A DNA stretch of 64,000 nucleotides from Mobula hypostoma (taxonomy: Eukaryota): contig NC_086107.1 in the NCBI RefSeq assembly GCF_963921235.1, positions 107,882,001-107,946,000 of the forward strand, read 5' to 3'. Shown here piece after piece: positions 1-64,000 of this stretch. The notes below the pieces were generated by a model, which was not told where the DNA came from, ran no database searches, and saw only the letters and a list, made by a program, of their open reading frames with translations. The position numbers and the translations under genes are program-made. Each line of letters begins with the position of its first letter. Within the stretch, counting starts at the first letter, position 1.

Positions 1-95
1 TCGTTCTCTCTACACCCAAACCACCTGCCCACTTCCTCTGTGAGCTATCTGATCCAGTAGCTGCTTCAGAGATTTGTTCAAAGCTTCAGGCTGAA

Positions 96-640
96 TTACC
101 CAATGTTGCACTGACAGAAGCTGTTCCTGAATCTCCGAGTGCATGCCTTCAGGCTTCTGTATCTCCTTCCTGATGGTAGCAATGAGAACAAGGCATGTCC
201 TGAGTCATGGGGGTCCTTTTTGAGACGTCGCTCCTTGAAGGTGTCCTGGGTACTATGGAGGCCAGTGCCTGTGATGGAGCTGACTGAGTTTACAAGTCTC
301 TGCAGCTTAATTTGGTCCTGTGCAGTAGCCCCCCGCCCCCCTTCCCATCCCAGATGGTGATGCAGCCAGTTAAATGCTCTCCACGGTACATTTGTAGAGG
401 TTTGAGAGGATTTTGGTGACATACTAAATCTCCTAATGAATTATAGCCACTGTTGTGCATTTTTTTGGAGCGGCATCGATACATTGGGTCCAGGTTAGAT
501 CCTCAGAGATGCTGGCACCCAGGAACTTGAAATTGCTCACCCTTTCCACTTCTGATCCCTCGATGTGATCTGGTGTGTGTTGCCTCATCTCACCCTTTCT
601 GAAGTCCACAATCAGTTTTTTGGTCTTACCAATGTTGAGT
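96..640 (-). mobile_element. Rex1/Babar-like LINE, decayed 3' part of RT ORF
   Basis: ORF 96..422 ends ...HALFSLLPSGRRYRSLKACTRRFRNSF, the C-terminal motif of this LINE group; the same motif recurs at 49450 and 52023. Confidence 0.75.
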
Positions 641-659
641 GCAAGGAGTAGTATTGTTG

Positions 660-1216
660 GAGCAATGCTGTTGGTCTCCTTATTTAAGAAAGGATGTGCT
701 GACGTTGGAAAGGGTACAGAGAAGATTCACTAGAATGATTCCGGGAATGAGAGGGTTAACATATGAGGAACGTTTGTCCGCTCTTGGACTGTATTCCTTG
801 GAGTTTAGAGGAATGAGGGGAGACCTCTTAGAAACATTTCGAATGTTGAAAGGCATGGACAGAGTGGATGTGACAAAATTGTTTCCCATGATGGGGGAGT
901 CTAGTACGAGAGGGCATGACTTAAGGATTGAAGGATGCCCATTCAGAACAGAGATGCAAAGCAATTTTTTTAGCTAGAGGGCGGTGAATCTATGGAAATT
1001 GTTGCCACGGGCGGCAGTGGAGGCCAAGTCATTGGGTGTATTTAAGGCTGAGATTGATAGGTATCTGAGTAGCCAGGGCATCAAAGGTTATGGTGAGAAG
1101 GTGAGGGAGTGGGACAAAATGGGAGAATGGATCAGCTCATGATAAAATGGCGGAGCAGACTCGATTGGCCGAATGGTCGACTTCTGTTCCTTTGTCTTGT
1201 GGTCTAATGGTCTAAT
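660..1216 (+). mobile_element. CR1 LINE 3' fragment
   Basis: WSPYLRKDVLTLERVQRRFTRMIPG...LGLYSLEFR (ORF 639..977), followed by 3' UTR and (ATGGTCT)-type tail. Confidence 0.9.
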
Positions 1217-1440
1217 GCATTGTCAGAGGCAGTATTGGCGGAGTGCTGCCTCGTGAGAGATGCAGTATGCAGGAAGCATTGCATTGTCAGAGGGGCAACG
1301 CTGAGGGATTGTTACTCTGTCCAAAGACAGAACCAAAGGAGTACAGTATTGTTAGGGAAGCAAGACTGAGTGAGCATTGCACTGTTTGAAAACTGGTACT
1401 GAGGGAATGATGCTCTATCAGAGGGGCAATGCTGAACTGC
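1217..1440 (+). repeat. Degenerate tandem repeat of ~30-bp units resembling the Deu-SINE segment 'gtactgagggagtgctgcactgtcagagg'
   Basis: Recurrent gcattgtcagagg / ctgaggga / gcactgt words. Confidence 0.5.
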
Positions 1441-1564
1441 TTGCTAATTTACTTATATGCTATTAGATGCTATGTCAGGCTAAGAAGGGGTTGCTCCCCA
1501 TCTAAATGCAGTTCCCTCTTGATTAATCTCTTGGAATATTTCAGAAATGTGCCGAAAAGTCCGA

Positions 1565-2610
1565 GGCTTTTTCCCAGGGCTGGAAATGGCTAGCATGAGA
1601 GGGCACAGTTTTAAGGTGCTTGGAAGTAGGTACAGAGGAGATATCAGGGGTACGTTTTTTACGCAGAGAGTGGTGAGTGCGTGGAATGGGCTGCCAGTGA
1701 CGGTGGTGGAGGCGGATATAGAAACATAGAAACATAGAAAATAGGTGCAGGAGTAGGCCATTCGGCCCTTCGAGCCTGCACCGCCATTTATTATGATCAT
1801 GGCTGATCATCCAACTCAGAACCCAGCCTTCCCTCCATACCCCCTGACCCCTGTAGCCACAAGGGCCATATCTAACTCCCTCTTAAACATAACCAATGAA
1901 CTGGCCTCAACAGTTTGCTGTGGCAGAGAATTCTACAGATTCACCACTCTCTGTGTGAAGAAGTTTTTCCTAATCTCGGTCCTAAAAGGCTTCCCCTCTA
2001 TCCTCAAACTGTGACCCCTCGTTCTGGACCTCCCCAACATCGGGAACAATCTTCCCGCATCTAGCCTGTCCAATCCCTTTAGGATCTTATACGTTTCAAT
2101 CAGATCCCCCCTCAATCTTCTAAATTCCAACGAGTACAAGCCCAGTTCATCCAGTCTTTCTTCATATGAAAGACCTGCCATCCCAGGAATCAATCTGGTG
2201 AACCTTCTTTGTACTCCCTCTATGGCAAAGATGTCTTTCCTCAGATTAGGGGACCAAAACTGCACACAATACTCCAGGTGTGGTCTCACCAAGGCCTTGT
2301 ACAACTGCAGTAGTACCTCCCTGCTCCTATACTCGAATCCTCTCGCTATAAATGCCAGCATACCGTTCGCCTTTTTCACCGCCTGCTGTACCTGCATGCC
2401 CACTTTCAATGACTGGTGTATAATGACACCCAGGTCTCGTTGCATATGATGGGGTCTTTTAAGAAACTCCTGGACAGGTATATGGAGCTGAGAAAAATAG
2501 AGGGCTATGGGTAACCCTAGGTAATTTCTCAGGTAAGGACATGTTTGGCACAGCTTTGTGGGCCGGAGGGCCTGTATTGTGTTGTAGGTTTTCTATGTTT
2601 CTATGTTTCT
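1565..2610 (+). mobile_element. CR1 3' end interrupted by a younger CR1 at 1721-2445
   Basis: RGHSFKV...FFTQRVVSAWNGLP; the sequence resumes at 2446 and ends in a (TTCTATGT)n tail at ~2590-2610. Confidence 0.8.
1721..2445 (-). mobile_element. Young CR1 LINE 3' fragment
   Basis: Uninterrupted 170-aa RT C-terminus (LYKALVRPHLEYCVQFWSP...FFTQRVVNL) and (ATGTTTCT)n tail; near-identical to 40640-41370. Confidence 0.92.
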
Positions 2611-2667
2611 AAGTAGCGACTCTTTGCATGCAGCTCCAATGGGGAATCTTCAAATATTCCATTTTAG

Positions 2668-2927
2668 GACTACTGCTCACTACCTATTACGCCGCTGGCG
2701 TTTCGGGCAGCAATGAAGGTCCTCCATCTCTGGTGGTGTTCAGGGCTTCCTTCATCGTGTCAGTAGCTTCCTCAAGGTTTTCACTACTACCAGTTGTGCA
2801 AATCCCGGGTGGAGACTCAGGAATACCATCACACTCAGATGTAGAAGGATTCTTTGTTGCTGTTTGCTTATCAATTTAGTTTTACCAGTCAGGGTTGTTA
2901 GCTCTGAGCTGAACCCCCAGCCCGGAG
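2668..2927 (-). mobile_element. RTE-type short non-autonomous element fragment
   Basis: The minus strand ends ...gatggaggaccttcattgctgcccgaaacgccagcggcgtaataggtagtgag (WRTFIAA-like RTE 3' end). Confidence 0.5.
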
Positions 2928-3718
2928 TATATGTGTACCTATATTAGTTCTACATTGCATTACATAATAAAAGTACAGTAAGTTACAGTAAGAAATATCT
3001 ATATAGTTATTGTTTTATTGTAATTTATTGTGTTTTAAATTATGTATTGCAATGTACTGCTACTGCAAAACATATATTTCACAGCACACAGTGTGCCAAT
3101 GATATTAAATACCTGATTCTGATTCTGACTCGGTTACTACCATCAGACTCCTGAAGTGCCGTGGATAACTCCATTCACCTCAACACTGAAGTGATTCCAC
3201 AAACTATTAACATTCAAGGACTCTGCAACTCATGTTTTCAGCAATGTTTATAGAGGCAAAGAGCACTACTGCATAGAAACAGGCCCTTTGGCCCATCTAC
3301 TCCATGCCAAACTGTTATTCTGCCTAGTCCCATCAACCTCTATATCCTCCCCATCCTTGTACTCATGTATGTACGTATTTATTTTTTTTTTGTGTTTGCA
3401 CAGCTTGTCTCCTTTTGCACATTGTTTGTCAATCATTGTGTGTAATTTTTCATAGTTGCTACTGTAGTTTTTGTTCAGCTGCATGATTCAGGATATTTAT
3501 AAGGACAGCTGTGTAAAAGGTGCCCATAGGATCATTGGGGACCCAAGCCATCCCAACCACAGTCTATTCCAGCTGCTACCATCCCGGAAACGGTACCACC
3601 CATAAAAGCCAGGACCAACAGTCTCCGGGACAGCTTCTTCCACCAGGCCACCAGACTGATGAACTCACACTGACTTGAGTGTACTCTATATTACATTGAC
3701 GGTTCTATTTATTATAAG

Positions 3719-4276
3719 ATTCGTCCATCGTCATCGATGAAGACCTCGACACCATTGATGGTGTCGAGACTAGCGCTTGATTTGGATTTAAGTGAGAGAG
3801 AGTTGCGCAGTGTCAGCCTCACTATCTCTTCCCAATTCCCATCTGGATCCAGTGGCAAGACAGAGTCGAGACGGCTGGAGATGCAGTGGATGACCAGGAC
3901 ATCTTCTGTGTCTTTCTGTGTCTTGCCTTGCTCTACACGTTCCACGACGCTTGCAGAGACCGCCTTCTTGACCGTTGGACCTTCCGTTGGTCTCGTCCAC
4001 TCAGTCCGCCGGAGTCTGTCTTCACATGCTGGGATAGACATCTCCCTATCTCACCCAGGGTTTGAGACCCGTCGGCTACCCTCACCTGGTTTAGCCGGCT
4101 TGTCGAAGCCACTGCCCGGGGTGTGGCCGCTGTCGCATGCAAACAGCTACGGGGAGCCACAGGTGAGAACTGAGTTTCAGGTGGGGACCAAAGGTGGACT
4201 AACCACCCTGAAAAGGACACGACATGTTCCCCCACCAGAGGTGCTACCCCTCCCTGACACCCCATACACTCCTTTA
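3719..4276 (-). mobile_element. RTE-type non-autonomous (bipartite) retroelement with long TSD
   Basis: 27-bp direct repeat tacattgac(g/t)gttctatttattataag at 3692-3718 and 4277-4303; no coding capacity; perfect 10-bp hairpin ctcgacacca-ttga-tggtgtcgag near the 3' end; ribozyme-like 5' end. RTE assignment is by resemblance. Confidence 0.7.
4081..4263 (-). ncRNA. Candidate HDV-like self-cleaving ribozyme
   Basis: Minus strand: P1 GGGGUGU/ACACCCC, P2 CUCACCUG/CAGGUGAG, P3 GGC/GCC, L3 starting UCCCCG, GGGCAG after P1, P4 GGCUU-cgac-AAGCC, J4/2 GGCUAA, in HDV order. Confidence 0.65.
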
Positions 4277-4321
4277 TACATTGACTGTTCTATTTATTAT
4301 AAGTTATTATGATTGCATATT

Positions 4322-4956
4322 TAGATTAGATTATTAGATTATGAAGACACGCAGTCCTCTTTTATTGTCATTTAGTAATGCATGCATTAAGAAATGATAC
4401 AATGTTTCCTCCGGTGTGATATCACAAAACACAGGACAGACCAAGACTGAAAAAACTAACAAAACTACATAATTATAACATATAGTTACAACAGTGCAAC
4501 AATACCATAACTCAATGAAGAAGTCCATGAGCACAGTAAAAAGTTCAAAGTCTCTGAAATGTCCCACATCTCACGCAGACGGGAGAAGGAAGAAAAACTC
4601 TCCCTGTCATGCCCGACCACAATCCGACTCTGAGTCGTTCGAAAACTTCGAGCCTCCGATCAGCTCTCCGACACCGAGTACCGAGCGCCATCTCTATCCG
4701 AGCGATTCGACCTCAATCTCGGTCGCCAACAGCAGGCAAAGCCGGAGATTTTGAGGCCTTCCCTCCGGAAGATTCACGACCGCGCAGTAACGACAGCAGC
4801 GAACGGGCGTTTCAGAAATTCCTCCAGATGTTCCTCTGTGCTTTCACGTCTGTCTCCATCAAATCAGAATTGTCCACGGCCCCTATTTAATGGATACAAA
4901 ATCATTTTCACCGGAGGGCTGCGCACGCGCGGCGCTCTGCACTCTCTCCTCCCGCC
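4322..4956 (-). mobile_element. ~620-bp CpG-rich non-autonomous retroelement (family copy 1)
   Basis: Homologous over its full length to 13866-14468 (+) and 26155-26800 (-); AATAAA followed by a (TAATC)n tail. Confidence 0.8.
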
Positions 4957-5464
4957 TGGAGACGTAACGTAAAGATCTTTACTCCTCATGTATGTGGAGG
5001 ATGTAAGAAAAAAAAGTCAATTCAATTAATTCAAGAAAATGAATCTCAGCGTAGTATATGGAGGCACTTCGATGTCAAATTAAACTTTGAAGTGGCAACA
5101 CTGGAGGCATATTTTAGTATCATGCAGAAACACTTAGAGGTGCCGGACTGTGGGTGGGGTAGGAAAACGATGCTGTTTGGTAACCGAGGGGCAACACTGA
5201 GCGAGTACTGTATTGTCGGGCAGTCAATACAGAAGCAGGTTACAACATTGGAAGGTAAATTCTGAGGTCTGGTGGTATACTTGTGGAACATTTCCGGGGG
5301 AATATCACTTGTTGGATTTGCGCTGCTGAGGGGGAGCCGCACAGTTCAAATAGTAGTACCGAGAGAATAGTACATTACAGAGGCACCAAGGGAGTGCTGA
5401 AATTTCAGAGAGAGAGTACTGAGTCTAGAACTCATGTTCTCCACATTATTTATTTAGTTAGTTA

Positions 5465-6183
5465 GTTTTTAAAAGATATTTTTGTCATTATTTCAACGGT
5501 TTTGAATATAGACTTATCACCTCACCCAGTTACTGCTATCTTTGGATTACCAATGATAGATTCAAGTTATTTAACCTCTTCAGCATGTAGGATGATTGCA
5601 TTTCTTACTCTAATGGCTAGAAGATCTATTTTGCTGAATTGGAAAGAGATTAACCCTCCTACTGTATTCCATTGGTTTTCACAAACTATGGTGTGTTTGA
5701 ATTTGGAAAAAATTAGAAGTGCGGTTTATGACCCTTCCAACAAATTTGAAAAAACTTGGAGGCCATTTATTCAGCATTTTCATTTGATGTAAGTTGACCA
5801 TTTCCAAACTTGTTTTATCTCTCTGTACTGTTGGTTGAGAGGAGCGGAGTCGTCGACACTAAGGTTTTCTTCTTTCCCGTTTTTAAGTTGTTAGTACTGC
5901 CCAAGTCTTTAGTTCAGTTGACTAATTCTGTTTAGTTTAGTTTTTTTTTGGGGATAGGTTTTTTTTTTCTTTTTTTTTCCTTTTTCATTTTTTTTTAGTT
6001 TTTTTTGCTTTGTATTATTCATTCCTATTCTACACGATTGGGAGTTTTGTCAATTTACACTATTTGGTCTTACAATTATTTATTTTAACTGTAACAATGT
6101 ATCTCCTATTATTTGTATTATTGTTATGTTATGTTTTCATTCTATGAAATTAATAAAAAGATTGAAAAAGAAAAGAAAGAAAA
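5465..6183 (+). mobile_element. L1/Tx1-clade LINE 3' end
   Basis: ORF 5502..5792 ...LMARRSILLNWKEINPPTVFHW...LEKIR...KFEKTWRPF is a typical fish L1 ORF2 C-terminus; T-rich 3' UTR, AATAAA and A-rich tail at 6152-6183. Confidence 0.85.
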
Positions 6184-6329
6184 TTATTATTTTTTTCTGT
6201 TAATGCACAAATTGTCTTATTTTGCACATTGGCTGTTTGTCAGTCTTTGTGTGTATTTCTTAATGAATCTCAGGGTAGTAGATGGTGACATATACTGTGT
6301 ACTTTGAACCTTAAACTTTGAACTTTGAG

Positions 6330-6600
6330 AGATCTGTACTGCTGGAATGACAAAATAGCAATGCTGCGTGTTAGAGAGCCACACTGAGGGAGCGCTTCAG
6401 TGTCAAAGGAGTTTAAAATGCCATTTTAAGACATGTTAAACCCATCTGCTTTCTCAAAAGAATGTAAGAGACTTCATGATGTCACCTCAATAAGAGTAGG
6501 AAATTCTTACTGGTATCATGGACCTAATTAATCCTGAAAACAAATTAGCAGGTCATGATCAGATTCCTGTGCATTGGAGCATGGTAACTACAAAATAATA
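6330..6600 (+). mobile_element. Old Deu-domain (AmnSINE/SacSINE-like) SINE remnant
   Basis: ctgaggggagcgcttcagtgtc...gttaaaccc...gtaagagacttcatg...agagtaggaaattct resembles the Deu body; highly decayed. Confidence 0.45.
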
Positions 6601-6659
6601 ATTCAATTGTTTATAAAGTGCCTTAGAATAACCATTAAAGCAAGTACACCTGAGACTTC

Positions 6660-6850
6660 ATTGGTTAGCTTGTACTCCCTCCCATCCCCACCCTCCCACC
6701 TTCTTATTCTGGCTTCTTCCCCCTTCCTTTCCCGATGAAGGGTCTTAGGCCAAAAGTTTGACTCTGTATTCCCTTCCATAGCTGAGTTCCTCCAGCATTC
6801 GCTGTGCATTGCTCTGGATCTCCAGCTATTTCAGAATCTCCTGTGTTTTC
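6660..6850 (+). mobile_element. Penelope-like element (PLE) pLTR fragment with degenerate hammerhead
   Basis: Pyrimidine-rich tract, ccgatgaagggtcttaggccaaaag, gctgagttcctccagcat. Confidence 0.65.
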
Positions 6851-7659
6851 CACTTCTTCATCTTTCTGACAGGCTGAATGGCCTCCTCACCTCCTGTAAG
6901 TTTCTCGGACTCTGAGAGTACTTGGCTGAAAATTTGGGCTCTATCGCGGTTCTTTTTAAAATTTTGTCTGTTTGCTTTCCCTCTGGTCTGTGTTTCGTGC
7001 GCTCTTTGTCCCCTCTCAGGCTGCTTTTGTCACGGCGTTGGTTGCTACAGGACCTGCCAATCAAGCTCTTTAAAGTTACTCAAAGCTGATTTTCAGGAAA
7101 CTAAAGGCAGTGAGTGGATAAGGTACTGATTGAATTTCAGCCCTCTTTAATCTTTGCGACCAGAGTGATTTGATTCAAGTGCTGAGTGACTGGGAGCACT
7201 GGATCAGATCCAGGTGATACCTGGGCAAAAACAAAGAACCCACCACCTGCAGAGCCGAGGTTAGGGAGAGATGATGGAAGACTAGGCAGTGGTTGGAAGC
7301 ACATGAAGGGATAGGATGTGCTGACACAGATCGCAGATTGTAAGCACTGAGGGTGGGTCTGATGGAGTAATTACTGTGAAAAAAGTTCCAGTAGCAGGCC
7401 GATCAGTGGGCAGAGAAAGAGATGCACACAGATTTAAGACAAGTGGCAGAAAGAACCAGAGGAGAAAAGGGAAATATTGTTTCACTCATGCTATGATTTG
7501 AAATTTACTGCCTGAAAAGATGATGCAAAGATTCAGTCTGAGGTTTCAAAACCACATTTAAGGAAGAGGCAGGATTGCAAGGGAGCTGGGGGAATGGAAC
7601 CACTCTTTCTAGAAGTCTGTGCAGTGACCGGAGTCTAAAGAGTTGCCCCCTTTGCTGTA

Positions 7660-8170
7660 TCCTGGTGTACAGTGAACAGTTTTGGGCCCCTTACCTAAGA
7701 AGAGGTATGCTGGCAATGGAGGGAGTCCAGAGAGGGTTCATGAAAAGGATCCCAGGAACGAGAGGGTTAAATTACGAGGAGCATTTGATGGCTCCTGGCC
7801 TGTATTCACTGGAGTTTAGAAAAATGAGAGGGGATTGAATATTGAAAAGCCTGGACAGAGCGAATGTGGAGAGGGGAGTCTAGGACCAGCTGGCAGAGCC
7901 TCAGAATAGAAAGGTGTCCTTTAAAACAGAGACGAGAAGGAACGTATTTCGTCAGAGGGTGGAATTCATTGCCATGGACAGCTGTGGAGGCCAAGTAATA
8001 GGGTATATTTAAAAAGGAGGTTGATAGGTTCGGGGGGAGGTCAAAGGTTACAAGGAGAAGGCAGGAGAATGATGTTGAGAGGAATAGTAAATCAGCCATG
8101 ATTGAATAGCAGAGTAGACTTGATGGGCCAAATGGCCCAAGTTTGGTCCTGTGTCTTTTGGTATTATTGA
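7660..8170 (+). mobile_element. Decayed CR1 3' fragment
   Basis: QFWAPYLRRGMLAMEGVQRGF...GLYSLEFRKMRGD plus CR1 3' UTR. Confidence 0.8.
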
Positions 8171-9310
8171 TGGTCTTATCATCCCATGATTCTTCAAACC
8201 GTGATGCCTCTGGAAATGTAGGCAGGAAGAACAAGCCGGGCTGAAGTCTACTGACAGCCTATCGTGCATGTCTTGTGGTCAAGTCCACTGCCCACTAACC
8301 AGGTCCCAGTGTCTGGGTTGTTAATGTCTAATGTTTTTGGCGGGAGGACAGAGGAATAGAATGAAGGGGAGTAATAGCAAAGAGGAGTGGGAGAAGGAAA
8401 AGAGAGAGAGTGAAAGAGAAGGTGGGACAGCACCTTGAACAGTACTGCACAGGAACTGGCCCTTCAGCCCACACGGATGGAGAGCATAAAGAGAAAGAAC
8501 CATTTCGCATTCAGCTTTAGATTATGACACACTGAACACTGGAATAAATCTGATTTAATTCCGATCTGCCAGTGAAACAGACTCCCTTCAAATCAAAAAT
8601 GGAGGCCACTAAAGAACAGCGAGCGGGTTGCAAAACAAATAATTTAACTGAGAAGCACTTGGGACATCCCAAGGATACATGGAGGATTTGATTAATGCAG
8701 GGTCTTTCTTTTAAAGAAATTGCTACCCCACAGGTTTCCTGGAGTTGCAACGGGTAAATTTTAGGACCTCTAGCAACAGAGAGCTCCAGGTGAGCTGGAA
8801 GGCCTAGAAGTTGTGGGAGGCATTAGGTCAGCAGGGGTGTGGAAACAGATAGGATAAAGATTCGCGTTTCACGGCTTCAAGCCATCCCAAAGTGTTTTAC
8901 AGCTAATGACAGGCGTTTTGAAATGTTGTCACTGTTATAACATTGGAAACACACTTGACAATGTATGCACTGGAATCTCTGGCAAGAGTTCCCAACTTTC
9001 TTATGCCATGGGGCCAGTACCATTAAGCAGGGGATATGTGGATCCCAGATTGGGAACATCCGCTCCAGAGGTTTGCAAACTCAGCCAGTTCCATCATGGG
9101 CACTAGCCTCCCCAGCACAGAGGACATCTTCAAAAGGTAATGCCTCAAAAAGACATCATCCTTCATCAGGGATCCCCATCACAGCAAACATGCCCTCTTC
9201 TCACTGCTACCATCAGGGAGGAGATACAAGAGTCTGAATGTTTAGGAACAACTTCGTCCTGACCGCCATCAGATTACTGAACGGACAATGAAGCCATGAA
9301 TACTATCTTT

Positions 9311-9451
9311 AAACGCAAACAACAGGAATTCTGCAGATGCTGGAAATTCAAGCAACATACATCAAAGTTGCTGGTGAACGCAGCAGACCAAGCAGCATCT
9401 GTAGGAAGAGGTGCAGTCAACGTTTCAGGCTGAGACTCTTCGTCAGGACTA
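9311..9451 (-). mobile_element. PLE terminal fragment including hammerhead motif
   Basis: Nearly identical to 9704-9832; flanked by actatct direct repeats. Confidence 0.8.
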
Positions 9452-9796
9452 TCTCGCTGTTTTGCTCTTTTTTTGCACTACTTATAATAATTTATATATA
9501 ATTCTTACTGTAATTTATAGTGTCTTTATGTATTGCACTGCAGTGATGCCACAATCTTCATGACATATGTCATCATCATCATCATCAGGTGCCATACCCA
9601 GTTTGAGTTTTGACTGCCATGGCCCACACACTCCTGTTTCGGGTCAAGTGGATCAATTCATTGGTATTCATTTCCAGTTCTCTGGCTGCTGCCTCCATTA
9701 TCAACAGGAATTCTGCAGATGCTGGAAATTCAAGCAACATACATCAAAGTTGCTGGTGAACGCAGCAGGCCAAGCAGCATCTATAGGAAGAGGCGC

Positions 9797-9832
9797 AGTC
9801 GACGTTTCAGGCCGAGACCCTTCGTCAGGACT
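9797..9832 (-). ncRNA. Minimal type I hammerhead ribozyme (PLE-associated)
   Basis: AGUC CUGACGA AGG-gucucgg-CCU GAAA CG UC GACU on the minus strand. Confidence 0.8.
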
Positions 9833-10123
9833 AACTGAAGGAAGAGTGAGTAAGGGATTTGAAAGCTGGAGGGGGAGGGGGAGATGCAAAATGATAGGAG
9901 AAGACAGGAGGGGGAGGGATAGAGCCGAGAGCTGGACAGGTGATAGGCAAAAGGGGATATGAGAGGATCATGGGACAGGAGGCCTAGGGAGAAAGACGGG
10001 GGGGGGGACCCAGAGGATGGGCAAGAGGTATATTCAGAGGGACAGAGGGAGAAAAAGGAGAGTGAGAGAAAGAATGTGTGCATAAAAAGGAGTAACAGCT
10101 GGGGTACGAGGGGGAGGTGGGGC

Positions 10124-11162
10124 CTAGCGGAAGTTAGAGAAGTCAATGTTCATGCCATCAGGTTGGAGGCTACCCAGACGGAATATAAGGTGTTGTTCCT
10201 CCAACCTGAGTGTGGCTTCATCTTTACAGTAGAGGAGGCCGTGGATAGACATGTCAGAATGGGAATGGGATGTGGAATTAAAATGTGTGGCCACTGGGAG
10301 ATCCTGCTTTCTCTGGCGGACGGAGCGTAGATGTTCAGCAAAGCGGTCTCCCAGTCTGCGTCGGGTCTCACCAATATATAAAAGACCACATCGGGAGCAC
10401 CGGACGCAGTATATCACTCCAGTCGACTCACAGGTGAAGTGATACCTCACCTGGAAGGACTGTTTGGGGCCCTGAATGGTGGTAAGGGAGGAAGTGTAAG
10501 GGCATGTGTAGCACTTGTTCCGCTTACACGGATAAGTGCCAGGAGGGAGATCAGTGGGGAGGGATGGGGGGGACGAATGGACAAGGGAGTTGTGTAGGGA
10601 GCGATCCCTGCGGAATGCAGAGAGAGGGGGGGAGGGAAAGATGTGCTTAGTGGTGGGATCCCGTTGGAGGTGGCGGAAGTTACGGAGAATAATATGTTGG
10701 ACCCGGAGGCTGGTGGGGTGGTAGGTGAGGACCAGGGGAACCCTATTCCTAGTGGGGTGGTGGGAGGATGGAGTGAGAGCAGATGTACGTGAAATGGAGG
10801 AGATGCGTTTAAGAGCAGAGTTGATAGTGGAGGAAGGGAAGCCCCTTTCTTTAAAAAATGAAGACATCTCCCTCGTCCTAGAATGAAAAGCCTCATCCTG
10901 AGAGCAGATGCGGCGGAGACGGAGGAATTGCGAGAAGGGGATGGCGTTTTTGCAAGAGACAGGGTGAGAAGAGGAATAGTCCAGATAGCTGTGAGAGTCA
11001 GTAGGCTTATAGTAGATATCAGTGAATAAGCTGTCTCCAGAGACAGAGACAGAAAGATCTAGAAAGGGGAGGGAGGTGTCGGAAATAGACCAGGTAAACT
11101 TGAGGGCAGGGTGAAAGTTGGAGGCAAAGTTAATAAAGTCAACGAGTTCTGCATGCGTGCAG
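10124..11162 (-). pseudogene. PLE RT thumb/linker plus GIY-YIG endonuclease, 5'-truncated (left arm, frame open)
   Basis: ...FLDL...YYKPTDSHSYL...SHP...CKRNKCYTC...FTCESTGVIYCVRCSRCGLLYIGETRRRLGDRFAEH...LGSLQPDGMN. Confidence 0.9.
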
Positions 11163-12207
11163 CGCTGCTTCCTGCACGCATGCAGAACTCGTTGACTTTA
11201 TTAACTTTGCCTCCAACTTTCACCCTGCCCTCAAGTTTACCTGGTCTATTTCCGACACCTCCCTCCCCTTTCTAGATCTTTCTGTCTCTGTCTCTGGAGA
11301 CAGCTTATCCACTGATATCTACTATAAGCCTACTGACTCTCACAGCTATCTGGACTATTCCTCTTCTCACCCTGTCTCTTGCAAAAACGCCATCCCCTTC
11401 TCGCAATTCCTCCGTCTCCGCCGCATCTGCTCTCAGGATGAGGCTTTTCATTCTAGGACGAGGGAGATGTCTTCATTTTTTAAAGAAAGGGGCTTCCCTT
11501 CCTCCACTATCAACTCTGCTCTTAAACGCATCTCCTCCATTTCACGTACATCTGCTCTCACTCCATCCTCCCACCACCCCACTAGGAATAGGGTTCCCCT
11601 GGTCCTCACCTACCACCCCACCAGCCTCCGGGTCCAACATATTATTCTCCGTAACTTCCGCCACCTCCAACGGGATCCCACCACTAAGCACATCTTTCCC
11701 TCCCCCCCCTCTCTCCGCATTCCGCAGGGATCGCTCCCTACACAACTCCCTTGTCCATTCGTCCCCCCCATCCCTCCCCACTGATCTCCCTCCTGTTATC
11801 CGTGTAAGCGGAACAAGTGCTACACATGCCCTTACACTTCCTCCCTTACCACCATTCAGGGCCCCAAACAGTCCTTCCAGGTGAGGCATCACTTCACCTG
11901 TGAGTCGACTGGAGTGATATACTGCGTCCGGTGCTCCCGATGTGGCCTTTTATATATTGGTGAGACCCGACGCAGACTGGGAGACCGCTTTGCTGAACAT
12001 CTACGCTCTGTCCGCCAGAGAAAGCAGGATCTCCCAGTGGCCACACATTTTAATTCCACATCCCATTCCCATTCTGACATGTCTATCCACGGCCTCCTCT
12101 ACTGTAAAGATGAAGCCACACTCAGGTTGGAGGAACAACACCTTATATTCCGTCTGGGTAGCCTCCAACCTGATGGCATGAACATTGACTTCTCTAACTT
12201 CCGCTAG
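11163..12207 (+). pseudogene. PLE RT thumb plus GIY-YIG endonuclease (right arm, locally frameshifted)
   Basis: Same protein split into ORFs 11467..11784 and 11881..12207 by an extra C near 11705 and a 4-bp deletion near 11795. Confidence 0.9.
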
Positions 12208-12499
12208 GCCCCACCTCCCCCTCGTACCCCAGCTGTTACTCCTTTTTATGCACACATTCTTTCTCTCACTCTCCTTTTTCTCCCTCTGTCCCTCTGAATA
12301 TACCTCTTGCCCATCCTCTGGGTCCCCCCCCCCCGTCTTTCTCCCTAGGCCTCCTGTCCCATGATCCTCTCGTATCCCCCTTTGCCTATCACCTGTCCAG
12401 CTCTCGGCTCTATCCCTCCCCCTCCTGTCTTCTCCTATCATTTTGCATCTCCCCCTCTCCCTCCAGCTTTCAAATCCCTTACTCACTCTTCCTTCAGTT

Positions 12500-12535
12500 A
12501 GTCCTGACGAAGGGTCTCGGCCTGAAACGTCGACT
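12500..12535 (+). ncRNA. Minimal type I hammerhead ribozyme (PLE-associated)
   Basis: agtc ctgacga agggtctcggcct gaaa cgtc gact: helix I AGUC/GACU, intact core, loopless palindromic stem III (ACGU). Confidence 0.8.
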
Positions 12536-13129
12536 GCGCCTCTTCCTATAGATGCTGCTTGGCCTGCTGCGTTCACCAGCAACTTTGATGTATGTTGCCT
12601 CCATTATCATTTGTTTTTGCCTTCCTCTTGCTTTCTTACCTTCAATACTTTCCCATAATTACCGTGCATTGTAACTCCTCTTTCCTAATCACATGTCCAA
12701 TGAAGTTATGTTGTCTTTTCATGATCTCATACATTATTCCTCTTTTTGTGTTTGCTCTGTTCATGACATCCTCGTTAGATATTCGTTTCGTCCATGATGT
12801 TCTTTGCATCCTCCTCAAAAAACGCATCTCTGCTGCTACAATTCCTTTCCTCATGTTACTAGATATTGTCCAACGTTCTGAGCCATATAACATAACTGGA
12901 TAAACGTAACATTTCAGTACTCTGAGGCGGGTTGTCATGCCTAGTTTAGTACTGGCTACTTAGGAAGCTGGGTGACATCAGATGGCAGGTGCGACTTGGA
13001 CATCAAAAGAAGAATAGGGATGGCAAAAGACACCTTTACGAGAATGACATATGTCAGTGATATTAAACTTGATTCTGATTTATCTATTTATTTATTTGTT
13101 TGTTTACTTTTATTTATTTATTTTTATTC

Positions 13130-13375
13130 AGCTACAGCAGAGAACAGGCCCTTCTGGCCCTTCTAGATGTGCCACTCAGGAATGGCTCTGATTTAATCCT
13201 AGCTTAATCATAGGACAATTTACAATGACCAATTAACCTACCAACTGCTACATCTTTGGACTGTGGGAGGAAACCCACGCGGTCACAGGGAGAACGTACA
13301 AACTGCTCGGAGGCAGTTGCAGAAATTGAACCCAGGTCACCGGTACTTTAAAGCATTGTGCTAACCATTGCGCTA
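13130..13375 (-). mobile_element. V-SINE (HE1-like)
   Basis: ctttggactgtgggaggaaacccacgcggtcacagggagaacgtacaaact plus tRNA-like head ttgaacccagg. Confidence 0.7.
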
Positions 13376-13419
13376 ACGTGACGATTCCAACAAACACACT
13401 ATGGTTTTGCAATGCTGGG

Positions 13420-13650
13420 CGAGGGATTGGACCCAGGGCTTTTGGGGATGGTGTGGGTTGTGGGAGTTGCTCTGTCCTTGTTTACGACAGTGGCCAGAAA
13501 ATATTTTTATGTTCACCCAACAGGGGATACAGGGTTTTGGTTTAACTTTTCGCTCAAAAGTCAGAACCTTCAACAGTGGGCTGCCCTGGGTGCTTCCACA
13601 AGGTGTGCCCCGGCTGTAAGGTGGAACTTGAATCTGGCAACAGAGAGCAT
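13420..13650 (-). mobile_element. Old Deu-domain SINE remnant
   Basis: ggtttaac...caaaagtcagaaccttcaacagtg...gtggaacttgaa resembles the reverse complement of the Deu body and head. Confidence 0.45.
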
Positions 13651-13865
13651 CTACGAGAACATTAATAACCCTGACGGGAATGTGCTTGTCTGCTGCGGAG
13701 CACACGGTATGTTAGAATAGGATTTTTGACCAGCTGCTTAGCTGTGAGACAGTCCTGCCCGACGCTCATGTTCATGGCTGCTTGAGATTTACTGGACAAT
13801 GGCTAGGGGACTTGAAGTTATTCGTGATCTAAGTATTAAGTAGAGGCACAATTAGAAATGGAAAA

Positions 13866-14468
13866 GAAGATGGCAGCGCGATGCAGCGCGCGCAGCTCTC
13901 CGGTGAAATGATATCGTATCTGTTAAATAGGGGCCGTGGGCAATTCTGATTTGATGAAGACAGACGTGAGAAGCAGGGGAACACCTGGAGAAATTTCTGA
14001 AATGCCTGGTTCGCTGCTGTTGTTACTGTGCGATCGAGGATCTTCGGAGGGTAGGCCCCAAAATCCCCGGCTTTGCCTGCTGCTGAGGTCGAAACTTTCG
14101 GATAGAGATGGTACTCGGTACTCGGGATCGGAGAGCTGATCAGAGCTCGAAGTTTTTCAGACGACTCAGTCGGACTGTGGTCGGGCATGGCAGGGAGAGT
14201 TTTCTTCCTTCTCCTGTCTGCGTGAGATGTGGGACTTTGGAGGAACTTTGAACTTTTTTACTGTGCCATGGACTGTTCTTCATCAAGTTATGGCATTGTT
14301 GCACTGTTGTAACTATATGTTATAATTATGTGGTTTTGTCAGTTTTTTCAGTCTTGGTCTGTCCTGTGTTTTTGTGATATCACACCGGAGGAATATTGTA
14401 TCATTTCTTAATGCATGCACTACTAAATGACAATAAAAGAGGGCTACGTGTCCTCATAATCTAATCTA
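13866..14468 (+). mobile_element. ~620-bp CpG-rich non-autonomous retroelement (family copy 2)
   Basis: Starts aagatggcagcg, ends aataaaagagg...cataatctaatcta; homologous to 4322-4956 and 26155-26800. Confidence 0.8.
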
Positions 14469-14786
14469 AAAAAAATCTTCCCTGGATAGGCCTGAGATAA
14501 TTCAGTCCACAAATTCTTCCCCAGAGGTCTCATGCAGACACACCTGTGGGCTAGAAACCTGAAGACTCAAAATGATCTGGAGTTCATGTCCTAGTTCCCG
14601 GAGGCCTGTTTATCTTCACCATAGATTGTAGAGCAATGCTGGAGAGAGGGCAGTAGAAACCAAGGTGAGGTAGTGACAATGCATCCCAATGGGAATGATG
14701 AGCTTTCCCCATGATGCTCCCACAGCTAGATCAAATCCACAGTGTATTTGGTCAGAAATCAGAATCAGGGTTAGTATCAATGGAAT

Positions 14787-14952
14787 ATAAGACCAAGGAG
14801 CAGAAGTCGGCCATTCGGCCAATCGAGTCCGCTCCGCCATTTTATCATGAGCTGATCCATTCTCCCATTTAGTCCCACTCCCCCGCCTTCTCACCATAAC
14901 CTTTGATGCCCTGGCTACTCAGATACCTATCAATCTCTGCCTTAAATACACC
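14787..14952 (-). mobile_element. CR1 3' UTR fragment
   Basis: Reverse complement matches the CR1 tail at 1050-1215. Confidence 0.75.
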
Positions 14953-15130
14953 GATGTTGTCCAAGGGAAGGGCACTAGGGCTGATACAGCTTGATGCCAG
15001 TGTCGTCACAGAGCAATGTGTGGTTAAGTGCCTTGCTCAAGGGCACAACACGCTGCCTCAGCTGAGGCTCGAACTAGCGACCTTCAGATCACTAGACCGA
15101 CGCCTTAACCACTTGGCCACGCGCCAACAC
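14953..15130 (-). mobile_element. tRNA-derived CORE-like SINE
   Basis: Minus strand tggccaagtggttaagg (A box), gttcgagcc (B box), tgtgcccttgagcaaggcacttaacc (CORE-like). Confidence 0.75.
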
Positions 15131-15239
15131 CTAAGCCTAAAACATTGACAGTATATTCCCTATCATAGATGCTGCCTGGCCTGCTGAGTTCCTCCAGCAT
15201 TTTGCGTGCATTGGTCTGGATTTCCAGCACGTACAGCCC

Positions 15240-15482
15240 TTGTGTTTATTCCCCATGACAGCGTGGATTTCCCCCAGGTGCTCTGCTTTCCTCCCACATT
15301 CCAAGGACTTAGAGTGGGTAAGCTGCAGGCGTGCTTTGTTGGCACCGGAAGTATGGCGATGCTTATGGGTTGCCCCAGCACAATCTTCAGACCGTGTTGA
15401 CCGTTGACGCAAAACTCTGCCTTTCACAGTAATGTTTTGGTATTTCGATGTACATGTGACAATAAAGGTAATCTTTATCTTT
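15240..15482 (+). mobile_element. V-SINE fragment
   Basis: gtggatttcccccaggtgctctgctttcctcccacattccaagg...catgtgacaataaag; similar to 43350-43700. Confidence 0.7.
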
Positions 15483-15619
15483 AAATCCATCATTCAAATT
15501 TACCCAGCAATGCTGATACAAAACACCTTTCATAACCTGTCGTCTTCCAGCAACAGTTTAGGTTTATTGAATTTGATTTCATAGCCATTCATAGTTGGAT
15601 TTGAATCCACGCCGTATAG

Positions 15620-17290
15620 TAAATAAGACAACTGCATGGGACAATATGGCCGCCTAGCCCACCATGACTTCACTGACCATAATGTCACTGAAACCAATCC
15701 CATCTACCTGCATACGGTCTGTAGGCCTCTACTCTCCGCCTGCTCATGGGTCTATCTAAATGCTTTTAAACATTGTTATCATATCTGCTTCTACCATCTC
15801 CCCTACCACTCCCTGTGTAAAAATAAAATCGCCTCACATACCTCCTACAAACTTCCTCCCTCTCACCTTAAACATCTGTACTCTCAAGTATTCGCCGTTT
15901 CCACTCTAGTATGAAAAAGACTGCAGCCATCTAACCTATCTATGACTCTTAATTTTAAATATTATTATGCGATCAAAAGAAAAAATTAATCCAAATTTGT
16001 CCAACCTCCCCTTATTGCTAAAACGCTCTAATCCAAGCAATGCCCTGGTGAATCTCTTCCGTACCCTCCCCAAAGCTTCCTCTAGACCGGAAAAGGATGG
16101 TACCAGCGAGTAACCCGACCTAGAGTGACAACCTCCAGAAGGTTCACAAGACTACTTCTTTCACTTCTTTTACTTTCAAATGTGGTTCTGCTATGGTTGG
16201 AGCCCATGATTCGCATTTTGATTAAGTGTACTTAGGTCGATTGAGCGATGTGGCTCTTTGCTGTCTCCAAGGATGTTTGGTGAGGTGTGCGGCTTCAGGG
16301 CCACGAAGCCTGGATACAGGCCGCCAGCCCATGACCTACTCCATTTCTCATTGATCTTACTGATTAAAGTGCCAAGGAAGATTGAAGTAATTGAAGAAAA
16401 TGCAGAAGGCAAAGCAGAGTTCAGTGTCATCGACCAGATTCTTACTCGCTGCTGCCAAGGGAAGGTGTCTGTGTGTGACAGTCTCTCTCTCCCTCTCATT
16501 CATTGCTTGTGAGGGAAAGTCCTTGCGTTCAAATGACCTTTCTCTCCCTCTGTGCTCTCAGAGGATGGTGCCAGAGTCCTGGGTCTTGGATAAAGTGTAA
16601 TCAACAGAGTTTGTGGATTGGACTCTGAAGTTTACATTATGATATGTTTCTAGTTTCTGGCCACTCCTTTTTAGTTGCTATTTTGAACCAGTGTGGCCTG
16701 GATATAACGAACACTGAGCTGAACTGAATCTCCCTGGACTCATTTCAATTTTGTGTTTTATATTCTGTGCTTTTCACTCATTTTTTTTGTTGCTATTTGC
16801 GCAATTTGTTTTTTTTTTAGCGCATGGGTAGGAGGTTGGTTCTTCAAATGAGTTCCATGGTGGTTCTTTGTTTCGTGGCTGTCTGTGGGGAAGGCGAATC
16901 TCAGGGTTGTATACTGCATATATATACTTTGATAATAAAAATACTTTGAATCTTTAATGTGGTGACAGAACTGTACGCAATGCTTAAAATGTGGCTTAAC
17001 TAAAGTTCTATACAGTTGCAATATAGCAACCCAGCATTTATACTCAGTGCCCCAAACAATGAGAACAAGCATAATTTACACCTCATTCCTTTGTGTTACT
17101 GCGTTCAGGGAGGTATGGATTTGCACTGCAAGATCCCACTGTGTATCAATGCTCTGAATGGTCCTATCATTTACTGTATACTTTCCTCCTAAAATTTTAT
17201 TTCCTAAAATGCGACACCTCTGCCATTTCTCCACTCAAATTTCCAGCTGATCATTACCTGAGCTGTTAAACATTCCTACACACACTAATT
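15620..17290 (-). mobile_element. Old CR1 interrupted by an insertion at ~16090-16957
   Basis: ORF 16758..17072 LQLYRTLVKPHFKHCVQF; decayed CR1 3' region at 15620-16080. Confidence 0.6.
16090..16957 (+). mobile_element. Non-coding LINE-derived non-autonomous element with Rex-type tail
   Basis: Begins aaggatggtacc, ends aatctcagggttgtata...ttgataataaaaatactttgaatcttt like other LINE tails here (43220-43290, 55090-55325); interrupts a CR1. Confidence 0.5.
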
Positions 17291-17360
17291 CACCATTAGA
17301 ATCTTCAAAGAGTCTTGAACGTAGTAGGCAGAGACAGAAAAGTTTTAAGTAATTGTTAGC

Positions 17361-17538
17361 AATGCACATAAAATGCTGGTGGAAAGCAGCAAGCCAGTCA
17401 GCGTCTACGGAGAGCAATAAACGCGGCCTGATTCTTTTTATTCCCCTTCCATTGCTGCTACCTGACCTGCTGAATTTCACCAGCATTTTGTGCGTGTTGC
17501 TTTAGATTTCCAGTGTCTGCCAAATCTCTTATGTTTAA
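17361..17538. mobile_element. Small, old inverted PLE terminus
   Basis: gcacataaaatgctggtggaaagcagca is the near reverse complement of ctgctgaatttcaccagcattttgtgcg; the right arm has a ~40-nt extra tail. Confidence 0.6.
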
Positions 17539-17554
17539 GTAATCATTAGTCATA

Positions 17555-18010
17555 GTCTCATAGAACAGTACAGCACAGAAATTGGCCCTTCAGCCCATCT
17601 AGTCTGTGCCAAACTTCTTACCACTGTCAACCTGCACCAGGACCATACCCCTCCTATCCAATCTTCTCCTAAACGTTGAAATCAAACTTGCATGCACCTC
17701 TTGCATCGGGCAGCTCGTTCCACACTGTCATGACCCTCTAAGTGAAGAACTTTCCCCTCATGTTCCCCTTAAACTTTTCACCTTTCACCCTTAACTCATG
17801 AGCTCTGGTTGTAGTCCCACCAAACCTCAGTGGAAAAAGCCTGTTTGCATTTACCCCATCTATACCCCTCATAATTTTGTACACCTCTATCAAATCTCCT
17901 CTCAATCTTCTACATTCCAAGGAATAAAGTCCCAACCTATTCAATCTTTCCATCTAACTCAGGTCCTTCAGACCCAGTGACATCCTTGTAAATTTTCTCT
18001 GTACTCTTGC
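17555..18010 (-). mobile_element. CR1 3' fragment
   Basis: ERLNRLGLYSLECRRLRGDLIEVYKIM...KFKGNMRGKFFT. Confidence 0.85.
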
Positions 18011-19309
18011 CTGCCCTTTTCAGCCTGTACGCTAGTCTGCTTTTCCAAGTCGTATTTCTAAATGGGAGCGTGGATGTGATATTGGAGCAGCGGATAATGC
18101 TTACCGATCTCCAGGGACCAGGGATGTCAAGGGTGTTATAAGTGTTTGACATTTTGGATATTACGCTTAAGTGCATAATGAGCAAAGTAGGAGAATAAAT
18201 CGCCGAATAGTCACCCTGGTTGGGCCCTTGCCTGCTCAGGGTTAAGACGAACGGGCAACAACAGTCTCTTCTCTCGGAACGATGAATCAATGGAGCCGTT
18301 GTTGAGAAAATGGCATCTCAGTGTTTCGTGACACTCCAGTTCTTGGGCTGGAGAATAGGCCTTTGTTCTCTGACCTGCATTACATGCTGAGTGGTCACTA
18401 GGAAGAGCAAACCCATGGTCACAGCAAATTACAGTAATCTTTCTTTCCCCTTCGACAGTGGAATACTGCCTGAAAAACAAGACCATAAATAGGATAATGT
18501 CATGTTTTTTTTTCACACTGGCGAATCATATGCTGATCATGAGGGCCCATCAACGGGGTTAAAGTCACTTGTCAGAAAGGTTGGAAGTGCAGAGAAAGCG
18601 ATCGAATATGCCGACATTTTAAATGGGTTTTCATGGGAACTTCAGATTTTTCCACCCACCCGAGGTTGGGGAGCAGCGTTCAGTTCTGTCACTGCAACTT
18701 GTTAAGGAACAATGCAGCTCCACTAGCATAATAACATTAAACTGCGAGGACATTAATTTATAGTTGAATAGTATTTTCTTGAGTTTAGAATGCTGAGAGC
18801 GGACTTAAATAAATGATATTTAATAGGTAAGGCACTGAGAGGTTGTTACAGGGGAAATCAAAAGTGGAGGTGAGAGCGGGCATGCAGTTAATGAGGGAAA
18901 TCAGAAAAGACACTCACTAGAGGTTGCACATATCTGGAACTCTCTCTTTCAATAGGTTCAGGACGCTGGGCACCAATTTGTGCTTCTGAGACAGAGGTGG
19001 ATTTGCCTTGTCTGAGGGTATAGAACGAAATGGAGCATTGGGAGTAGGGGGTGGGGGTGGGGGGGAGAATAGAATTAAATTACAGATCAGTCGTAATCCG
19101 GTTGAACAGTGAGATAGGCCCAAGGGCAGAATGGTCATCCTTTGTTCCCGATTTCTAAATTATATATCGCATTGACAACGTGTTGATGGATCAGTGATCT
19201 GGGAAATGCTGTCTTTTTCAACTGGTACATCATATTAAACTCTACCTTTGAACTGCCAAGCTGACTGAATCAAAATAAGGAAGAGGATTTTCTCCCAAAT
19301 TTTCTTTCC

Positions 19310-19845
19310 ATATAACCATATAACAATTACAGCACGGAAACAGGCCATCTCGGCCCTTCTAGTCCGTGCCGAACTCTTACTCTCACCTAGTCCCACCGAC
19401 CCGCACTAGGCCCATAACGCTCCATTCCCTTCCTGTCCATGTATCTATCCACTTTAACTTTAAATGACAACATCGGACCTGCCTCAACCACTTCTGCTGG
19501 AAGCTCGTTCCACACAGCTACCACTCTCTGAGTAAAGAAGTTCCCCCTCATGTTACCCCTAAACTTTTGCCCTTTAACTCTCAACTCATGTCCTCTTGTT
19601 TGAATCTCCCCACTCTCAATGGAAAAAGCCTATCCGTGTCAACTCTATCAATCTCCCTCATAATTTTAAACACCTCAATCAAGTCCCCCCTCAACCTTCT
19701 ACGCTCCAAAGAATAAAGACCCAACTTGTTCAACCTTTCTCTGTAACTTAGGAGATGAAACCCAGGCAACATTTTAGTAAGCCTCCTCTGTACGCTCTCA
19801 ATTTCATTGACATCTTTCCTATAATTCGGTGACCAGAACTGTACA
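19310..19845 (-). mobile_element. CR1 3' fragment
   Basis: RERLNKLGLYSLERRRLRGDLIEVFKIM; FFTQRVVAVWNELP; (ATATGGTT)-type tail. Confidence 0.88.
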
Positions 19846-20574
19846 TAATTTCATCGTCTTCTATTCTCAGCATTAATCTTTCCCTCGGAAACTAGAGAGT
19901 ACATGGGATGCTTCCTCACTGCCCTGTTGCCAGTTAAGAAGTATCAAGTAGAACCCAATCACTCCCTCACGAGCAAGAGTTTCTTTTAAAACTGCCATCT
20001 CAACTTCATTGACCCAATATAGAGGCCGATTCATAATTAAATATACGCCACAAATTGATTGTAAGCTGGTCGGTGGTGTTGTGGCATTTGCATTAGACTT
20101 TGAGGTGAGTGGTCCCGGGTTCTAATTGGCCAGCTCCTTCCATGCTTTCCACCTTTGTAGGGTTGAGCGTCGAGCTAGCAACTTGGCCTCGTTAAAACAG
20201 CAAGGTTCCCACCCGATTCTCCAAATAAAGCGTGAAGAGCAACTCCAAAAAAAAAAACCCAAATTGATTGTAATAAAATCAGTTATGGCAAAACTGCACA
20301 TTAAATTAAAATCTAATTTTTAACACACTTCCTCTCTGTTTGTTGAGGGGAATCATGGGACTTTACTTCCTGAGCTCCCATCTTGAACTATGTCTGCCTG
20401 CCATTATCAGATCAGATGTAGGGACGTTCGTGGTGACTGCACAGGGTTTAGTTCCCCTGGAACCCCTCTGTAAAAGTAAAGTGAAGACACTCATCGTAGG
20501 ATGATAAAAGGGAAGCGTCATTTGTGGTACACAACTCCCAGGCAAGGACATATCCACTAAGGGAGATCCAAATT

Positions 20575-21150
20575 ATAAGACCATTAGAGATAGGAGCAGA
20601 ATTAGGCTATTCAGCCCATCGAGTCTGCTGTGCCATTCCATCATGGCTGATTTACTATCCCTCCCAAACCCCATTCTCCAGCTTTCTCCCCATACATTTG
20701 GCATCTTTACTAATCAAGATCCTATGAACCTCCACTTTACATATAACCAACTTGGCCTCCACAACTGTTTGTGGCAAAAAAATTCCAGAGACTCACTACC
20801 CAATGGCTAAAGAAAGTCCCCCTCATCGCTGTTCTAAAAAGGCGTTCGTTTATTCTGAGGCTGTGTCCTCTGGACCCAGACTCCCCAACCCCACCCCCCC
20901 CATCCTCTCCACATTCACTTTATCAAGGTCTTTCAAAACTCAATGGACTTCAATGAGAAACCCGACCTCGTTCTTCTAAACTCCGATGACTACAGGCCCA
21001 GAGCCATCATACGGCCCTCATAGGCTAATCCTTTCATTCCGCAGTTCCTTCTCGTGAGCCTCCTCTGGACCGTCTCCAATGCAGCCACATCCTTTCTTAG
21101 CTAAGGGTCCCAAAACTGCTCGCAATATGACAAGTGGGGCCTTATAATGC
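20575..21150 (-). mobile_element. Decayed CR1 3' fragment
   Basis: Collinear with the other CR1 3' ends (ggagcagaattaggc...cccaaaactgct). Confidence 0.7.
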
Positions 21151-21164
21151 CTGAGTATCACATG

Positions 21165-21930
21165 CACTAACCATCACCAAGCCTCCTACCGCCAACACTG
21201 AGCAGCAACCGAAAGAGACAAGCCACGTGAATACTGTGAAAGTAAGAGCACGCCAGAGGCTTGGCATTCTGTGGTGAATGACTCACCCCCTGCCAACTCA
21301 AAGCCTGTCCGTCATCTATTAGTCGCAAGCCAGGAGTGGTATGGAATACTTTCCACGTGCTCTAATAAAATTAAGAACATCCAGGACAAAACAGCCTGCT
21401 TACTTGACACCCACTCAGCACGTTTCGATTAGATTAGATTAGATTTAACTTTATTGTCGTTATGCCGAGTACAGATACAAAGCCAATGAAATGCAGTTAG
21501 CATCTGACCAGAAATGCAAAGGATAGTGTTATTTGCAAAATAACTGCGAATTTTAAAAAAAGTGCTACAGCACACAAATATAAAAGTACTGAGACAGTAC
21601 AATACTGGTGCAATACTGCTTAGCGCTGTGACGAGAGGTTCAGCAGTTCCCTCTGCTACTGGCTGCAAAATTCACGCTAACACATCCTCACCGCTATCCC
21701 CTGTATCTGAGGCCTTTTCCGCCATAAAGGGCAAAGACAGAGGGAAAGGCCACCGACTCCTCCAAACCGCACACCACACAGATTTGGAAGTACACTGCTA
21801 TTCCTTCACCATGACTGGGTGTTAATCCTGGAACTGCTGGCTGCGCTGCTTTGTGACAGCGACTTCACCCAAATGGTTCGGGAAGTTCCAGGTGGTTTTT
21901 AATCAATCACCTCAGGGCTAATAAAGGGGC
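21165..21930 (+). mobile_element. Very old CR1/L2-group LINE 3' region with a Rex-type tail inserted at 21428-21645 (-)
   Basis: caaagcctgtccgtcatcta...caggagtggtatggaatac (SLS.IY..Q.RS.MEY-like); the insert has a (TCTAA)n tail. Confidence 0.5.
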
Positions 21931-22254
21931 GAACAATTAAGGCAGTCTGCATAACGTAAAATATTTTTATAATTCAAAGAATGGAAGTTCAGGCACTGTG
22001 TTCTATTTTTCCCCTTCTCCCTGCAGTATCCTGTAATTGCTAGTCCTCATTTTACCCCCTGAAGTTGGCTTAGGAGGTCATTGTAAGGTTACTGATAACT
22101 TGGTTGCCTAATCCCTGCCCTTTGCTACATCTGCCCATTTCATCACATCAGCTTCTGAACAAGTTGTTGTCTCCTTTGTGAAACTTTAAAGGTAGCAGCA
22201 AAGTTAACGATTAACAATCTGTCCAGTATCTGTCATTAACTTTCCTTTCACCCT

Positions 22255-22745
22255 CTCTATCTATCTTGTTCCCTCACTCTTTCTCTCTCTCTGTTTTGTT
22301 CCCTCAGTGTCTCTCCATCTCTCTGTCTGACTACCTTTTTCCCTCACTCTCTGTCTATCTTGTTCCCTCACTCTCGCTGTCTTGTTCCCTCACTCTCGGG
22401 GCCGGCTGGTGGCGCAGTGGCATCAGCGCCGGACTTCGGAGCGAAGGCTCCCGAGTTGGAATCCAAGTCGGGCCACTCCCGTGCATGCTTTCCATCCGTG
22501 CCGGGTTGAGCATCAAGCTAGCCACTCGGCCTCGTAAAAAACAAGGGTCGAGTCAGGAACGTTCATATCGTGACCTGGTTAATCCGAAAGGAGACCAATC
22601 CTGACACTACACGCCAGACAAGAATGGCTGACTGTCTGGTGCGAGACGCTAGGAAGGACTCTCTCTCTATCTTGTTCCCTCACTCTCTCTACCTTGTTCC
22701 CTCACTCTCTCACTCTCACTCCTCTATCTTGTTCCTTCAGTCTCC
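22255..22745. repeat. Pyrimidine-rich minisatellite (ctatcttgttccctcactctct) split by a SINE
   Basis: The ttgttccctca word recurs about 8 times on both sides of 22398-22657. Confidence 0.75.
22398..22657 (+). mobile_element. tRNA-derived SINE
   Basis: tggcgcagtgg A box, gttggaatcc B-box-like; related head and body at 20066-20196. Confidence 0.7.
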
Positions 22746-23039
22746 CCTCTCTTTCTCTGCCCTACTCCACTGTCCCTCTTCCCTTGTTCATCACTCTCTC
22801 TCTTCATTTTACCCTTCAGTGTTTCTCTTGCTTCTCTTCCATTCTCCCTCTCTTTTCCCCTTCTCTCTGTCTCACTACTGTCTTACACTAAAGGTTCTCT
22901 TTTTCTCGGTGCCAAGCTGACATTGCTACCAACTCAGACCTCAAGCACCTCCAACCTACGTCTCACTCTAGCAGTTCGACTTTATCACCACTCACATCTG
23001 CCACTGACCACACACGGCACTCACTTACCCCAGTTTCTG

Positions 23040-23520
23040 ATCTTATAGCTCTCTAGAAAACTCCTCCATGTTGTTAAATGCCTCTTTTTGTCTCTGCTTC
23101 CCTCTGTTTATCATCTTCATTTCTTCAACCCCTGGGCATCATATAGACAACACGAGGGAACTACCTGAGTTACGTTCTCCTTCCCTAAGGTTTACTCTGA
23201 GGTTTAGCCTTTGATACTTGTGTGATTCCATTTAAGTTTGTCTCTTTGGAATTTTAGCTAGAGTCCAGATTTCGAACTTGTCTCAAGTAGCCCTGGTGCC
23301 TCCTTCCAGTATCTGCAATCGGAATTGGTGCATCAGTGATGATCAAAGGCTGCTCATCAATATCTTAACCCCAAATTCGAGTTATTCAGAGTGTCTCTCA
23401 TAATGAATTCCAAGCATATATGGTGAAAAGTTTGCATGACATAACACATCCTTGTCTCACTCTGATCTTTGTGAATGTAGTTAACTCATTATCGGCTGTC
23501 ACTGGTGATGCTGTTTACAG
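23040..23520 (-). mobile_element. Ancient RTE-like LINE remnant
   Basis: Minus strand gtgagacaaggatgtgttatgtca (VRQGCVMS) and an RGKQRQK-like end. Confidence 0.4.
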
Positions 23521-23892
23521 TAAAGACTCGTGCTTGTTGGATCCTGACACTTTTGTGATTCGACGGTTCCTCAGAGTCAAGGATGAGACATAAAACTTCT
23601 TGCTTACGATAATTTTATTAAGTGTTACAAGAGCAAAGAAGAAGCGTTGAAAGAACAAAGAAAAGATCAGACTATAAAAGCAGTCGTGATCACCTCAGAT
23701 TCAGACTAGAGAAAGCCAAGCTTTCCAGTGATAACAGATAACCCGTAAAGTCACCAGATTCAAGCGACACCTGCTACTGAGAACTAGGAAGTTTCTATAA
23801 AAATACAGAAGTAAATACACCAGTGAAGTGTGAAATAAGAATGTTCACTGAACAATTGTATGTATATACTGTAGGTGTTTATGTAAAATTAG

Positions 23893-24275
23893 AAGCAAGC
23901 AACACACACACTATGCTGGAGAAAATTAGTAGGCCAGGCAGCACCTATGAAAAACGAGTAAACAGTCAACGTTTTGCGCTGAGACCCTTCATCAGGGCTG
24001 GAAAGGAAGGGAGAAGAAGTTAGAACAAAAAGCTGGGGGGTGGGAGGGGAGGAAGTAGTACAAGATGGCAGGCGATAGATGAAACTGGGAGGGGGTGTGG
24101 GTGAAGTAAAGAGCTGGGAAGTTGACTGGTGGAAGAGATAAAGGGTGAGCGAAGAGGATATCTGATAGGAGAGGACAGAAGACCACGGGAGAAAAGGAAG
24201 GGGGAGAAGCACCAGAGGGAGGTGATGGGCAGGTAAGAAGAGATGGTGTGAGAGGGAAACATGATTGGGAAGCAA
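23893..24275 (-). mobile_element. PLE pLTR fragment with hammerhead-like motif
   Basis: Minus strand cctgatgaagggtctcagcgcaaaacgttgac; purine-rich tract. Confidence 0.7.
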
Positions 24276-24354
24276 ACATAAGCTACAAGAAAAATAGCAA
24301 TACCACACTCCAATCCAATGTACTTTACCCTCAGCCTCTTGGAGGAATCTGCTA

Positions 24355-24600
24355 AATGTGAGAGATGAAAAGTTTAAGGGGAGCATGTGGGGAAACTTCT
24401 TCCCTGATAGGTTTGTGAGAGTGTGGAATGAGCTGCCAGTACAAGTGAGCTCGATTTTAAAGTTTAAGAGAAGTTTGGGTAGGTACATGGATCGTAGGGA
24501 TATGCAGGGCTATGGTCCTGGTACAGTTCGATGGGAGTAGGCAGCTTAAATGGTTTCAGCATGAACTATATAGGCCAACTGTATTTCTCTATGACTCTAA
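24355..24600 (+). mobile_element. CR1 3' fragment
   Basis: KFKGSMWGNFF...VWNELP. Confidence 0.75.
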
Positions 24601-24689
24601 ATGTTTTCTTGTAATGCCACTTCTTCCTGCACCAAGTTTCACAACTGCCAGGTTCCCTTTGAGCACGAAGATGATCGGATAAGCAGGAA

Positions 24690-24744
24690 TAGGGTACTAG
24701 GATGGCCAAAGATGGGAGGATAAAGTGTAGGTTAGGGTATGTGA

Positions 24745-24786
<42 letters not shown>

Positions 24787-24895
24787 TTGGGTGAAGGGAT
24801 TTAGAATGTAAGTCTATTGCACACTCTGGAGCAGAAGGTGGCGGTAATGCACCATTAAGCTGGGTGCCAACCGCCATAAAACAAGATGGAGAGAG
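24690..24895 (+). mobile_element. LINE 3' UTR (I/Nimb-like) with terminal stem-loop and (GT)n microsatellite
   Basis: (GT)n at ~24748-24784; hairpin tggcggt-aat-gcacc...ggtgc-ca-accgcca; clade assignment from recall only. Confidence 0.45.
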
Positions 24896-25139
24896 AGATA
24901 ATCCGATTTGATATTCCTTGGATTCACAGTGGAGGTAGGCTGCGATCTCAGAGAAGCCATCTTCCAGATATAACATTCAACTCAATCTGCACCTGCTCGG
25001 TCAGATGGGAAGGAGGAGGCGTCTGAGGGGCTGGGTGTTGTCCCAGCCAAAATTTATCCTTTGACTAATATCATTGTCATTGTAGAAATGAACTCTAACA
25101 TTGCATTTGCCTTCCAACTCAACGTGTAAATTAACCTTA

Positions 25140-26080
25140 AGAAATCCTGCACTAGATCTCCCAAGTCACTTGGTATCTACAAATGTCTGAATTCTCTCCC
25201 TATTTCAAAAATAGCCTACGCCTTTAATCCTTTTACCAGTGCGAATGGCCATACACTTCCCTACACTGCATTCCATCTGCCACTCCTTTGCCCATTCTCC
25301 TAACCTGTCCAATTCCTTCTGTAGACTCCCCCCTACCTCAACACTGCCTGCCCCTTCACCTGCCTCTGCATCATCCATAAACATGGCCAGAATACCATCA
25401 GATCTGTCCATCAACCCTGGTTTGGACAGAAAGCCATCAATTCTGTCCATCAGTCCTGGTTATTAGCATGTAATGTGAAAGTAGAAGACCCAATACCACT
25501 AGACTCTGGCAGCCAACCAGAAAAGGCCCCTTTATTCCCTCTCTTTGTCGTCTGCCAGTCAGCTAATCTTCTACCCATGCTAGTACTTTTCCTGTAATGT
25601 TTATCGAATTTATTTCTACTTGTGGGAGTTTGCTGTCTACAAATTGGCTGCCATGTTTCCTGATGTGCGTGGTAACTATGCTTCAAAATGGGTTTTGCAC
25701 CTATAAGCCAAGGAGTCATAGAAAAGTACGGCGCAGAAACAGGCCCTTCTGCCCGTCTAGTCCGTGCTGAACTATTTAAACTGGGGAACCTATCATGACT
25801 GCGCTCCTCTTCTCCCTCTTCCTTTCTGAGCCACAGAGCCACCTTAGTGCCAGAGACCTGTTCGCTGCAGTTTTACCCTGGTAGGTGGTGTCTTCACCTC
25901 CAACAGTATCCAAAGTGCTATACTTATGATTGAGGAACGGCCACAGGGGTACTCTGCATTGGCTGCCTATTTCCTTTCCCTCTCCTGACACTCACCAGGG
26001 ATCTGCCACCTGCAACTTAGGGATGACTACCTCCCCTAGCACCTGTCTATCATCTTCTCACTGTCCCATGTTCAACTTAA
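25140..26080 (-). mobile_element. CR1 fragments (RT region 25140-25600; ORF1-like region 25780-26080)
   Basis: LQKELDRLGEWAKEWQMECSVGKC; KYSTLDTVGGED...SAVMIG. Confidence 0.65.
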
Positions 26081-26154
26081 GACTAACAACCCTGTCTGTT
26101 AAAACAAAACTGTTGAGCAATGGCAGTTCTGGATTAGGTGTTATGTAATTATTA

Positions 26155-26800
26155 TTAGATTATGAGGACACACAGTCCTCTTTTTATTGTCATTTAGTAA
26201 TGCATGCATTAAGAAATGATACAATGTTTTTCCAGAATGATATCACGGAAACACATGACAAACCAACTTAAAAACTAACAAAAACCACATAATTATAACA
26301 TATTGTTACAACAGTGTAAAATAATACCGTAATTTGATAAGAACAGACCATGGCACGGTAACAGTCTCAGAAGTCTCTCGCAAGTCCCATCACCTCACGT
26401 AGACGGTAAACCTCCAGCGCCGCCAACTTGCCGATGCAGCATACTGGAAGTATCCGATCACAGTCCGACTCCGAGTCCATCTGAAAACTCCGAGCCTCCG
26501 ACCACCTCTCCGACACCGAGCACTGAGCACCATCTCTGCCGAGCGCTTCGACCCTGGCCCCGGCAACAGGCAATAGGCAAAGCCGAGGACTTGGGGCCTT
26601 CGTATCCGGAGATTCTCGATCGCGCAGTAGCAGCGGCAGCGAAACAGGCATTTCAGAAGTTACTCCAGGTGTTCCTCCGTGCTTCACACGGCTGTCTCCA
26701 TCAAATCCTGATTATGCACGGCCCCCTATTTAACAAATATGATATCATTCGGAACGGCCACATGCGCTGCGTTGCGTTGCGTTGCCATCTTCTCCTCCCT
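26155..26800 (-). mobile_element. ~620-bp CpG-rich non-autonomous retroelement (family copy 3, diverged subfamily)
   Basis: Minus strand starts ggaggagaagatggcaacg; tail matches copies 1 and 2. Confidence 0.78.
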
Positions 26801-26807
26801 CCATGAC

Positions 26808-28525
26808 CTAGATTTGATTAGGAAGCTTAAGGTAAAAGAACCTCGGGGAGGCAGTGATCATAATATGGCAGTGGTTTGAGGAGGAGAAGCTAAAATCAGA
26901 TATATCAGTGGTACAATGGTGTAAAGGGAATTGCAGAGGCATGACAGAGGAGCTGGCCAAAGTTGATTGCAAGGGCACACTAGCAGGGATGACAGCAGAA
27001 CAGCGATGGCTAGTGTCCCTGGGGAAAATTGGAAGGCGCAGGAAAGATACATTCCAAAGATGAAGAAGTAGTCTAAAGAGAGGATGAAGCAGCTGTGGGA
27101 GAGAAGAGAAGTCAAAAACAGGATAAAAGCAAAAGAGAGGGCATTTAATATAGCAAAAATTACCAGGAAGGTCGAGGATTGGGAAGCTTTTAAAAAACAA
27201 TAGGAGGCAACTGAAAAGTCATAAAGAGAGAGAAGTTGAACTATGATTATTAAAGATGAGGTTTTGGGGTAGTTGGAGGCACGTGATAAAACAAGCCAAA
27301 GTCAGCATGGTTTTCTAAATGGGAAATCTTGTCAGACAAATCTGTTGGAATTCTTTGAGGAAATAACAGGCAGGACAGATAAAGGAGAGTCAGTGGATAT
27401 TGTTTATTTGGATTTTCAGAACGCATTTAACAAGATGCAAAACATAAGGCTGCTTACCAAATTAAAAGCCTTTTACAAAATAAGTGTATTACAGGAAAAG
27501 TACTAGTATCAATAGAAGATTGACTGACTGGCAGGAGACAGAGTGGGAATAAAGGGAGCTTTTTCTGTTTGGCTACTGATGACTTGTGGTGTGGGAACCA
27601 TTTCTTTTCACGTTGTATGTCAAGGATTTGGATGACAGAATTGGTAGCTTTGTGCCCAAGTCTGCAGATGATACAAAGATAGGTGGAAGGGCAGGTAGTG
27701 CTGAGGAATCAGGCTGTCTGCAGTAGGACTTAGACAGGTTGGGGAATGGGCAAAGAAATGGCAGATGGAAAATAATGTAGGAAAGTGTATGGTCATGCAC
27801 TTTGGTAGGAGAAATAAAGGGGTAAACTATTTTCTAAAAGGTGGAGAAAATTCAAAAATCAGAGGTGCAAAAGGGACTTAGGCGTCCTCGTGTAGGATTC
27901 TGTAAAAGTTAACTTGCAGGTTGAGTTGGTAGTAAGGAAGACAAATGCAAAGTTATCCTTCATTTCAAGACTAGAATACAAAAGCAAGGATGTAATGCTG
28001 AGGTTTTATAAGGCAATGGTCGGACTGCACTTGGAATATTGTCAACAGTTTTGGGCCCCTTATCTAAGAAAGGATGTGCTGGCATTGGAGAGGGTCCAGA
28101 GGAGAATGATTGCAGGAATGAAAGTGTTAACAGGTGAAGAGCACTTGATGGCTCTGGGCCTCTACTCGCTGGAATTTAGAAGAATGAGGCGGAAATCTCA
28201 TTGAAACCTATTGAATGTTGAAAGGTCTGGATAAAATGGATGTGGAGAGGATGTTTCCTATAGTGTGGGAGTCTAGGACCAGAGACCACAGCCTCCATTA
28301 GGGCGTCCATTTAGAACACAGATGAGGAAAAATTTCTTTAACCAGAGGGTGGTGTACCTGTGGAATCCTTTGCCTCTGATGGCTGTGCAGGCTAAGTCTA
28401 TATTTAAGGCAGAGGCTGATAGATTCTTGATTAATCAGGACATTAAAGATATGGGGAGAAGCCAGGAAAATGGGGTTGAGAGAGATAATAAATTAGCGAT
28501 GATGGTATGGTGGAGCAGACTCGAG
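26808..28525 (+). mobile_element. Decayed CR1 ORF2 and 3' UTR
   Basis: SQHGFLNGKSCQTNLLEFFEE...VDIVYLDFQNAF; HLEYCQQFWAPYLRKD. Confidence 0.88.
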
Positions 28526-28679
28526 CAGGAAGGTTTGTTAGGGCTGCACAGGGGCAGAGAGGCATTGGGCTTTAAACGAGAGCTGCAGGGTCTGAACCAG
28601 AGCACCAGAACAGACAGTGGAGTGGTTGTGGAGAAAGATGTCATTAAGCCTACACACAAGGTCAGGGTTCAAAAGGTCA

Positions 28680-31475
28680 AGCATGGTGTTATAGCTGCCC
28701 ATATTTCGATGCAAGGGGTATTTTAGGAAAGGTGGATAAGCTTGGGTCATAGATGAGACATGGAATTATGACATTGTTACCTTTAGTGAGACTTGGTTGC
28801 AGGAGGGCCAGGACTGGCTGCTCAGTATTCCAGGGTTCTGTTGTTTTAGAGCAGGAAGGATTAAAAGGGGAGTAGTGGCGTCACTAGTCAGAGAAAATGT
28901 CACAGTCAGGGCAGACTGGAGAACTCGACTAGTGAGGCTTTATGGGTAGAAGTGAGGAATAAGAAAGGTATGACCACGTTAATGGGATTATATTATATAT
29001 AATATAACTTTTTGCTGTTGGACTTCAGCCATATTCCGCCGAGATACAACACTGGGCGGCACGGGAGGTCGTTCCTGCCTGTGGCCATCGAACTTTGCAG
29101 CTCCTCCCATGGAGGGTCAGACACCCTGAGCCAATAGGCTGGTCCTGGAATTATTTTCCATCTGGCATAGTTTGCATTTTATTGTTTGATTGTTTGTGGT
29201 TTTTGTATTGCTATATTTATGCTCTGTTCTTGGTTGGTGCGGCTGTAACGAAACCCAATTTCCCTCGGGATCAATAAAGTATATCTATCTATCTACAATA
29301 TATATTACATAGACCACCCAACGATGCATGGGATTTAGAGGACCCAGTTTGTAGAGAGATCGCAGTCTGTTGCAAGCAACACAAAGCTGTGATTTTAACT
29401 TTCCACATATTGACTGGGACTCCCATACTGTAAAAGGACTGGATGGGAAAGAGTTTGTCAAATGTGTTCAGGAAAGTACATAGAAGTCCCAACTAGAGAG
29501 TGTGTGATTCTAGATCTGCAATTAGGGAATGACGCAGAGCAGGTGACAGAAGTTTGTGTAGCGAAACACTTTGCATCTCATGATCATAATGCCATTAGTT
29601 TCAAGGTAATTATGGAAAAGGATAGGCCTGGTACTCGGGGAAAAAGAAATTCTAAATTGGAGAAAGGCCAATTTTGATAGTATCAGAAAGGAACTGGCAA
29701 GCGTGGATTGGGACAAGTTGTTTTCTGGCAAAGGTGTACTTAGTAAGTGGGAGGCCTTCAAAAGTGAAATTTTCAGAGTGCAAAGTTTGCATGTTCCTGT
29801 CAGAATAAAAGGCAAGGATAACAGATTTAGGGAACCTTGGTTTTTGAGAGCGATTGAGGCCCTGTTTAAGAAAAAAGAAGGAGGTGCATAGCAGGTATAG
29901 GCAGGCAGGAACAAATGAGGTGCTTGAGGATTAGAAGATATGCAAGGGAACACTTAAAAAAAGAAATCAGGAGGGTTAAAAGAAGGCATGAGGTTGCTCT
30001 AGCAGACAAGGTGACGGAGAATCCCAGGATACTCCACATATATATTAAGAGCGAAAGGACAAAATTGGTCATGGAAAACCAAAATGGTAATCTGTGTGTG
30101 GGGCTGAAAGAGATGGGGGAGATCTTAAATGGATTTTTTGCGAATGTACTTCTCAGGAGACAAATACAGAGCCTATAGAAGTGAGGCAAAGCAGCAGCAA
30201 GGTCATGGACCCTTGATAGGTTACAGAGGAGGAGGTGTTCGCTGTCTTGAGGCAAATTAGGTTGGACAAGGTGTTCCCGCAAGCCCTGTGGGAGGTTAGT
30301 GCAAAAATTACAGGGGCCCTGGCAGAAATATTTAAGACATTCTTAGCCACATGTGAGGTTCCAGAGGTTTGGAGGATAGCTTATTTTGTTCTGTTGTTTA
30401 AGAAAATCACCAAGAATGAACCAGGAAATTATAAGGCAGTGAGCCTGGCACCAGGGTAGCATAGTGGTTAGTGCAATGCCATTATGGCTCGAGGCATTGG
30501 AGTTCAGAATTCAATTCCAGCGTCTTACATAAAGAGTCTGCACCATTGAATGAATAAGTTTTCCCCAGGTGCTTCAGTTTCCTCCCACAGTCCAATGGCA
30601 TACTGGGTAGATTAAGTGGTCATGGTAAATTGATTAGATTAGGGGTAAATTGAGGTTGCTGGGGTGATGTTGCTCAAGGGGCTGGAAGGGCCTATTCCTT
30701 GCTGTATCTTGAAATAAAAATAAATTTTAAAAAACCAGTAGAGGGTAAGTTATTGGAAGATATTCTAAGGGACTGGATGTATAAGTACTTGGATGGACAG
30801 GGACTGATTAGGGACAGTCAACATGGATTTGTGTTTTGCCAATCATACAGAGTTTTCTTGCGAAGTTACCAGTAAATTTGATGAAGGCAAGGCAGTGGAT
30901 GTTGTCTACGTGGACTTCAGCAAGGTATTTGACAGCGTCCAACTTCAGTTGCTTGGCATTTAAGATGAGGTAGTAAATTGGACTAAACATTGGCTTTGCG
31001 GAAGAAGCCAGAGAGTGGTTGTACATGGTTGCCTCTCTGACTGGAGGCCTGCGACTAGTGGCATGTCACAGGGGTCGGTGCCAAGTCCATTGTTGTTTGT
31101 CCTCTATATCTACGTGGTAAACTGGATCAGCAAATTTGCAGTTGACACCAAACCAAGGTTTGGGGTGCAGTGGACAGCAAGGAGGACAATCAAAGCTTGC
31201 ATTGGGATATGGACCAGCTGGAAAAATGGGCAAAAGAATGGTATATGGAATTTAATGCAGATAAGTGTGGAGGGACTAACCAGGGTAGATCTTACTTGGA
31301 GAACGGTAGGGCACTGAGGAGTGCGGTAGAACAGAAGGATCTGGGAATACAGATGCATAATTCCTTAAAACTGGTGTCACAGCTAGGTAGGGTCGTAAAG
31401 AAAGCTTTTGGCTCATTGGTCTTCGTAAATCAAAGTATTGAGCACAGGAGATGGGCTGTTATGTTGAAATTGCAC
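28680..31475 (+). mobile_element. Decayed CR1 ORF2 with nested Rex tail (~29000-29292) and V-SINE (~30455-30735)
   Basis: EN remnants (ETWL, ILDL, SDHN-like), EVPEVWRIA...PGNYK, SGMSQGSV...FAVDTK. Confidence 0.8.
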
Positions 31476-31710
31476 AGACGAAATGGACCAAAGGGACTGT
31501 TTCTGTGCTATAGTGTTCTATGACTTCATGGCTTTATGACACAGAATGGTTGATCCGCAGGGTTCCTGTAAGGGACTTCGTTTGAGAGAGCAAAAGTAGT
31601 CATTTCCCAAGAATAAGGGAGCCGATCTATGAGTAATAATTGAGCCAGAGCCCCCTGTTTCAAAGGATTATCTCACTGAAACAAGATTTTGACAGGTTCT
31701 GTCAGGATAA

Positions 31711-33058
31711 TGTCATGGTCCGGTCCGTGAAGTCCATATTCCGGTTCACGGTCCGGTCCATCGACGCTTGCTCCAGGTTTTCCTGTCTACCCTGTTTCTG
31801 TTCTTGTTGAGCTCTAATTGAGTCAGCTGATGCTCGTTGGGGCTGGCTGCATAAATATCTTCAGAGACCAGGGCGTGACTGCTGGATTATTCTTGTCCTT
31901 ACTCCTTGTATCCCTTCCTCTGCCTTCTGTTTCCTCGCCTGAAGCCCTGCCTTGTCTTGCCGGTAACTCTCGCCTCACCTGAAGTTCTCGTCTCGCCTTG
32001 CATTGCCTGAAGCCTTGCCTTGTCTTGCTGGTAACTCTTGCCTCGTCCCGCCTGCAGTCTTGTCCTGGAGCCACCCTGTACCTAGCTCCCTTCCTGTCCC
32101 TTGCCTCCATTGGGTAAGCCAGGCCGTATTGCCGTTACCTGCGGTTGGTTCTGTCCCTTCCTGTCCCTTGCCTCTGTCGGGTGGTGATCCGCGCCCTGCC
32201 CAGGAGGAGCCTCTAGCCTCCAGCCTCCAGCCAAGCCTCTAGCCTCCGGCCTCCAGCCAAGCCTCACCTCTGGTCTCTAGCCTCAAGCCTGAAGACTCCA
32301 GCCTCCTGCCAAGCCTCAAGCCTGAAGACTCCAGCCTCCTGCCTAGCCTCAAGCCTGAAGACTCCAGATTCCTGCCAAGCCTCAAGCCTGAAGACTCCAG
32401 CCTCCTGCCTAGCCTCAAGCCTGAAGACTCCAGCCTCCTGCCTGGCCTCAAGCCTAAAGACTCCAGCCTCCTGCCTAGCCTCAAGCCTGAAGACTCCAGC
32501 CTCCTGCCTAGCCTCGTCTGAAGACTCCAGCCTCCTGCCTAGCCTCAAGCCTGAAGACTCCAGCCTCCTGCCTAGCCTCGTCTGAAGACTCCAGCCTCCT
32601 GCCTAGCCTCAAGCCTGAAGACTCCAGCCTCCTGCCTAGCCTCGTCTGAAGACTCCAGCCTCCTGCCTAGCCTTAAGCCTGAAGTCTCCTGCCTCCTGCC
32701 AAGCCTCGCCTCAAGTCTCTAGTCTCCTGCCTCCTGCCAAGCCTCGCCTCAAGTCTCCTGCCTCCTGCCGCCTCGCCTCAAGTCTCTAAGACTCCAGCCT
32801 CATCCTGCCTGCCAGCCAAGCCTCGTCCTTGCCTAGTTCTGGGGTCCGAGCCAGAGGCAAGACCCAGGTACTGGGTCCTTGTCCAGTCTCTGGCTCGGAG
32901 TCCAAGCCTGGGCTCCTAGCTCTCTTGTCCGGTCCTGTTCCGGGTTCCCGGTTTTCGAGTCCATGTCCTTGCCCTCACACTGTATCCTAGTCCTGTCCCT
33001 AGTCCTTCAGAGTCTGTGTCTTGCACTTGGGTCCGTTCCCAGCCACCTCCATATGACA
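31711..33058 (+). mobile_element. Solo LTR, Gypsy/Ty3 type
   Basis: TGTCA...TGACA termini; 5-bp TSD gataa at 31706-31710 and 33059-33063; TATA-like cataaata near 31850; ttgcacttgggtcc U5-like motif. Confidence 0.85.
32210..32825. repeat. 33/31-bp minisatellite inside the LTR
   Basis: Unit gcctcaagcctgaagactccagcctcctgccta with 31-bp variant gcctcgtctgaagactccagcctcctgccta. Confidence 0.95.
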
Positions 33059-33239
33059 GATAAAGTGTTGTTGAGTGTTCCACCTTGGATATGAAACTAG
33101 AACTATGGACATAAACTAGCATAAGAATGTAGAACTTAGATTGTAGCAGCACAGTAGGGTCCCTTTGAACCACGATGTGCTGGCATTTTAACCTACTCTA
33201 TTATCAATCTGATCCTTTCCTCCTGCATAATTCCATACT

Positions 33240-34562
33240 ACTACAGACTGGTGGCATTGACCTCCCACATCATGAAGACCCTGGAGAGACTTGTTCTGGA
33301 GCTGCTCTGGCCTATGGTCAGGCCACACTTAGATCCCCTCCAGTTCGCCTACCAGCCCCAACTAGGAGTTGAGGATGCCATCGTCTACCTGCTGAACCAT
33401 GTCTACGCCCACCTGGACAAGCCAGCGAGCACTGTGAGGGTCATGTTTTTTGACTTCTCCAGTGCGTTAAACACCATCTGCCCTGCTCTGCTGGGGGAGA
33501 AGCTGACAGCGATGCAGGTGGATGCTTTCCTGGTGTCATGGATTCTTGATTACCTGACTGGCAGACCACAGTAAGTGTGCTTGCAACACTGTGTGTCCGA
33601 CAGAGTGATCAGCAGCACTGGGGCTCCACAGGGGACTGTCTTGTCTCTCTTTCTCTTCACCATTTACACCTCGGACTTCAACTACCGCACAGAGTCTTGC
33701 CATCTTTAGAAGGTTTCTGATGACTCTGCCATAGTTAGGTGCATCAGCAAGGGAGATGAGGTTGAGTACAGGGCTATGGTAGGAAACTTTGTCACATGGT
33801 GTGAGCAGAATTATCTGCAGCTCAATGTGAAAAAGACTAAGGAGGTGGTGGCAGACCTGAGGAGAGCTAAGGCACAAGTGATCTCTGTTTCCATCCAGGA
33901 GGGTCAGTGTGGACATGGTGGAGGATTACAGATACCTGGGGATATGAATTGACAATAGACTAGACTGGTCAAAGAACACTGAGGCTGTCTGCAAGAAGGG
34001 TCAGAGCCGTCTCTATTTCCTGAGGAGACTGAGGTCCTTTAACATCGCTGGACGATGCTGAGGATGTTCTACGAGTCTGTGGAGGCCCATGCTATCATGT
34101 TTGCTGTTGTGTGCTGGGACAGCAGACTGAGGGTAGCAGACACCAACAGAATCAACAAACTCATTCGGAAGGCCAGTGATGTTGTGGGGATGGAACTGGA
34201 CTCTCTCACGATGGTATCTGAAAAGAGGATGCTGTCCAAGTTGCATGCCATCTTGGACAAAGTCTCCCATCTACTACATAATGTACTGGGTGGGCACAGG
34301 AGTACATTCAGCCAGAGACTCGTTCCACCGAGATGCAGCACAGAGCGTCATAGGAAGTCATTCCTGCCTGTGGCCATCAAACTTTACAACTCCTCCCTTG
34401 GAGGGTCAGACACCCTGAGCCAATAGGCTGGTCCTGGACTTATTTCATAATTTACTGGCATAACTTACATATTACTATTTAATTATTTATGGTGCAACTG
34501 TAACGAAACCCAATTTCCCTCAGGATCAATAAAATATGACTATGACTATGACTATGACTATA
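33240..34562 (+). mobile_element. Rex1/Babar LINE, 5'-truncated RT pseudogene
   Basis: ALTSHIMKTLERL...LDPLQFAYQ...VRVMFFDFSSALNTI; GAPQGTVLS; (CTATGA)n tail. Confidence 0.9.
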
Positions 34563-35026
34563 ACCCTCTATTTTTCTTCAATACCCCTAGTATATGTGTC
34601 TCTACCATCAACTTTGGGAGTGCATTCCATGCACCTACTACTCACTCCGTAAAAAAAACTTACCTCTGGCACCCCAACCCCCCATACTTTCCTCCAATCA
34701 CCATTCAAATATCCCCTCTTATATTTGCCATTTTCACCCTGGGGAAAAGTCTTTGGCTGTCCACTTAATCCATGACGCTTATCATCTAATGCACCTGTAT
34801 CAAGCCATCTCTCATCCTCCTTTGCTCTGGAGAGAAAAGCCCCAGCTTGCTCAACCTATTGCCATAAGAAATGCTCTCCGGCAGAATCCTGGTAAATCTC
34901 CTCTGCATCCCTCTAAAGCTTCCACATCCTTCCTATAATGAGGCATCCAGAAATGAGATCTGCATTTATAAGAAGTCAACTGTTTAAGTCATTCGTGCCC
35001 CGCTCACCCAGGACATGTCCTCTTCT

Positions 35027-37526
35027 ACATAGAACATAGAACATAGAATAGTACAGCACAGTACAGGCCCTTCGGCCCACATTGTTGTGCCGACCCTTAA
35101 ACCCTGCCTCCCATATAACCCCCCCCCCGCCTTAAATTCCTCCATATACCTGTCTAGTAGTCTCTTAAATTTCACTAGTGTATCTGCCTCCACCACTGAC
35201 TCAGGCAGTGCATTCCACGCACCAACCACTCTCTGAGTAAAAAACCTTCCTTGAATATCCCCCTTGAACTTCCCACCCCTTACCTTAAAGCCATGTCCTC
35301 TTGTATTGAGCAGTGGTGCCCTGGGGAAGAGGCGCTGGCTGTCCACTCTATCTATTCCTCTTATTATCTTGTACACCTTTATCATGTCTCCTCTCATCCT
35401 CCTTCTCTCCAAAGAGTAAAGCCCTAGCTCCCTTAATCTCTGATCATAATGCATACTCTCTAAACCAGGCAGCATCCTGGTAAATCTCCTCTGTACCCTT
35501 TCCAGTGCCTCCACATCCTTCCTATAGTGAGGCAACCAGAACTGGACACAGTACTCCAAGTGTGGCCTAACCAGAGTTTTATAGAGCTGCATCATTACCT
35601 CATGACTCTTAAACTCTATCCCTCGACTTATGAAAGCTAACACCCCATAAGCTTTCTTAACTACCCTATCTACCTGTGAGGCAACTTTCAGGGATCTGTG
35701 GACATGTACCCCGAGATCCCTCTGCTCCTCCACACTACCAAGTATCCTGCCATTTACTTTGTACTCTGCCTTGGAGTTTGTCCTTCCAAAGTGTACCACC
35801 TCACACTTCTCCGGGTTGAACTCCATCTGCCACTTCTCAGCCCACTTCTGCATCCTATCAATGTCTCTCTGCAATCTTTGACAATCCTCTACACTATCTA
35901 CAACACCACCAACCTTTGTGTTGTCTGCAAACTTGCCAGTCCACCCTTCTACTCCCACGTCCAGGTCGTTAATAAAAATCACGAAAAGTAGAGGTCCCAG
36001 AACCGATCCTTGTGGGACACCACTAGTCACAATCCTCCAATCTGAATGTACTCCCTCCACCACCACCCTCTGCCTTCTGCAGGCAAGCCAATTCTAAATC
36101 CACCTGGCCAAACTCCCCTGGATCCCATGCCTTCTAACTTTCTGAATAAGCCTACCGTGTGGAACCTTGTCAAGTGCCTTACTAAAATCCATGTAGATCA
36201 CTTCCACAGCACTATCCCCATCTTTATGCCTGGTCACCTCCTCAAAGAACTCTATCTGGCTTGTTAGACACAAACTGCCCTTCACAAAGCCATGCTGACT
36301 GTCCCTGACCAGACCATGATTCTCTAAATGCCCATTGATCCTATCTCTAAGAATCTTTTCCAACAGCTTTCGCACCACAGGCGTAAGGCTCACTAGTCTA
36401 TAGTTACCTGGACTATCCCTACTACCTTTTTTGAACAAGGGGACAACATTCGCCTCCCTCCAATCCTCCGGTACCATTCCTGTGGACAACAAGGACATAA
36501 AGATCCTAGCCAGAGGCTCAGCAATTTCTTCCCTCACCTCATGGAGCAGCCTGGGGAATATCCCGTCAGGCACTGGGGACTTTTCCATCCTAATGTATTT
36601 TAACAGCTCCAACACCTCCTCTCCCTTAATAACAACATGCTCCAGAACATCAACCTCACTTATATTGTCCTCACCATCATCAAGTTCCCTCTCATTGGAG
36701 AATACCGAAGAGAAGTATTCATTGAGGACCTCACTCACTTCCACAGCCTCCAGGCACATCTTCCCACCTTTATCTCTCATCAGTCCTACCTTCACTCCTG
36801 TCATCCTTTTCTTCTTCACATAATTGAAGAATGCCTTGGGGTTTTCCTTTACCCTACTCGCCAAGACCTTCTCATGCCCCCTTCTTGCTCTTCTCAGCCC
36901 CTTGTTAAGCTCCTTTCTTGCTTCTCTATATTCCTCAATAGACCCATCTGATCCTTGCTTCCTAAACCTCATGTATGCTGCCTTCTTCCACCTGACTAGA
37001 TTTTCCACCTTACTTGTCACCCATGGTTCCTTCACCCTACCATTCTTTATTTTCCTCACCGGGACAAATTTATCCCTAACATCCTGCAAGAGATCTCTAA
37101 ACATTGACCACATGTCCATAGTACATTTCCCTGCAAAAACATCATCCCAATTCACACCCGCATGTTCTAGCCTTATAGCCTCATAATTTGCCCTTCCCTG
37201 ATTAAAATTTTTCCTATCCTCTCTGATTCTATCCTTTTCCATGATAATGCTAAAAGCAAGGGAGCGGTGGTCACTGTCCCCCAGATGCTCACCCAGTGAG
37301 AGATCTGTGACCTGACCCGGTTTGTCACCTGATACTAGATCTAGTATGGCATTCCCTCTAGTCGGCCTGTCAACATACTGTGACAGGAATCCATCCTGGA
37401 CACACTTAACAAACTCTGCCCCATCTAAACCATTGGAACTAATCAGGTGTCAATCAATATTAAGGAAGTTAAAGTCACCCATGATAACAACCCTGTTATT
37501 TTTGCACCTTTCCAAAATCTGCCTCT
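35027..37526 (-). mobile_element. Young CR1 LINE, 2.5 kb (EN end through RT, frameshifted)
   Basis: ORFs 36094..37242 (382 aa) and 34984..36066 (360 aa): PEDWREANVVPLFKKG, SQHGF, SGVPQGSVLGP, FADNTK; (TATGTTC)n tail; inserted into a Rex-type tail. Confidence 0.95.
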
Positions 37527-38509
37527 CATTGCTATCATCAGGAAGGAGGTACAGGAGCCTGAAGACACACACTCAATGATTCAGGAACAGCTTCTTCCCC
37601 TCTGCCGTCCGATTTCTGAATGGACATTGAACCCATGAGCATATATACATACACACATTTTTTTCTCAATTATTGTACTGCTGCCATAAAGGCAACAAAT
37701 TTCACGACATGTGATGGTGATGTTAAACCAGGTTCTGATTCTGACCCTGATTTCTACCATAGAGATGCTGAGTATATTCAACCCTGAGAAAGACATGTAC
37801 TCTATTTTGCCTTATAAGGGAATCCACAGAAAGAAAATGGAGCTGCGATCGGATTTGATTTTACCACATGTCATTTGGCTAAGTGATCTGCATTGTTAGA
37901 TCTTTGGAGCTCGTCTCAGGCATATTCAGAGGAGGGCGAAACATTAAGTGTCCTAACACGTCTTGGGGCATATCTGTCCGCTCCTCACTGATCATTCCAC
38001 AAAAGGAAGCAAAACGTTTGGCAACCCCACTCGGAAGGACAAGGATTTCCTTCACACTGCTTCATCAAAATCAGGCAAGTCCTTCCACCTGCTCAGAGTA
38101 GCTAGCCACCAAGCCCATCCCGCTTAGAAGATGTCAGTGATGTCTGGCAGACTGATCGCAGCTGGGTCGCAGCCTTGAAAACAAATACATTAGTATTTAC
38201 TTTCTGTTGCATTTTGGATCATTAGTGCAGTGGCACAATGCCTTTTGGATACTTCTGTCTGCATTTTATGACAGGCAGCTGACAGCAGAGGGTTCGGATG
38301 TACAGAGTGTTCCTCCGAGAGAAAGGTAATGTTACAGTACTTGATAAAAAAAAAGGAACAGAATTGTGGCTGAAACTGCGCTGTATTGTCTCGGTGGGTT
38401 GTTGTCTTGCATTCCAGTTTGCAGGTTCAAGTTCTGCTCCGGAAATCTATCTGCAAAAATCCAGGTGTTGAGGAACTACTGCAGTCTTCCTGAGCTGTCT
38501 CAGCCATAT

Positions 38510-38945
38510 AGAGTCAGTGGCCACTTTATTAGGCAACACTGCACACCTGCCTGTTAATGCAAACGTCTAATCAGCCAATCGTGTGGAAGCAACTCTGTGC
38601 ATAAAAGCATGCAGGTATGGTCAAGAGGTTCCGTTGTCGTTCAGTCCAAACATCAGAATGGGGGAAGAAATGTGACCTAGGTCACTGACCATGGAATGAT
38701 TGTTGGTGCCAGATGGGGTGGTTTGAGTATCTCAGAAACCGCTTTTCTCCTCCTGGGATTTTTATGGACAACAGTTTACAGAGAATAGTGCGAAAAATGA
38801 AGAACATCCAGTGAGCATTAGTTTTGAGGGTGGAAGCGCCTTGTTACTGAGAGAGGTCAGAGGAAAACAGCCTGACTAGTTCAAGCTGACAGGAAGGCGA
38901 CAGTAACTTAAGTAACCACATGTTACAACAGTGGTGTGCAGAAGA
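38510..38945 (+). mobile_element. Tc1-derived non-autonomous element (truncated by CR1)
   Basis: TIR cagtggccactttattagg; GMIVGARWGGLSISET paired-like HTH remnant. Confidence 0.8.
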
Positions 38946-38954
38946 GAAATGATA

Positions 38955-40185
38955 GTTCTGGATACCCCCACCATAGGAAACATTCTCTCCACATCCACAC
39001 TATCTAGTCCTTTCAACATTTTGTAGGTTTCAGTGAGATTGCCCCACATTCTTCTAAATTTCAGTGAGTACAGGCCCAATGCTGCCAAACACTCCTCATA
39101 CATTAGCCCCTTAATTCCCGGAATCATCCTTGTGAACCTCCTCTGGACTCTCTCCAATGACAACACATCCTTTCTGAGATATGAAGAACAAAACTGTTGA
39201 CAATACTTTAAATGCAGCCTTACTAGTGTCTTATAAAGGCTCAGCATTATCTCCTTGCGTTTATATTCTATTCCCCTTGAAATAAATGCCAACATTGCAT
39301 TTACCTTCTTTACCACCGACTCAACCTATTAATTAATTAATTAATTGCATGAAGACTCCTAAGTCCCTCTGTACCTCTGAAGTTTGAACCTTCTCCCCAT
39401 TTGGATAAGAGTCCGCACCATTGTTCCTTGTACCAAAACGCATTATCATATATTTCCTAACACTGTATTCCTTCTGCCAATTTTTGCCCATGCTTCCAAT
39501 TTGTATAAATTCTGCTGCAGTTGCATTCCTTCCTCAGCACCACCTACCCCTCCACCTATCTTTGTATCATCCTCAAAGTTCACCACAAAGCCTTCAATTC
39601 TATTATCTGAATCACTGACAAACAATGTGAAAAGCAGCGGTCCCAATACTGACACCTGAGGATCACCACTAGTCACCGCAGCCAACCAGAAAAGGCCCCT
39701 TTTATTCCCACTTGCTGCCTCCTGCCTGTCAGCCATTCCGCTATCCATGCCAGTATCTTTCCTGTAGTCACCGGCAGCCAACCAGAAAAAAACTGCTTTA
39801 CTCCCTCCCTTTATCTTCTGCCAGTCAGTCGATCTTCTATCCATGCTAGCATCCTTCCTGTAGTACCATGGGCTCCTACCTTGTTTAGCAGTCTCTCGTG
39901 CAGCACCTTCTCAAAGGCCTTCTGGACATCCAAGTAAACAACATCCACCGACTCCCCTTTGTTGATCCTGCTTGTACCTTCCTCAAAGAATTCCAATAGA
40001 TTTGGCAGGTAAGATTTCCCCTTAAGGAAACCATGCTGACTCTGGACTATTTTCATTTGCTTCTAAGCACCCTGAAATCAAATTCTTAATAATGGATTCT
40101 GAAATTGTGCCTGTCATTGAAGTCAGACGAAATGGCCTGTAATATACTGCTTTTTGCTTCTCTCCCTTCCTAACCAGTGGAGTGT
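38955..40185 (-). mobile_element. Decayed CR1 RT region with ~95-bp internal diverged duplication
   Basis: ORFs 38876..39316, 39446..39844 and 39811..40056 carry CR1 motifs. Confidence 0.85.
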
Positions 40186-40320
40186 ATTTTTTATTTTGGG
40201 GGTGGGGAGGGGGTGCTGAGAGATCATGAGACCACGAGAAATTGGAAAAGAGTGGTCCTTCAGCCAACAGAACTGCTCTGCCATTCAATGAGATCATGGC
40301 TTTCTCATTTCTGCCCTTTT

Positions 40321-41370
40321 CAGAATGCAAGGCGGTGACTAGTGGGGTACCGCAAGGCTCAGTGCTGGGACCCCAGTTGTTTACAATATATATTAATGAC
40401 TTGGATGAGGGAATTAAATGCAGCATCTCCAAGTTTGCGGATGACGCGAAGCTGGGCGGCAGTGTTAGCTGTGAGGAGGATGCTAAGAGGATGCAGGGTG
40501 ACTTGGATAGGTTGGGTGAGTGGGCAAATTCATGGCAGATGCAATTTAATGTGGATAAATGTGAAGTTATCCATTTTGGTGGCAAAAATAGGAAAACAGA
40601 TTATTATCTGAATGGTGGCTGATTAGGAAAAGGGGAGGTGCAACAAGACCTGGGTGTCATTATACACCAGTCATTGAAAGTGGGCATGCAGGTACAGCAG
40701 GCGGTGAAAAAGGCGAATGGTATGCTGGCATTTATAGCGAGAGGATTCGAGTACAGGAGCAGGGAGGTACTACTGCAGTTGTACAAGGCCTTGGTGAGAC
40801 CACACCTGGAGTATTGTGTGCAGTTTTGGTCCCCTAATCTGAGGAAAGACATCTTTGCCATAGAGGGAGTACAAAGAAGGTTCACCAGATTGATTCCTGG
40901 GATGGCAGGACTTTCATATGAAGAAAGACTGGATGAACTGGGCTTGTACTCGTTGGAATTTAGAAGATTGAGGGGGGATCTGATTGAAACGTATAAGATC
41001 CTAAAGGAATTGGACAGGCTAGATGCAGGAAGATTGTTCCCGATGTTGGGGAAGTCCAGAATGGGGGCCACAGTTTGAGGATAGAGGGGAAGCTTTTTAG
41101 GACCGAGAGTAGGAAAAACTTCTTCACACAGGGAGTGGTGAATCTGTGGAATTCTCTGCCACAGGAAACTGTTGAGGCCGGTTCATTGGCTATATTTAAG
41201 AGGGAGTTAGATATGGCCCTTGTGGCTACGGGGGTCAGGGGGTATGGAGGGAAGGCTGGGGCGGGGTTCTGAGTTGGATGATCAGCCATGATCATGGTGA
41301 ATGGCGGTGCGGGCTCGAGGGGCCGAATGGCCTACTCCTGCACCTATTTTCTACGTTTCTATGTTTCTAT
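40321..41370 (+). mobile_element. Young CR1 3' fragment
   Basis: SGVPQGSVLGP...KFADDAKLGG; TSD ccctttt at 40314-40320 and 41371-41377. Confidence 0.93.
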
Positions 41371-41731
41371 CCCTTTTGATTTTCTTGCTCATTAACAGTT
41401 TTATCAGCTTCAAATATATTAAAGGATTAAGCTTCCATGGCTTTCTAGGGCAAGGAATTCCAAAGGCTCACTTACGTTTAGAGAGAAAGAATTCTTTGTC
41501 ATCTCAGAGCTAAGTGGGCACTTCCCATATTCTGAGGCAATGCCCCCAAGTCCTGGACTCTAACATCCTCCACACATTTACTTTGTCCGGTCCCTGGGAA
41601 TCTTAAATGTTTCAATAAACCAATCAGAATCAGATTTAATATCACTGCCTATGTTGTGAAATTTGTTGTCTTTGCAGCAGCGGTACAGTGCAATACATAA
41701 TAATGGAGTAAAAAAAGACAGAATTACGTTC

Positions 41732-41732
<1 letters not shown>

Positions 41733-41770
<38 letters not shown>
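41733..41770. repeat. (CA)n microsatellite
   Basis: Direct reading. Confidence 0.95.
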
Positions 41771-41773
<3 letters not shown>

Positions 41774-41774
41774 G

Positions 41775-41955
41775 TGGGTCGGCTGGTGGTGCAGTGGCAT
41801 CAGCACTGGACTTCGAAGCGGATGGTCCTGAGTTCGAATCCTGCCAGGTACCAACCTAGGCAGCAGCAGTAACTGTGTGGAAGAAAGCCCTGGCAATTAC
41901 GCCCTAGGGACACCTACACCATCTATAGGTTTGCCATGAACTGAACAACAACATA
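41775..41955 (+). mobile_element. tRNA-derived SINE with RTE-like tail
   Basis: tggtgcagtgg A box, gttcgaatcc B box; related to 44040-44245. Confidence 0.7.
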
Positions 41956-42524
41956 TATTAAATAGTTAACTTAAATTGTAGAAATACTAGTATTATTGAG
42001 TGTGTGCCTTTCGGATCCTGTACCTCCTCCCTGATGGTAGCAATGAAACTCTCGGTCTCCTAAGCTCCAAAGAGTTCAGACCAAACAACTCAACATTTCC
42101 TCATGAGACAAACCGATTAGATTCAGATTTGGATGATTTATCACATGTATATTGAAAGCTACAATGTGTCATTTGCATTAACAACCAACACACACACACA
42201 AGGGTGTACAGGGGGCTGCCTGCAAGTGTCGCCACACATTCTGGTGTCAACTTAGCATGGCCATCTGTCCATCTTTCCTGAACTATCTCCTGTGATAATA
42301 TAATTCTTCAATAAGGGAATCAAATCTGTACACAAAACAAAAAAGGAGGTATCACTAATAACTTGTACAACTAATCTCTGGTTAGCGCAGATGGTGTGAC
42401 TTGAAGTAACGCATGAAGCTATGTTATATGGATGATTTCTGATCGCAGTAGAGGTACGGAGTTTTGGGGAGATCATATGATGCTGATTATATGAAAAGAA
42501 AACTTATATCAAAGTATAAGTATT

Positions 42525-42765
42525 GTGTTGGGCACGTGGCCAAGTGGTTAAGGCGTTCGTCTAGTGATCTGAAGGTCGCTAGTTCGAGCCTCAGCTGTGG
42601 CAGCATGTTTGTGCCCTTGAGCAAGGCACTTAACCATACATTGCTCTAGTGTCTGGGTGAGGAGTGGCGGCCCACACAGACTTCCAATCTGCGCCTTGTA
42701 AGGCATGAAAATGCCTGACGCAGGCCTCTCATGGTCTGAGTCGACATTCCCTCCCTCCCTCCCCC
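42525..42765 (+). mobile_element. tRNA-derived CORE-like SINE
   Basis: A/B boxes, tgtgcccttgagcaaggcacttaacc, (CCCT)n tail; second copy at 49880-50120 (-). Confidence 0.8.
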
Positions 42766-43349
42766 AAAGTAACCAAAATACAGAAAAAATGTTTGAGTAT
42801 TTACATTCACAGTTGCTTGTGCATTCGGGTAATAAGAAAAATTACTGTGTAGCTCAGACACGAAGAAAAAATTTCTTAGGTGTTCTCTTATGTTTGAGGA
42901 TGATTTGCTTTCTAGTTTCTGATATAGCTGACATAAAAGGAACAAGAGCCTCAGGACTCAAGAACAATTGGTACCCCTCAACCATCAGGCTCTTGAATGA
43001 AAGGGGATAGCTACACTTAACTTCACTTGCCCCATCATTAAACTCCCACAACCACTGGTCTCACTTTCAAGGATTCTTTATCTCATTATCTCACGTTCTA
43101 GTTATTTATTGCTATTTATTTATGTTTGTATTTGCGCAGTTTGTTGTCTTCTGCACTCTGGTTGATCTTTCAATGATCCTGTTATAGTTACTATAGATTT
43201 ACGGAGTATGACCACAAGAAGATGTATCTCAGGATTGTATATGGTGACATGTATGTACTTTGATATTAAAGTTTACTTTGAACTTTGAACATAGCCAATG
43301 AAATCAAAGTGTGGTCCACCTAGTGGCACAGCTCTTTGAGGGGACATGT

Positions 43350-43700
43350 GGGTGGGTGGCATGGTAACATAATGATTCGTGCACTGCTTTACCGCACTGG
43401 CTGAAAGATGGGGTTCGATTCCCGCCACTGTTTGTAAGAGGTTTGTTAGTACTCTATGTGACCATGTGGATTTCTTCCGCATGCTTTGGTCTTGTCCCAC
43501 ATTCCAAAGATGTACAGTTCAGCTTAGTGAGTTGCGGGCATGCTATGTTGGTGTCAGATGCATGTCGACATTTGCAGGCTGCCCGGCACAATCCCCGCTG
43601 ATTTGATTTGATGCAAATGATTCATTTCACTGTACATTTCAATGTTCATGTGACAGATAAAGCTAATGATGATCTCATATTTATCTTTATTTTTATCTAA
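43350..43700 (+). mobile_element. V-SINE
   Basis: ggggttcgattccc B box, gtggatttcttcc...cccacattccaaaga V-domain-like, (ATCTTT)n tail. Confidence 0.7.
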
Positions 43701-44039
43701 GGCGGTGGTTATTTCTGCAATTTTTGCTTGGTTTCTGCATCCTACCAATGAAGAGCCTTGAGGTTCTCAAAGACCTCCCAGGCACCTCTCCATTTCAAGC
43801 AACTGCTGGCTAGTGATCCTGTGAGTTGTTTTATTTCAAGAAAGCTTTTCCAGCTGGTGATATTTTACTTTGTCAGAGCCCAGTCTATCTCTTGCAGGAA
43901 TATCATGATATTCAGGGATAATGTTCCGGGATTTGGATCCCTACCTTGCAGAAAGGAAGATGGTTGTAATTATTGAACACCACTCACTATCCAGAATATC
44001 AGTGCAAGAGTTTCACAGAGCAGTTCCTAGGTACAACCA

Positions 44040-44245
44040 TCTTAGTCTTCAGTCATTTTTTAGTCAAGTCCGACTCTTCATGACCTCATGGACCAGAGGG
44101 TCTTCATGGCAAGATACGGAAATGGGTTGCCAGGCCTTTCTTCCACAGAGGTACTGCTGCTGCCCATGTTGGAACCCGGCTGGGTTTGAACTCAGGACCT
44201 TCTGCCTTGAAGTCCAGTGCTGATACCACTACACCACTGGCCACT
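44040..44245 (-). mobile_element. tRNA-head SINE with Bov-A/Sauria-like RTE tail
   Basis: Minus strand ggcaacccatttccgtatcttgcc...gtccatgaggtcatgaagagtcggacttgact. Confidence 0.65.
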
Positions 44246-44959
44246 TCATCAATCAACGCATGCCACAACTGCTTATAATTGACATTCATTTATATTCCAT
44301 TCCGACGATCTTCTGGGAGACATCTCCATCTTCCCTAAGTCTGAATTCAGGAACATAGAGCATAGAAAGTACTGCACAGTCTCCCAGTGACATGGACACC
44401 CTTGCTTTGTTCTCACAACAGAATATGGGCCCTTTGACACCATGTTGTGCCACCCTGTGTAAACCTACCACACTCAAGCTAACTCTTGCCTCTTACATTA
44501 CCCTACATCTTCCCTACATCCACGTGCCTATTTGAGAGTCTCTTAAACGTCCTTATTGTATCAGCTCCAACCACCATGCCTGTCAGTACGTTCCAGGTAT
44601 CTATCACTCACTGTGCATACAAGCTACCTCTGACATGTCCCCTCCACTCATCTTAAAAGGATTAAGGTATTAGCTATTACTTGTCTAGGAAAATGCACTT
44701 GTTGTCCACTCTCTCTAGACCTCCCATAATGTTAAACATCTCTGTCAAGTTGCTTCTCTTCCTCCTTGCTCAAACTTTCCTCGTAAGTCATATTCTTTAA
44801 TCTAGGCAGCATACTGGTACACCTCTGCCTTCTTTGTCTTCTGTGGGCAAGACAGTTTTGAATCCATGCAGCCAAGTTTCCATGGATTCCATGCCCCCGG
44901 CTCATATTTTTAATTATCCCATTTTTTGGAAAACCTTTGTAATCCTCCTCTGGTGTCAT

Positions 44960-45395
44960 GTTTGTGATCATCTGCTGCTGTAGCCCATCCACTTCAAGGT
45001 TCAACACCTCATGCATTCAGAGATGCTCTTCCGCACACCACGGTGGTAATGTGTGGTTATTCGAGTTGCTGTAGCCTTCCTGTCAGCTTGAACCAGTATG
45101 TTCACAAGGCATTTTCACCCACAGAACTGCCAATCACAGAATGTTTTTTTTTTGGTTTTTGCACCATTCTTTGTAAACTCTAGAGATTGTTACATGTGAA
45201 CATTCCAGGAGATCAGCAGTTTCTGAGATACTCAAACCACCCCATCTGGTCAAAGTCACTTAGATCACACTCCTTCCCCATTCTGATATTTGGTCTGAAC
45301 CTCTTGACCGCGTCTGCATGCTTTTATGTATTGAGTTGCTGCCACATGATTGGTTGATTATGTACAGGTGTACCCAATAGAGTGGCGACTCAGTG
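44960..45395 (-). mobile_element. Tc1-derived non-autonomous element
   Basis: Reverse complement of the 47838 and 63415 family. Confidence 0.75.
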
Positions 45396-45455
45396 TCTAT
45401 TCCCTTGGCTTATTTGCCCTCTGCAAATGTATTATCTGATTATGTATATTGAATT

Positions 45456-45627
45456 AACACACATCAAAGTTGCTGGTGAATGCAGCAGGCCAGGCAGCAT
45501 CTCTAGGAAGAGGTACAGTTGACGTTTCAGGCCGAGACCCTTCGTCAGGACTAACGTGCTGGTGAACACAGCAGGCCAGGCAGCATCTCTAGGAAGAGGT
45601 ACAGTCGACGTTTCAGGCCAAGACCCT
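45456..45627 (-). mobile_element. Tandem (86-bp period) PLE terminus with hammerhead
   Basis: tgctggtgaa...gacgtttcaggcc(g/a)agaccct repeated at 45471 and 45557. Confidence 0.85.
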
Positions 45628-45874
45628 GAACCATTTGGGCAAGTTGCTTATATACCTAATGCCAGAAATTCTATTTTGAACTCTATCATGGAAAGAGATT
45701 AACCGGTGGACAGTGGAAAGCAATTCAGGAATGTGCATAAAACCTCCTTGAAGAAACATAACATTCCCACTAATCCCTGGAAATTTTTGGCTCAGTAGGT
45801 GGAAGGAATGCACGGGATGAGATTGAGAAGCTCAAGTCCAAGCGTTCAGAGCACTGAGTGGCCCTGCACAAGTG

Positions 45875-46428
45875 GCAAAGTTCCTGGTGTCCACCCATTT
45901 CAGTTTTCCTTCCCATTCCCATTTCGACATCTTGTTCCACGGCCTCCTCTACCGCCATGATGAAGCTACACTCAAGTTGGAGGACCACCACTTCATATTT
46001 CATCTGGCTAGCTCCAAACTGATAGCATCAATTTCTCTCGTTTCTGGCCGTTACTTTCCCCCCTCTCTCTTTTCTCTTTTTCCATTCCTCAGTGTGGTTC
46101 CCTTCACCTTCTTCTGGTGTCTTTCCTCCTTTCCTTTCCTCCATGGTCCACTATCCTCTCCTATCAGATTCTTTCTTCATCAGCCCTTTAGCTCTTCCAC
46201 CTATCGCCTCCCATCTTCTCACTTCACCTACTCTCCACTCCCACCTACCTTCCGCCTCACCTGGTTTTAACTATCACCTGCCAGCTGGTACTCCTTCCCC
46301 TCCTCCTACCTTCTTTGGCTTCTTCTCCCTTCCTTTTCAGCCCTGATGAAGGGTATCGGCCTGAAACGTCAGATATTTACTCCTCTCCATGTCCTGTTGA
46401 GTTCCTCCAGCAGATTGTGTGTTTGGTG
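45875..46428 (+). mobile_element. PLE 3' fragment (GIY-YIG C-terminus, pLTR and hammerhead)
   Basis: HFSFPSHSHFDILFHGLLYRHDEATLKLED; cctgatgaagggtatcggcctgaaacgtc. Confidence 0.82.
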
Positions 46429-47328
46429 ACACTCACAACACGCTGGAGGAACTCAGCAGGTCAGGCAGCATCAGTGGAAAAGATCGGCTAACGTTTCGGG
46501 CCGGAACCCTTCATCAGGTCTGAAGATGGAAGGGGCAGAGGCCCTATAAAGAAGGTGGGGGGAGGTGGGAAGGAGAAGGCTGGTAGGTTCCAGGTGAAAA
46601 ACCAGTAAGGGGAAAGATAAAGGGGTGGGGGAGAGGAAGCAGGGAGGTGATAGGCAGGAAAGGTGAAGAAAGAATAGAGGAAAACACAATGGGTAGTAGA
46701 AGGAGGCGGAACCAAGAGGGAGGAGGTAGGCAGCTGGGGGAGGGGGCAGAGTGACATAGGGATAGAGGAAGGGAGGGGGAGGGAATTACCGGAAGTTGGA
46801 GAATTCTATGTTCATACCAAGGGGCTGGAGATTACCTAGATGGTATATGAGGTGTTGCTCCTCCAACCTGAGTTTAGCCTCGTCATGGCAGTAGAGGAGG
46901 CCATGTATGGACATATCTGAATGGGAGTGGGAAGCAGAGTTGAAGTGGGTGGCAACCGGGAGAACCTGTCTGTTTTGGTGGACGGAGCGGAGGTGCTCGA
47001 CTTTTTCCCCTTTCTTCTACTACCCATTGTGTTTTCCCCTATTCTTTCTTCACCTTTCCTGCCTATCATCTCCCTGCCTCCCTTCCCCCACGCCTTTATC
47101 TTTCCCCTTACCGGTTTTTCTCCTGGAACCTACCAGCCTTCTCCTTCCCACCCTCCCCCCACCTTCTTTATAGGGCCTCTGCCCCTTCCCCCTACAGTCC
47201 TGACGAAGGGTTCCGGCCCGAAACGTCGACCGATCTTTTCCACTGATGCTGCCCGACCTGCTGAGTTCCTCCAGCATGTTGTGAGTGTTGCTTTGACCCC
47301 CGCATCTGCAGATTATTTTGTGTTTTAC
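46429..47328. mobile_element. Second inverted-pLTR PLE, nested in the tail of the preceding PLE
   Basis: 46429-46705 is the reverse complement of ~47010-47290; the spacer holds the GIY-YIG C-terminus (-); possible ggtg TSD. Confidence 0.85.
47196..47231 (+). ncRNA. Minimal hammerhead ribozyme
   Basis: gtc ctgacga agggttccggccc gaaa cgtc gac. Confidence 0.75.
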
Positions 47329-47837
47329 GGTGGATTTCCAGTTTCTGTTAACTCTCTTGTGCTTGTTGGACCTCCGTTGGATAGGGGCTTTGTGGAAACA
47401 ATCCAGCAAATATCAGTAGCTGCCAGAGAAGATTGGCGTCCTTCTTTTCATTACGTTTCTAAGGAGAATTGGCAAAAGGAAAACAGAGATACACATGGCA
47501 TTGAGATTGTTCACACGTTGCTCTGGGTCATGAAAGATTGAGCAGGAGGTTCAACTCAAGACAGATCATGTGAAGTGCTGTTTCCTCTCTGAGAAAGTTG
47601 GCTCAAGGCTGGCAATTTGCAGTCACAAGATCAGGCGGACTCTGCTTCCGAGACCTTGCCTCCCTGGGGCAGACAATGGAGAAATGCAGAACGATGGAGC
47701 AGAATTGATGGTCATACTGCCAGAACACTTGAGTATGCCAGAGAAGTTGTGTCCTATAGAAACTCAACAAGATTAGTGTTGGTGTGAAGCAGCTACAAGA
47801 GTAAACCAAAATCCCATCAAATGGCCACTGAGGCAGA

Positions 47838-48355
47838 CACTCAGAGGCCACTTTATCAGGTCCACCTGTACACCTGCTCATTAACACAAATATCTAATCA
47901 GCCAAACTCAATGAATAAAAGCACGCAGACATGGCCAAGAGGTTCAATTGTTGTTCAGACCAAACACTGGAATGGGGGGAAGAAATGTGATATTGACCAC
48001 AGAATGATTGTTGGTGCCAGATGGGGTGACTTGAGTATCTCAGAAACTGCTGACCTCCTGTGATTTTCACGCACAACAGTCTCTAAAGTTCACAGAGATG
48101 GGAAAAACATCCAGTTAGTGGGAGTTCTGTGGACGAAAATGCCTTGTTCGAGGAGAATGGCCAGACTGATTCAAGCTGACAGGAAGGCGACAGTGACTCA
48201 AATAACCACACGTTACAACAGTGATGTGCAGAAGAACATCTCTGAACTCACATGTCAAACCTTGAAGTGGATGGCACAGCAGCAGGAGACCACAAGCTTA
48301 CACTCGTGCGACTTTATTAGGTACAGGAGATATCTAACAAAATGGCCACTGAGCG
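47838..48355 (+). mobile_element. Tc1-derived MITE-like element, complete
   Basis: Left TIR cactcagaggccactttatcagg; MIVGARWGDLSISETADLL and RRMARLIQADRKATVTQIT remnants; right inverted TIR ...aatggccactgagcg. Confidence 0.85.
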
Positions 48356-49464
48356 GATGTTAAACTTGTTTCCACCTGTAACATTGATGTCTGGTTAGAG
48401 CCTGATTCTGCTCTTGCACTGTGTCAACCCTTGCATTAGGGCATTGGTGATGTGGTGAACAACTCATAAGTCCAAATGTAGGTATTGAGAAAATACTGAC
48501 TTTGGTGAAGAATACAAGGGTATCAAGAAGCATTATTTTCAGGCTGATATTCATAGAAATGCCTTAATCTGTTGGTGAGGATGTGGATCACTAAATATCT
48601 GAGTAGAGATTAGTGGGTTTCTGACCCAGCCTGCACACAACTTAAATACACTTCAATTTTAAATTCTCACTTTGTTTTTCCAATTCTGAACAAAGACTAG
48701 AAGTCATGGGTTAAGGGTGAAAGGTGAAAAGTTTAAGGGGAACATGAGGGGGAATTTCGCCACTCAGAGAGTGGTGAGCGAGTGGAATGAGCAGCCAGCG
48801 CAAGTGGCGGGTACAGGTTCGATTTCAACAGTTAAGAAAAATTTGGCGAGGTACATGAACGGGAGAGGTGTGGAGGGCTATGGTCCTGATGTGGGTCAAT
48901 GGGACTGGGCAGATTAATAGTTCGGCATGGACTAGATGGGCCGAAAGGCTGTTTCTGTGCTGTACTGTACTGATTTATGACTCTATCATTCTAAATATCT
49001 CCATAGCTTTACCTTCTTTTTCTATCTTCATACAACCATCCAAGTCTCTCTGTTACTCCAGTTACAGCCTTTTGATAGTCCCAGATATCAGAATCAGAAT
49101 CAGGTTTAATATCACTGGCACATATCACGAAATTTGTTGTTATGCGGCAGCAGTACAATGCAATACATTATAATAAAACCTTAAATTGACAGTAAGTATG
49201 TATATATTAAAAATATTAAATTAATAGTGCCAGAAGAGAAAAAGGAAGTGGTGAGATAGTGCTCATGGGCCCAAATCTGATGGCAGAGGGGAAGAGGCTG
49301 TTCCTGAACCATTGCTACACTTCCTTAAGGTCGTACTGCTCAGCCAAAGCAACTTCAGTTTATATTTGCAACTGCTATATACCCACACTAACCTTGCTGT
49401 ATGAACATATTTTTTATGTCTCCAGCATGAGCAGTTTATTCGTCTAAGCATGTGCAAATATTCT

Positions 49465-50160
49465 ATCAGCATTGTCAACTGCTTGTATGGGAACTGTAGT
49501 TCCCTCAATCGCAGGACCCTGCAGAGAGTGGTGCGGACAGCTCGGCGCATCTGTAGATGTGAGCTTCCCACTGTTCAGGACATTTACAAAGACAGGTGTG
49601 CAAAAAAGGCTCGAAGGATCATTGGGGACCCGAGTCACCCCAACCACACACTGTTCCAGCTGCTGCCGTCTGGGAAATGGTACCGCAGCATAAAAGCCAG
49701 GACCAACAGGCTCCGGGACAGCTTCTTCCACCAGGCCATCAGACCAATTAATTCATGCCAATACAACTGTATTTCTATGTTATAATGTTGTACATACTAT
49801 TTATTATACATTACTATAAATTGTGCATTGCACATTTAGACAGAGAAGTAACTTAAAGATTTTTACTGCTCATGCATATGAGGGGGAGGGAGGGATAACG
49901 ACGGCTCAGACCATGAGAGGCCTGCGTCTGGCATTTTCATGCCTTACAAGGTGCAGATTGGAAGTCTGTGTGGGGCACCACTCCTCACACAGACACTACA
50001 GCAATGTGTGGTTAAGTGCCTTGCTCAGGGGCACAAACACGCTGCCACAGCTGAGGCATAAACTAGCAACCCTCAGATCACTAGACGAATGCCTTAACCA
50101 CTTGGCCACGTGCCCAACACTGTATATGAAGGATGTAAGTAATAAAGTCAATTCAATTTT
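49465..50160 (+). mobile_element. Rex1/Babar-like LINE 3' end with nested CORE-like SINE (49880-50120, -)
   Basis: LQRVVRTARRI...FQLLPSGKWYRSIKARTNRLRDSFFHQAIR. Confidence 0.82.
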
Positions 50161-50884
50161 CTAGTGACGCTGGGAAGCAAAACCAAGTTCGATCATAGAA
50201 CATGGTGCATTACAACATGGCTCTTTGACCCACAATGTTACACCAACCTTTTAAACTACTCTAAGATTAATCTAATCCTTCCCACCTACATAGTTCTCCA
50301 CTTTCCTATCATTTATGTACCTATCTAAGAGTCTCTGAATGTCCCTAATGTATCTGCCTCTATCACCACCCATGGCAGGGAATTCCATGCACCCACTACT
50401 CTCTCTGTAAAAAAACTTAACCTGTCAACCCCCCTTTAGTTTCCTCCAATCACCTTAAAATTATGCCGCCTCGTATTTGCCATTACCGCCAAGGAAGAGG
50501 TCTCTGGCTGTCCACTCGATCTGTGACCTTTATCATCATGTACCCCTCTCAACCTCCTTCGCTCCAAAGAATAAAGCTTTAGCTTGCTGAATGTAACCTC
50601 ATAAGACATGCTCTCTAATGCAGGCAGCATCCTGGTAAATATCTTCTGCACTTTGGTAAATATCCTCTGCACCCTTTCTAAAGCTTCCATGTCCTCCCTA
50701 TAATGAGGTGACCAGGGCTGAACACAGTATTGATGTTATATTTTTGTGGAGAAGGGTATAAGGGTTATGGAACCAAGAAAGGAAGTTAAAATAAAGCCGA
50801 GCATCGGTTGTGATTTAGTTCAAAGGCGGATTAGACTCGAGGGGCTGAATGACCATCTGTTCCAGTGTTCTGAGGATAGTGCTT

Positions 50885-51700
50885 CTGAGGCTGAGTACAG
50901 GGCTACGGTAGGAAACTTTGTCACATGGTGTGAGCAGAATTATCTGCAGCTTAATGTGAAAAAAACTAAAGAGCTGGTGGTAGACCTGAGGAGAGCTAAG
51001 GTACCGGTGACCCCTGTTTCCATCCAGGGGGTCAGTGTGGACATGGTGGAGGATTACAAATACCTGGGGATACGAATTGACAATAAACTGGACTGGTCAA
51101 AGAACACTGAGGCTGTCTAGAACAAGGGTCAGAGCTGTCTCTATTTCCTGAGGAGACTGAGGTCCTTTAACATCTGCCGGACGATGCTGAGGATGTTCTA
51201 CGAGTCTGTGGTGGCCAGTGCTATCATGTTTGCTGTTGTGTGCTGGGGCAGCAGGCTGAGGGTAGCAGACACCAACAGAATCAACAAACTCATTCATAAG
51301 GCCAGTGATGTTGTGGGGATGGAACTGGACTCTCTCACGGTGGTGTCTGAAAAGAGGATGCTGTCCAAGTTGCATGCCATCTTGGACAATGTCTCCCATC
51401 CACTACATAATGTACTGGGTGGGCACAGGAGTACATTCAGCCAGACTCATTCCACCAAGATGCAGCACAGAGCGTCATAGGAAGTCATTCCTGCCTGTGG
51501 CCATCAAACTTTACAACTCCTCCCTTGGAGGGTCAGACACCCTGAGCCGATAGGCTGGTCCTAGACTTATTTCATAATTTACTGGCAAAATTTACATATT
51601 ACTATTTAGCTATTTATGGTTCTATTACTATTTATTATTTATGGTGCAACTGTAACGAAAACCAATTTCCCCCAGGATCAATAACGTATGACTATGACTT
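50885..51700 (+). mobile_element. Rex1/Babar LINE 3' fragment
   Basis: WCEQNYLQLNVKKTKELVVD...YKYLG; near-identical to 33760-34560. Confidence 0.9.
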
Positions 51701-52014
51701 ATTGCTCACCCCAACTGCCCTTGAGAAAGTGGTATTGCTTAACCACAACAATTTTTGTAGAGAAGGTCTTTTTTTATGTTTTAGTTATGATACAGCTGAA
51801 TGGCTTACCGGGCCATTTTAGAGGGTAGTTAAAATTAATTCGTGTTGCTGGTTGTTTGAGACCCGCACTGGGTAAGGCCGCAGATTTTCTCTCCTGAAAC
51901 ACATTAGTGGCTCAGATGGATTTTTATGACAATCATGTCATCATAAAAAGATTAGCTAGTTTTCTTTAAAATCTCAGGTTATTTTTTAATGATTTTCTCA
52001 AATGACGTGATGAA

Positions 52015-52648
52015 GTTCCTGGGTGTCACCTTATCTGTGGATCTATCCTGGACACAATATATCAATGCCGCTACAAAGACAGCGGCTATATTTCATTAGA
52101 AGTTTGAGGAGATTTGGTACGTCACCAATGACACTCGCAAATTTTTACAGATGTACCGTGGAGAGCATTCTAATTGGCTGCATCACTGTCTGGTGTTGTG
52201 GGGAGGGGGTGGTTACTGCACCGGATCGAAGTAAGCTGCCGACAGTTGTGATCTTAGTCAGCTCTATCATGGGCACTATCCAAAACATCTTCAAGGAGCG
52301 ATGCATCAAAAAGGCTGCATCCTTCATTAAGGTCTCCCATCACCAAAGTCATGCCTTGTTCTCATTGTTACCTTCAGGAAGGAGGTACAGAAGCCTGGAG
52401 ACATGCACTCAATAATTCAGGAACAGCTTCTTCCCCATTTAGCATCTGATTTCTGAATGGACGTTGAACCCATGAACACTACCTCACTACTTTTTAAATT
52501 TTTATTTTTGCACTACTTATTTAATTCAACTATTATATCCATTTATTGAAATTCTCATTTTTCTCGATTATTGCAATGTACTGCTGCCACAAAGACAACA
52601 AATTTCACAATATATGCTGTTGATATTAAACCTGATTCTGATTCTGAA
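52015..52648 (+). mobile_element. Rex1/Babar-like LINE 3' end
   Basis: QRLYFIRSLRRF...FYRCTVESIL...LLPSGRRYRSL; (ATTCTG)n tail. Confidence 0.8.
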
Positions 52649-52964
52649 ATCATGCCTCTGGATAGTCGGTCTAAGTCACTGGGTTACTTGTTATTACTGG
52701 ATTGTTACGTGATCTGAAACGTTAATTCTTGTTTCTCCTCTGTCAGATGCTGCCTGACCTGTTGAGTATTTCCAGCATTTTCTGTTTTTATTGTATACTA
52801 GACTGGCAAATTGCCGTCACATTTCTTATTATTGCTATTGGGTTGATGGACCTATTACTGTTAGGACCTTTCTTATTTCTCTATTAAGGATTAGTATCTC
52901 ATTATTTTCTTCCTGTTCCCTAATTCTGAGAACCTGTTAAAGATAAAAGCAAAGGATTCACATA

Positions 52965-53792
52965 CACTCAGCGGCCACTTAATTAGGTACACCTGTACAC
53001 CTTACTCTTTAATGCAAATATCAATGCATAAAAGCATACAGACATGGTCAAGAGGTTCACTTGTTGTACAGACCAAACATCAGAATGGAGAATGGAGTCT
53101 TCTCATCTGCCTATCACTTTCCCCTGGGTCCCCTCCTCCTTCCTTTTCTCCTATAGTCCACTCTCCCCCCCGCCAATCAAATTCCTTCTTCTCCAGCCAC
53201 TTACCTTTCCCCACCGACCTGGCTTCACCTTCTAGCTACCCTCCTTCCCCTTCACCCACCTTTTTATTCTGATGTCTTCCCCCCTTCCTTTCCAGTCCTG
53301 AAGAAGGGTCTCGGCCCTGAAACGTCGACTGCTTATTCATTTCCATATTCGCTGCCTGACCTGCTGAGTTCCTCCAGCATTTTGTGTGTGTTGTTAGAAT
53401 GGAGGAGAAATTTGATCCAAGTGATTTTGACCGTGCAGTAAATGTTGGTCACAGACGGTGTGGTTTGGGTAACTCAGAAACTGCTATTCTCTTGGGAATT
53501 TCATGCATGAAACTCGAGAGTTTGAAAAGAAATGTGTGAAAAATTTTAAAAAAACACCCAGTGAGTGGCAATTCGGTGGGCGAAAATGCCTTGTTAAGGA
53601 GAGAGGTCAGAAGAGAATGGCCAGACTGGTTCAAGTTGACAGGGAGGCTAGATAAGCACACGTTACAACAGTGGTGTGCAGAAGAACATCTCTGAACCTT
53701 GAAGTGGATGGGCTACAGCAGTGGGAGACCACAAACATAACACTCAGTGATCACTTTGTTCAGTAGAGGAGATACCTAATAAAATGGCCGCC
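52965..53792 (+). mobile_element. Tc1-derived element interrupted by a PLE fragment (~53098-53395)
   Basis: TIR at 52965; PLE hammerhead cctgaagaagggtctcggccctgaaacgtcgac; agaatggag duplicated around the insert. Confidence 0.8.
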
Positions 53793-54419
53793 ATCTGTAG
53801 ATCCCTTCCTACTACCCCACGGACAAGATTTACCATGTTGATTATACAAACTGTTCCTCTGTTAAAAAATTGTTAGTGGATTTCAAAGGTCAAGGTTCAA
53901 AGTGCACATATGTCACCATATACAACCCCAAGATTTATTTTCTCGCAAACATACTCAATAAATCCAATAACAGTAATAGTATCAATGAAAGACCACGCCA
54001 ACAGGGAGGACAACCAGTGTGCAAAAGATAAAAAAACCAAAAAGAAAAAAAAAGAAATAATAATAATAAAAAAAATAAGTAAGCAATAAATATCGAAAGC
54101 ATGAGATGAAAAGTCCTTGAAAGTAAATACTTTGGTTGTGATTTAATTTTCTTATGAAAAAGAACACATCCAGCAAAGCTGCACATCATTAGTAGATGCA
54201 TTTAAGGATAGAAATATAGACTAAAGAGTGTCCTGATTCAGGGACAAGTGTCTTCTGCTGAATAATAAGTGTTAATCAAGACACTATAGGTCACTTTACT
54301 CTTAGATATTCTGAACTTACATTTTTATATGAATTACTAAGGCAGATTCAATAAATGAAAAAAAAGAAGAAAAGAACCATTATTTATCACTTTTCTCAAT
54401 CTCAGGGTGTCCCCAAGTG

Positions 54420-54680
54420 GTCAATCTACACATTCAGATCTCACAAACATCAGTGAGATAACACCCAACTATTCCATTTTAGACATGATGGTTGAGGGTT
54501 AAGTTTCACTGTTGAGAATTCTCTTGCCCTTAGAATTTGGACCAAGAACTTTTCTATGGTCAGGCATCATGTCTGAAGAGTGCAGTGCTTGCCCCAGAGT
54601 CAGCTGATGTGTCTGAACAGGACTCTCAAGAGTAGGACGCAAGCCCATTGCCTTCTGATTCAAAGATGAGAGATTGAGTA
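54420..54680 (-). mobile_element. Old Deu-domain SINE remnant
   Basis: tctgaagagtgcagtgcttgcccc...ccttctgattcaaagatgagag resembles the reverse complement of the SINE head and Deu segment. Confidence 0.4.
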
Positions 54681-57159
54681 TGTCTACAAGGGGCACTGCC
54701 ACAAGAAAACAGCATCCATTATCAAAGACCCCGCTATCCAGGCCATTTCATCTTCTTGCTGCTGCTATTAGGAGGGAGATACAGGAACATTGGGTCCCAA
54801 ACCACCAAGTTCAGGAACAGTTATTATCCCTCAACCATCAGGCTCCTGAACCAGTGACAATAACTTCACTCACCTCAAAACTGAACTGATTCCACAACCT
54901 TTAGACTCATTTTCAAGGGCTCTTCAACTCATGTCTCAGTATTATCTATCTATCTATTTATTAATTTATTAATATTTTTATTGCAGTTGCACAGTTTGCC
55001 ATCTTTTGCACATTGGTCTTTTGTCAGTCTTTGTGTGTAGTTTTTCACTGATTCCATTGTATTTCTTTGTTTTACTATGAATGCCTGCAAGAAAATGAAT
55101 CTCAGGATCGTATATGGTGGCAAACATGAGAAAATCTGCAGATGCTGAAAATCCAAAGCAACACACACAAAATGCCGGAGAAACTCAGCAGGCCAGGCAG
55201 CATCTATCAAAAAAAGTACACAGTCAATGTTTTAGGCCAAGACCCTTCCTTGGGACTTGTGCTAAGTTTCTCTGGTATATGGTGACATGTATGTACTTTG
55301 AAAATAAACTTACTTGCAACTTTGAAATAAAAGTAAAATATGCTGGAGAGATTCACCAGATCAGGTGGCATCTGTGGAAAGAGAAACAGAGTTAATGTTT
55401 CAAGTCCATGACCTTGCATTATCTATCATGAAGATGAATAACTTCTATTCTGCTACTTAGTCACAGAAATAAAAAGCACAAGAATACTACGGAAAGAGTT
55501 CTGAGAACACACAATTATATTTCAGTGTTCTGATGTTACTATCATTCATTCTTTGGAGTTTCTTGTTTTGTGGATGTCTGTGAAGAGTAAGAATTCCAGG
55601 TTGTATACTCTACACATTCCCTGATATTAAACAGGACCATTTGAATTGGTTTGGCACCAATCCCTTTCCTAGAGATGTTTTAAATGAATCTTCACTTGTA
55701 CTTCAGTGATAGTACGACATAGCTAACAAGAATTCATTATTCCAAAGTCTCTGTAATAGTGTGAAACATGCTGTGGTGCTTCCAAGGGCTAGCTAGCCAA
55801 CAAATATTGACAATGAAGCACTTAAGGAGATTTTGTGACAGACTTTCGAAAGCTTGGTCAGAGGTAGATTTCATTAAGGAGAGAGGGGTGGAGAAGGAAG
55901 TCCAGATCCAACTTGGCACCGTTGCCATCAGCAGATGATGGAGATTAAGGACCCTAAAAAAGCTGGAATTGGAGGAGACTGGAGATCAGATGGCTGCGGT
56001 ACTAAAGAAGGTGACGGGGACTGACAGGGAGAAGAGCGTGGAGGGAATTAAAGATAAAGGTGGCAGTTTGAAATTGAACTGCAGCAAATTGATTGGAGGC
56101 CAGTCTGGACATCATTGGAACAGATGAATCCAGTGGTTGGGACACAGTTTGGCAGCTGCAGAGGGAAATGTATTTTGTCTTCTGTTGACAAAGAGTGGAA
56201 GAAAGGATCATAGGTGATCACAGACCACAGGATAACTCAAACCCTCCTAATACATGCATGAAGGGCATTTAAGTAACTCTTAGATAGGCACATGGATGAA
56301 AGGAAAGTGGAGGGCTATGAGGGTGGAAAATGAGTAGGTTAAAAGATCGGAGCATCATCGTGAGACCAAGGGCCTGTACTGTGCTGTACTATGTCCTGTG
56401 TTTTCGTACATGGACACACATGGGCAGAGACTGTTCCCACCCTGTCAGTTAGGAGATTTCCATCCTAGAGCCAGTCTTTGCAAAGATATTGCATCATACA
56501 GTATGAGGCCATGCTGCCCATCTTGTCTGTTTCAGCTCCTTGAAAGGACAATGCAGTCAGGGACATAACTGAGGGAGTGGGTGTAGCAGAAGCGTGTGGC
56601 TTTCCAAGCAAGTCACCTACAAGGATGGTACGTGTCCATTTAACTGCACCTCCAAAACTCGGGCAAATTTAAATTCCTGTCAATGGCCCTTCATTCACTT
56701 CATCTTACTGCCTTGCCCCAGTGCCCATGGACCTGCAAATGTTTAGCCTTGAAGCGTTTATGAAATCCCCTTTTTGAAAGTTCCCATGGAACCTGCATCC
56801 ACCCTTCTTTCAGGAGGCAAATTCAAGGTCATAACATATTGTTACAGAAAGAAGGAATCTTCTCATCTTCCCTCATATTGTGAATAGCGGCCCTCTGCCC
56901 CAGGTCATAGTATGCTGGTTTTTACTTTACCGAGGCATGTTTTGGGTTCTGTTATATTTTTCCTGTCAGGAGGAGAACCCTAGATTCACTGTTTTATCCA
57001 CATGGCAGAAGGTTGGGAGCAGAGCTTAGAAATTAAGCTTGATGGTGCATTCAAACTTGCAATTGTAATTGGGCTTTCTTGTAAATGGCTGTTACAAAGT
57101 TGCTGAACATTATTCGACTGGCTACTTTCCTCCAGGTTTCCTTCCAGTGAAACTTCTTC

Positions 57160-57585
57160 TACATTGGTGAGACCCAACGCACATTGGGGTACCGCCTCAA
57201 CGAGCACCTTTGCTCCATCCACCGCAAAAGGCAGAATCTCCTGGTGCCCACCCAGTTTAATCCGACTTCCCATTCCCATTCCGAAATGTCTTTCCATGGC
57301 CTCCTCTACCTACACGATGAGGCCACACTCAGACTGGAGGAGCAACATCTCAAATTCCATCTAGCTATCCCCCAACCTGATGGGATGAATATTGATTTCT
57401 CTAATTTCAGGGTATTTCTCTCCCACCCCGCTTCTCTTTTCTTCTATTCTTCATTCTGGCCCCCTGTCTCCTCCTTCTGGAGCCCCTCCTTTTTCCCTTT
57501 CTTCCATGCTTTTAGATTCCTTCTTCTTCAGCCCCTTACCCCTTCCACTTATCACCTCCCAGCTTCTTACTTCATCCTTCCCCCC
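57160..57585 (+). mobile_element. PLE GIY-YIG C-terminal fragment
   Basis: YIGET...RLNEHLCSIHRK...HDEATLRLEEQHL...QPDGMNIDFSNFR. Confidence 0.85.
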
Positions 57586-57689
57586 CATGATGTCGTGCAG
57601 AAACAGCTAAAAAGTAAATCAAAAAAACCCCAAAAACTAATCCCTCCTCCTTACACAATCTCCATCTTCCTCCATCTTCCTCATTTTCC

Positions 57690-58130
57690 TATCTAAATGT
57701 TCCTTAAAAGCCTCTAATGTATTTGCCTCTACCATCACACCAGGCAGCACATTCCAGGCAATCCACCATTCTCTGAGTGAAAATCTCACCCCTCACATCC
57801 CCCTCTTACCTTCAGTGCATGCCCTCTGGTATTAGACATTTCTACCCCGGGAAAAAGACACTCGCTGGCTACTCTGTCTATGTCTCTCATAATCTTATAA
57901 ACCTCTGTCAGATCTCCCCTCAGCTTTGGCCTCTCCAGAGAAAACAACCCAAGTTTTCCCACCTTCTCATGATAAGCACATGCCCTCTAAACCAGGCAGC
58001 ATCCTGGTGAACCTCTTCTGCATCCTCTCCAAAGCCTCAACATCCTTCCTACAGTGGGGGCAACCAGAACTGCATGCAATACTCCAGATGTGGCCTCACC
58101 AGAGTTTTATAAAGTTGCAACACAACCTCT
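57690..58130 (-). mobile_element. Decayed CR1 3' fragment
   Basis: Reverse complement encodes LYKTLVRPHLEYCMQFW...RFTRMLPGL. Confidence 0.75.
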
Positions 58131-59343
58131 TGGATTATTATCAGGAAAATTAGTCCATGTTGTGAGGAATGACTGTTGTTGAGCTCTCGTGAGATAATTG
58201 GGTTTTGCTGGCCCTGATCTACAGGGACAAGTCATTGGAAGTAGGCCTCAGTATTTGCTTTCTAGCTCATCTCCCCATGGTACTGAACCATGACCCCCCC
58301 CTCACTGGCCTCCCCCTCATTCATCCCTCACCTCAAACCGACAAACACCTACTAAACCTCCCTGACCAACCACCAAGCCCTCCACACTAGTTATTGGACT
58401 TCCTCATCAATGCTCAGAGTTCCGCAAACTCTCTCAGCCCTAGTCCCAACCATCCTGTGGGACTCGGGATCAACTGTATTTCGTCAATGTCTGGCACGGT
58501 CCATGGTGGTCAAATTACACGACTGTTTTGGCTCACTCGTTTTCCACGCCAAGAACTATTAAACTCCGGGAGGAGTTTCTGCTGGGACGGCCTGTCCAGT
58601 GGATCAGACTCGATTACAAGATTGTCAAAAAGTATATGAATGTAATTAAATCCCAGCACACATTGCCTAAGAGATACGATATTTAATATCGGATTTTCTG
58701 TACACTTGCACATTCTTCAACGCTGCCGCAATGTGCAAGTCCATTTATCTTCAGTCGGCACGTTACAACAAATTTGAACAAGTTATATAACCATCTCGTT
58801 TGATTATATAATTCTCTTGGACTTAACGTTCTGTCTCTGCAGATGAGCTTGGACTATCCTGACGTGTAAGAAGTTACATTTGTAGCCAGAGCAACAAGGG
58901 GCAGCCTTCGCCTCCAGTACCCACAGCACCAGGCGTGGCATCGGGGGAGGAGAAAATGGCACCTCGCCAGCACATGCAATGTCATCTTCATCCGTGGTTG
59001 TAGCTTGGTGGGTAACACTCCCACCGAGGTAGTTAGAGTGCTGAACGGTTGGAGGGGGAGCATTAACGCACTGCTGTATTTGTTCAGCGGCAGGGCTGCA
59101 CTGTCAGAGCAGGGTACCGATGGAGCTTTGCACTGTCGGAGGGAGTACCATACAGTCAGTGAAGCACAGGGGAGTTCTCCTCCGTGGCCCGAGGACAGTA
59201 TTGAGCAGCCCCTCCCCCACCCGAGTTGGCAGGGGTCGACCTTGGACGCTGCACCTCAGCCGTCAACGTCCAGTCAGTACGCAAACTGGGCAGTAGGATA
59301 CGGAGAGCGAGCTGTTCCGATGAGTTCAAGGGAACAGCAGTAA

Positions 59344-59877
59344 CCAACACACATCAAAGTTGCTGGTGAACGCAGCAGGCCAGGCAGCATCTCTAGGAAG
59401 AGGGACAGTCGACGTTTCAGGCTGAGACCCTTCCTCAGGACTAACTGAAAGAAGAGCTAGTAAGAGATTTGAAAGTGGGAGGGGGAGGGGGAGATCCGAA
59501 ATGATAGGAGAAGACAGGTGGGGGAGGGATGGAGCCAAGAGCTGGACAGGTGATTGGCAAAAGGGATATGAGAGGATCATGGGACAGGAGGCCCAGGGAG
59601 AAAGATAAGGGGGAGGGGGGAAAACCCAGAGGATGGCCAAGGGGTATAGTGAGAGGGACAGAGGGAGAAAAACGAGAGAGAGAAAAAGATAGTGTGTATA
59701 TAAATAAATAAATAACGGATGGGGTACGAGGGGGAGGTGGGGCATTAGCGGAAGTTTGAGAAGTCAATGCTCATGCCATCAGGTTGGAGGCTACCCAGAT
59801 GGAATATAAGGTGTTGTTCCTCCAACCTGAGTGTGGCTTCATCTTTACAGCAGAGGAGGCTGTGGATAGACATGTCA
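59344..59877 (-). mobile_element. PLE 3' fragment with pLTR and hammerhead
   Basis: Close homolog of 9734-10258. Confidence 0.88.
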
Positions 59878-60297
59878 GAACCAATACAGTTTGGTACCAG
59901 CAGCATCGTAGGAGTTGCCAGTTGGCGTTGAGCTCAATATCGGACTGCCTTCGGGACCCCAGCTCTGGATTTTTCCCTGGCGGGGGTTTACTCCGTAGCC
60001 TTTCCCATGAACGGGTACAGCCGCAAGGCAGCGGAGGCTTGAGATCAGAGTTTTCCTTCTCCTCGATGAGCTGCCAACCACGGCTGACAAGCCCCATCAT
60101 CCCAGAGCAACTGGTCTTAAGGTGCCAGTAATGTGACTTTGCCCCTTCCCCTGTCAGTAAAGAGGTTCTGCTGGGCTTAGTGGCTAAGCCACACGTGAAG
60201 GCCAGGAGATGGACTAGGTTGTAAGAGGCTATTTGAGGAGCACACATTGGGAACATTTAATGGATAGTAGGAGCTAATCCCCATTACTACCCCCAGC
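59878..60297 (-). mobile_element. RTE-type 5'-UTR-derived non-autonomous element (3' part lost)
   Basis: Minus strand ggcagctcatcgaggagaaggaaaactctgatctcaagcctccgctgccttgcgg resembles the conserved RTE 5' UTR block. Confidence 0.6.
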
Positions 60298-61214
60298 TAT
60301 AACTATCTTATAAACAGTGTTATCTCTCACTCAACATTACTATATCACATGGTTGTTTATGGGAGCTTGCTGTGCATTAACTGGGCATCATGCTGCCAAC
60401 ATCACACCAGTGAGTCCACTTCGAAAGGGCTTCATTAGCTGTGAATAGCTCCTGATGTTGTGATAGGCACTATAGAAATGCAGGTCTCCCTGCTTCACTC
60501 CCCACTGAAGAGCTAACAGAAGAGTAGAGAGAAAGAGAGAGAGCAGAGGATCGAAGGAGGGAGAAAAGAGAGCACGAGGAAGACCAGACCATACAATCAG
60601 AGAATCATACAATTCAGAGGGAGGCTATTCTGCCCATTGTGCACGTGTCAGCAGTCAGACCCAGTCCACAGTGCTTTTCCTTCCCCGCCCTGCAGCTTTT
60701 CCTTTGAGAGCTCTCCTTTCTGCAAACCTGGCAATATATTTTAGATCACTCATTTGGGGAAAAAAAATTGGAATTTGGCGGTCAGGCGTTGGTTTAGGAT
60801 CGAACTTTGACACATAAGGACCCTGGCTCCGGTTCCAAAGACCAGAGCTTTGGGATCCGATGGGATACTTTACACAGAAGGACCACTGTTTCTTCCCAAT
60901 CTCCCTCGTCCCTTATCGTCCATCCGCACCTTTAGGTTGGAGGAAAGATGGCTTCAATCCTAGAGAGCAGTATGCTTATCACTGTTAATATGCCAAATTA
61001 CCTCAGCAACCTCCATTTTTAACATTGGAGTGTTATCAAATCAAAAACAAAATGGTGGCAGACAAAATGTCCAATAATTGAGGTTTTAAGGACTACCTTA
61101 CAAATAGTTAAGAGGTTTGGAGGAATAACAGAGCTAAATTCTGGAGTGTTGTTCCCAGTCTCAGTTGCCACTGGTGGATGAAACAGGACCTGAAGTTGTT
61201 ACACTGGACTTCAA

Positions 61215-61610
61215 AGATTTTGCTTGCTTTTCAAACTTTCTCAAACTTACGGTAATTGCACCCCTCCCACACCATTCCCCATTCCTGCTTTCCTATCTCA
61301 CCTCTTCTCTTACCTGCCCATCACTCTTCCCTTTTTTCCATGGTCTTCTACCCTCCCCTATCAGATTCCCCCTTCCCAGCTGTTTACCTCTTTCACCAAG
61401 CAACTTCTTAGTTCTTTATCTTGCCCGCCCTCCTCCTCTCCCGGTTTCACCTACCACCTTGTACTTCTTCCTCTCCTCCCCCTACCTTCTTACTCTGACT
61501 TCCCATCCTTTTTCTCCAGTCCTGACAAAGGATCTTGGCCCAAAACGTTGACTGTTTACTCTTTTCCATGGCCTGCTGAGTTCCTCCAGCATTTTGTGCG
61601 TGTTGCCTGA
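61215..61610 (+). mobile_element. PLE pLTR fragment with degenerate hammerhead
   Basis: agtcctgacaaaggatcttggcccaaaacgttgact; gctgagttcctccagcattttgtg. Confidence 0.72.
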
Positions 61611-61611
61611 A

Positions 61612-62550
61612 TATTTTTGGGTGTATCTTATGGATTTTGGGCTGCTGATCATGAAAATCACTGTGAAATTTCTATATCATGCACCATTTTTTTTGTAATC
61701 ACCTGTATTTGTCATTTCAGTTCATAATTCAAGTCAATTAAAATGTTGCCCACAATGTAAACTGAAAAGTGTTTTATCTTGCCTTGGCATACCTGGGCAC
61801 TCTAAGGCAGAGTGGATGCTGCATAGCAGGACAGGCTATAAAAGCATCACACACACACACACGCACTGTTCTATGCATTGTGTTTGCACATATATTGGTT
61901 TGTGATCACGTTGATGTGCAGGCTCTACATCAGAACACATTGTGTGTACTCATTAGAATAAAGTAATTACATTTTCAGGCGTATTTGTGATAGCAAAATG
62001 TCTTTCCAATGTTGAAACATCCAAGATATTTTCTGTTACATTGGTGGTGAGTATAGGCTTAAATTTCAAAGATGTAGCACAACTCCTCTTATTAAAAAGC
62101 CTATGAGCTCTACTTTGGGTGTAAAATTGGTGACCAAGCCAAACCCTGGGCTCCTCACATTCGATGCATTTCCATTTAGCCTTCTTCCCTACAAATCTTG
62201 GCGTTGTCAGTGACGAGCACGGTGAAAGATTTCACCAGGACATTGCGGTCATGGAGAAATGGTATCAGGGCAACTGGAGTCCATCAATGCTGGCTGATCA
62301 TCGTTGGACACCTAAGAAACTAAGAACAAGTGGAAGTCATCAACAAAACATTTTTAGCTTAGTTGAACTGTTGCAAAGCGTCAGCACCATTGCACAATTA
62401 GACGCATTATATTCAATAAAAGTTGATTTCTTGTTTCTCCAAATTCCTACACGATAAAATAGTCTGAAATTATATTTCTGTTTAACTTCAAGCGGTCTAT
62501 CATAACTATAAAATATTCTGAGGAAGGAACATAAATTGGTTGTGTTATTG
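61612..62550 (+). mobile_element. Chapaev3-like (CMC) DNA transposon, internal deletion derivative
   Basis: N-terminal ...IFCYI.GEY...KKAYELYFGCKIGDQAKPWAPHI-like piece fused to C-terminal HFHLAFFPTNLGVVSDEHGERFHQDIAVMEKWYQGNWSPSMLADHRWT. Confidence 0.75.
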
Positions 62551-63414
62551 AGCCATTTTTGTGTTATACTTGAAGAGGTATGACACAGGGTAACAGACCT
62601 TGTAGCTATTTTTTGACCAGCAGAGATATGGCGGGTCAATAGTCTCCTTCTGAATTCAACGTTTTTCTACGTCTCCAAGTGTGCCAGTCTGCCTTGTAAT
62701 CAACAAGCAGGCAAAAGCACTGATGTTGTGACAGAAACAAGTCTAGGAACCAGAGTGGTAAGCACGGACCAGGGCCGGCATGCCACAGGAGGCCGACAAC
62801 ACAAGCCATTAAAGATCAGGATGAGCCATCTCTCATGCAGTGCGTCACGGATGACCTGAAGTGAAACAAAATAAATGACGAGCTCATGCAACTTCGCCTG
62901 CTTTCATCCTGCCTTCCTGATCTGCTGACAACAAAGGGCCCTTTCATTGTCCAATTCACTGTTAGCCCCTTGCCTCCAGGTCTTTCCATGCTCTTTAATT
63001 GGATATTCCCCAAAAAAGCCTCATGATCTCAGAATGACTCAATATCCGTGGAAATAAATTAGATTCTGAAAGGTCACATGATAACATTTTCCACGTTTCC
63101 ACTTCAAACATAACTGCTAATCCTATTTTTTCTCAAGTAACTTTTTTTTAAAAAAAACTTTTGTTGGTTAAATGATCACTGGATGCTTAAAATCCTAATC
63201 AAATTATGTGGCTATTTCCAGTCAATTGCTGGACTGCTGCAGTCACTTTATCAGGACCCACTCATCAGCAGCCATTCATTGTCCTGTGATAGCATGCTCC
63301 GTTGATCAGGAGTGAGAAAAGACAGCCAGAGGTAGCTGATGCCCCCTCAGTTGGGAAAGGTGGACTGTCTATGACTGAGCACCAGATTGTGAACTTCAGC
63401 TGAATATATTGTAC

Positions 63415-63950
63415 CCCCAGTGGACACTTTATTGGGTGTGGTGTCAATCCTGTACACCTGCTCGTTAATGCAAATATCAAATCAGCCAATCATGTGGCAG
63501 CAACTCAATGCATAAAACATGCAGACATGGTGAAGAGGTTCAGTTGTTGTTCAGACCAAACATCAGAATGGGGAAGAGATGTGACCCTGACGGTGGAATG
63601 ATTGTTGGTGCCAGATGGGGTGGTTTGAGTATCGTAGAAACTGCTGATCTCCTGGAATTCTCATGCACAGCAATCTCTAGAGTTTACAGAGAGTGGTGTA
63701 AAAACCATTAAAATAATCTAGTGGACAACAGTTCTGTGGGGAAAAAGTGCCTTGTTAATGGGAGAGGTCAGAGGAGAATGGCCAGACTGGTTCAAGCTGA
63801 CAGGAAGGTGACAGTAACCCAGGTCAACAAATGTTGCAACAGTGGTGTGTAGAAGAGCATCTCTGAATGCACGGCACATCAAACCTTGATGTGGATGGGC
63901 TACAGCAACAGAAGACCACAACATACACTCAGTGGCCACTTTACTAGGCA
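63415..63950 (+). mobile_element. Tc1-derived element
   Basis: MGKRCDPDGGMIVGARWGGLSIVETADLLEFSCTAISRVYREW; internal direct TIR copy at 63926. Confidence 0.82.
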
Positions 63951-64000
63951 CCACTCACAAAATGCTGAAGGAACTCAACAGGCCAGGAAGCATCTATGGA

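Follow-up and report, generated by a model that had tools for sequence, protein, structure and literature searches.

The 64,000-nt stretch of Mobula hypostoma DNA analysed here (the window) carries on its minus strand a 558-nt non-coding retroelement, 4276–3719, whose 5′ end has the layout of an HDV-like ribozyme; very probably this is a real ribozyme of that class, and it would set the element's 5′ end. Judging from the sequences, we think it likely that 4276–3719 is a decayed copy of a high-copy, SINE-like non-LTR element, and that its first ~190 nt form a self-cleaving HDV-like ribozyme in which the first of two GGGGUGU strands serves as P1. The element is bounded by a target-site duplication, a 27-nt direct repeat (4303–4277 versus 3718–3692, 26 of 27 positions identical), and its parts read as follows, 5′ to 3′.

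4277–4303, minus strand: 5′ copy of the target-site duplication, CTTATAATAAATAGAACAGTCAATGTA, with one mismatch to the repeat at 3718–3692.
4273–4276, minus strand: TAAA, 4 extra nucleotides between the duplication and the element's first G-run, absent from other copies.
4264–4272, minus strand: first P1-strand copy with an AU spacer, GGAGUGU-AU; proposed true 5′ strand of P1.
4257–4263, minus strand: second P1-strand copy, GGGGUGU, with 7 Watson–Crick pairs to 4124–4118.
4168–4256, minus strand: J1/2, an 89-nt structured insert with internal hairpins, including an RNAalifold stem.
4160–4167, minus strand: 5′ strand of P2, CTCACCTG / CUCACCUG, read from the sequence; T4159 is next.
4156–4158, minus strand: 5′ strand of P3, GGC, pairing with 4127–4125; invariant in 15 of 15 distinct alignment rows.
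4148–4155, minus strand: L3 proper, TCCCCGTA / UCCCCGUA, with U4155, C4154 and C4153 (P1.1) and G4150.
4129–4147, minus strand: hairpin inserted at the 3′ side of L3, GCUGU-UUGCAUGCG-ACAGC, −5.2 kcal/mol.
4125–4127, minus strand: 3′ strand of P3, GCC, following the unpaired G4128; invariant.
4118–4124, minus strand: 3′ strand of P1 (P1′), ACACCCC; invariant, partly fixed by the search patterns.
4116–4117, minus strand: 3′ strand of P1.1, GG, pairing with C4153 and C4154.
4096–4111, minus strand: P4 hairpin, with GGCTT-CGAC-AAGCC inside; 6 bp in the family, z −3.6 versus shuffles.
4089–4095, minus strand: J4/2, GCUAAAC, with the candidate catalytic C4094 (GGCTAA spans 4096–4091).
4081–4088, minus strand: 3′ strand of P2, CAGGTGAG / CAGGUGAG, read from the sequence.
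3768–4080, minus strand: element body, non-coding; the younger and older families (W and O, below) are ~80% alike to element nucleotide ~400 and less beyond.
3719–3767, minus strand: 3′ hairpin, UCGACACC-AUCAAU-GGUGUCGA at 3767–3746, and a tail ending in ACGAUGGACGAAU; in the family the tail consists of GACGAAC and then repeats of AAC or CCAA.
3692–3718, minus strand: 3′ copy of the target-site duplication, matching 4303–4277.

The helix order P1–J1/2–P2–P3–L3–P3′–P1′–P1.1–P4–J4/2–P2′ fits the nested double pseudoknot of the HDV-like class. The first-pass annotation had put such an architecture at the 5′ terminus of a short retroelement, and both parts of that proposal held: each helix it drew is found at the minus-strand positions it gave, all helices and key letters follow the HDV order, and the host is the 558-nt element with its 27-nt duplication. 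Its distance of 13 nt from G4263 to the duplication is also right, as measured to the end of the direct repeat. P1 comprises 7 bp, GGGGUGU with ACACCCC, starts with G and has two candidate 5′ strands, the copies lying 9 nt apart; the upstream one, absent from the annotation, is GGAGTGT in the window (4272–4266, G to A at 4270) and, in the majority of the other copies, GGGGTGT. A 28-nt loop lies between the P3 strands: 8 nt that fit L3, a 19-nt hairpin (GCTGT at 4147–4143, loop TTGCATGCG, ACAGC at 4133–4129) and one G (G4128). From P1′ to P4 the strand reads GGGCAG (4117–4112), and the first pair of P4 is U·G in the window copy.

First, such a site is rarely expected by chance. Our own loose descriptor (7-bp P1 starting with G; J1/2 of at most 120 nt; P2 of at least 6 bp; 3-bp P3; L3 of at most 40 nt starting U-Y-C-N-N-G; P1.1; C-N-R-A before P2′) found one site on the two strands of the window, that at 4081–4263, and two in 45 Mb of first-order Markov sequence of the window's dinucleotide content. 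The same rate over 7 Gb, both strands of the genome, gives ~300 chance matches, which, with a minimum-energy fold that scores no better than shuffles (189 nt, nested pairs only, z +0.73), is what speaks for a chance resemblance within a GC-rich repeat. That reading is almost certainly wrong: the expectation is ~0.006 sites per window, the 7-bp and 8-bp helices are perfect, the site sits at the end of an element, P2 and P4 covary, and conservation holds where the surrounding sequence is unrelated. Rfam 15 gave no match on the whole window at gathering score, no relevant match for the site at E up to 10 (the only row is a 15-bit RUF1 on the opposite strand) and, for 7 copies and relatives, none at E up to 1. 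Rfam models of the HDV-like class allow no long L3, and the absence of any match is consistent with the earlier suggestion that an atypical long L3 escapes searches with short, fixed L3 limits.

Second, the site heads a large family, with thousands (to ten thousands) of element copies in the 3.5-Gb genome, divided into a younger family, W, and an older family, O. A first look gave 4,682 candidates, of which the 40 scored were 90–100% identical over their full length; a 17-nt 5′ word, required to have A or T at the position 18 nt upstream, had 1,313 exact matches (reversed control, 11). Searches for the older family, whose copies are also ~540 nt long, gave 245 and 128 matches (controls, 0). 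Insertion occurs without site specificity, and duplications measure 8–14 nt, versus 27 nt in the window copy; direct repeats of at least 10 nt flank 24 of 29 copies. Each of 30 loci holds a single copy, and none showed a tandem arrangement. Our own covariance model found 61 matches in 276 kb of fetched DNA, all of them already-known copies, and the family is present in assembled contigs (not reads) of four out of four public sequencing runs, which show neither starts nor ends. The majority sequences of W and O are identical in P1 (both copies), P2, P3, P3′, P1′, J4/2 and P2′, and differ at 19 of 89 positions of J1/2 and 6 of 16 positions of the P4 region (stems and loop). Within J1/2, two pairs of the RNAalifold stem (alignment columns 45–59 with 79–93) changed on both sides between W and O.

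Third, the helices are maintained in the family and, in part, by compensating changes. Across 40 copies, 95.9% of cells are paired, versus 29–51% when the partners are slid; in a cross-lineage alignment of 15 distinct rows, which was fitted to the model, the figures are 95.1% and 19–57%, and the covariation score is 0.270, versus at most 0.117 when slid. Seven of 22 pairs changed on both sides: two of the eight in P2 (A–U to G–C and U–A to A–U, 5 sequences each), four of the six in P4 across lineages, and one in the L3 hairpin. P1, P3 and P1.1 never vary in the 15 distinct rows and show no compensating changes, so that covariation is silent on the pseudoknot-defining helices other than P2. One P1.1 pair is C–G in 40 of 40 rows and the other in 33 of 40, with 6 unpaired rows that come from a search pattern fixing A there.

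Fourth, distant relatives retain the same core. Nine of 79 metagenome loci are true relatives (55–92 bits by our own model); in J1/2 and in the body downstream they could not be aligned with W, apart from locus L121 and a CACUCAG just before P2 that is the alignable stretch of J1/2. They nevertheless retain P1, P3, the U-CC-G of L3, the stem of the L3 hairpin, P1′, GG and GCUAAAC; kept among these are GGGGUGU-AU-GGGGUGU, GGC, UCC-NN-G, GCUGU and GCUAAAC, stretches that the search pattern did not contain. The U-CC-NN-G of L3 is common to W, O and the relatives, with variation at 4152 and 4151 (CC, AA or AC) and 4149 (U or A). U4155 and G4150, the letters expected to form a trans-wobble metal site, are likewise kept in all three groups. 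The candidate catalytic C4094 is invariant in 40 of 40 copies and in 14 of 14 rows that include 6 relatives; in one relative, L149, the J4/2 segment is lost by deletion. The P2/L3 form of the metagenome relatives has no match in the M. hypostoma genome. At the level of sequence, the core persists in lineages that otherwise have nothing in common.

The most unusual part of this core is the hairpin in L3. L3 belongs to the catalytic core of delta ribozymes, where it closes a 3-bp P3 with 7–8 nt; searches set its length at 7–9 nt, and the 19-nt insert here adjoins the catalytic core of the predicted ribozyme. We found the hairpin in W, O and nine of nine metagenome relatives, with the same stem, differing loops of 7 to 10 nt in the relatives and a closing pair that is G–C, G·U or A–U; the extra helix noticed in the first reading is thus a real, conserved part of L3. 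The self-complementary GCAUGC loop pointed out along with it occurs in W, O and L121 and is missing from the other eight relatives, so it is no general feature. Among the first 100 of 452 matches, an A on the 5′ side of the closing pair faces U in 15 of 17 copies and a G faces U in 43 of 79. An alternative P3, pairing GGC with the first three bases of the hairpin, was rejected, as the A–U variant of the closing pair would break it. We found no precedent for a helix in L3 in a literature search that took in PMC10879173, with Webb 2009, Webb/Luptak 2011 and Ruminski 2011 outside its scope.

The copies also bear on where the RNA would be cut. In W, O and the metagenome relatives, the 5′ boundary of the family is the first G of the upstream P1-strand copy (window 4272). 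Among the first 100 of the 1,313 W places matching the 17-nt 5′ word, 70 carry the whole upstream 9 nt (62 with GGGG, 8 with one G to A), 14 lack 1–2 G, 6 retain a shorter piece and 10 lack it altogether; 7 of these last 10 still have AT before the second strand. Copies share nothing in the next 9 nt upstream. In O, the whole first strand is present in ~60 of 100 copies, counted by eye, and it is found in four of five relatives that reach the 5′ end, the twins L100 and L103, with a single strand, being counted once. Contigs from another organism's run lose homology at ~4269, 146 of them with unlike continuations. From these ends we infer that the proposed cut site lies 5′ of G4272, at the first P1-strand copy, rather than at G4263. 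A precise element 5′ end could also arise from a transcription start.

The annotation had instead taken the second GGGGUGU (4263–4257) as P1 and let a cut 5′ of G4263 define the element's 5′ end. This strand is the only perfect pairing partner of 4124–4118 in the window copy; it is conserved in W, O and three of six relatives reaching that far (decayed in two more) despite an unconserved J1/2, with P1′ as its sole conserved partner; and the single copy of L100/L103 is most simply read as the second, with 3 transitions after it. A cut there would, however, remove the upstream 9 nt from the RNA, which 70 of the 100 W copies keep whole and 90 keep at least in part, as do O and four of the five end-reaching relatives, and the AT before the second strand in 7 of the 10 copies without the first fits 5′ truncation rather than a cut at G. 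We regard the second strand as a very unlikely P1, and a cut at G4263 as the source of the 5′ end is not supported.

That the domain is ribozyme-shaped but non-catalytic, a protein-binding scaffold or internal promoter with the 5′ end at a transcription start, is unlikely. P2 and P4 covary but P1 stays fixed from lineage to lineage, a hint that its letters are under a second constraint as well. By contrast, compensatory differences in P1 are extensive in Drosophila R2, as passages of PMC3774820 report, and in L1Tc the promoter and the ribozyme share the same 77 nt, according to parts of PMC8256844. The large L3 insert points the same way, as does the pair at the cut site. It is G–C in W, O and all relatives, in place of a G·U wobble at the base of P1. 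In HDV and CPEB3 that wobble stands at the cut site and binds Mg2+ (reported in sections of bioRxiv 10.1101/2022.09.22.508989). Against a non-catalytic domain, the single-stranded letters that are conserved are exactly those on which the HDV mechanism depends (the U and G in L3, CC/GG, the C of J4/2), and the observed 5′ end falls exactly where the fold, with the first P1 copy, would place the cut; cleavage and a promoter role are, moreover, compatible.

Under the preferred reading, a ribozyme with the first GGGGUGU as P1, the element would be transcribed by read-through from outside or from an internal promoter; the ribozyme would fold and cleave just 5′ of that strand (window 4272), freeing an RNA whose first base is the first base of the element. 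A LINE reverse transcriptase would recognise the 3′ hairpin and tail and copy the RNA into a new site. The 19-nt hairpin would leave L3 after its eighth nucleotide and most likely stack on P3 as an outward extension, a placement that would leave the U-CC-NN-G of L3 free for P1.1 and the metal site.

The element itself contains no reverse transcriptase; target-site duplications, a 3′ structure and a tail are present. ARAGORN detected neither a tRNA-like head nor polymerase III boxes. An autonomous partner was not revealed by a reverse transcriptase (RVT_1) search, in which the best 150 scored of 332,529 candidates all look like one L1-like family, by an exclusion pattern behind the conserved GGTCATCCACTG (after element nucleotide ~400; 1 match) or by a motif search for free tails in 276 kb, which gave none outside known copies. 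One member of that L1-like family, L061, has an ORF2 of 1,262 aa with endonuclease and reverse transcriptase domains and a poly(A) tail, and was rejected as the partner. The element's open reading frames (109, 110 and 191 aa) match nothing in Pfam, nor are they preserved in O. Where the two P1 copies meet, an AUG starts a frame of 110 codons in 19 of 28 W copies; with at most 72 codons in 11 O copies and no Pfam match, we judged it a chance frame. Four older copies with a mutated P1.1 share ~270 nt of upstream sequence. Read-through of an inactive ribozyme was rejected there: the shared sequence belongs to an AT-rich repeat with no relation to the element, which has 2,283 matches when up to 3 mismatches are allowed and continues differently in 12 of 12 retrieved copies; at one site an O copy lies inside it, and the P1.1 mutation was fixed by the search pattern itself.

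A bolder interpretation, which we advance tentatively and consider rather doubtful, is an ancient sub-class of delta ribozymes with a sixth helix ('P3.1', from L3), two tandem strands competing for P1′, and GGGGTGT/CCACACCCC promoter boxes. If such a two-position device were real, a cut at site 1 would give the full, replication-competent RNA. Were site 2 paired or cut instead, another state would result, for example a shorter RNA that goes no further, or a 5′ end set free; the letters of P1 would be frozen because the same words double as DNA promoter boxes, as in Pr77/L1TcRz. These words may resemble CACCC boxes. Relative to known HDV-like ribozymes, the novelty would lie in the conserved L3 hairpin and the doubled cut-site strand. 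A helix kept in L3 across distant hosts suggests that an extra domain can be accommodated in the core, and perhaps put to use, and that present censuses of HDV-like ribozymes are blind to long-L3 forms. The family would also place a ribozyme at the head of a very abundant non-coding retroelement that is found beyond rDNA and trypanosomes; its thousands of genomic copies let element 5′ ends be read directly, and its conserved doubled P1 strand bears on the choice of cut site.

RTE retrotransposons also carry HDV-like ribozymes at their 5′ ends. With the 5′ ribozymes of R2, R4, Dong, baggins and L1Tc, the predicted ribozyme shares a nested double pseudoknot at the very 5′ end, a long J1/2, a variable P4, a predicted cut at the element's first base and a proposed role in release from a co-transcript. 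Passages of PMC3774820 report cleavage at the element 5′ end for R4, Dong, baggins and L1Tc, and a J1/2 of 216–498 nt for the silkmoth R2 ribozyme. Unlike these, the site here has a 19-nt L3 hairpin, a tandem 5′ strand of P1, G–C at the cut and a frozen P1, in a host element that is non-coding and lacks site specificity.

As in R2 SIDEs and NARTc, which are described as non-autonomous elements that keep their parent's 5′ ribozyme and 3′ end (parts of PMC3414825, PMC3383444 and PMC6765202), the element is short, looks internally deleted, has a 5′ ribozyme, a 3′ hairpin and a tail, and lacks a reverse transcriptase. It differs from them in having no tie to rDNA or trypanosomatid polycistrons, in a parent LINE that was not found, and in its thousands to ten thousands of copies in a 3.5-Gb genome. 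Letter by letter, its L3 presumably resembles that of the genomic HDV ribozyme. The two have in common an 8-nt L3 starting U-C-C with G at position 6 (the U20/G25 pair), two C–G pairs in P1.1, a J1.1/4 stretch and a C in J4/2 (structural features of genomic HDV as given in sections of bioRxiv 10.1101/2022.09.22.508989); the hairpin after L3 position 8, the 89-nt J1/2, the short P4, the G–C at the cut and the setting in a genomic retroelement, not a circular RNA replicon, set the present site apart. Finally, similar to the SINE-like hammerhead elements of schistosomes, as described in parts of PMC6765202, the element is non-coding, high-copy and has its own self-cleaving RNA (here predicted), although its ribozyme is of a different class and the schistosome elements are tandem and transcribed by polymerase III.

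Each segment of the HDV-like ribozyme with a hairpin in L3 that the first-pass annotation had proposed is present in the window, on the minus strand, and was read from the sequence as follows.

4263–4257, minus strand: P1 5′ strand, GGGGUGU (the second of two tandem copies)
Between P1 and P2, minus strand: J1/2, 89 nt
4167–4160, minus strand: P2 5′ strand, CUCACCUG
4158–4156, minus strand: P3, GGC
4155–4148, minus strand: L3, UCCCCGUA
4147–4129, minus strand: hairpin in L3, GCUGU-UUGCAUGCG-ACAGC, followed by G4128
4127–4125, minus strand: P3′, GCC
4124–4118, minus strand: P1′, ACACCCC
4117–4116, minus strand: GG
Inside 4111–4096, minus strand: P4
Between P4 and P2′, minus strand: GCUAAAC, containing C4094
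4088–4081, minus strand: P2′, CAGGUGAG

A general, custom descriptor of the fold finds this site and no other on the two strands of the window. Its two hits in 45 Mb of Markov-random sequence correspond to around 0.006 expected per window. The nested minimum-energy fold of the ribozyme alone is not better than that of shuffled sequences (z = +0.73), and the Rfam 15 families gave no match to it, even at E values up to 10.

Copies of the host element were collected from 3.48 Gb (200 contigs) of the same genome and belong to a younger family, W, and to older families, O. The W family has 4,682 first-look candidates; the 40 that were scored are all full-length and 90–100% identical. A 17-nt 5′-end word preceded by A or T 18 nt upstream is found at 1,313 places (11 for the reversed control). 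O ribozymes are 67–82% identical to that of the window in alignments spanning at least 150 nt, and two O words of 17–18 nt have 245 and 128 exact matches, with none for the controls. Because copies within one genome decay neutrally, the evidence is limited to what differs between families. Between the majority letters of 30 W and 10 O copies, no position differs in either P1 copy, P2, P3, P3′, P1′, J4/2 or P2′; differences occur in J1/2 (19 of 89 positions), in the stems and loop of the P4 region (6 of 16) and in L3 (2 of 8), where they affect the two variable positions of the conserved letters, U-CC-NN-G. C4094 is invariant in all 40 rows. The ribozyme core is the best-kept part of the element, yet not the only one, because the W and O bodies also retain about 80% similarity as far as around nucleotide 400. 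Among the 40 copies, pairs changed on both sides occur in P4 (two pairs) and the hairpin (one pair) only; in J1/2, RNAalifold predicts a further stem, two pairs of which are compensating.

More distant relatives come from metagenomes: exact matching to an 18-nt search word, which runs from ACAGC to GG in the window, selected 79 loci, and these were sorted with a covariance model built on the 3′ core. The model recognised nine at 55–92 bits; one other locus scored 13 bits, which is noise, and 69 had no match. One of the nine, L121, is an O-like element; in the other eight, which include the near-identical pair L100 and L103, neither J1/2 nor the downstream body is alignable to W or O. L121, L144 and L149 preserve the doubled strand, GGGGUGU-AU-GGGGUGU, intact; in L133 and L152 it has decayed, and L100 and L103 carry one copy. 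The relatives also keep GGC, UCCA(C/A)GAA, GCUAAAC and the hairpin 5′ strand GCUGU (GUUG in L121), and all these features lie outside the search word. Their hairpin loops vary in letters and length (7, 7, 9 and 10 nt), their P2 is CUCGGCCAG/CUGGUCGAG instead of CUCACCUG/CAGGUGAG, and their P4 is CCGUC/GACGG. This form of P2 and L3 is absent from the window's genome, and Rfam matched none of the relatives.

In an alignment of 16 sequences, of which 15 rows are distinct, both sides have changed in 7 of 22 pairs: two in P2, four in P4 and one in the hairpin. In this model-fitted alignment, which is somewhat biased toward the structure, 95.1% of cells are paired, compared with 19–57% when partners are slid, and the covariation score is 0.270, compared with at most 0.117. 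P3 does not vary in any distinct row. By eye, P2 extends outward by three further pairs, one of them compensating (C–G in W, U–A in the relatives): the three bases 5′ of P2 are complementary to those just 3′ of P2′ (4078–4080). Just 5′ of P2, CACUCAG (window 4168–4176; L100, L133 and L144) is the sole part of J1/2 common to distant relatives.

The genomic copies also show where the element starts. In 30 aligned W copies, GGGGTGTAT lies directly 5′ of the P1 strand at 4263–4257, and the P1 strand is therefore duplicated, with the first copy at 4272–4266. In an unbiased sample, the first 100 of the 1,313 5′-word places counted by eye, the first copy is complete with a GGGG start in 62 and complete with one G changed to A in 8 (5 of the window's GGAG type); it lacks one G in 8 and two in 6, is reduced to a shorter 3′ part in 6 and is missing in 10, 7 of which retain AT 5′ of the second copy. 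Upstream of the first copy, the adjacent 9 nt are unrelated among copies. Judged by eye, around 60 of 100 O places (the first of 323) have a recognisable first copy, as do four of the five relatives that reach the 5′ end, and 146 contigs from another organism's sequencing run diverge at approximately 4269. In the window copy, position 4270 is A instead of G, and TAAA, four additional nucleotides, precedes the first copy. The cut had been predicted 5′ of G4263, but this would lose the 9 nt, so the copied RNA must start at the first G (4272), where the 5′ ends lie, with the whole first copy kept in 70 of 100 W copies. That is also the cut predicted by the fold with the first copy as P1. Apart from the cut site, the first-pass interpretation is supported by these sequence comparisons.

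The element of the window, 558 nt at 4276–3719, is flanked by a 27-nt direct repeat (4303–4277 and 3718–3692), about twice the 8–14 nt of 28 other copies analysed. Direct repeats of at least 10 nt flank 24 of 29 copies and abut the first G-run in 16 of 29. The 3′ end consists of a hairpin, then ...GACGAAC, then AAC or CCAA repeats, and O elements are likewise only around 540 nt long. Open reading frames of the window copy (109–191 aa) have no Pfam match. Of 28 W copies, 19 have an open 110-codon frame that starts from an AUG between the P1 copies; the same frame does not exceed 72 codons in any of 11 O copies and has around 10 in the metagenome relatives. The AUG itself (4263–4265, frame to 3933, minus strand), composed of the AU spacer and the first G of the second copy, is present in every lineage. 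A search of the element for a tRNA-like head gave nothing. Given its length, tail and direct repeats, and the lack of a tRNA-like head and of any Pfam-matched or O-kept reading frame, the host is a SINE-like, non-coding, non-LTR retroelement.

Downstream of the element, window positions 1–3690 (minus strand) hold several further interspersed repeats and LINE-like fragments. An AT-rich repeat with 2,283 matches (23-nt word, at most three mismatches) harbours the older element in several loci (L034, L035, L037, L038, L039, L051 and L062–L073), each time at the same site, which points to an amplified composite or a preferred target. At least nine older copies with the same upstream letters, spaced 20–40 kb apart, lie at approximately 123.9–124.5 Mb of contig C5 (G000), and look like a segmental or tandem duplication carrying the element. 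The genome also has 332,529 first-look candidates for RVT_1 and, at locus L061, an L1-like LINE whose ORF1-like frame (233 aa) is intact and which has an ORF2 of 1,262 aa (endonuclease and reverse transcriptase domains) and a poly(A) tail.

We consider it probable that the HDV-like ribozyme frees the element RNA at its first base and that a LINE enzyme then copies it by target-primed reverse transcription; this enzyme would read the 3′ hairpin and tail of the released RNA. The sequence data establish the fit to the fold, the conservation, the covariation of P2 and P4, the hallmarks of insertion and the position of the 5′ ends; catalysis, the choice between the P1 copies, the origin of the transcript and the partner LINE are putative. 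The only conserved partner of the second P1 copy is P1′, with which it may pair in an alternative state. The first 26 nt (4247–4272, minus strand; GGGG-N5-GGGG-N5-GGG-N-GGGG in the family form) fit the usual G-quadruplex motif in W and O alike; the motif overlaps both P1 strands, and a quadruplex would compete with P1. Metagenome relatives have just three G-runs close together. P1′ with its flank (4118–4127) reads CCACACCCC, to which both P1 strands (4257–4272) are complementary and which presumably resembles CACCC-box (KLF/Sp-type) sites; this resemblance might explain why P1 is frozen while P2 and P4 covary. The hairpin departs after the eighth nucleotide of L3, which is probably the place at which the genomic HDV ribozyme tolerates the loss of one nucleotide. 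Because the two helical stacks of the HDV fold are parallel, as described in part of bioRxiv 10.1101/2022.09.22.508989, a helix continuing P3 would lie beside P4.

An HDV-like ribozyme at a retroelement 5′ end is an already known association. Passages of PMC3774820 place such ribozymes in R2, R4, Dong, baggins and L1Tc, and describe a J1/2 of 216–498 nt in silkmoth R2, a variable P4, extensive compensatory change in P1 of Drosophila R2, and odd L3 spacing in the jewel wasp ribozyme; sections of PMC6765202 and PMC8256844 cover what the ribozyme does in R2, SIDEs, and L1Tc, in which promoter and ribozyme overlap. The original search rules for HDV-like ribozymes were too restrictive (PMC4035085). 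Portions of bioRxiv 10.1101/2022.09.22.508989 give L3 as 7 or 8 nt and have the G1·U37 and G25·U20 pairs both binding Mg2+. In the literature searched, neither a helix within L3 nor a comparable element in a vertebrate-size genome is described. Compared with known HDV-like ribozymes, the one described here differs in its helix in L3, its doubled P1 strand, the G–C pair at the predicted cut, its frozen P1 and its abundant non-coding host element.

Follow-up and report, generated by a model that had tools for sequence, protein, structure and literature searches.

Positions 9704-12598 of a 64,000-nucleotide stretch of Mobula hypostoma DNA (the window) are occupied by two 5'-truncated copies of a Penelope-like element (PLE), which lie head to head inside one target duplication and form a palindrome with a 9-nt spacer. 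The locus belongs to a published type of insertion, of which it stands at the long-arm, short-spacer end, and is a dead insertion without demonstrated function. As its origin we favour, with modest confidence, a model in which reverse transcription was primed on both target strands and the two resulting cDNAs were then joined end to end.

Anatomy of the insertion

The arms are reverse complements that differ in a global alignment by 8 substitutions, all eight of them transitions, and 3 indels, two of 1 nt in G/C runs and one of 4 nt at 10536-10539; BLAST gives 99.0% identity across 1431 columns. The features of the locus are as follows (coordinates are those of the window).

9563..9703, minus strand: host LINE-like repeat, 3' end with (TGA)n tail (empty-site translation)
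9690..9703, plus strand: left copy of the 14-bp target-site duplication (word search)
9704..9733, minus strand: 30-nt PLE tail, left arm only (alignment)
9734..11162, minus strand: left arm, 5'-truncated PLE copy with its 3' end outward (alignment, BLAST)
9796..9833, minus strand: left minimal type I hammerhead motif (motif scan), predicted cut after 9801
10124..11161, minus strand: 345-codon open frame to its natural stop (translation)
10196..10420, minus strand: left-arm match to PF01541 (Pfam, E 2e-4, 22.1 bits, just below the 22.6 cut-off)
10502..10528, minus strand: CX4CxxC linker of Neptune/Nematis type (residues 212-220 of the left-arm translation)
11163..11171, plus strand: 9-nt spacer, cgctgcttc (alignment)
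11172..12598, plus strand: right arm, 5'-truncated PLE copy without tail (alignment)
11911..12138, plus strand: right-arm GIY-YIG domain (Pfam PF01541, E 3.7e-5, 24.4 bits, above the cut-off)
12499..12536, plus strand: right minimal type I hammerhead motif (motif scan), predicted cut after 12531
12596..12609, plus strand: right copy of the target-site duplication, its first 3 nt being the element's last 3 nt
12596..13050, minus strand: host LINE-like repeat, upstream part (translation, empty-site reconstruction)

The window contains the 14-mer tgcctccattatca at two places, 9690-9703 and 12596-12609, and a word search of the window's minus strand returned none. Besides the 3 nt shared on the right, the last 2 nt of the left copy probably also match the end of the element's tail, as judged against one tailed solo copy at 9320; because of these overlaps the duplication proper measures 9-14 bp. 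The tail itself is 30 nt long, or 32 nt counting the 2 nt common to the target; it recurs in the solo copy at 9322-9454 and in the contig data is the PLE family's loose end behind 12598. Beyond 11162, contigs of the family (run X2, 44 records) extend upstream across the RT YIDD motif, and their register is that of the spacer. Thus the spacer represents the 5' continuation of the right arm itself, G11162 is common to both readings, and both arms are cut just after the catalytic motif. The sequence-only reading had described a near-perfect palindrome with about ten differences, this very spacer, 30 extra terminal nucleotides on the left arm as in the known inverted PLE arrangement with a one-sided 30-40-nt tail, and a single insertion within one 14-bp duplication. 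Each of these points holds, with the additions that the spacer proves to be element sequence and not foreign DNA and that the interrupted host repeat rejoins across one duplication.

Element and coding content

By its linker and domain order the insert is a Neptune/Nematis-type PLE. The left-arm frame, which lacks a start of its own, covers the end of the RT palm, the thumb, a linker and the endonuclease, so that the proposed span of the inversion over RT thumb and GIY-YIG region is correct, with the linker between them. As in EN+ PLEs, a C-terminal GIY-YIG endonuclease lies behind the RT thumb, and a CxxC sits between GIY and YIG as part of a CCHH set whose two histidines were chosen by eye from the same translation. 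Atlas neighbours of the element carry HTH_animal and GIY-YIG (score 0.97). According to the available part of PMC8557442, a CX2-5CxxC linker between RT and EN marks Neptune/Nematis and is absent in Penelope/Poseidon.

The arms start directly after the YIDD motif, and the insertion contains no RT core. The whole RT-EN frame that follows a direct pLTR in an autonomous PLE is missing here, because both arms are 5'-truncated and the right arm is frameshifted by one extra nucleotide near 11709 and by the loss of 4 nt at 11795, which are present in other copies of the family. With neither an RT core nor a promoter-proximal ORF start, the inserted copy is dead. The family is evidently very large, since the arm's summed depth exceeds that of the single-copy flank by four to five orders of magnitude, a ratio that is not a copy number.

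The interrupted host repeat and the reality of the locus

When the insert and one copy of the duplication are removed, a minus-strand frame continues across the site and ends in a stop followed by a (TGA)n tail. The host repeat is high-copy in its right part (high summed depth across 12606-13070), and by its motifs we take it to be the 3' end of an RTE-type LINE; Pfam and Atlas returned no name for it, and the 64-kb window holds no second copy for comparison with the empty site. The insertion target is an old LINE remnant.

An origin of the palindrome as a fold-back read or assembly artefact is very unlikely, because the host repeat rejoins on removal of the insert and the flanks are not mirror images (the best local match within 2 kb has 17 columns). 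Moreover, the arms differ at 11 places, a 4-nt loss among them, the tail is one-sided, the spacer is element sequence in register, and the host repeat is collinear across a single target duplication. The argument made earlier from arm differences and duplication points the same way. What speaks for an artefact is that none of the contigs listed spans the centre or the right junction. Contigs from four runs were compared over 11118-13900, on the right side of the insert only, and no bridging contig was found among the 32 pieces listed (there are 396,668 more, and the abundant family swamps locus-specific records); an empty site in organism B was likewise absent from the listed contigs, with the same swamping. 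The single-copy right flank (13277-13894) is matched without a difference across 618 nt in runs X1 and X2, which represent one sample, perhaps that from which the assembly was made.

Hammerhead motifs and a read-through transcript

The hammerhead motifs of the two arms are identical, with cores at 9828 (minus) and 12504 (plus), and comprise the conserved core, helices I and II and a palindromic minimal helix III; in the left motif helix I has 5 bp and a palindromic ACGT replaces helix III. The palindrome had been described as capped by two hammerheads: each arm does carry a motif, but 60-100 nt inward from its end, and the two motifs are on opposite strands. The scan found 5 hammerheads in the window, all at PLE ends, and 0 in 50 shuffles, and Rfam at its gathering threshold gave no match in the window. 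As a monomer, the motif is predicted to adopt a fold other than that of a hammerhead, with a stability not exceeding that of shuffled sequences (z -1.24). According to the parts of the sources available, minimal PLE hammerheads are inactive in vitro as monomers and weak as dimers (PMC4209133), and hammerhead cleavage is dispensable for PLE insertion in vitro (PMC11167929). The hammerhead of the solo copy at 9320-9454, the helix II of which is weakened, and the left-arm motif stand in tandem on the minus strand, the arrangement that a dimeric hammerhead needs.

A read-through RNA is predicted to form a single hairpin with about 1,430 pairs (-3114 kcal/mol), in which all 38 of the 38 motif bases pair with the other arm. 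The suggestion that such a transcript could be trimmed at its 3' hammerhead is not borne out by this model; trimming would be unlikely because the motif is fully paired, monomers of this kind are inactive in vitro (PMC4209133, in the part available) and cleavage is dispensable for insertion. On both sides the element's sense direction points away from the centre. In Drosophila, siRNAs match the inverted regions of long inverted Penelope copies (PMC3681739, in the part available), and by analogy a hypothetical read-through transcript here might give rise to siRNA. The dsRNA hairpin and siRNA substrate proposed earlier thus agree with the predicted fold and have a Drosophila precedent, and the idea is for that reason not new. 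In run X9, guessed to be RNA, there was no depth over the single-copy flank bins 13443-13814, a result that speaks neither for nor against transcription.

Source lineage and age

Within the arm we compared 29 listed family-variable sites (the table has 81 more rows). Three of them are arm differences and 2 adjoin a homopolymer indel, and at the remaining 24 of 24 both arms carry the same letter, which at four of these sites has less than 10% of the summed depth. Given this agreement, rare letters included, both arms derive from one young source lineage. Among 13 rows picked by eye for comparison of depth between organisms A and B, the window's letter accounts in 6 for 19-55% of depth in A versus 0.03-2.1% in B, which suggests that the subfamily spread after the A/B split. 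The arms diverge by 8/1429 or 0.56% (95% range 0.24-1.1%), and organisms A and B by 14/614 or 2.3% in the flank; if the arms were identical at insertion, the age of the palindrome would be about a quarter of the A/B split time, and differences between the templates of the arms would imply a younger palindrome. The left arm carries the family majority at the three listed arm differences and at the 4-nt indel, so that the polarised changes are three of the 8 arm substitutions and this indel.

A signature of editing or deamination in the arm differences was considered and rejected. On the element's sense strand 7 of the 8 differences are C/T, and 3 of 8 fall at CpG; the skew is unremarkable (about 0.3, calculated by hand) because that strand is C-rich and G-poor (37% C versus 15% G). 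Five of the 8 differences (9952-11025 against 11309-12380) would give A-C mismatches in a plus-strand hairpin RNA. An A-C mismatch is a context favoured by ADAR, and base composition explains this skew well enough.

Other repeats in the window

A second, older head-to-head PLE pair lies at 46429-47320, with arms 92% alike over 284 nt; its 293-nt spacer of element sequence belongs to the tailless left arm, and the tail is on the shorter right arm. No target duplication was found around it, the best common word having 7 nt. The solo tailed 3' fragment at 9320-9454 is 95% identical to the family and lies 382 bp left of the palindrome on the strand of the left arm; the search for a target duplication gave a best common word of 5 nt and thus no duplication. 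Two further short PLE 3' fragments (45438-45627) form a partial tandem 86 nt apart. On the minus strand, 34987-37449 is a fairly intact LINE with adjoining frames of 451 and 369 aa, the RT domain halves being split at one codon. In addition, the window contains a minisatellite with a 31/33-bp unit in about 15 copies (32199-32773) and two pairs of young repeats, one inverted and 38 kb apart (2016-2444 and 40639-41067, 98%) and one direct and 17 kb apart (34047-34493 and 51176-51620, 96%). Among 135 of the 249 stop-free frames of at least 75 aa that were scanned with Pfam, a scan which short exons would escape, we found no host gene; the 7 matches were all of RT or ALKBH8_N type, the latter presumably LINE-associated.

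Origin of the insertion

The unit is the product of a single insertion event, and its course may be reconstructed as follows. A young, very abundant Neptune/Nematis-type PLE would have entered an old LINE remnant in one retrotransposition event, in which the element's enzyme would have nicked both target strands 9-14 bp apart. Reverse transcription would have been primed from both target 3' ends, aided by the 2-3 nt matches, for the left arm at the tail-end start site and for the right arm at an internal start site 30 nt upstream. Synthesis of both cDNAs, from one source lineage and possibly from one RNA, would have ended immediately 3' of the RT catalytic motif; since the two cDNAs have the same sense, pairing between them would have been limited to a short self-complementary word, where they would have been joined and filled in. 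The junction would reflect either 9 bases left unpaired at joining or a zero-spacer GCGC join that lost 7 nt, by a slip or by later deletion. If one RNA was copied twice, with the second enzyme displacing the first cDNA, near-equal stops could have resulted.

We favour such double priming because a single duplication encloses both arms and the host frame rejoins, because neither arm is contained in the other (the left has the tail, the right has the spacer), because both outer junctions share 2-3 nt with the target, and because the arms agree at all of the 24 variable sites compared. Solo copies at 45448 and 59342 are tailless and end at nearly the same internal site as the right arm, so that the tailless end forms without a partner arm. 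Furthermore, in the available part of PMC11167929 a PLE protein cut and extended both target strands in vitro, and RT began at two sites that delimit the tail, the protein being modelled as a dimer. Copying one RNA twice would mean that the tailed arm is never the longer one, and in both pairs of the window (n=2) the tail is on the 5'-shorter arm, a weak pattern with only two cases, the second of which is old (92%) and has yielded no duplication. Double priming is weakened, on the other hand, because two independent cDNAs of 1.43 kb are unlikely to end no more than 9 nt apart, because the in vitro data come from a Poseidon-clade and not a Neptune element, and because the left microhomology rests on one other copy. 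Near-equal stops would need a common RNA end or stop, which is hypothetical. The left arm ends at the base of a native hairpin of the element (11149-11162, 5-bp stem and 4-nt loop), which may be an RT pause site.

The near-equal arm lengths and the shared rare letters would be explained at once if the template had been copied only once and its end had folded back to prime the second arm, the product being integrated as a hairpin. This could have happened by fold-back of the cDNA or by self-priming on antisense RNA, the latter being how junction palindromes at inverted PLEs are read by Arkhipova et al. 2013 (PMC3846280, in the part available). We regard such snap-back, in either variant, as a serious competing account, though possible rather than probable. 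As the arms stand, neither is contained in the other, although a later loss of 7 nt from the left arm would allow the right to have been copied from it. The direct join has 1 common nt, and a zero-spacer GCGC join leaves no fold-back loop, whereas any hairpin keeps 4-5 nt unpaired (PMC8053094, in the part available). In addition, the tailless end is a start site used by solo copies.

That a single PLE copy was later duplicated in inverted orientation, by fold-back during replication or repair, appears quite unlikely. Fold-back inversions are known in yeast at inverted repeats of 5-9 bp with spacers of 3-12 bp (review PMC7999016, in the part available), but here the boundary is the element's own internal start site with no flank included, and a single target duplication, set in a collinear host repeat, encloses the entire unit. 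It is highly improbable that two insertions entered one site independently and were homogenised by gene conversion between the arms: in favour are the high abundance of the family and a further 3' fragment at a distance of 382 bp, yet one target duplication encloses both arms with none at the centre, and the arm differences are spread evenly along the arm (KS p = 0.59).

In L1 twin priming, both target strands serve as primers, and microhomology joins the cDNA ends within a single target duplication. The pieces of such an inversion copy different parts of the RNA and form no palindrome, whereas here both arms copy the same 3' part of 1.43 kb; an inversion of the L1 type was rejected on this ground.

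The centre and the stability of the palindrome

The inverted junction contains a perfect 10-bp palindrome (11159-11168) with GCGC at its centre, and GCGC at 11162-11165 is a native self-complementary word of the element. The junction can be read as a direct join with 1 common nt, which is common by simulation (exactly 1 common nt in 4,291 of about 26,500 close joins), or equally as a zero-spacer GCGC palindrome minus 7 nt between two GCAG words of the left arm. Among simulated junctions along the arm with spacers of 1-20 nt, 131 of 26,640 (0.5%) fit the latter description, and 1.2-4.3% fit five looser versions of it. Because the pattern was noticed first and tested afterwards, it is only a lead. 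We consider it no more than a tentative proposal that the locus started out without a spacer, as a palindrome formed when two equal cDNA ends annealed at GCGC, and persists through a one-sided 7-nt deletion.

In yeast, spacers of up to 8 bp block replication forks, and a 9-bp spacer cuts breaks by 80% and abolishes fork pausing (PMC8053094); a perfect palindrome of a mouse transgene was stabilised 25-fold by small central deletions (review PMC8701086, which cites Akgun 1997 and Cunningham 2003). In other work forks were still stalled by a 12-bp spacer (review PMC7999016), so that a site with a 9-nt spacer need not be inert. These statements follow the parts of the three sources that were available. 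The cruciform extrusion suggested earlier finds no support and is doubtful, because of the 9-nt spacer, of a length that removed fork pausing in yeast, and a centre of 65-73% G+C.

Relation to known insertions and implications

Inverted EN+ PLE insertions, described in the available parts of Craig et al. 2021 (PMC8557442) and, for Pen2a_Av and its kin, of PMC3846280, resemble the present locus in their head-to-head 5'-truncated copies, a tail of 30-40 bp at one end, one variable target duplication, a short junction palindrome and a hammerhead in each terminal repeat. In the rotifer insertions (PMC3846280) a long copy is accompanied by an inverted part of pLTR size (181-218 bp), whereas the two copies of the present locus have almost coincident truncation points, with 1.43 kb inverted and a 9-nt gap. 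Penelope in transgenic Drosophila melanogaster (PMC3681739) likewise has long inverted repeats in the element body, but these are fresh insertions of the insect Penelope clade, whereas the present locus is known from DNA alone. For PAc, a Poseidon element of Anolis carolinensis (Frangieh et al. 2024, PMC11167929), cutting and extension of both strands, as we propose here, and two RT start sites that delimit the tail, matching the two ends of our locus, are reported; PAc is of another clade, and its RT starts without homology to the cut DNA, in contrast to the 2-3 nt common at both ends here. Metazoan PLE hammerheads (Cervera and De la Pena 2014, PMC4209133) share with ours the short helix I, the palindromic minimal helix III and the dimer type, and their opposite-strand dual motifs are about 100-700 bp apart, compared with 2.7 kb in the present pair. 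A small one-sided central deletion like those of the mouse transgene palindrome (PMC8701086) would yield the present junction; the mouse deletions were observed directly, whereas here deletion is one reading of one junction. These comparisons, too, are with the available parts of the papers.

PLE copies that lie head to head and carry a tail on one side are described as frequent, and junction palindromes (PMC3846280) and opposite-strand hammerhead pairs (PMC4209133) have already been published, as the available parts of both papers show. A kilobase, near-zero-spacer PLE palindrome of a vertebrate was not found in the titles and abstract openings searched, a coverage that excludes subscription journals. 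The inversion, called unusual in the sequence-only reading, is therefore not so as an arrangement, and the word applies only to the combination of long arms and short spacer.

In the available part of Craig et al. 2021 (PMC8557442), the formation of inverted PLE insertions is stated to be still undefined. The locus is a clean data point on how PLEs make such insertions, and it also bears on how kilobase palindromes with tiny spacers last in the vertebrate germline. One locus answers neither question, but all the pairs in the assembly could. If the zero-spacer reading is true, the 9-nt gap would lie just past the spacer length that blocks forks in yeast, and the PLE pairs of the genome would constitute a dated natural series in which spacers below 9 nt disappear as the pairs grow older. 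From the junctions of the pairs and the positions of their tails one could then read the second half of PLE integration, with two reverse transcriptases on one RNA.
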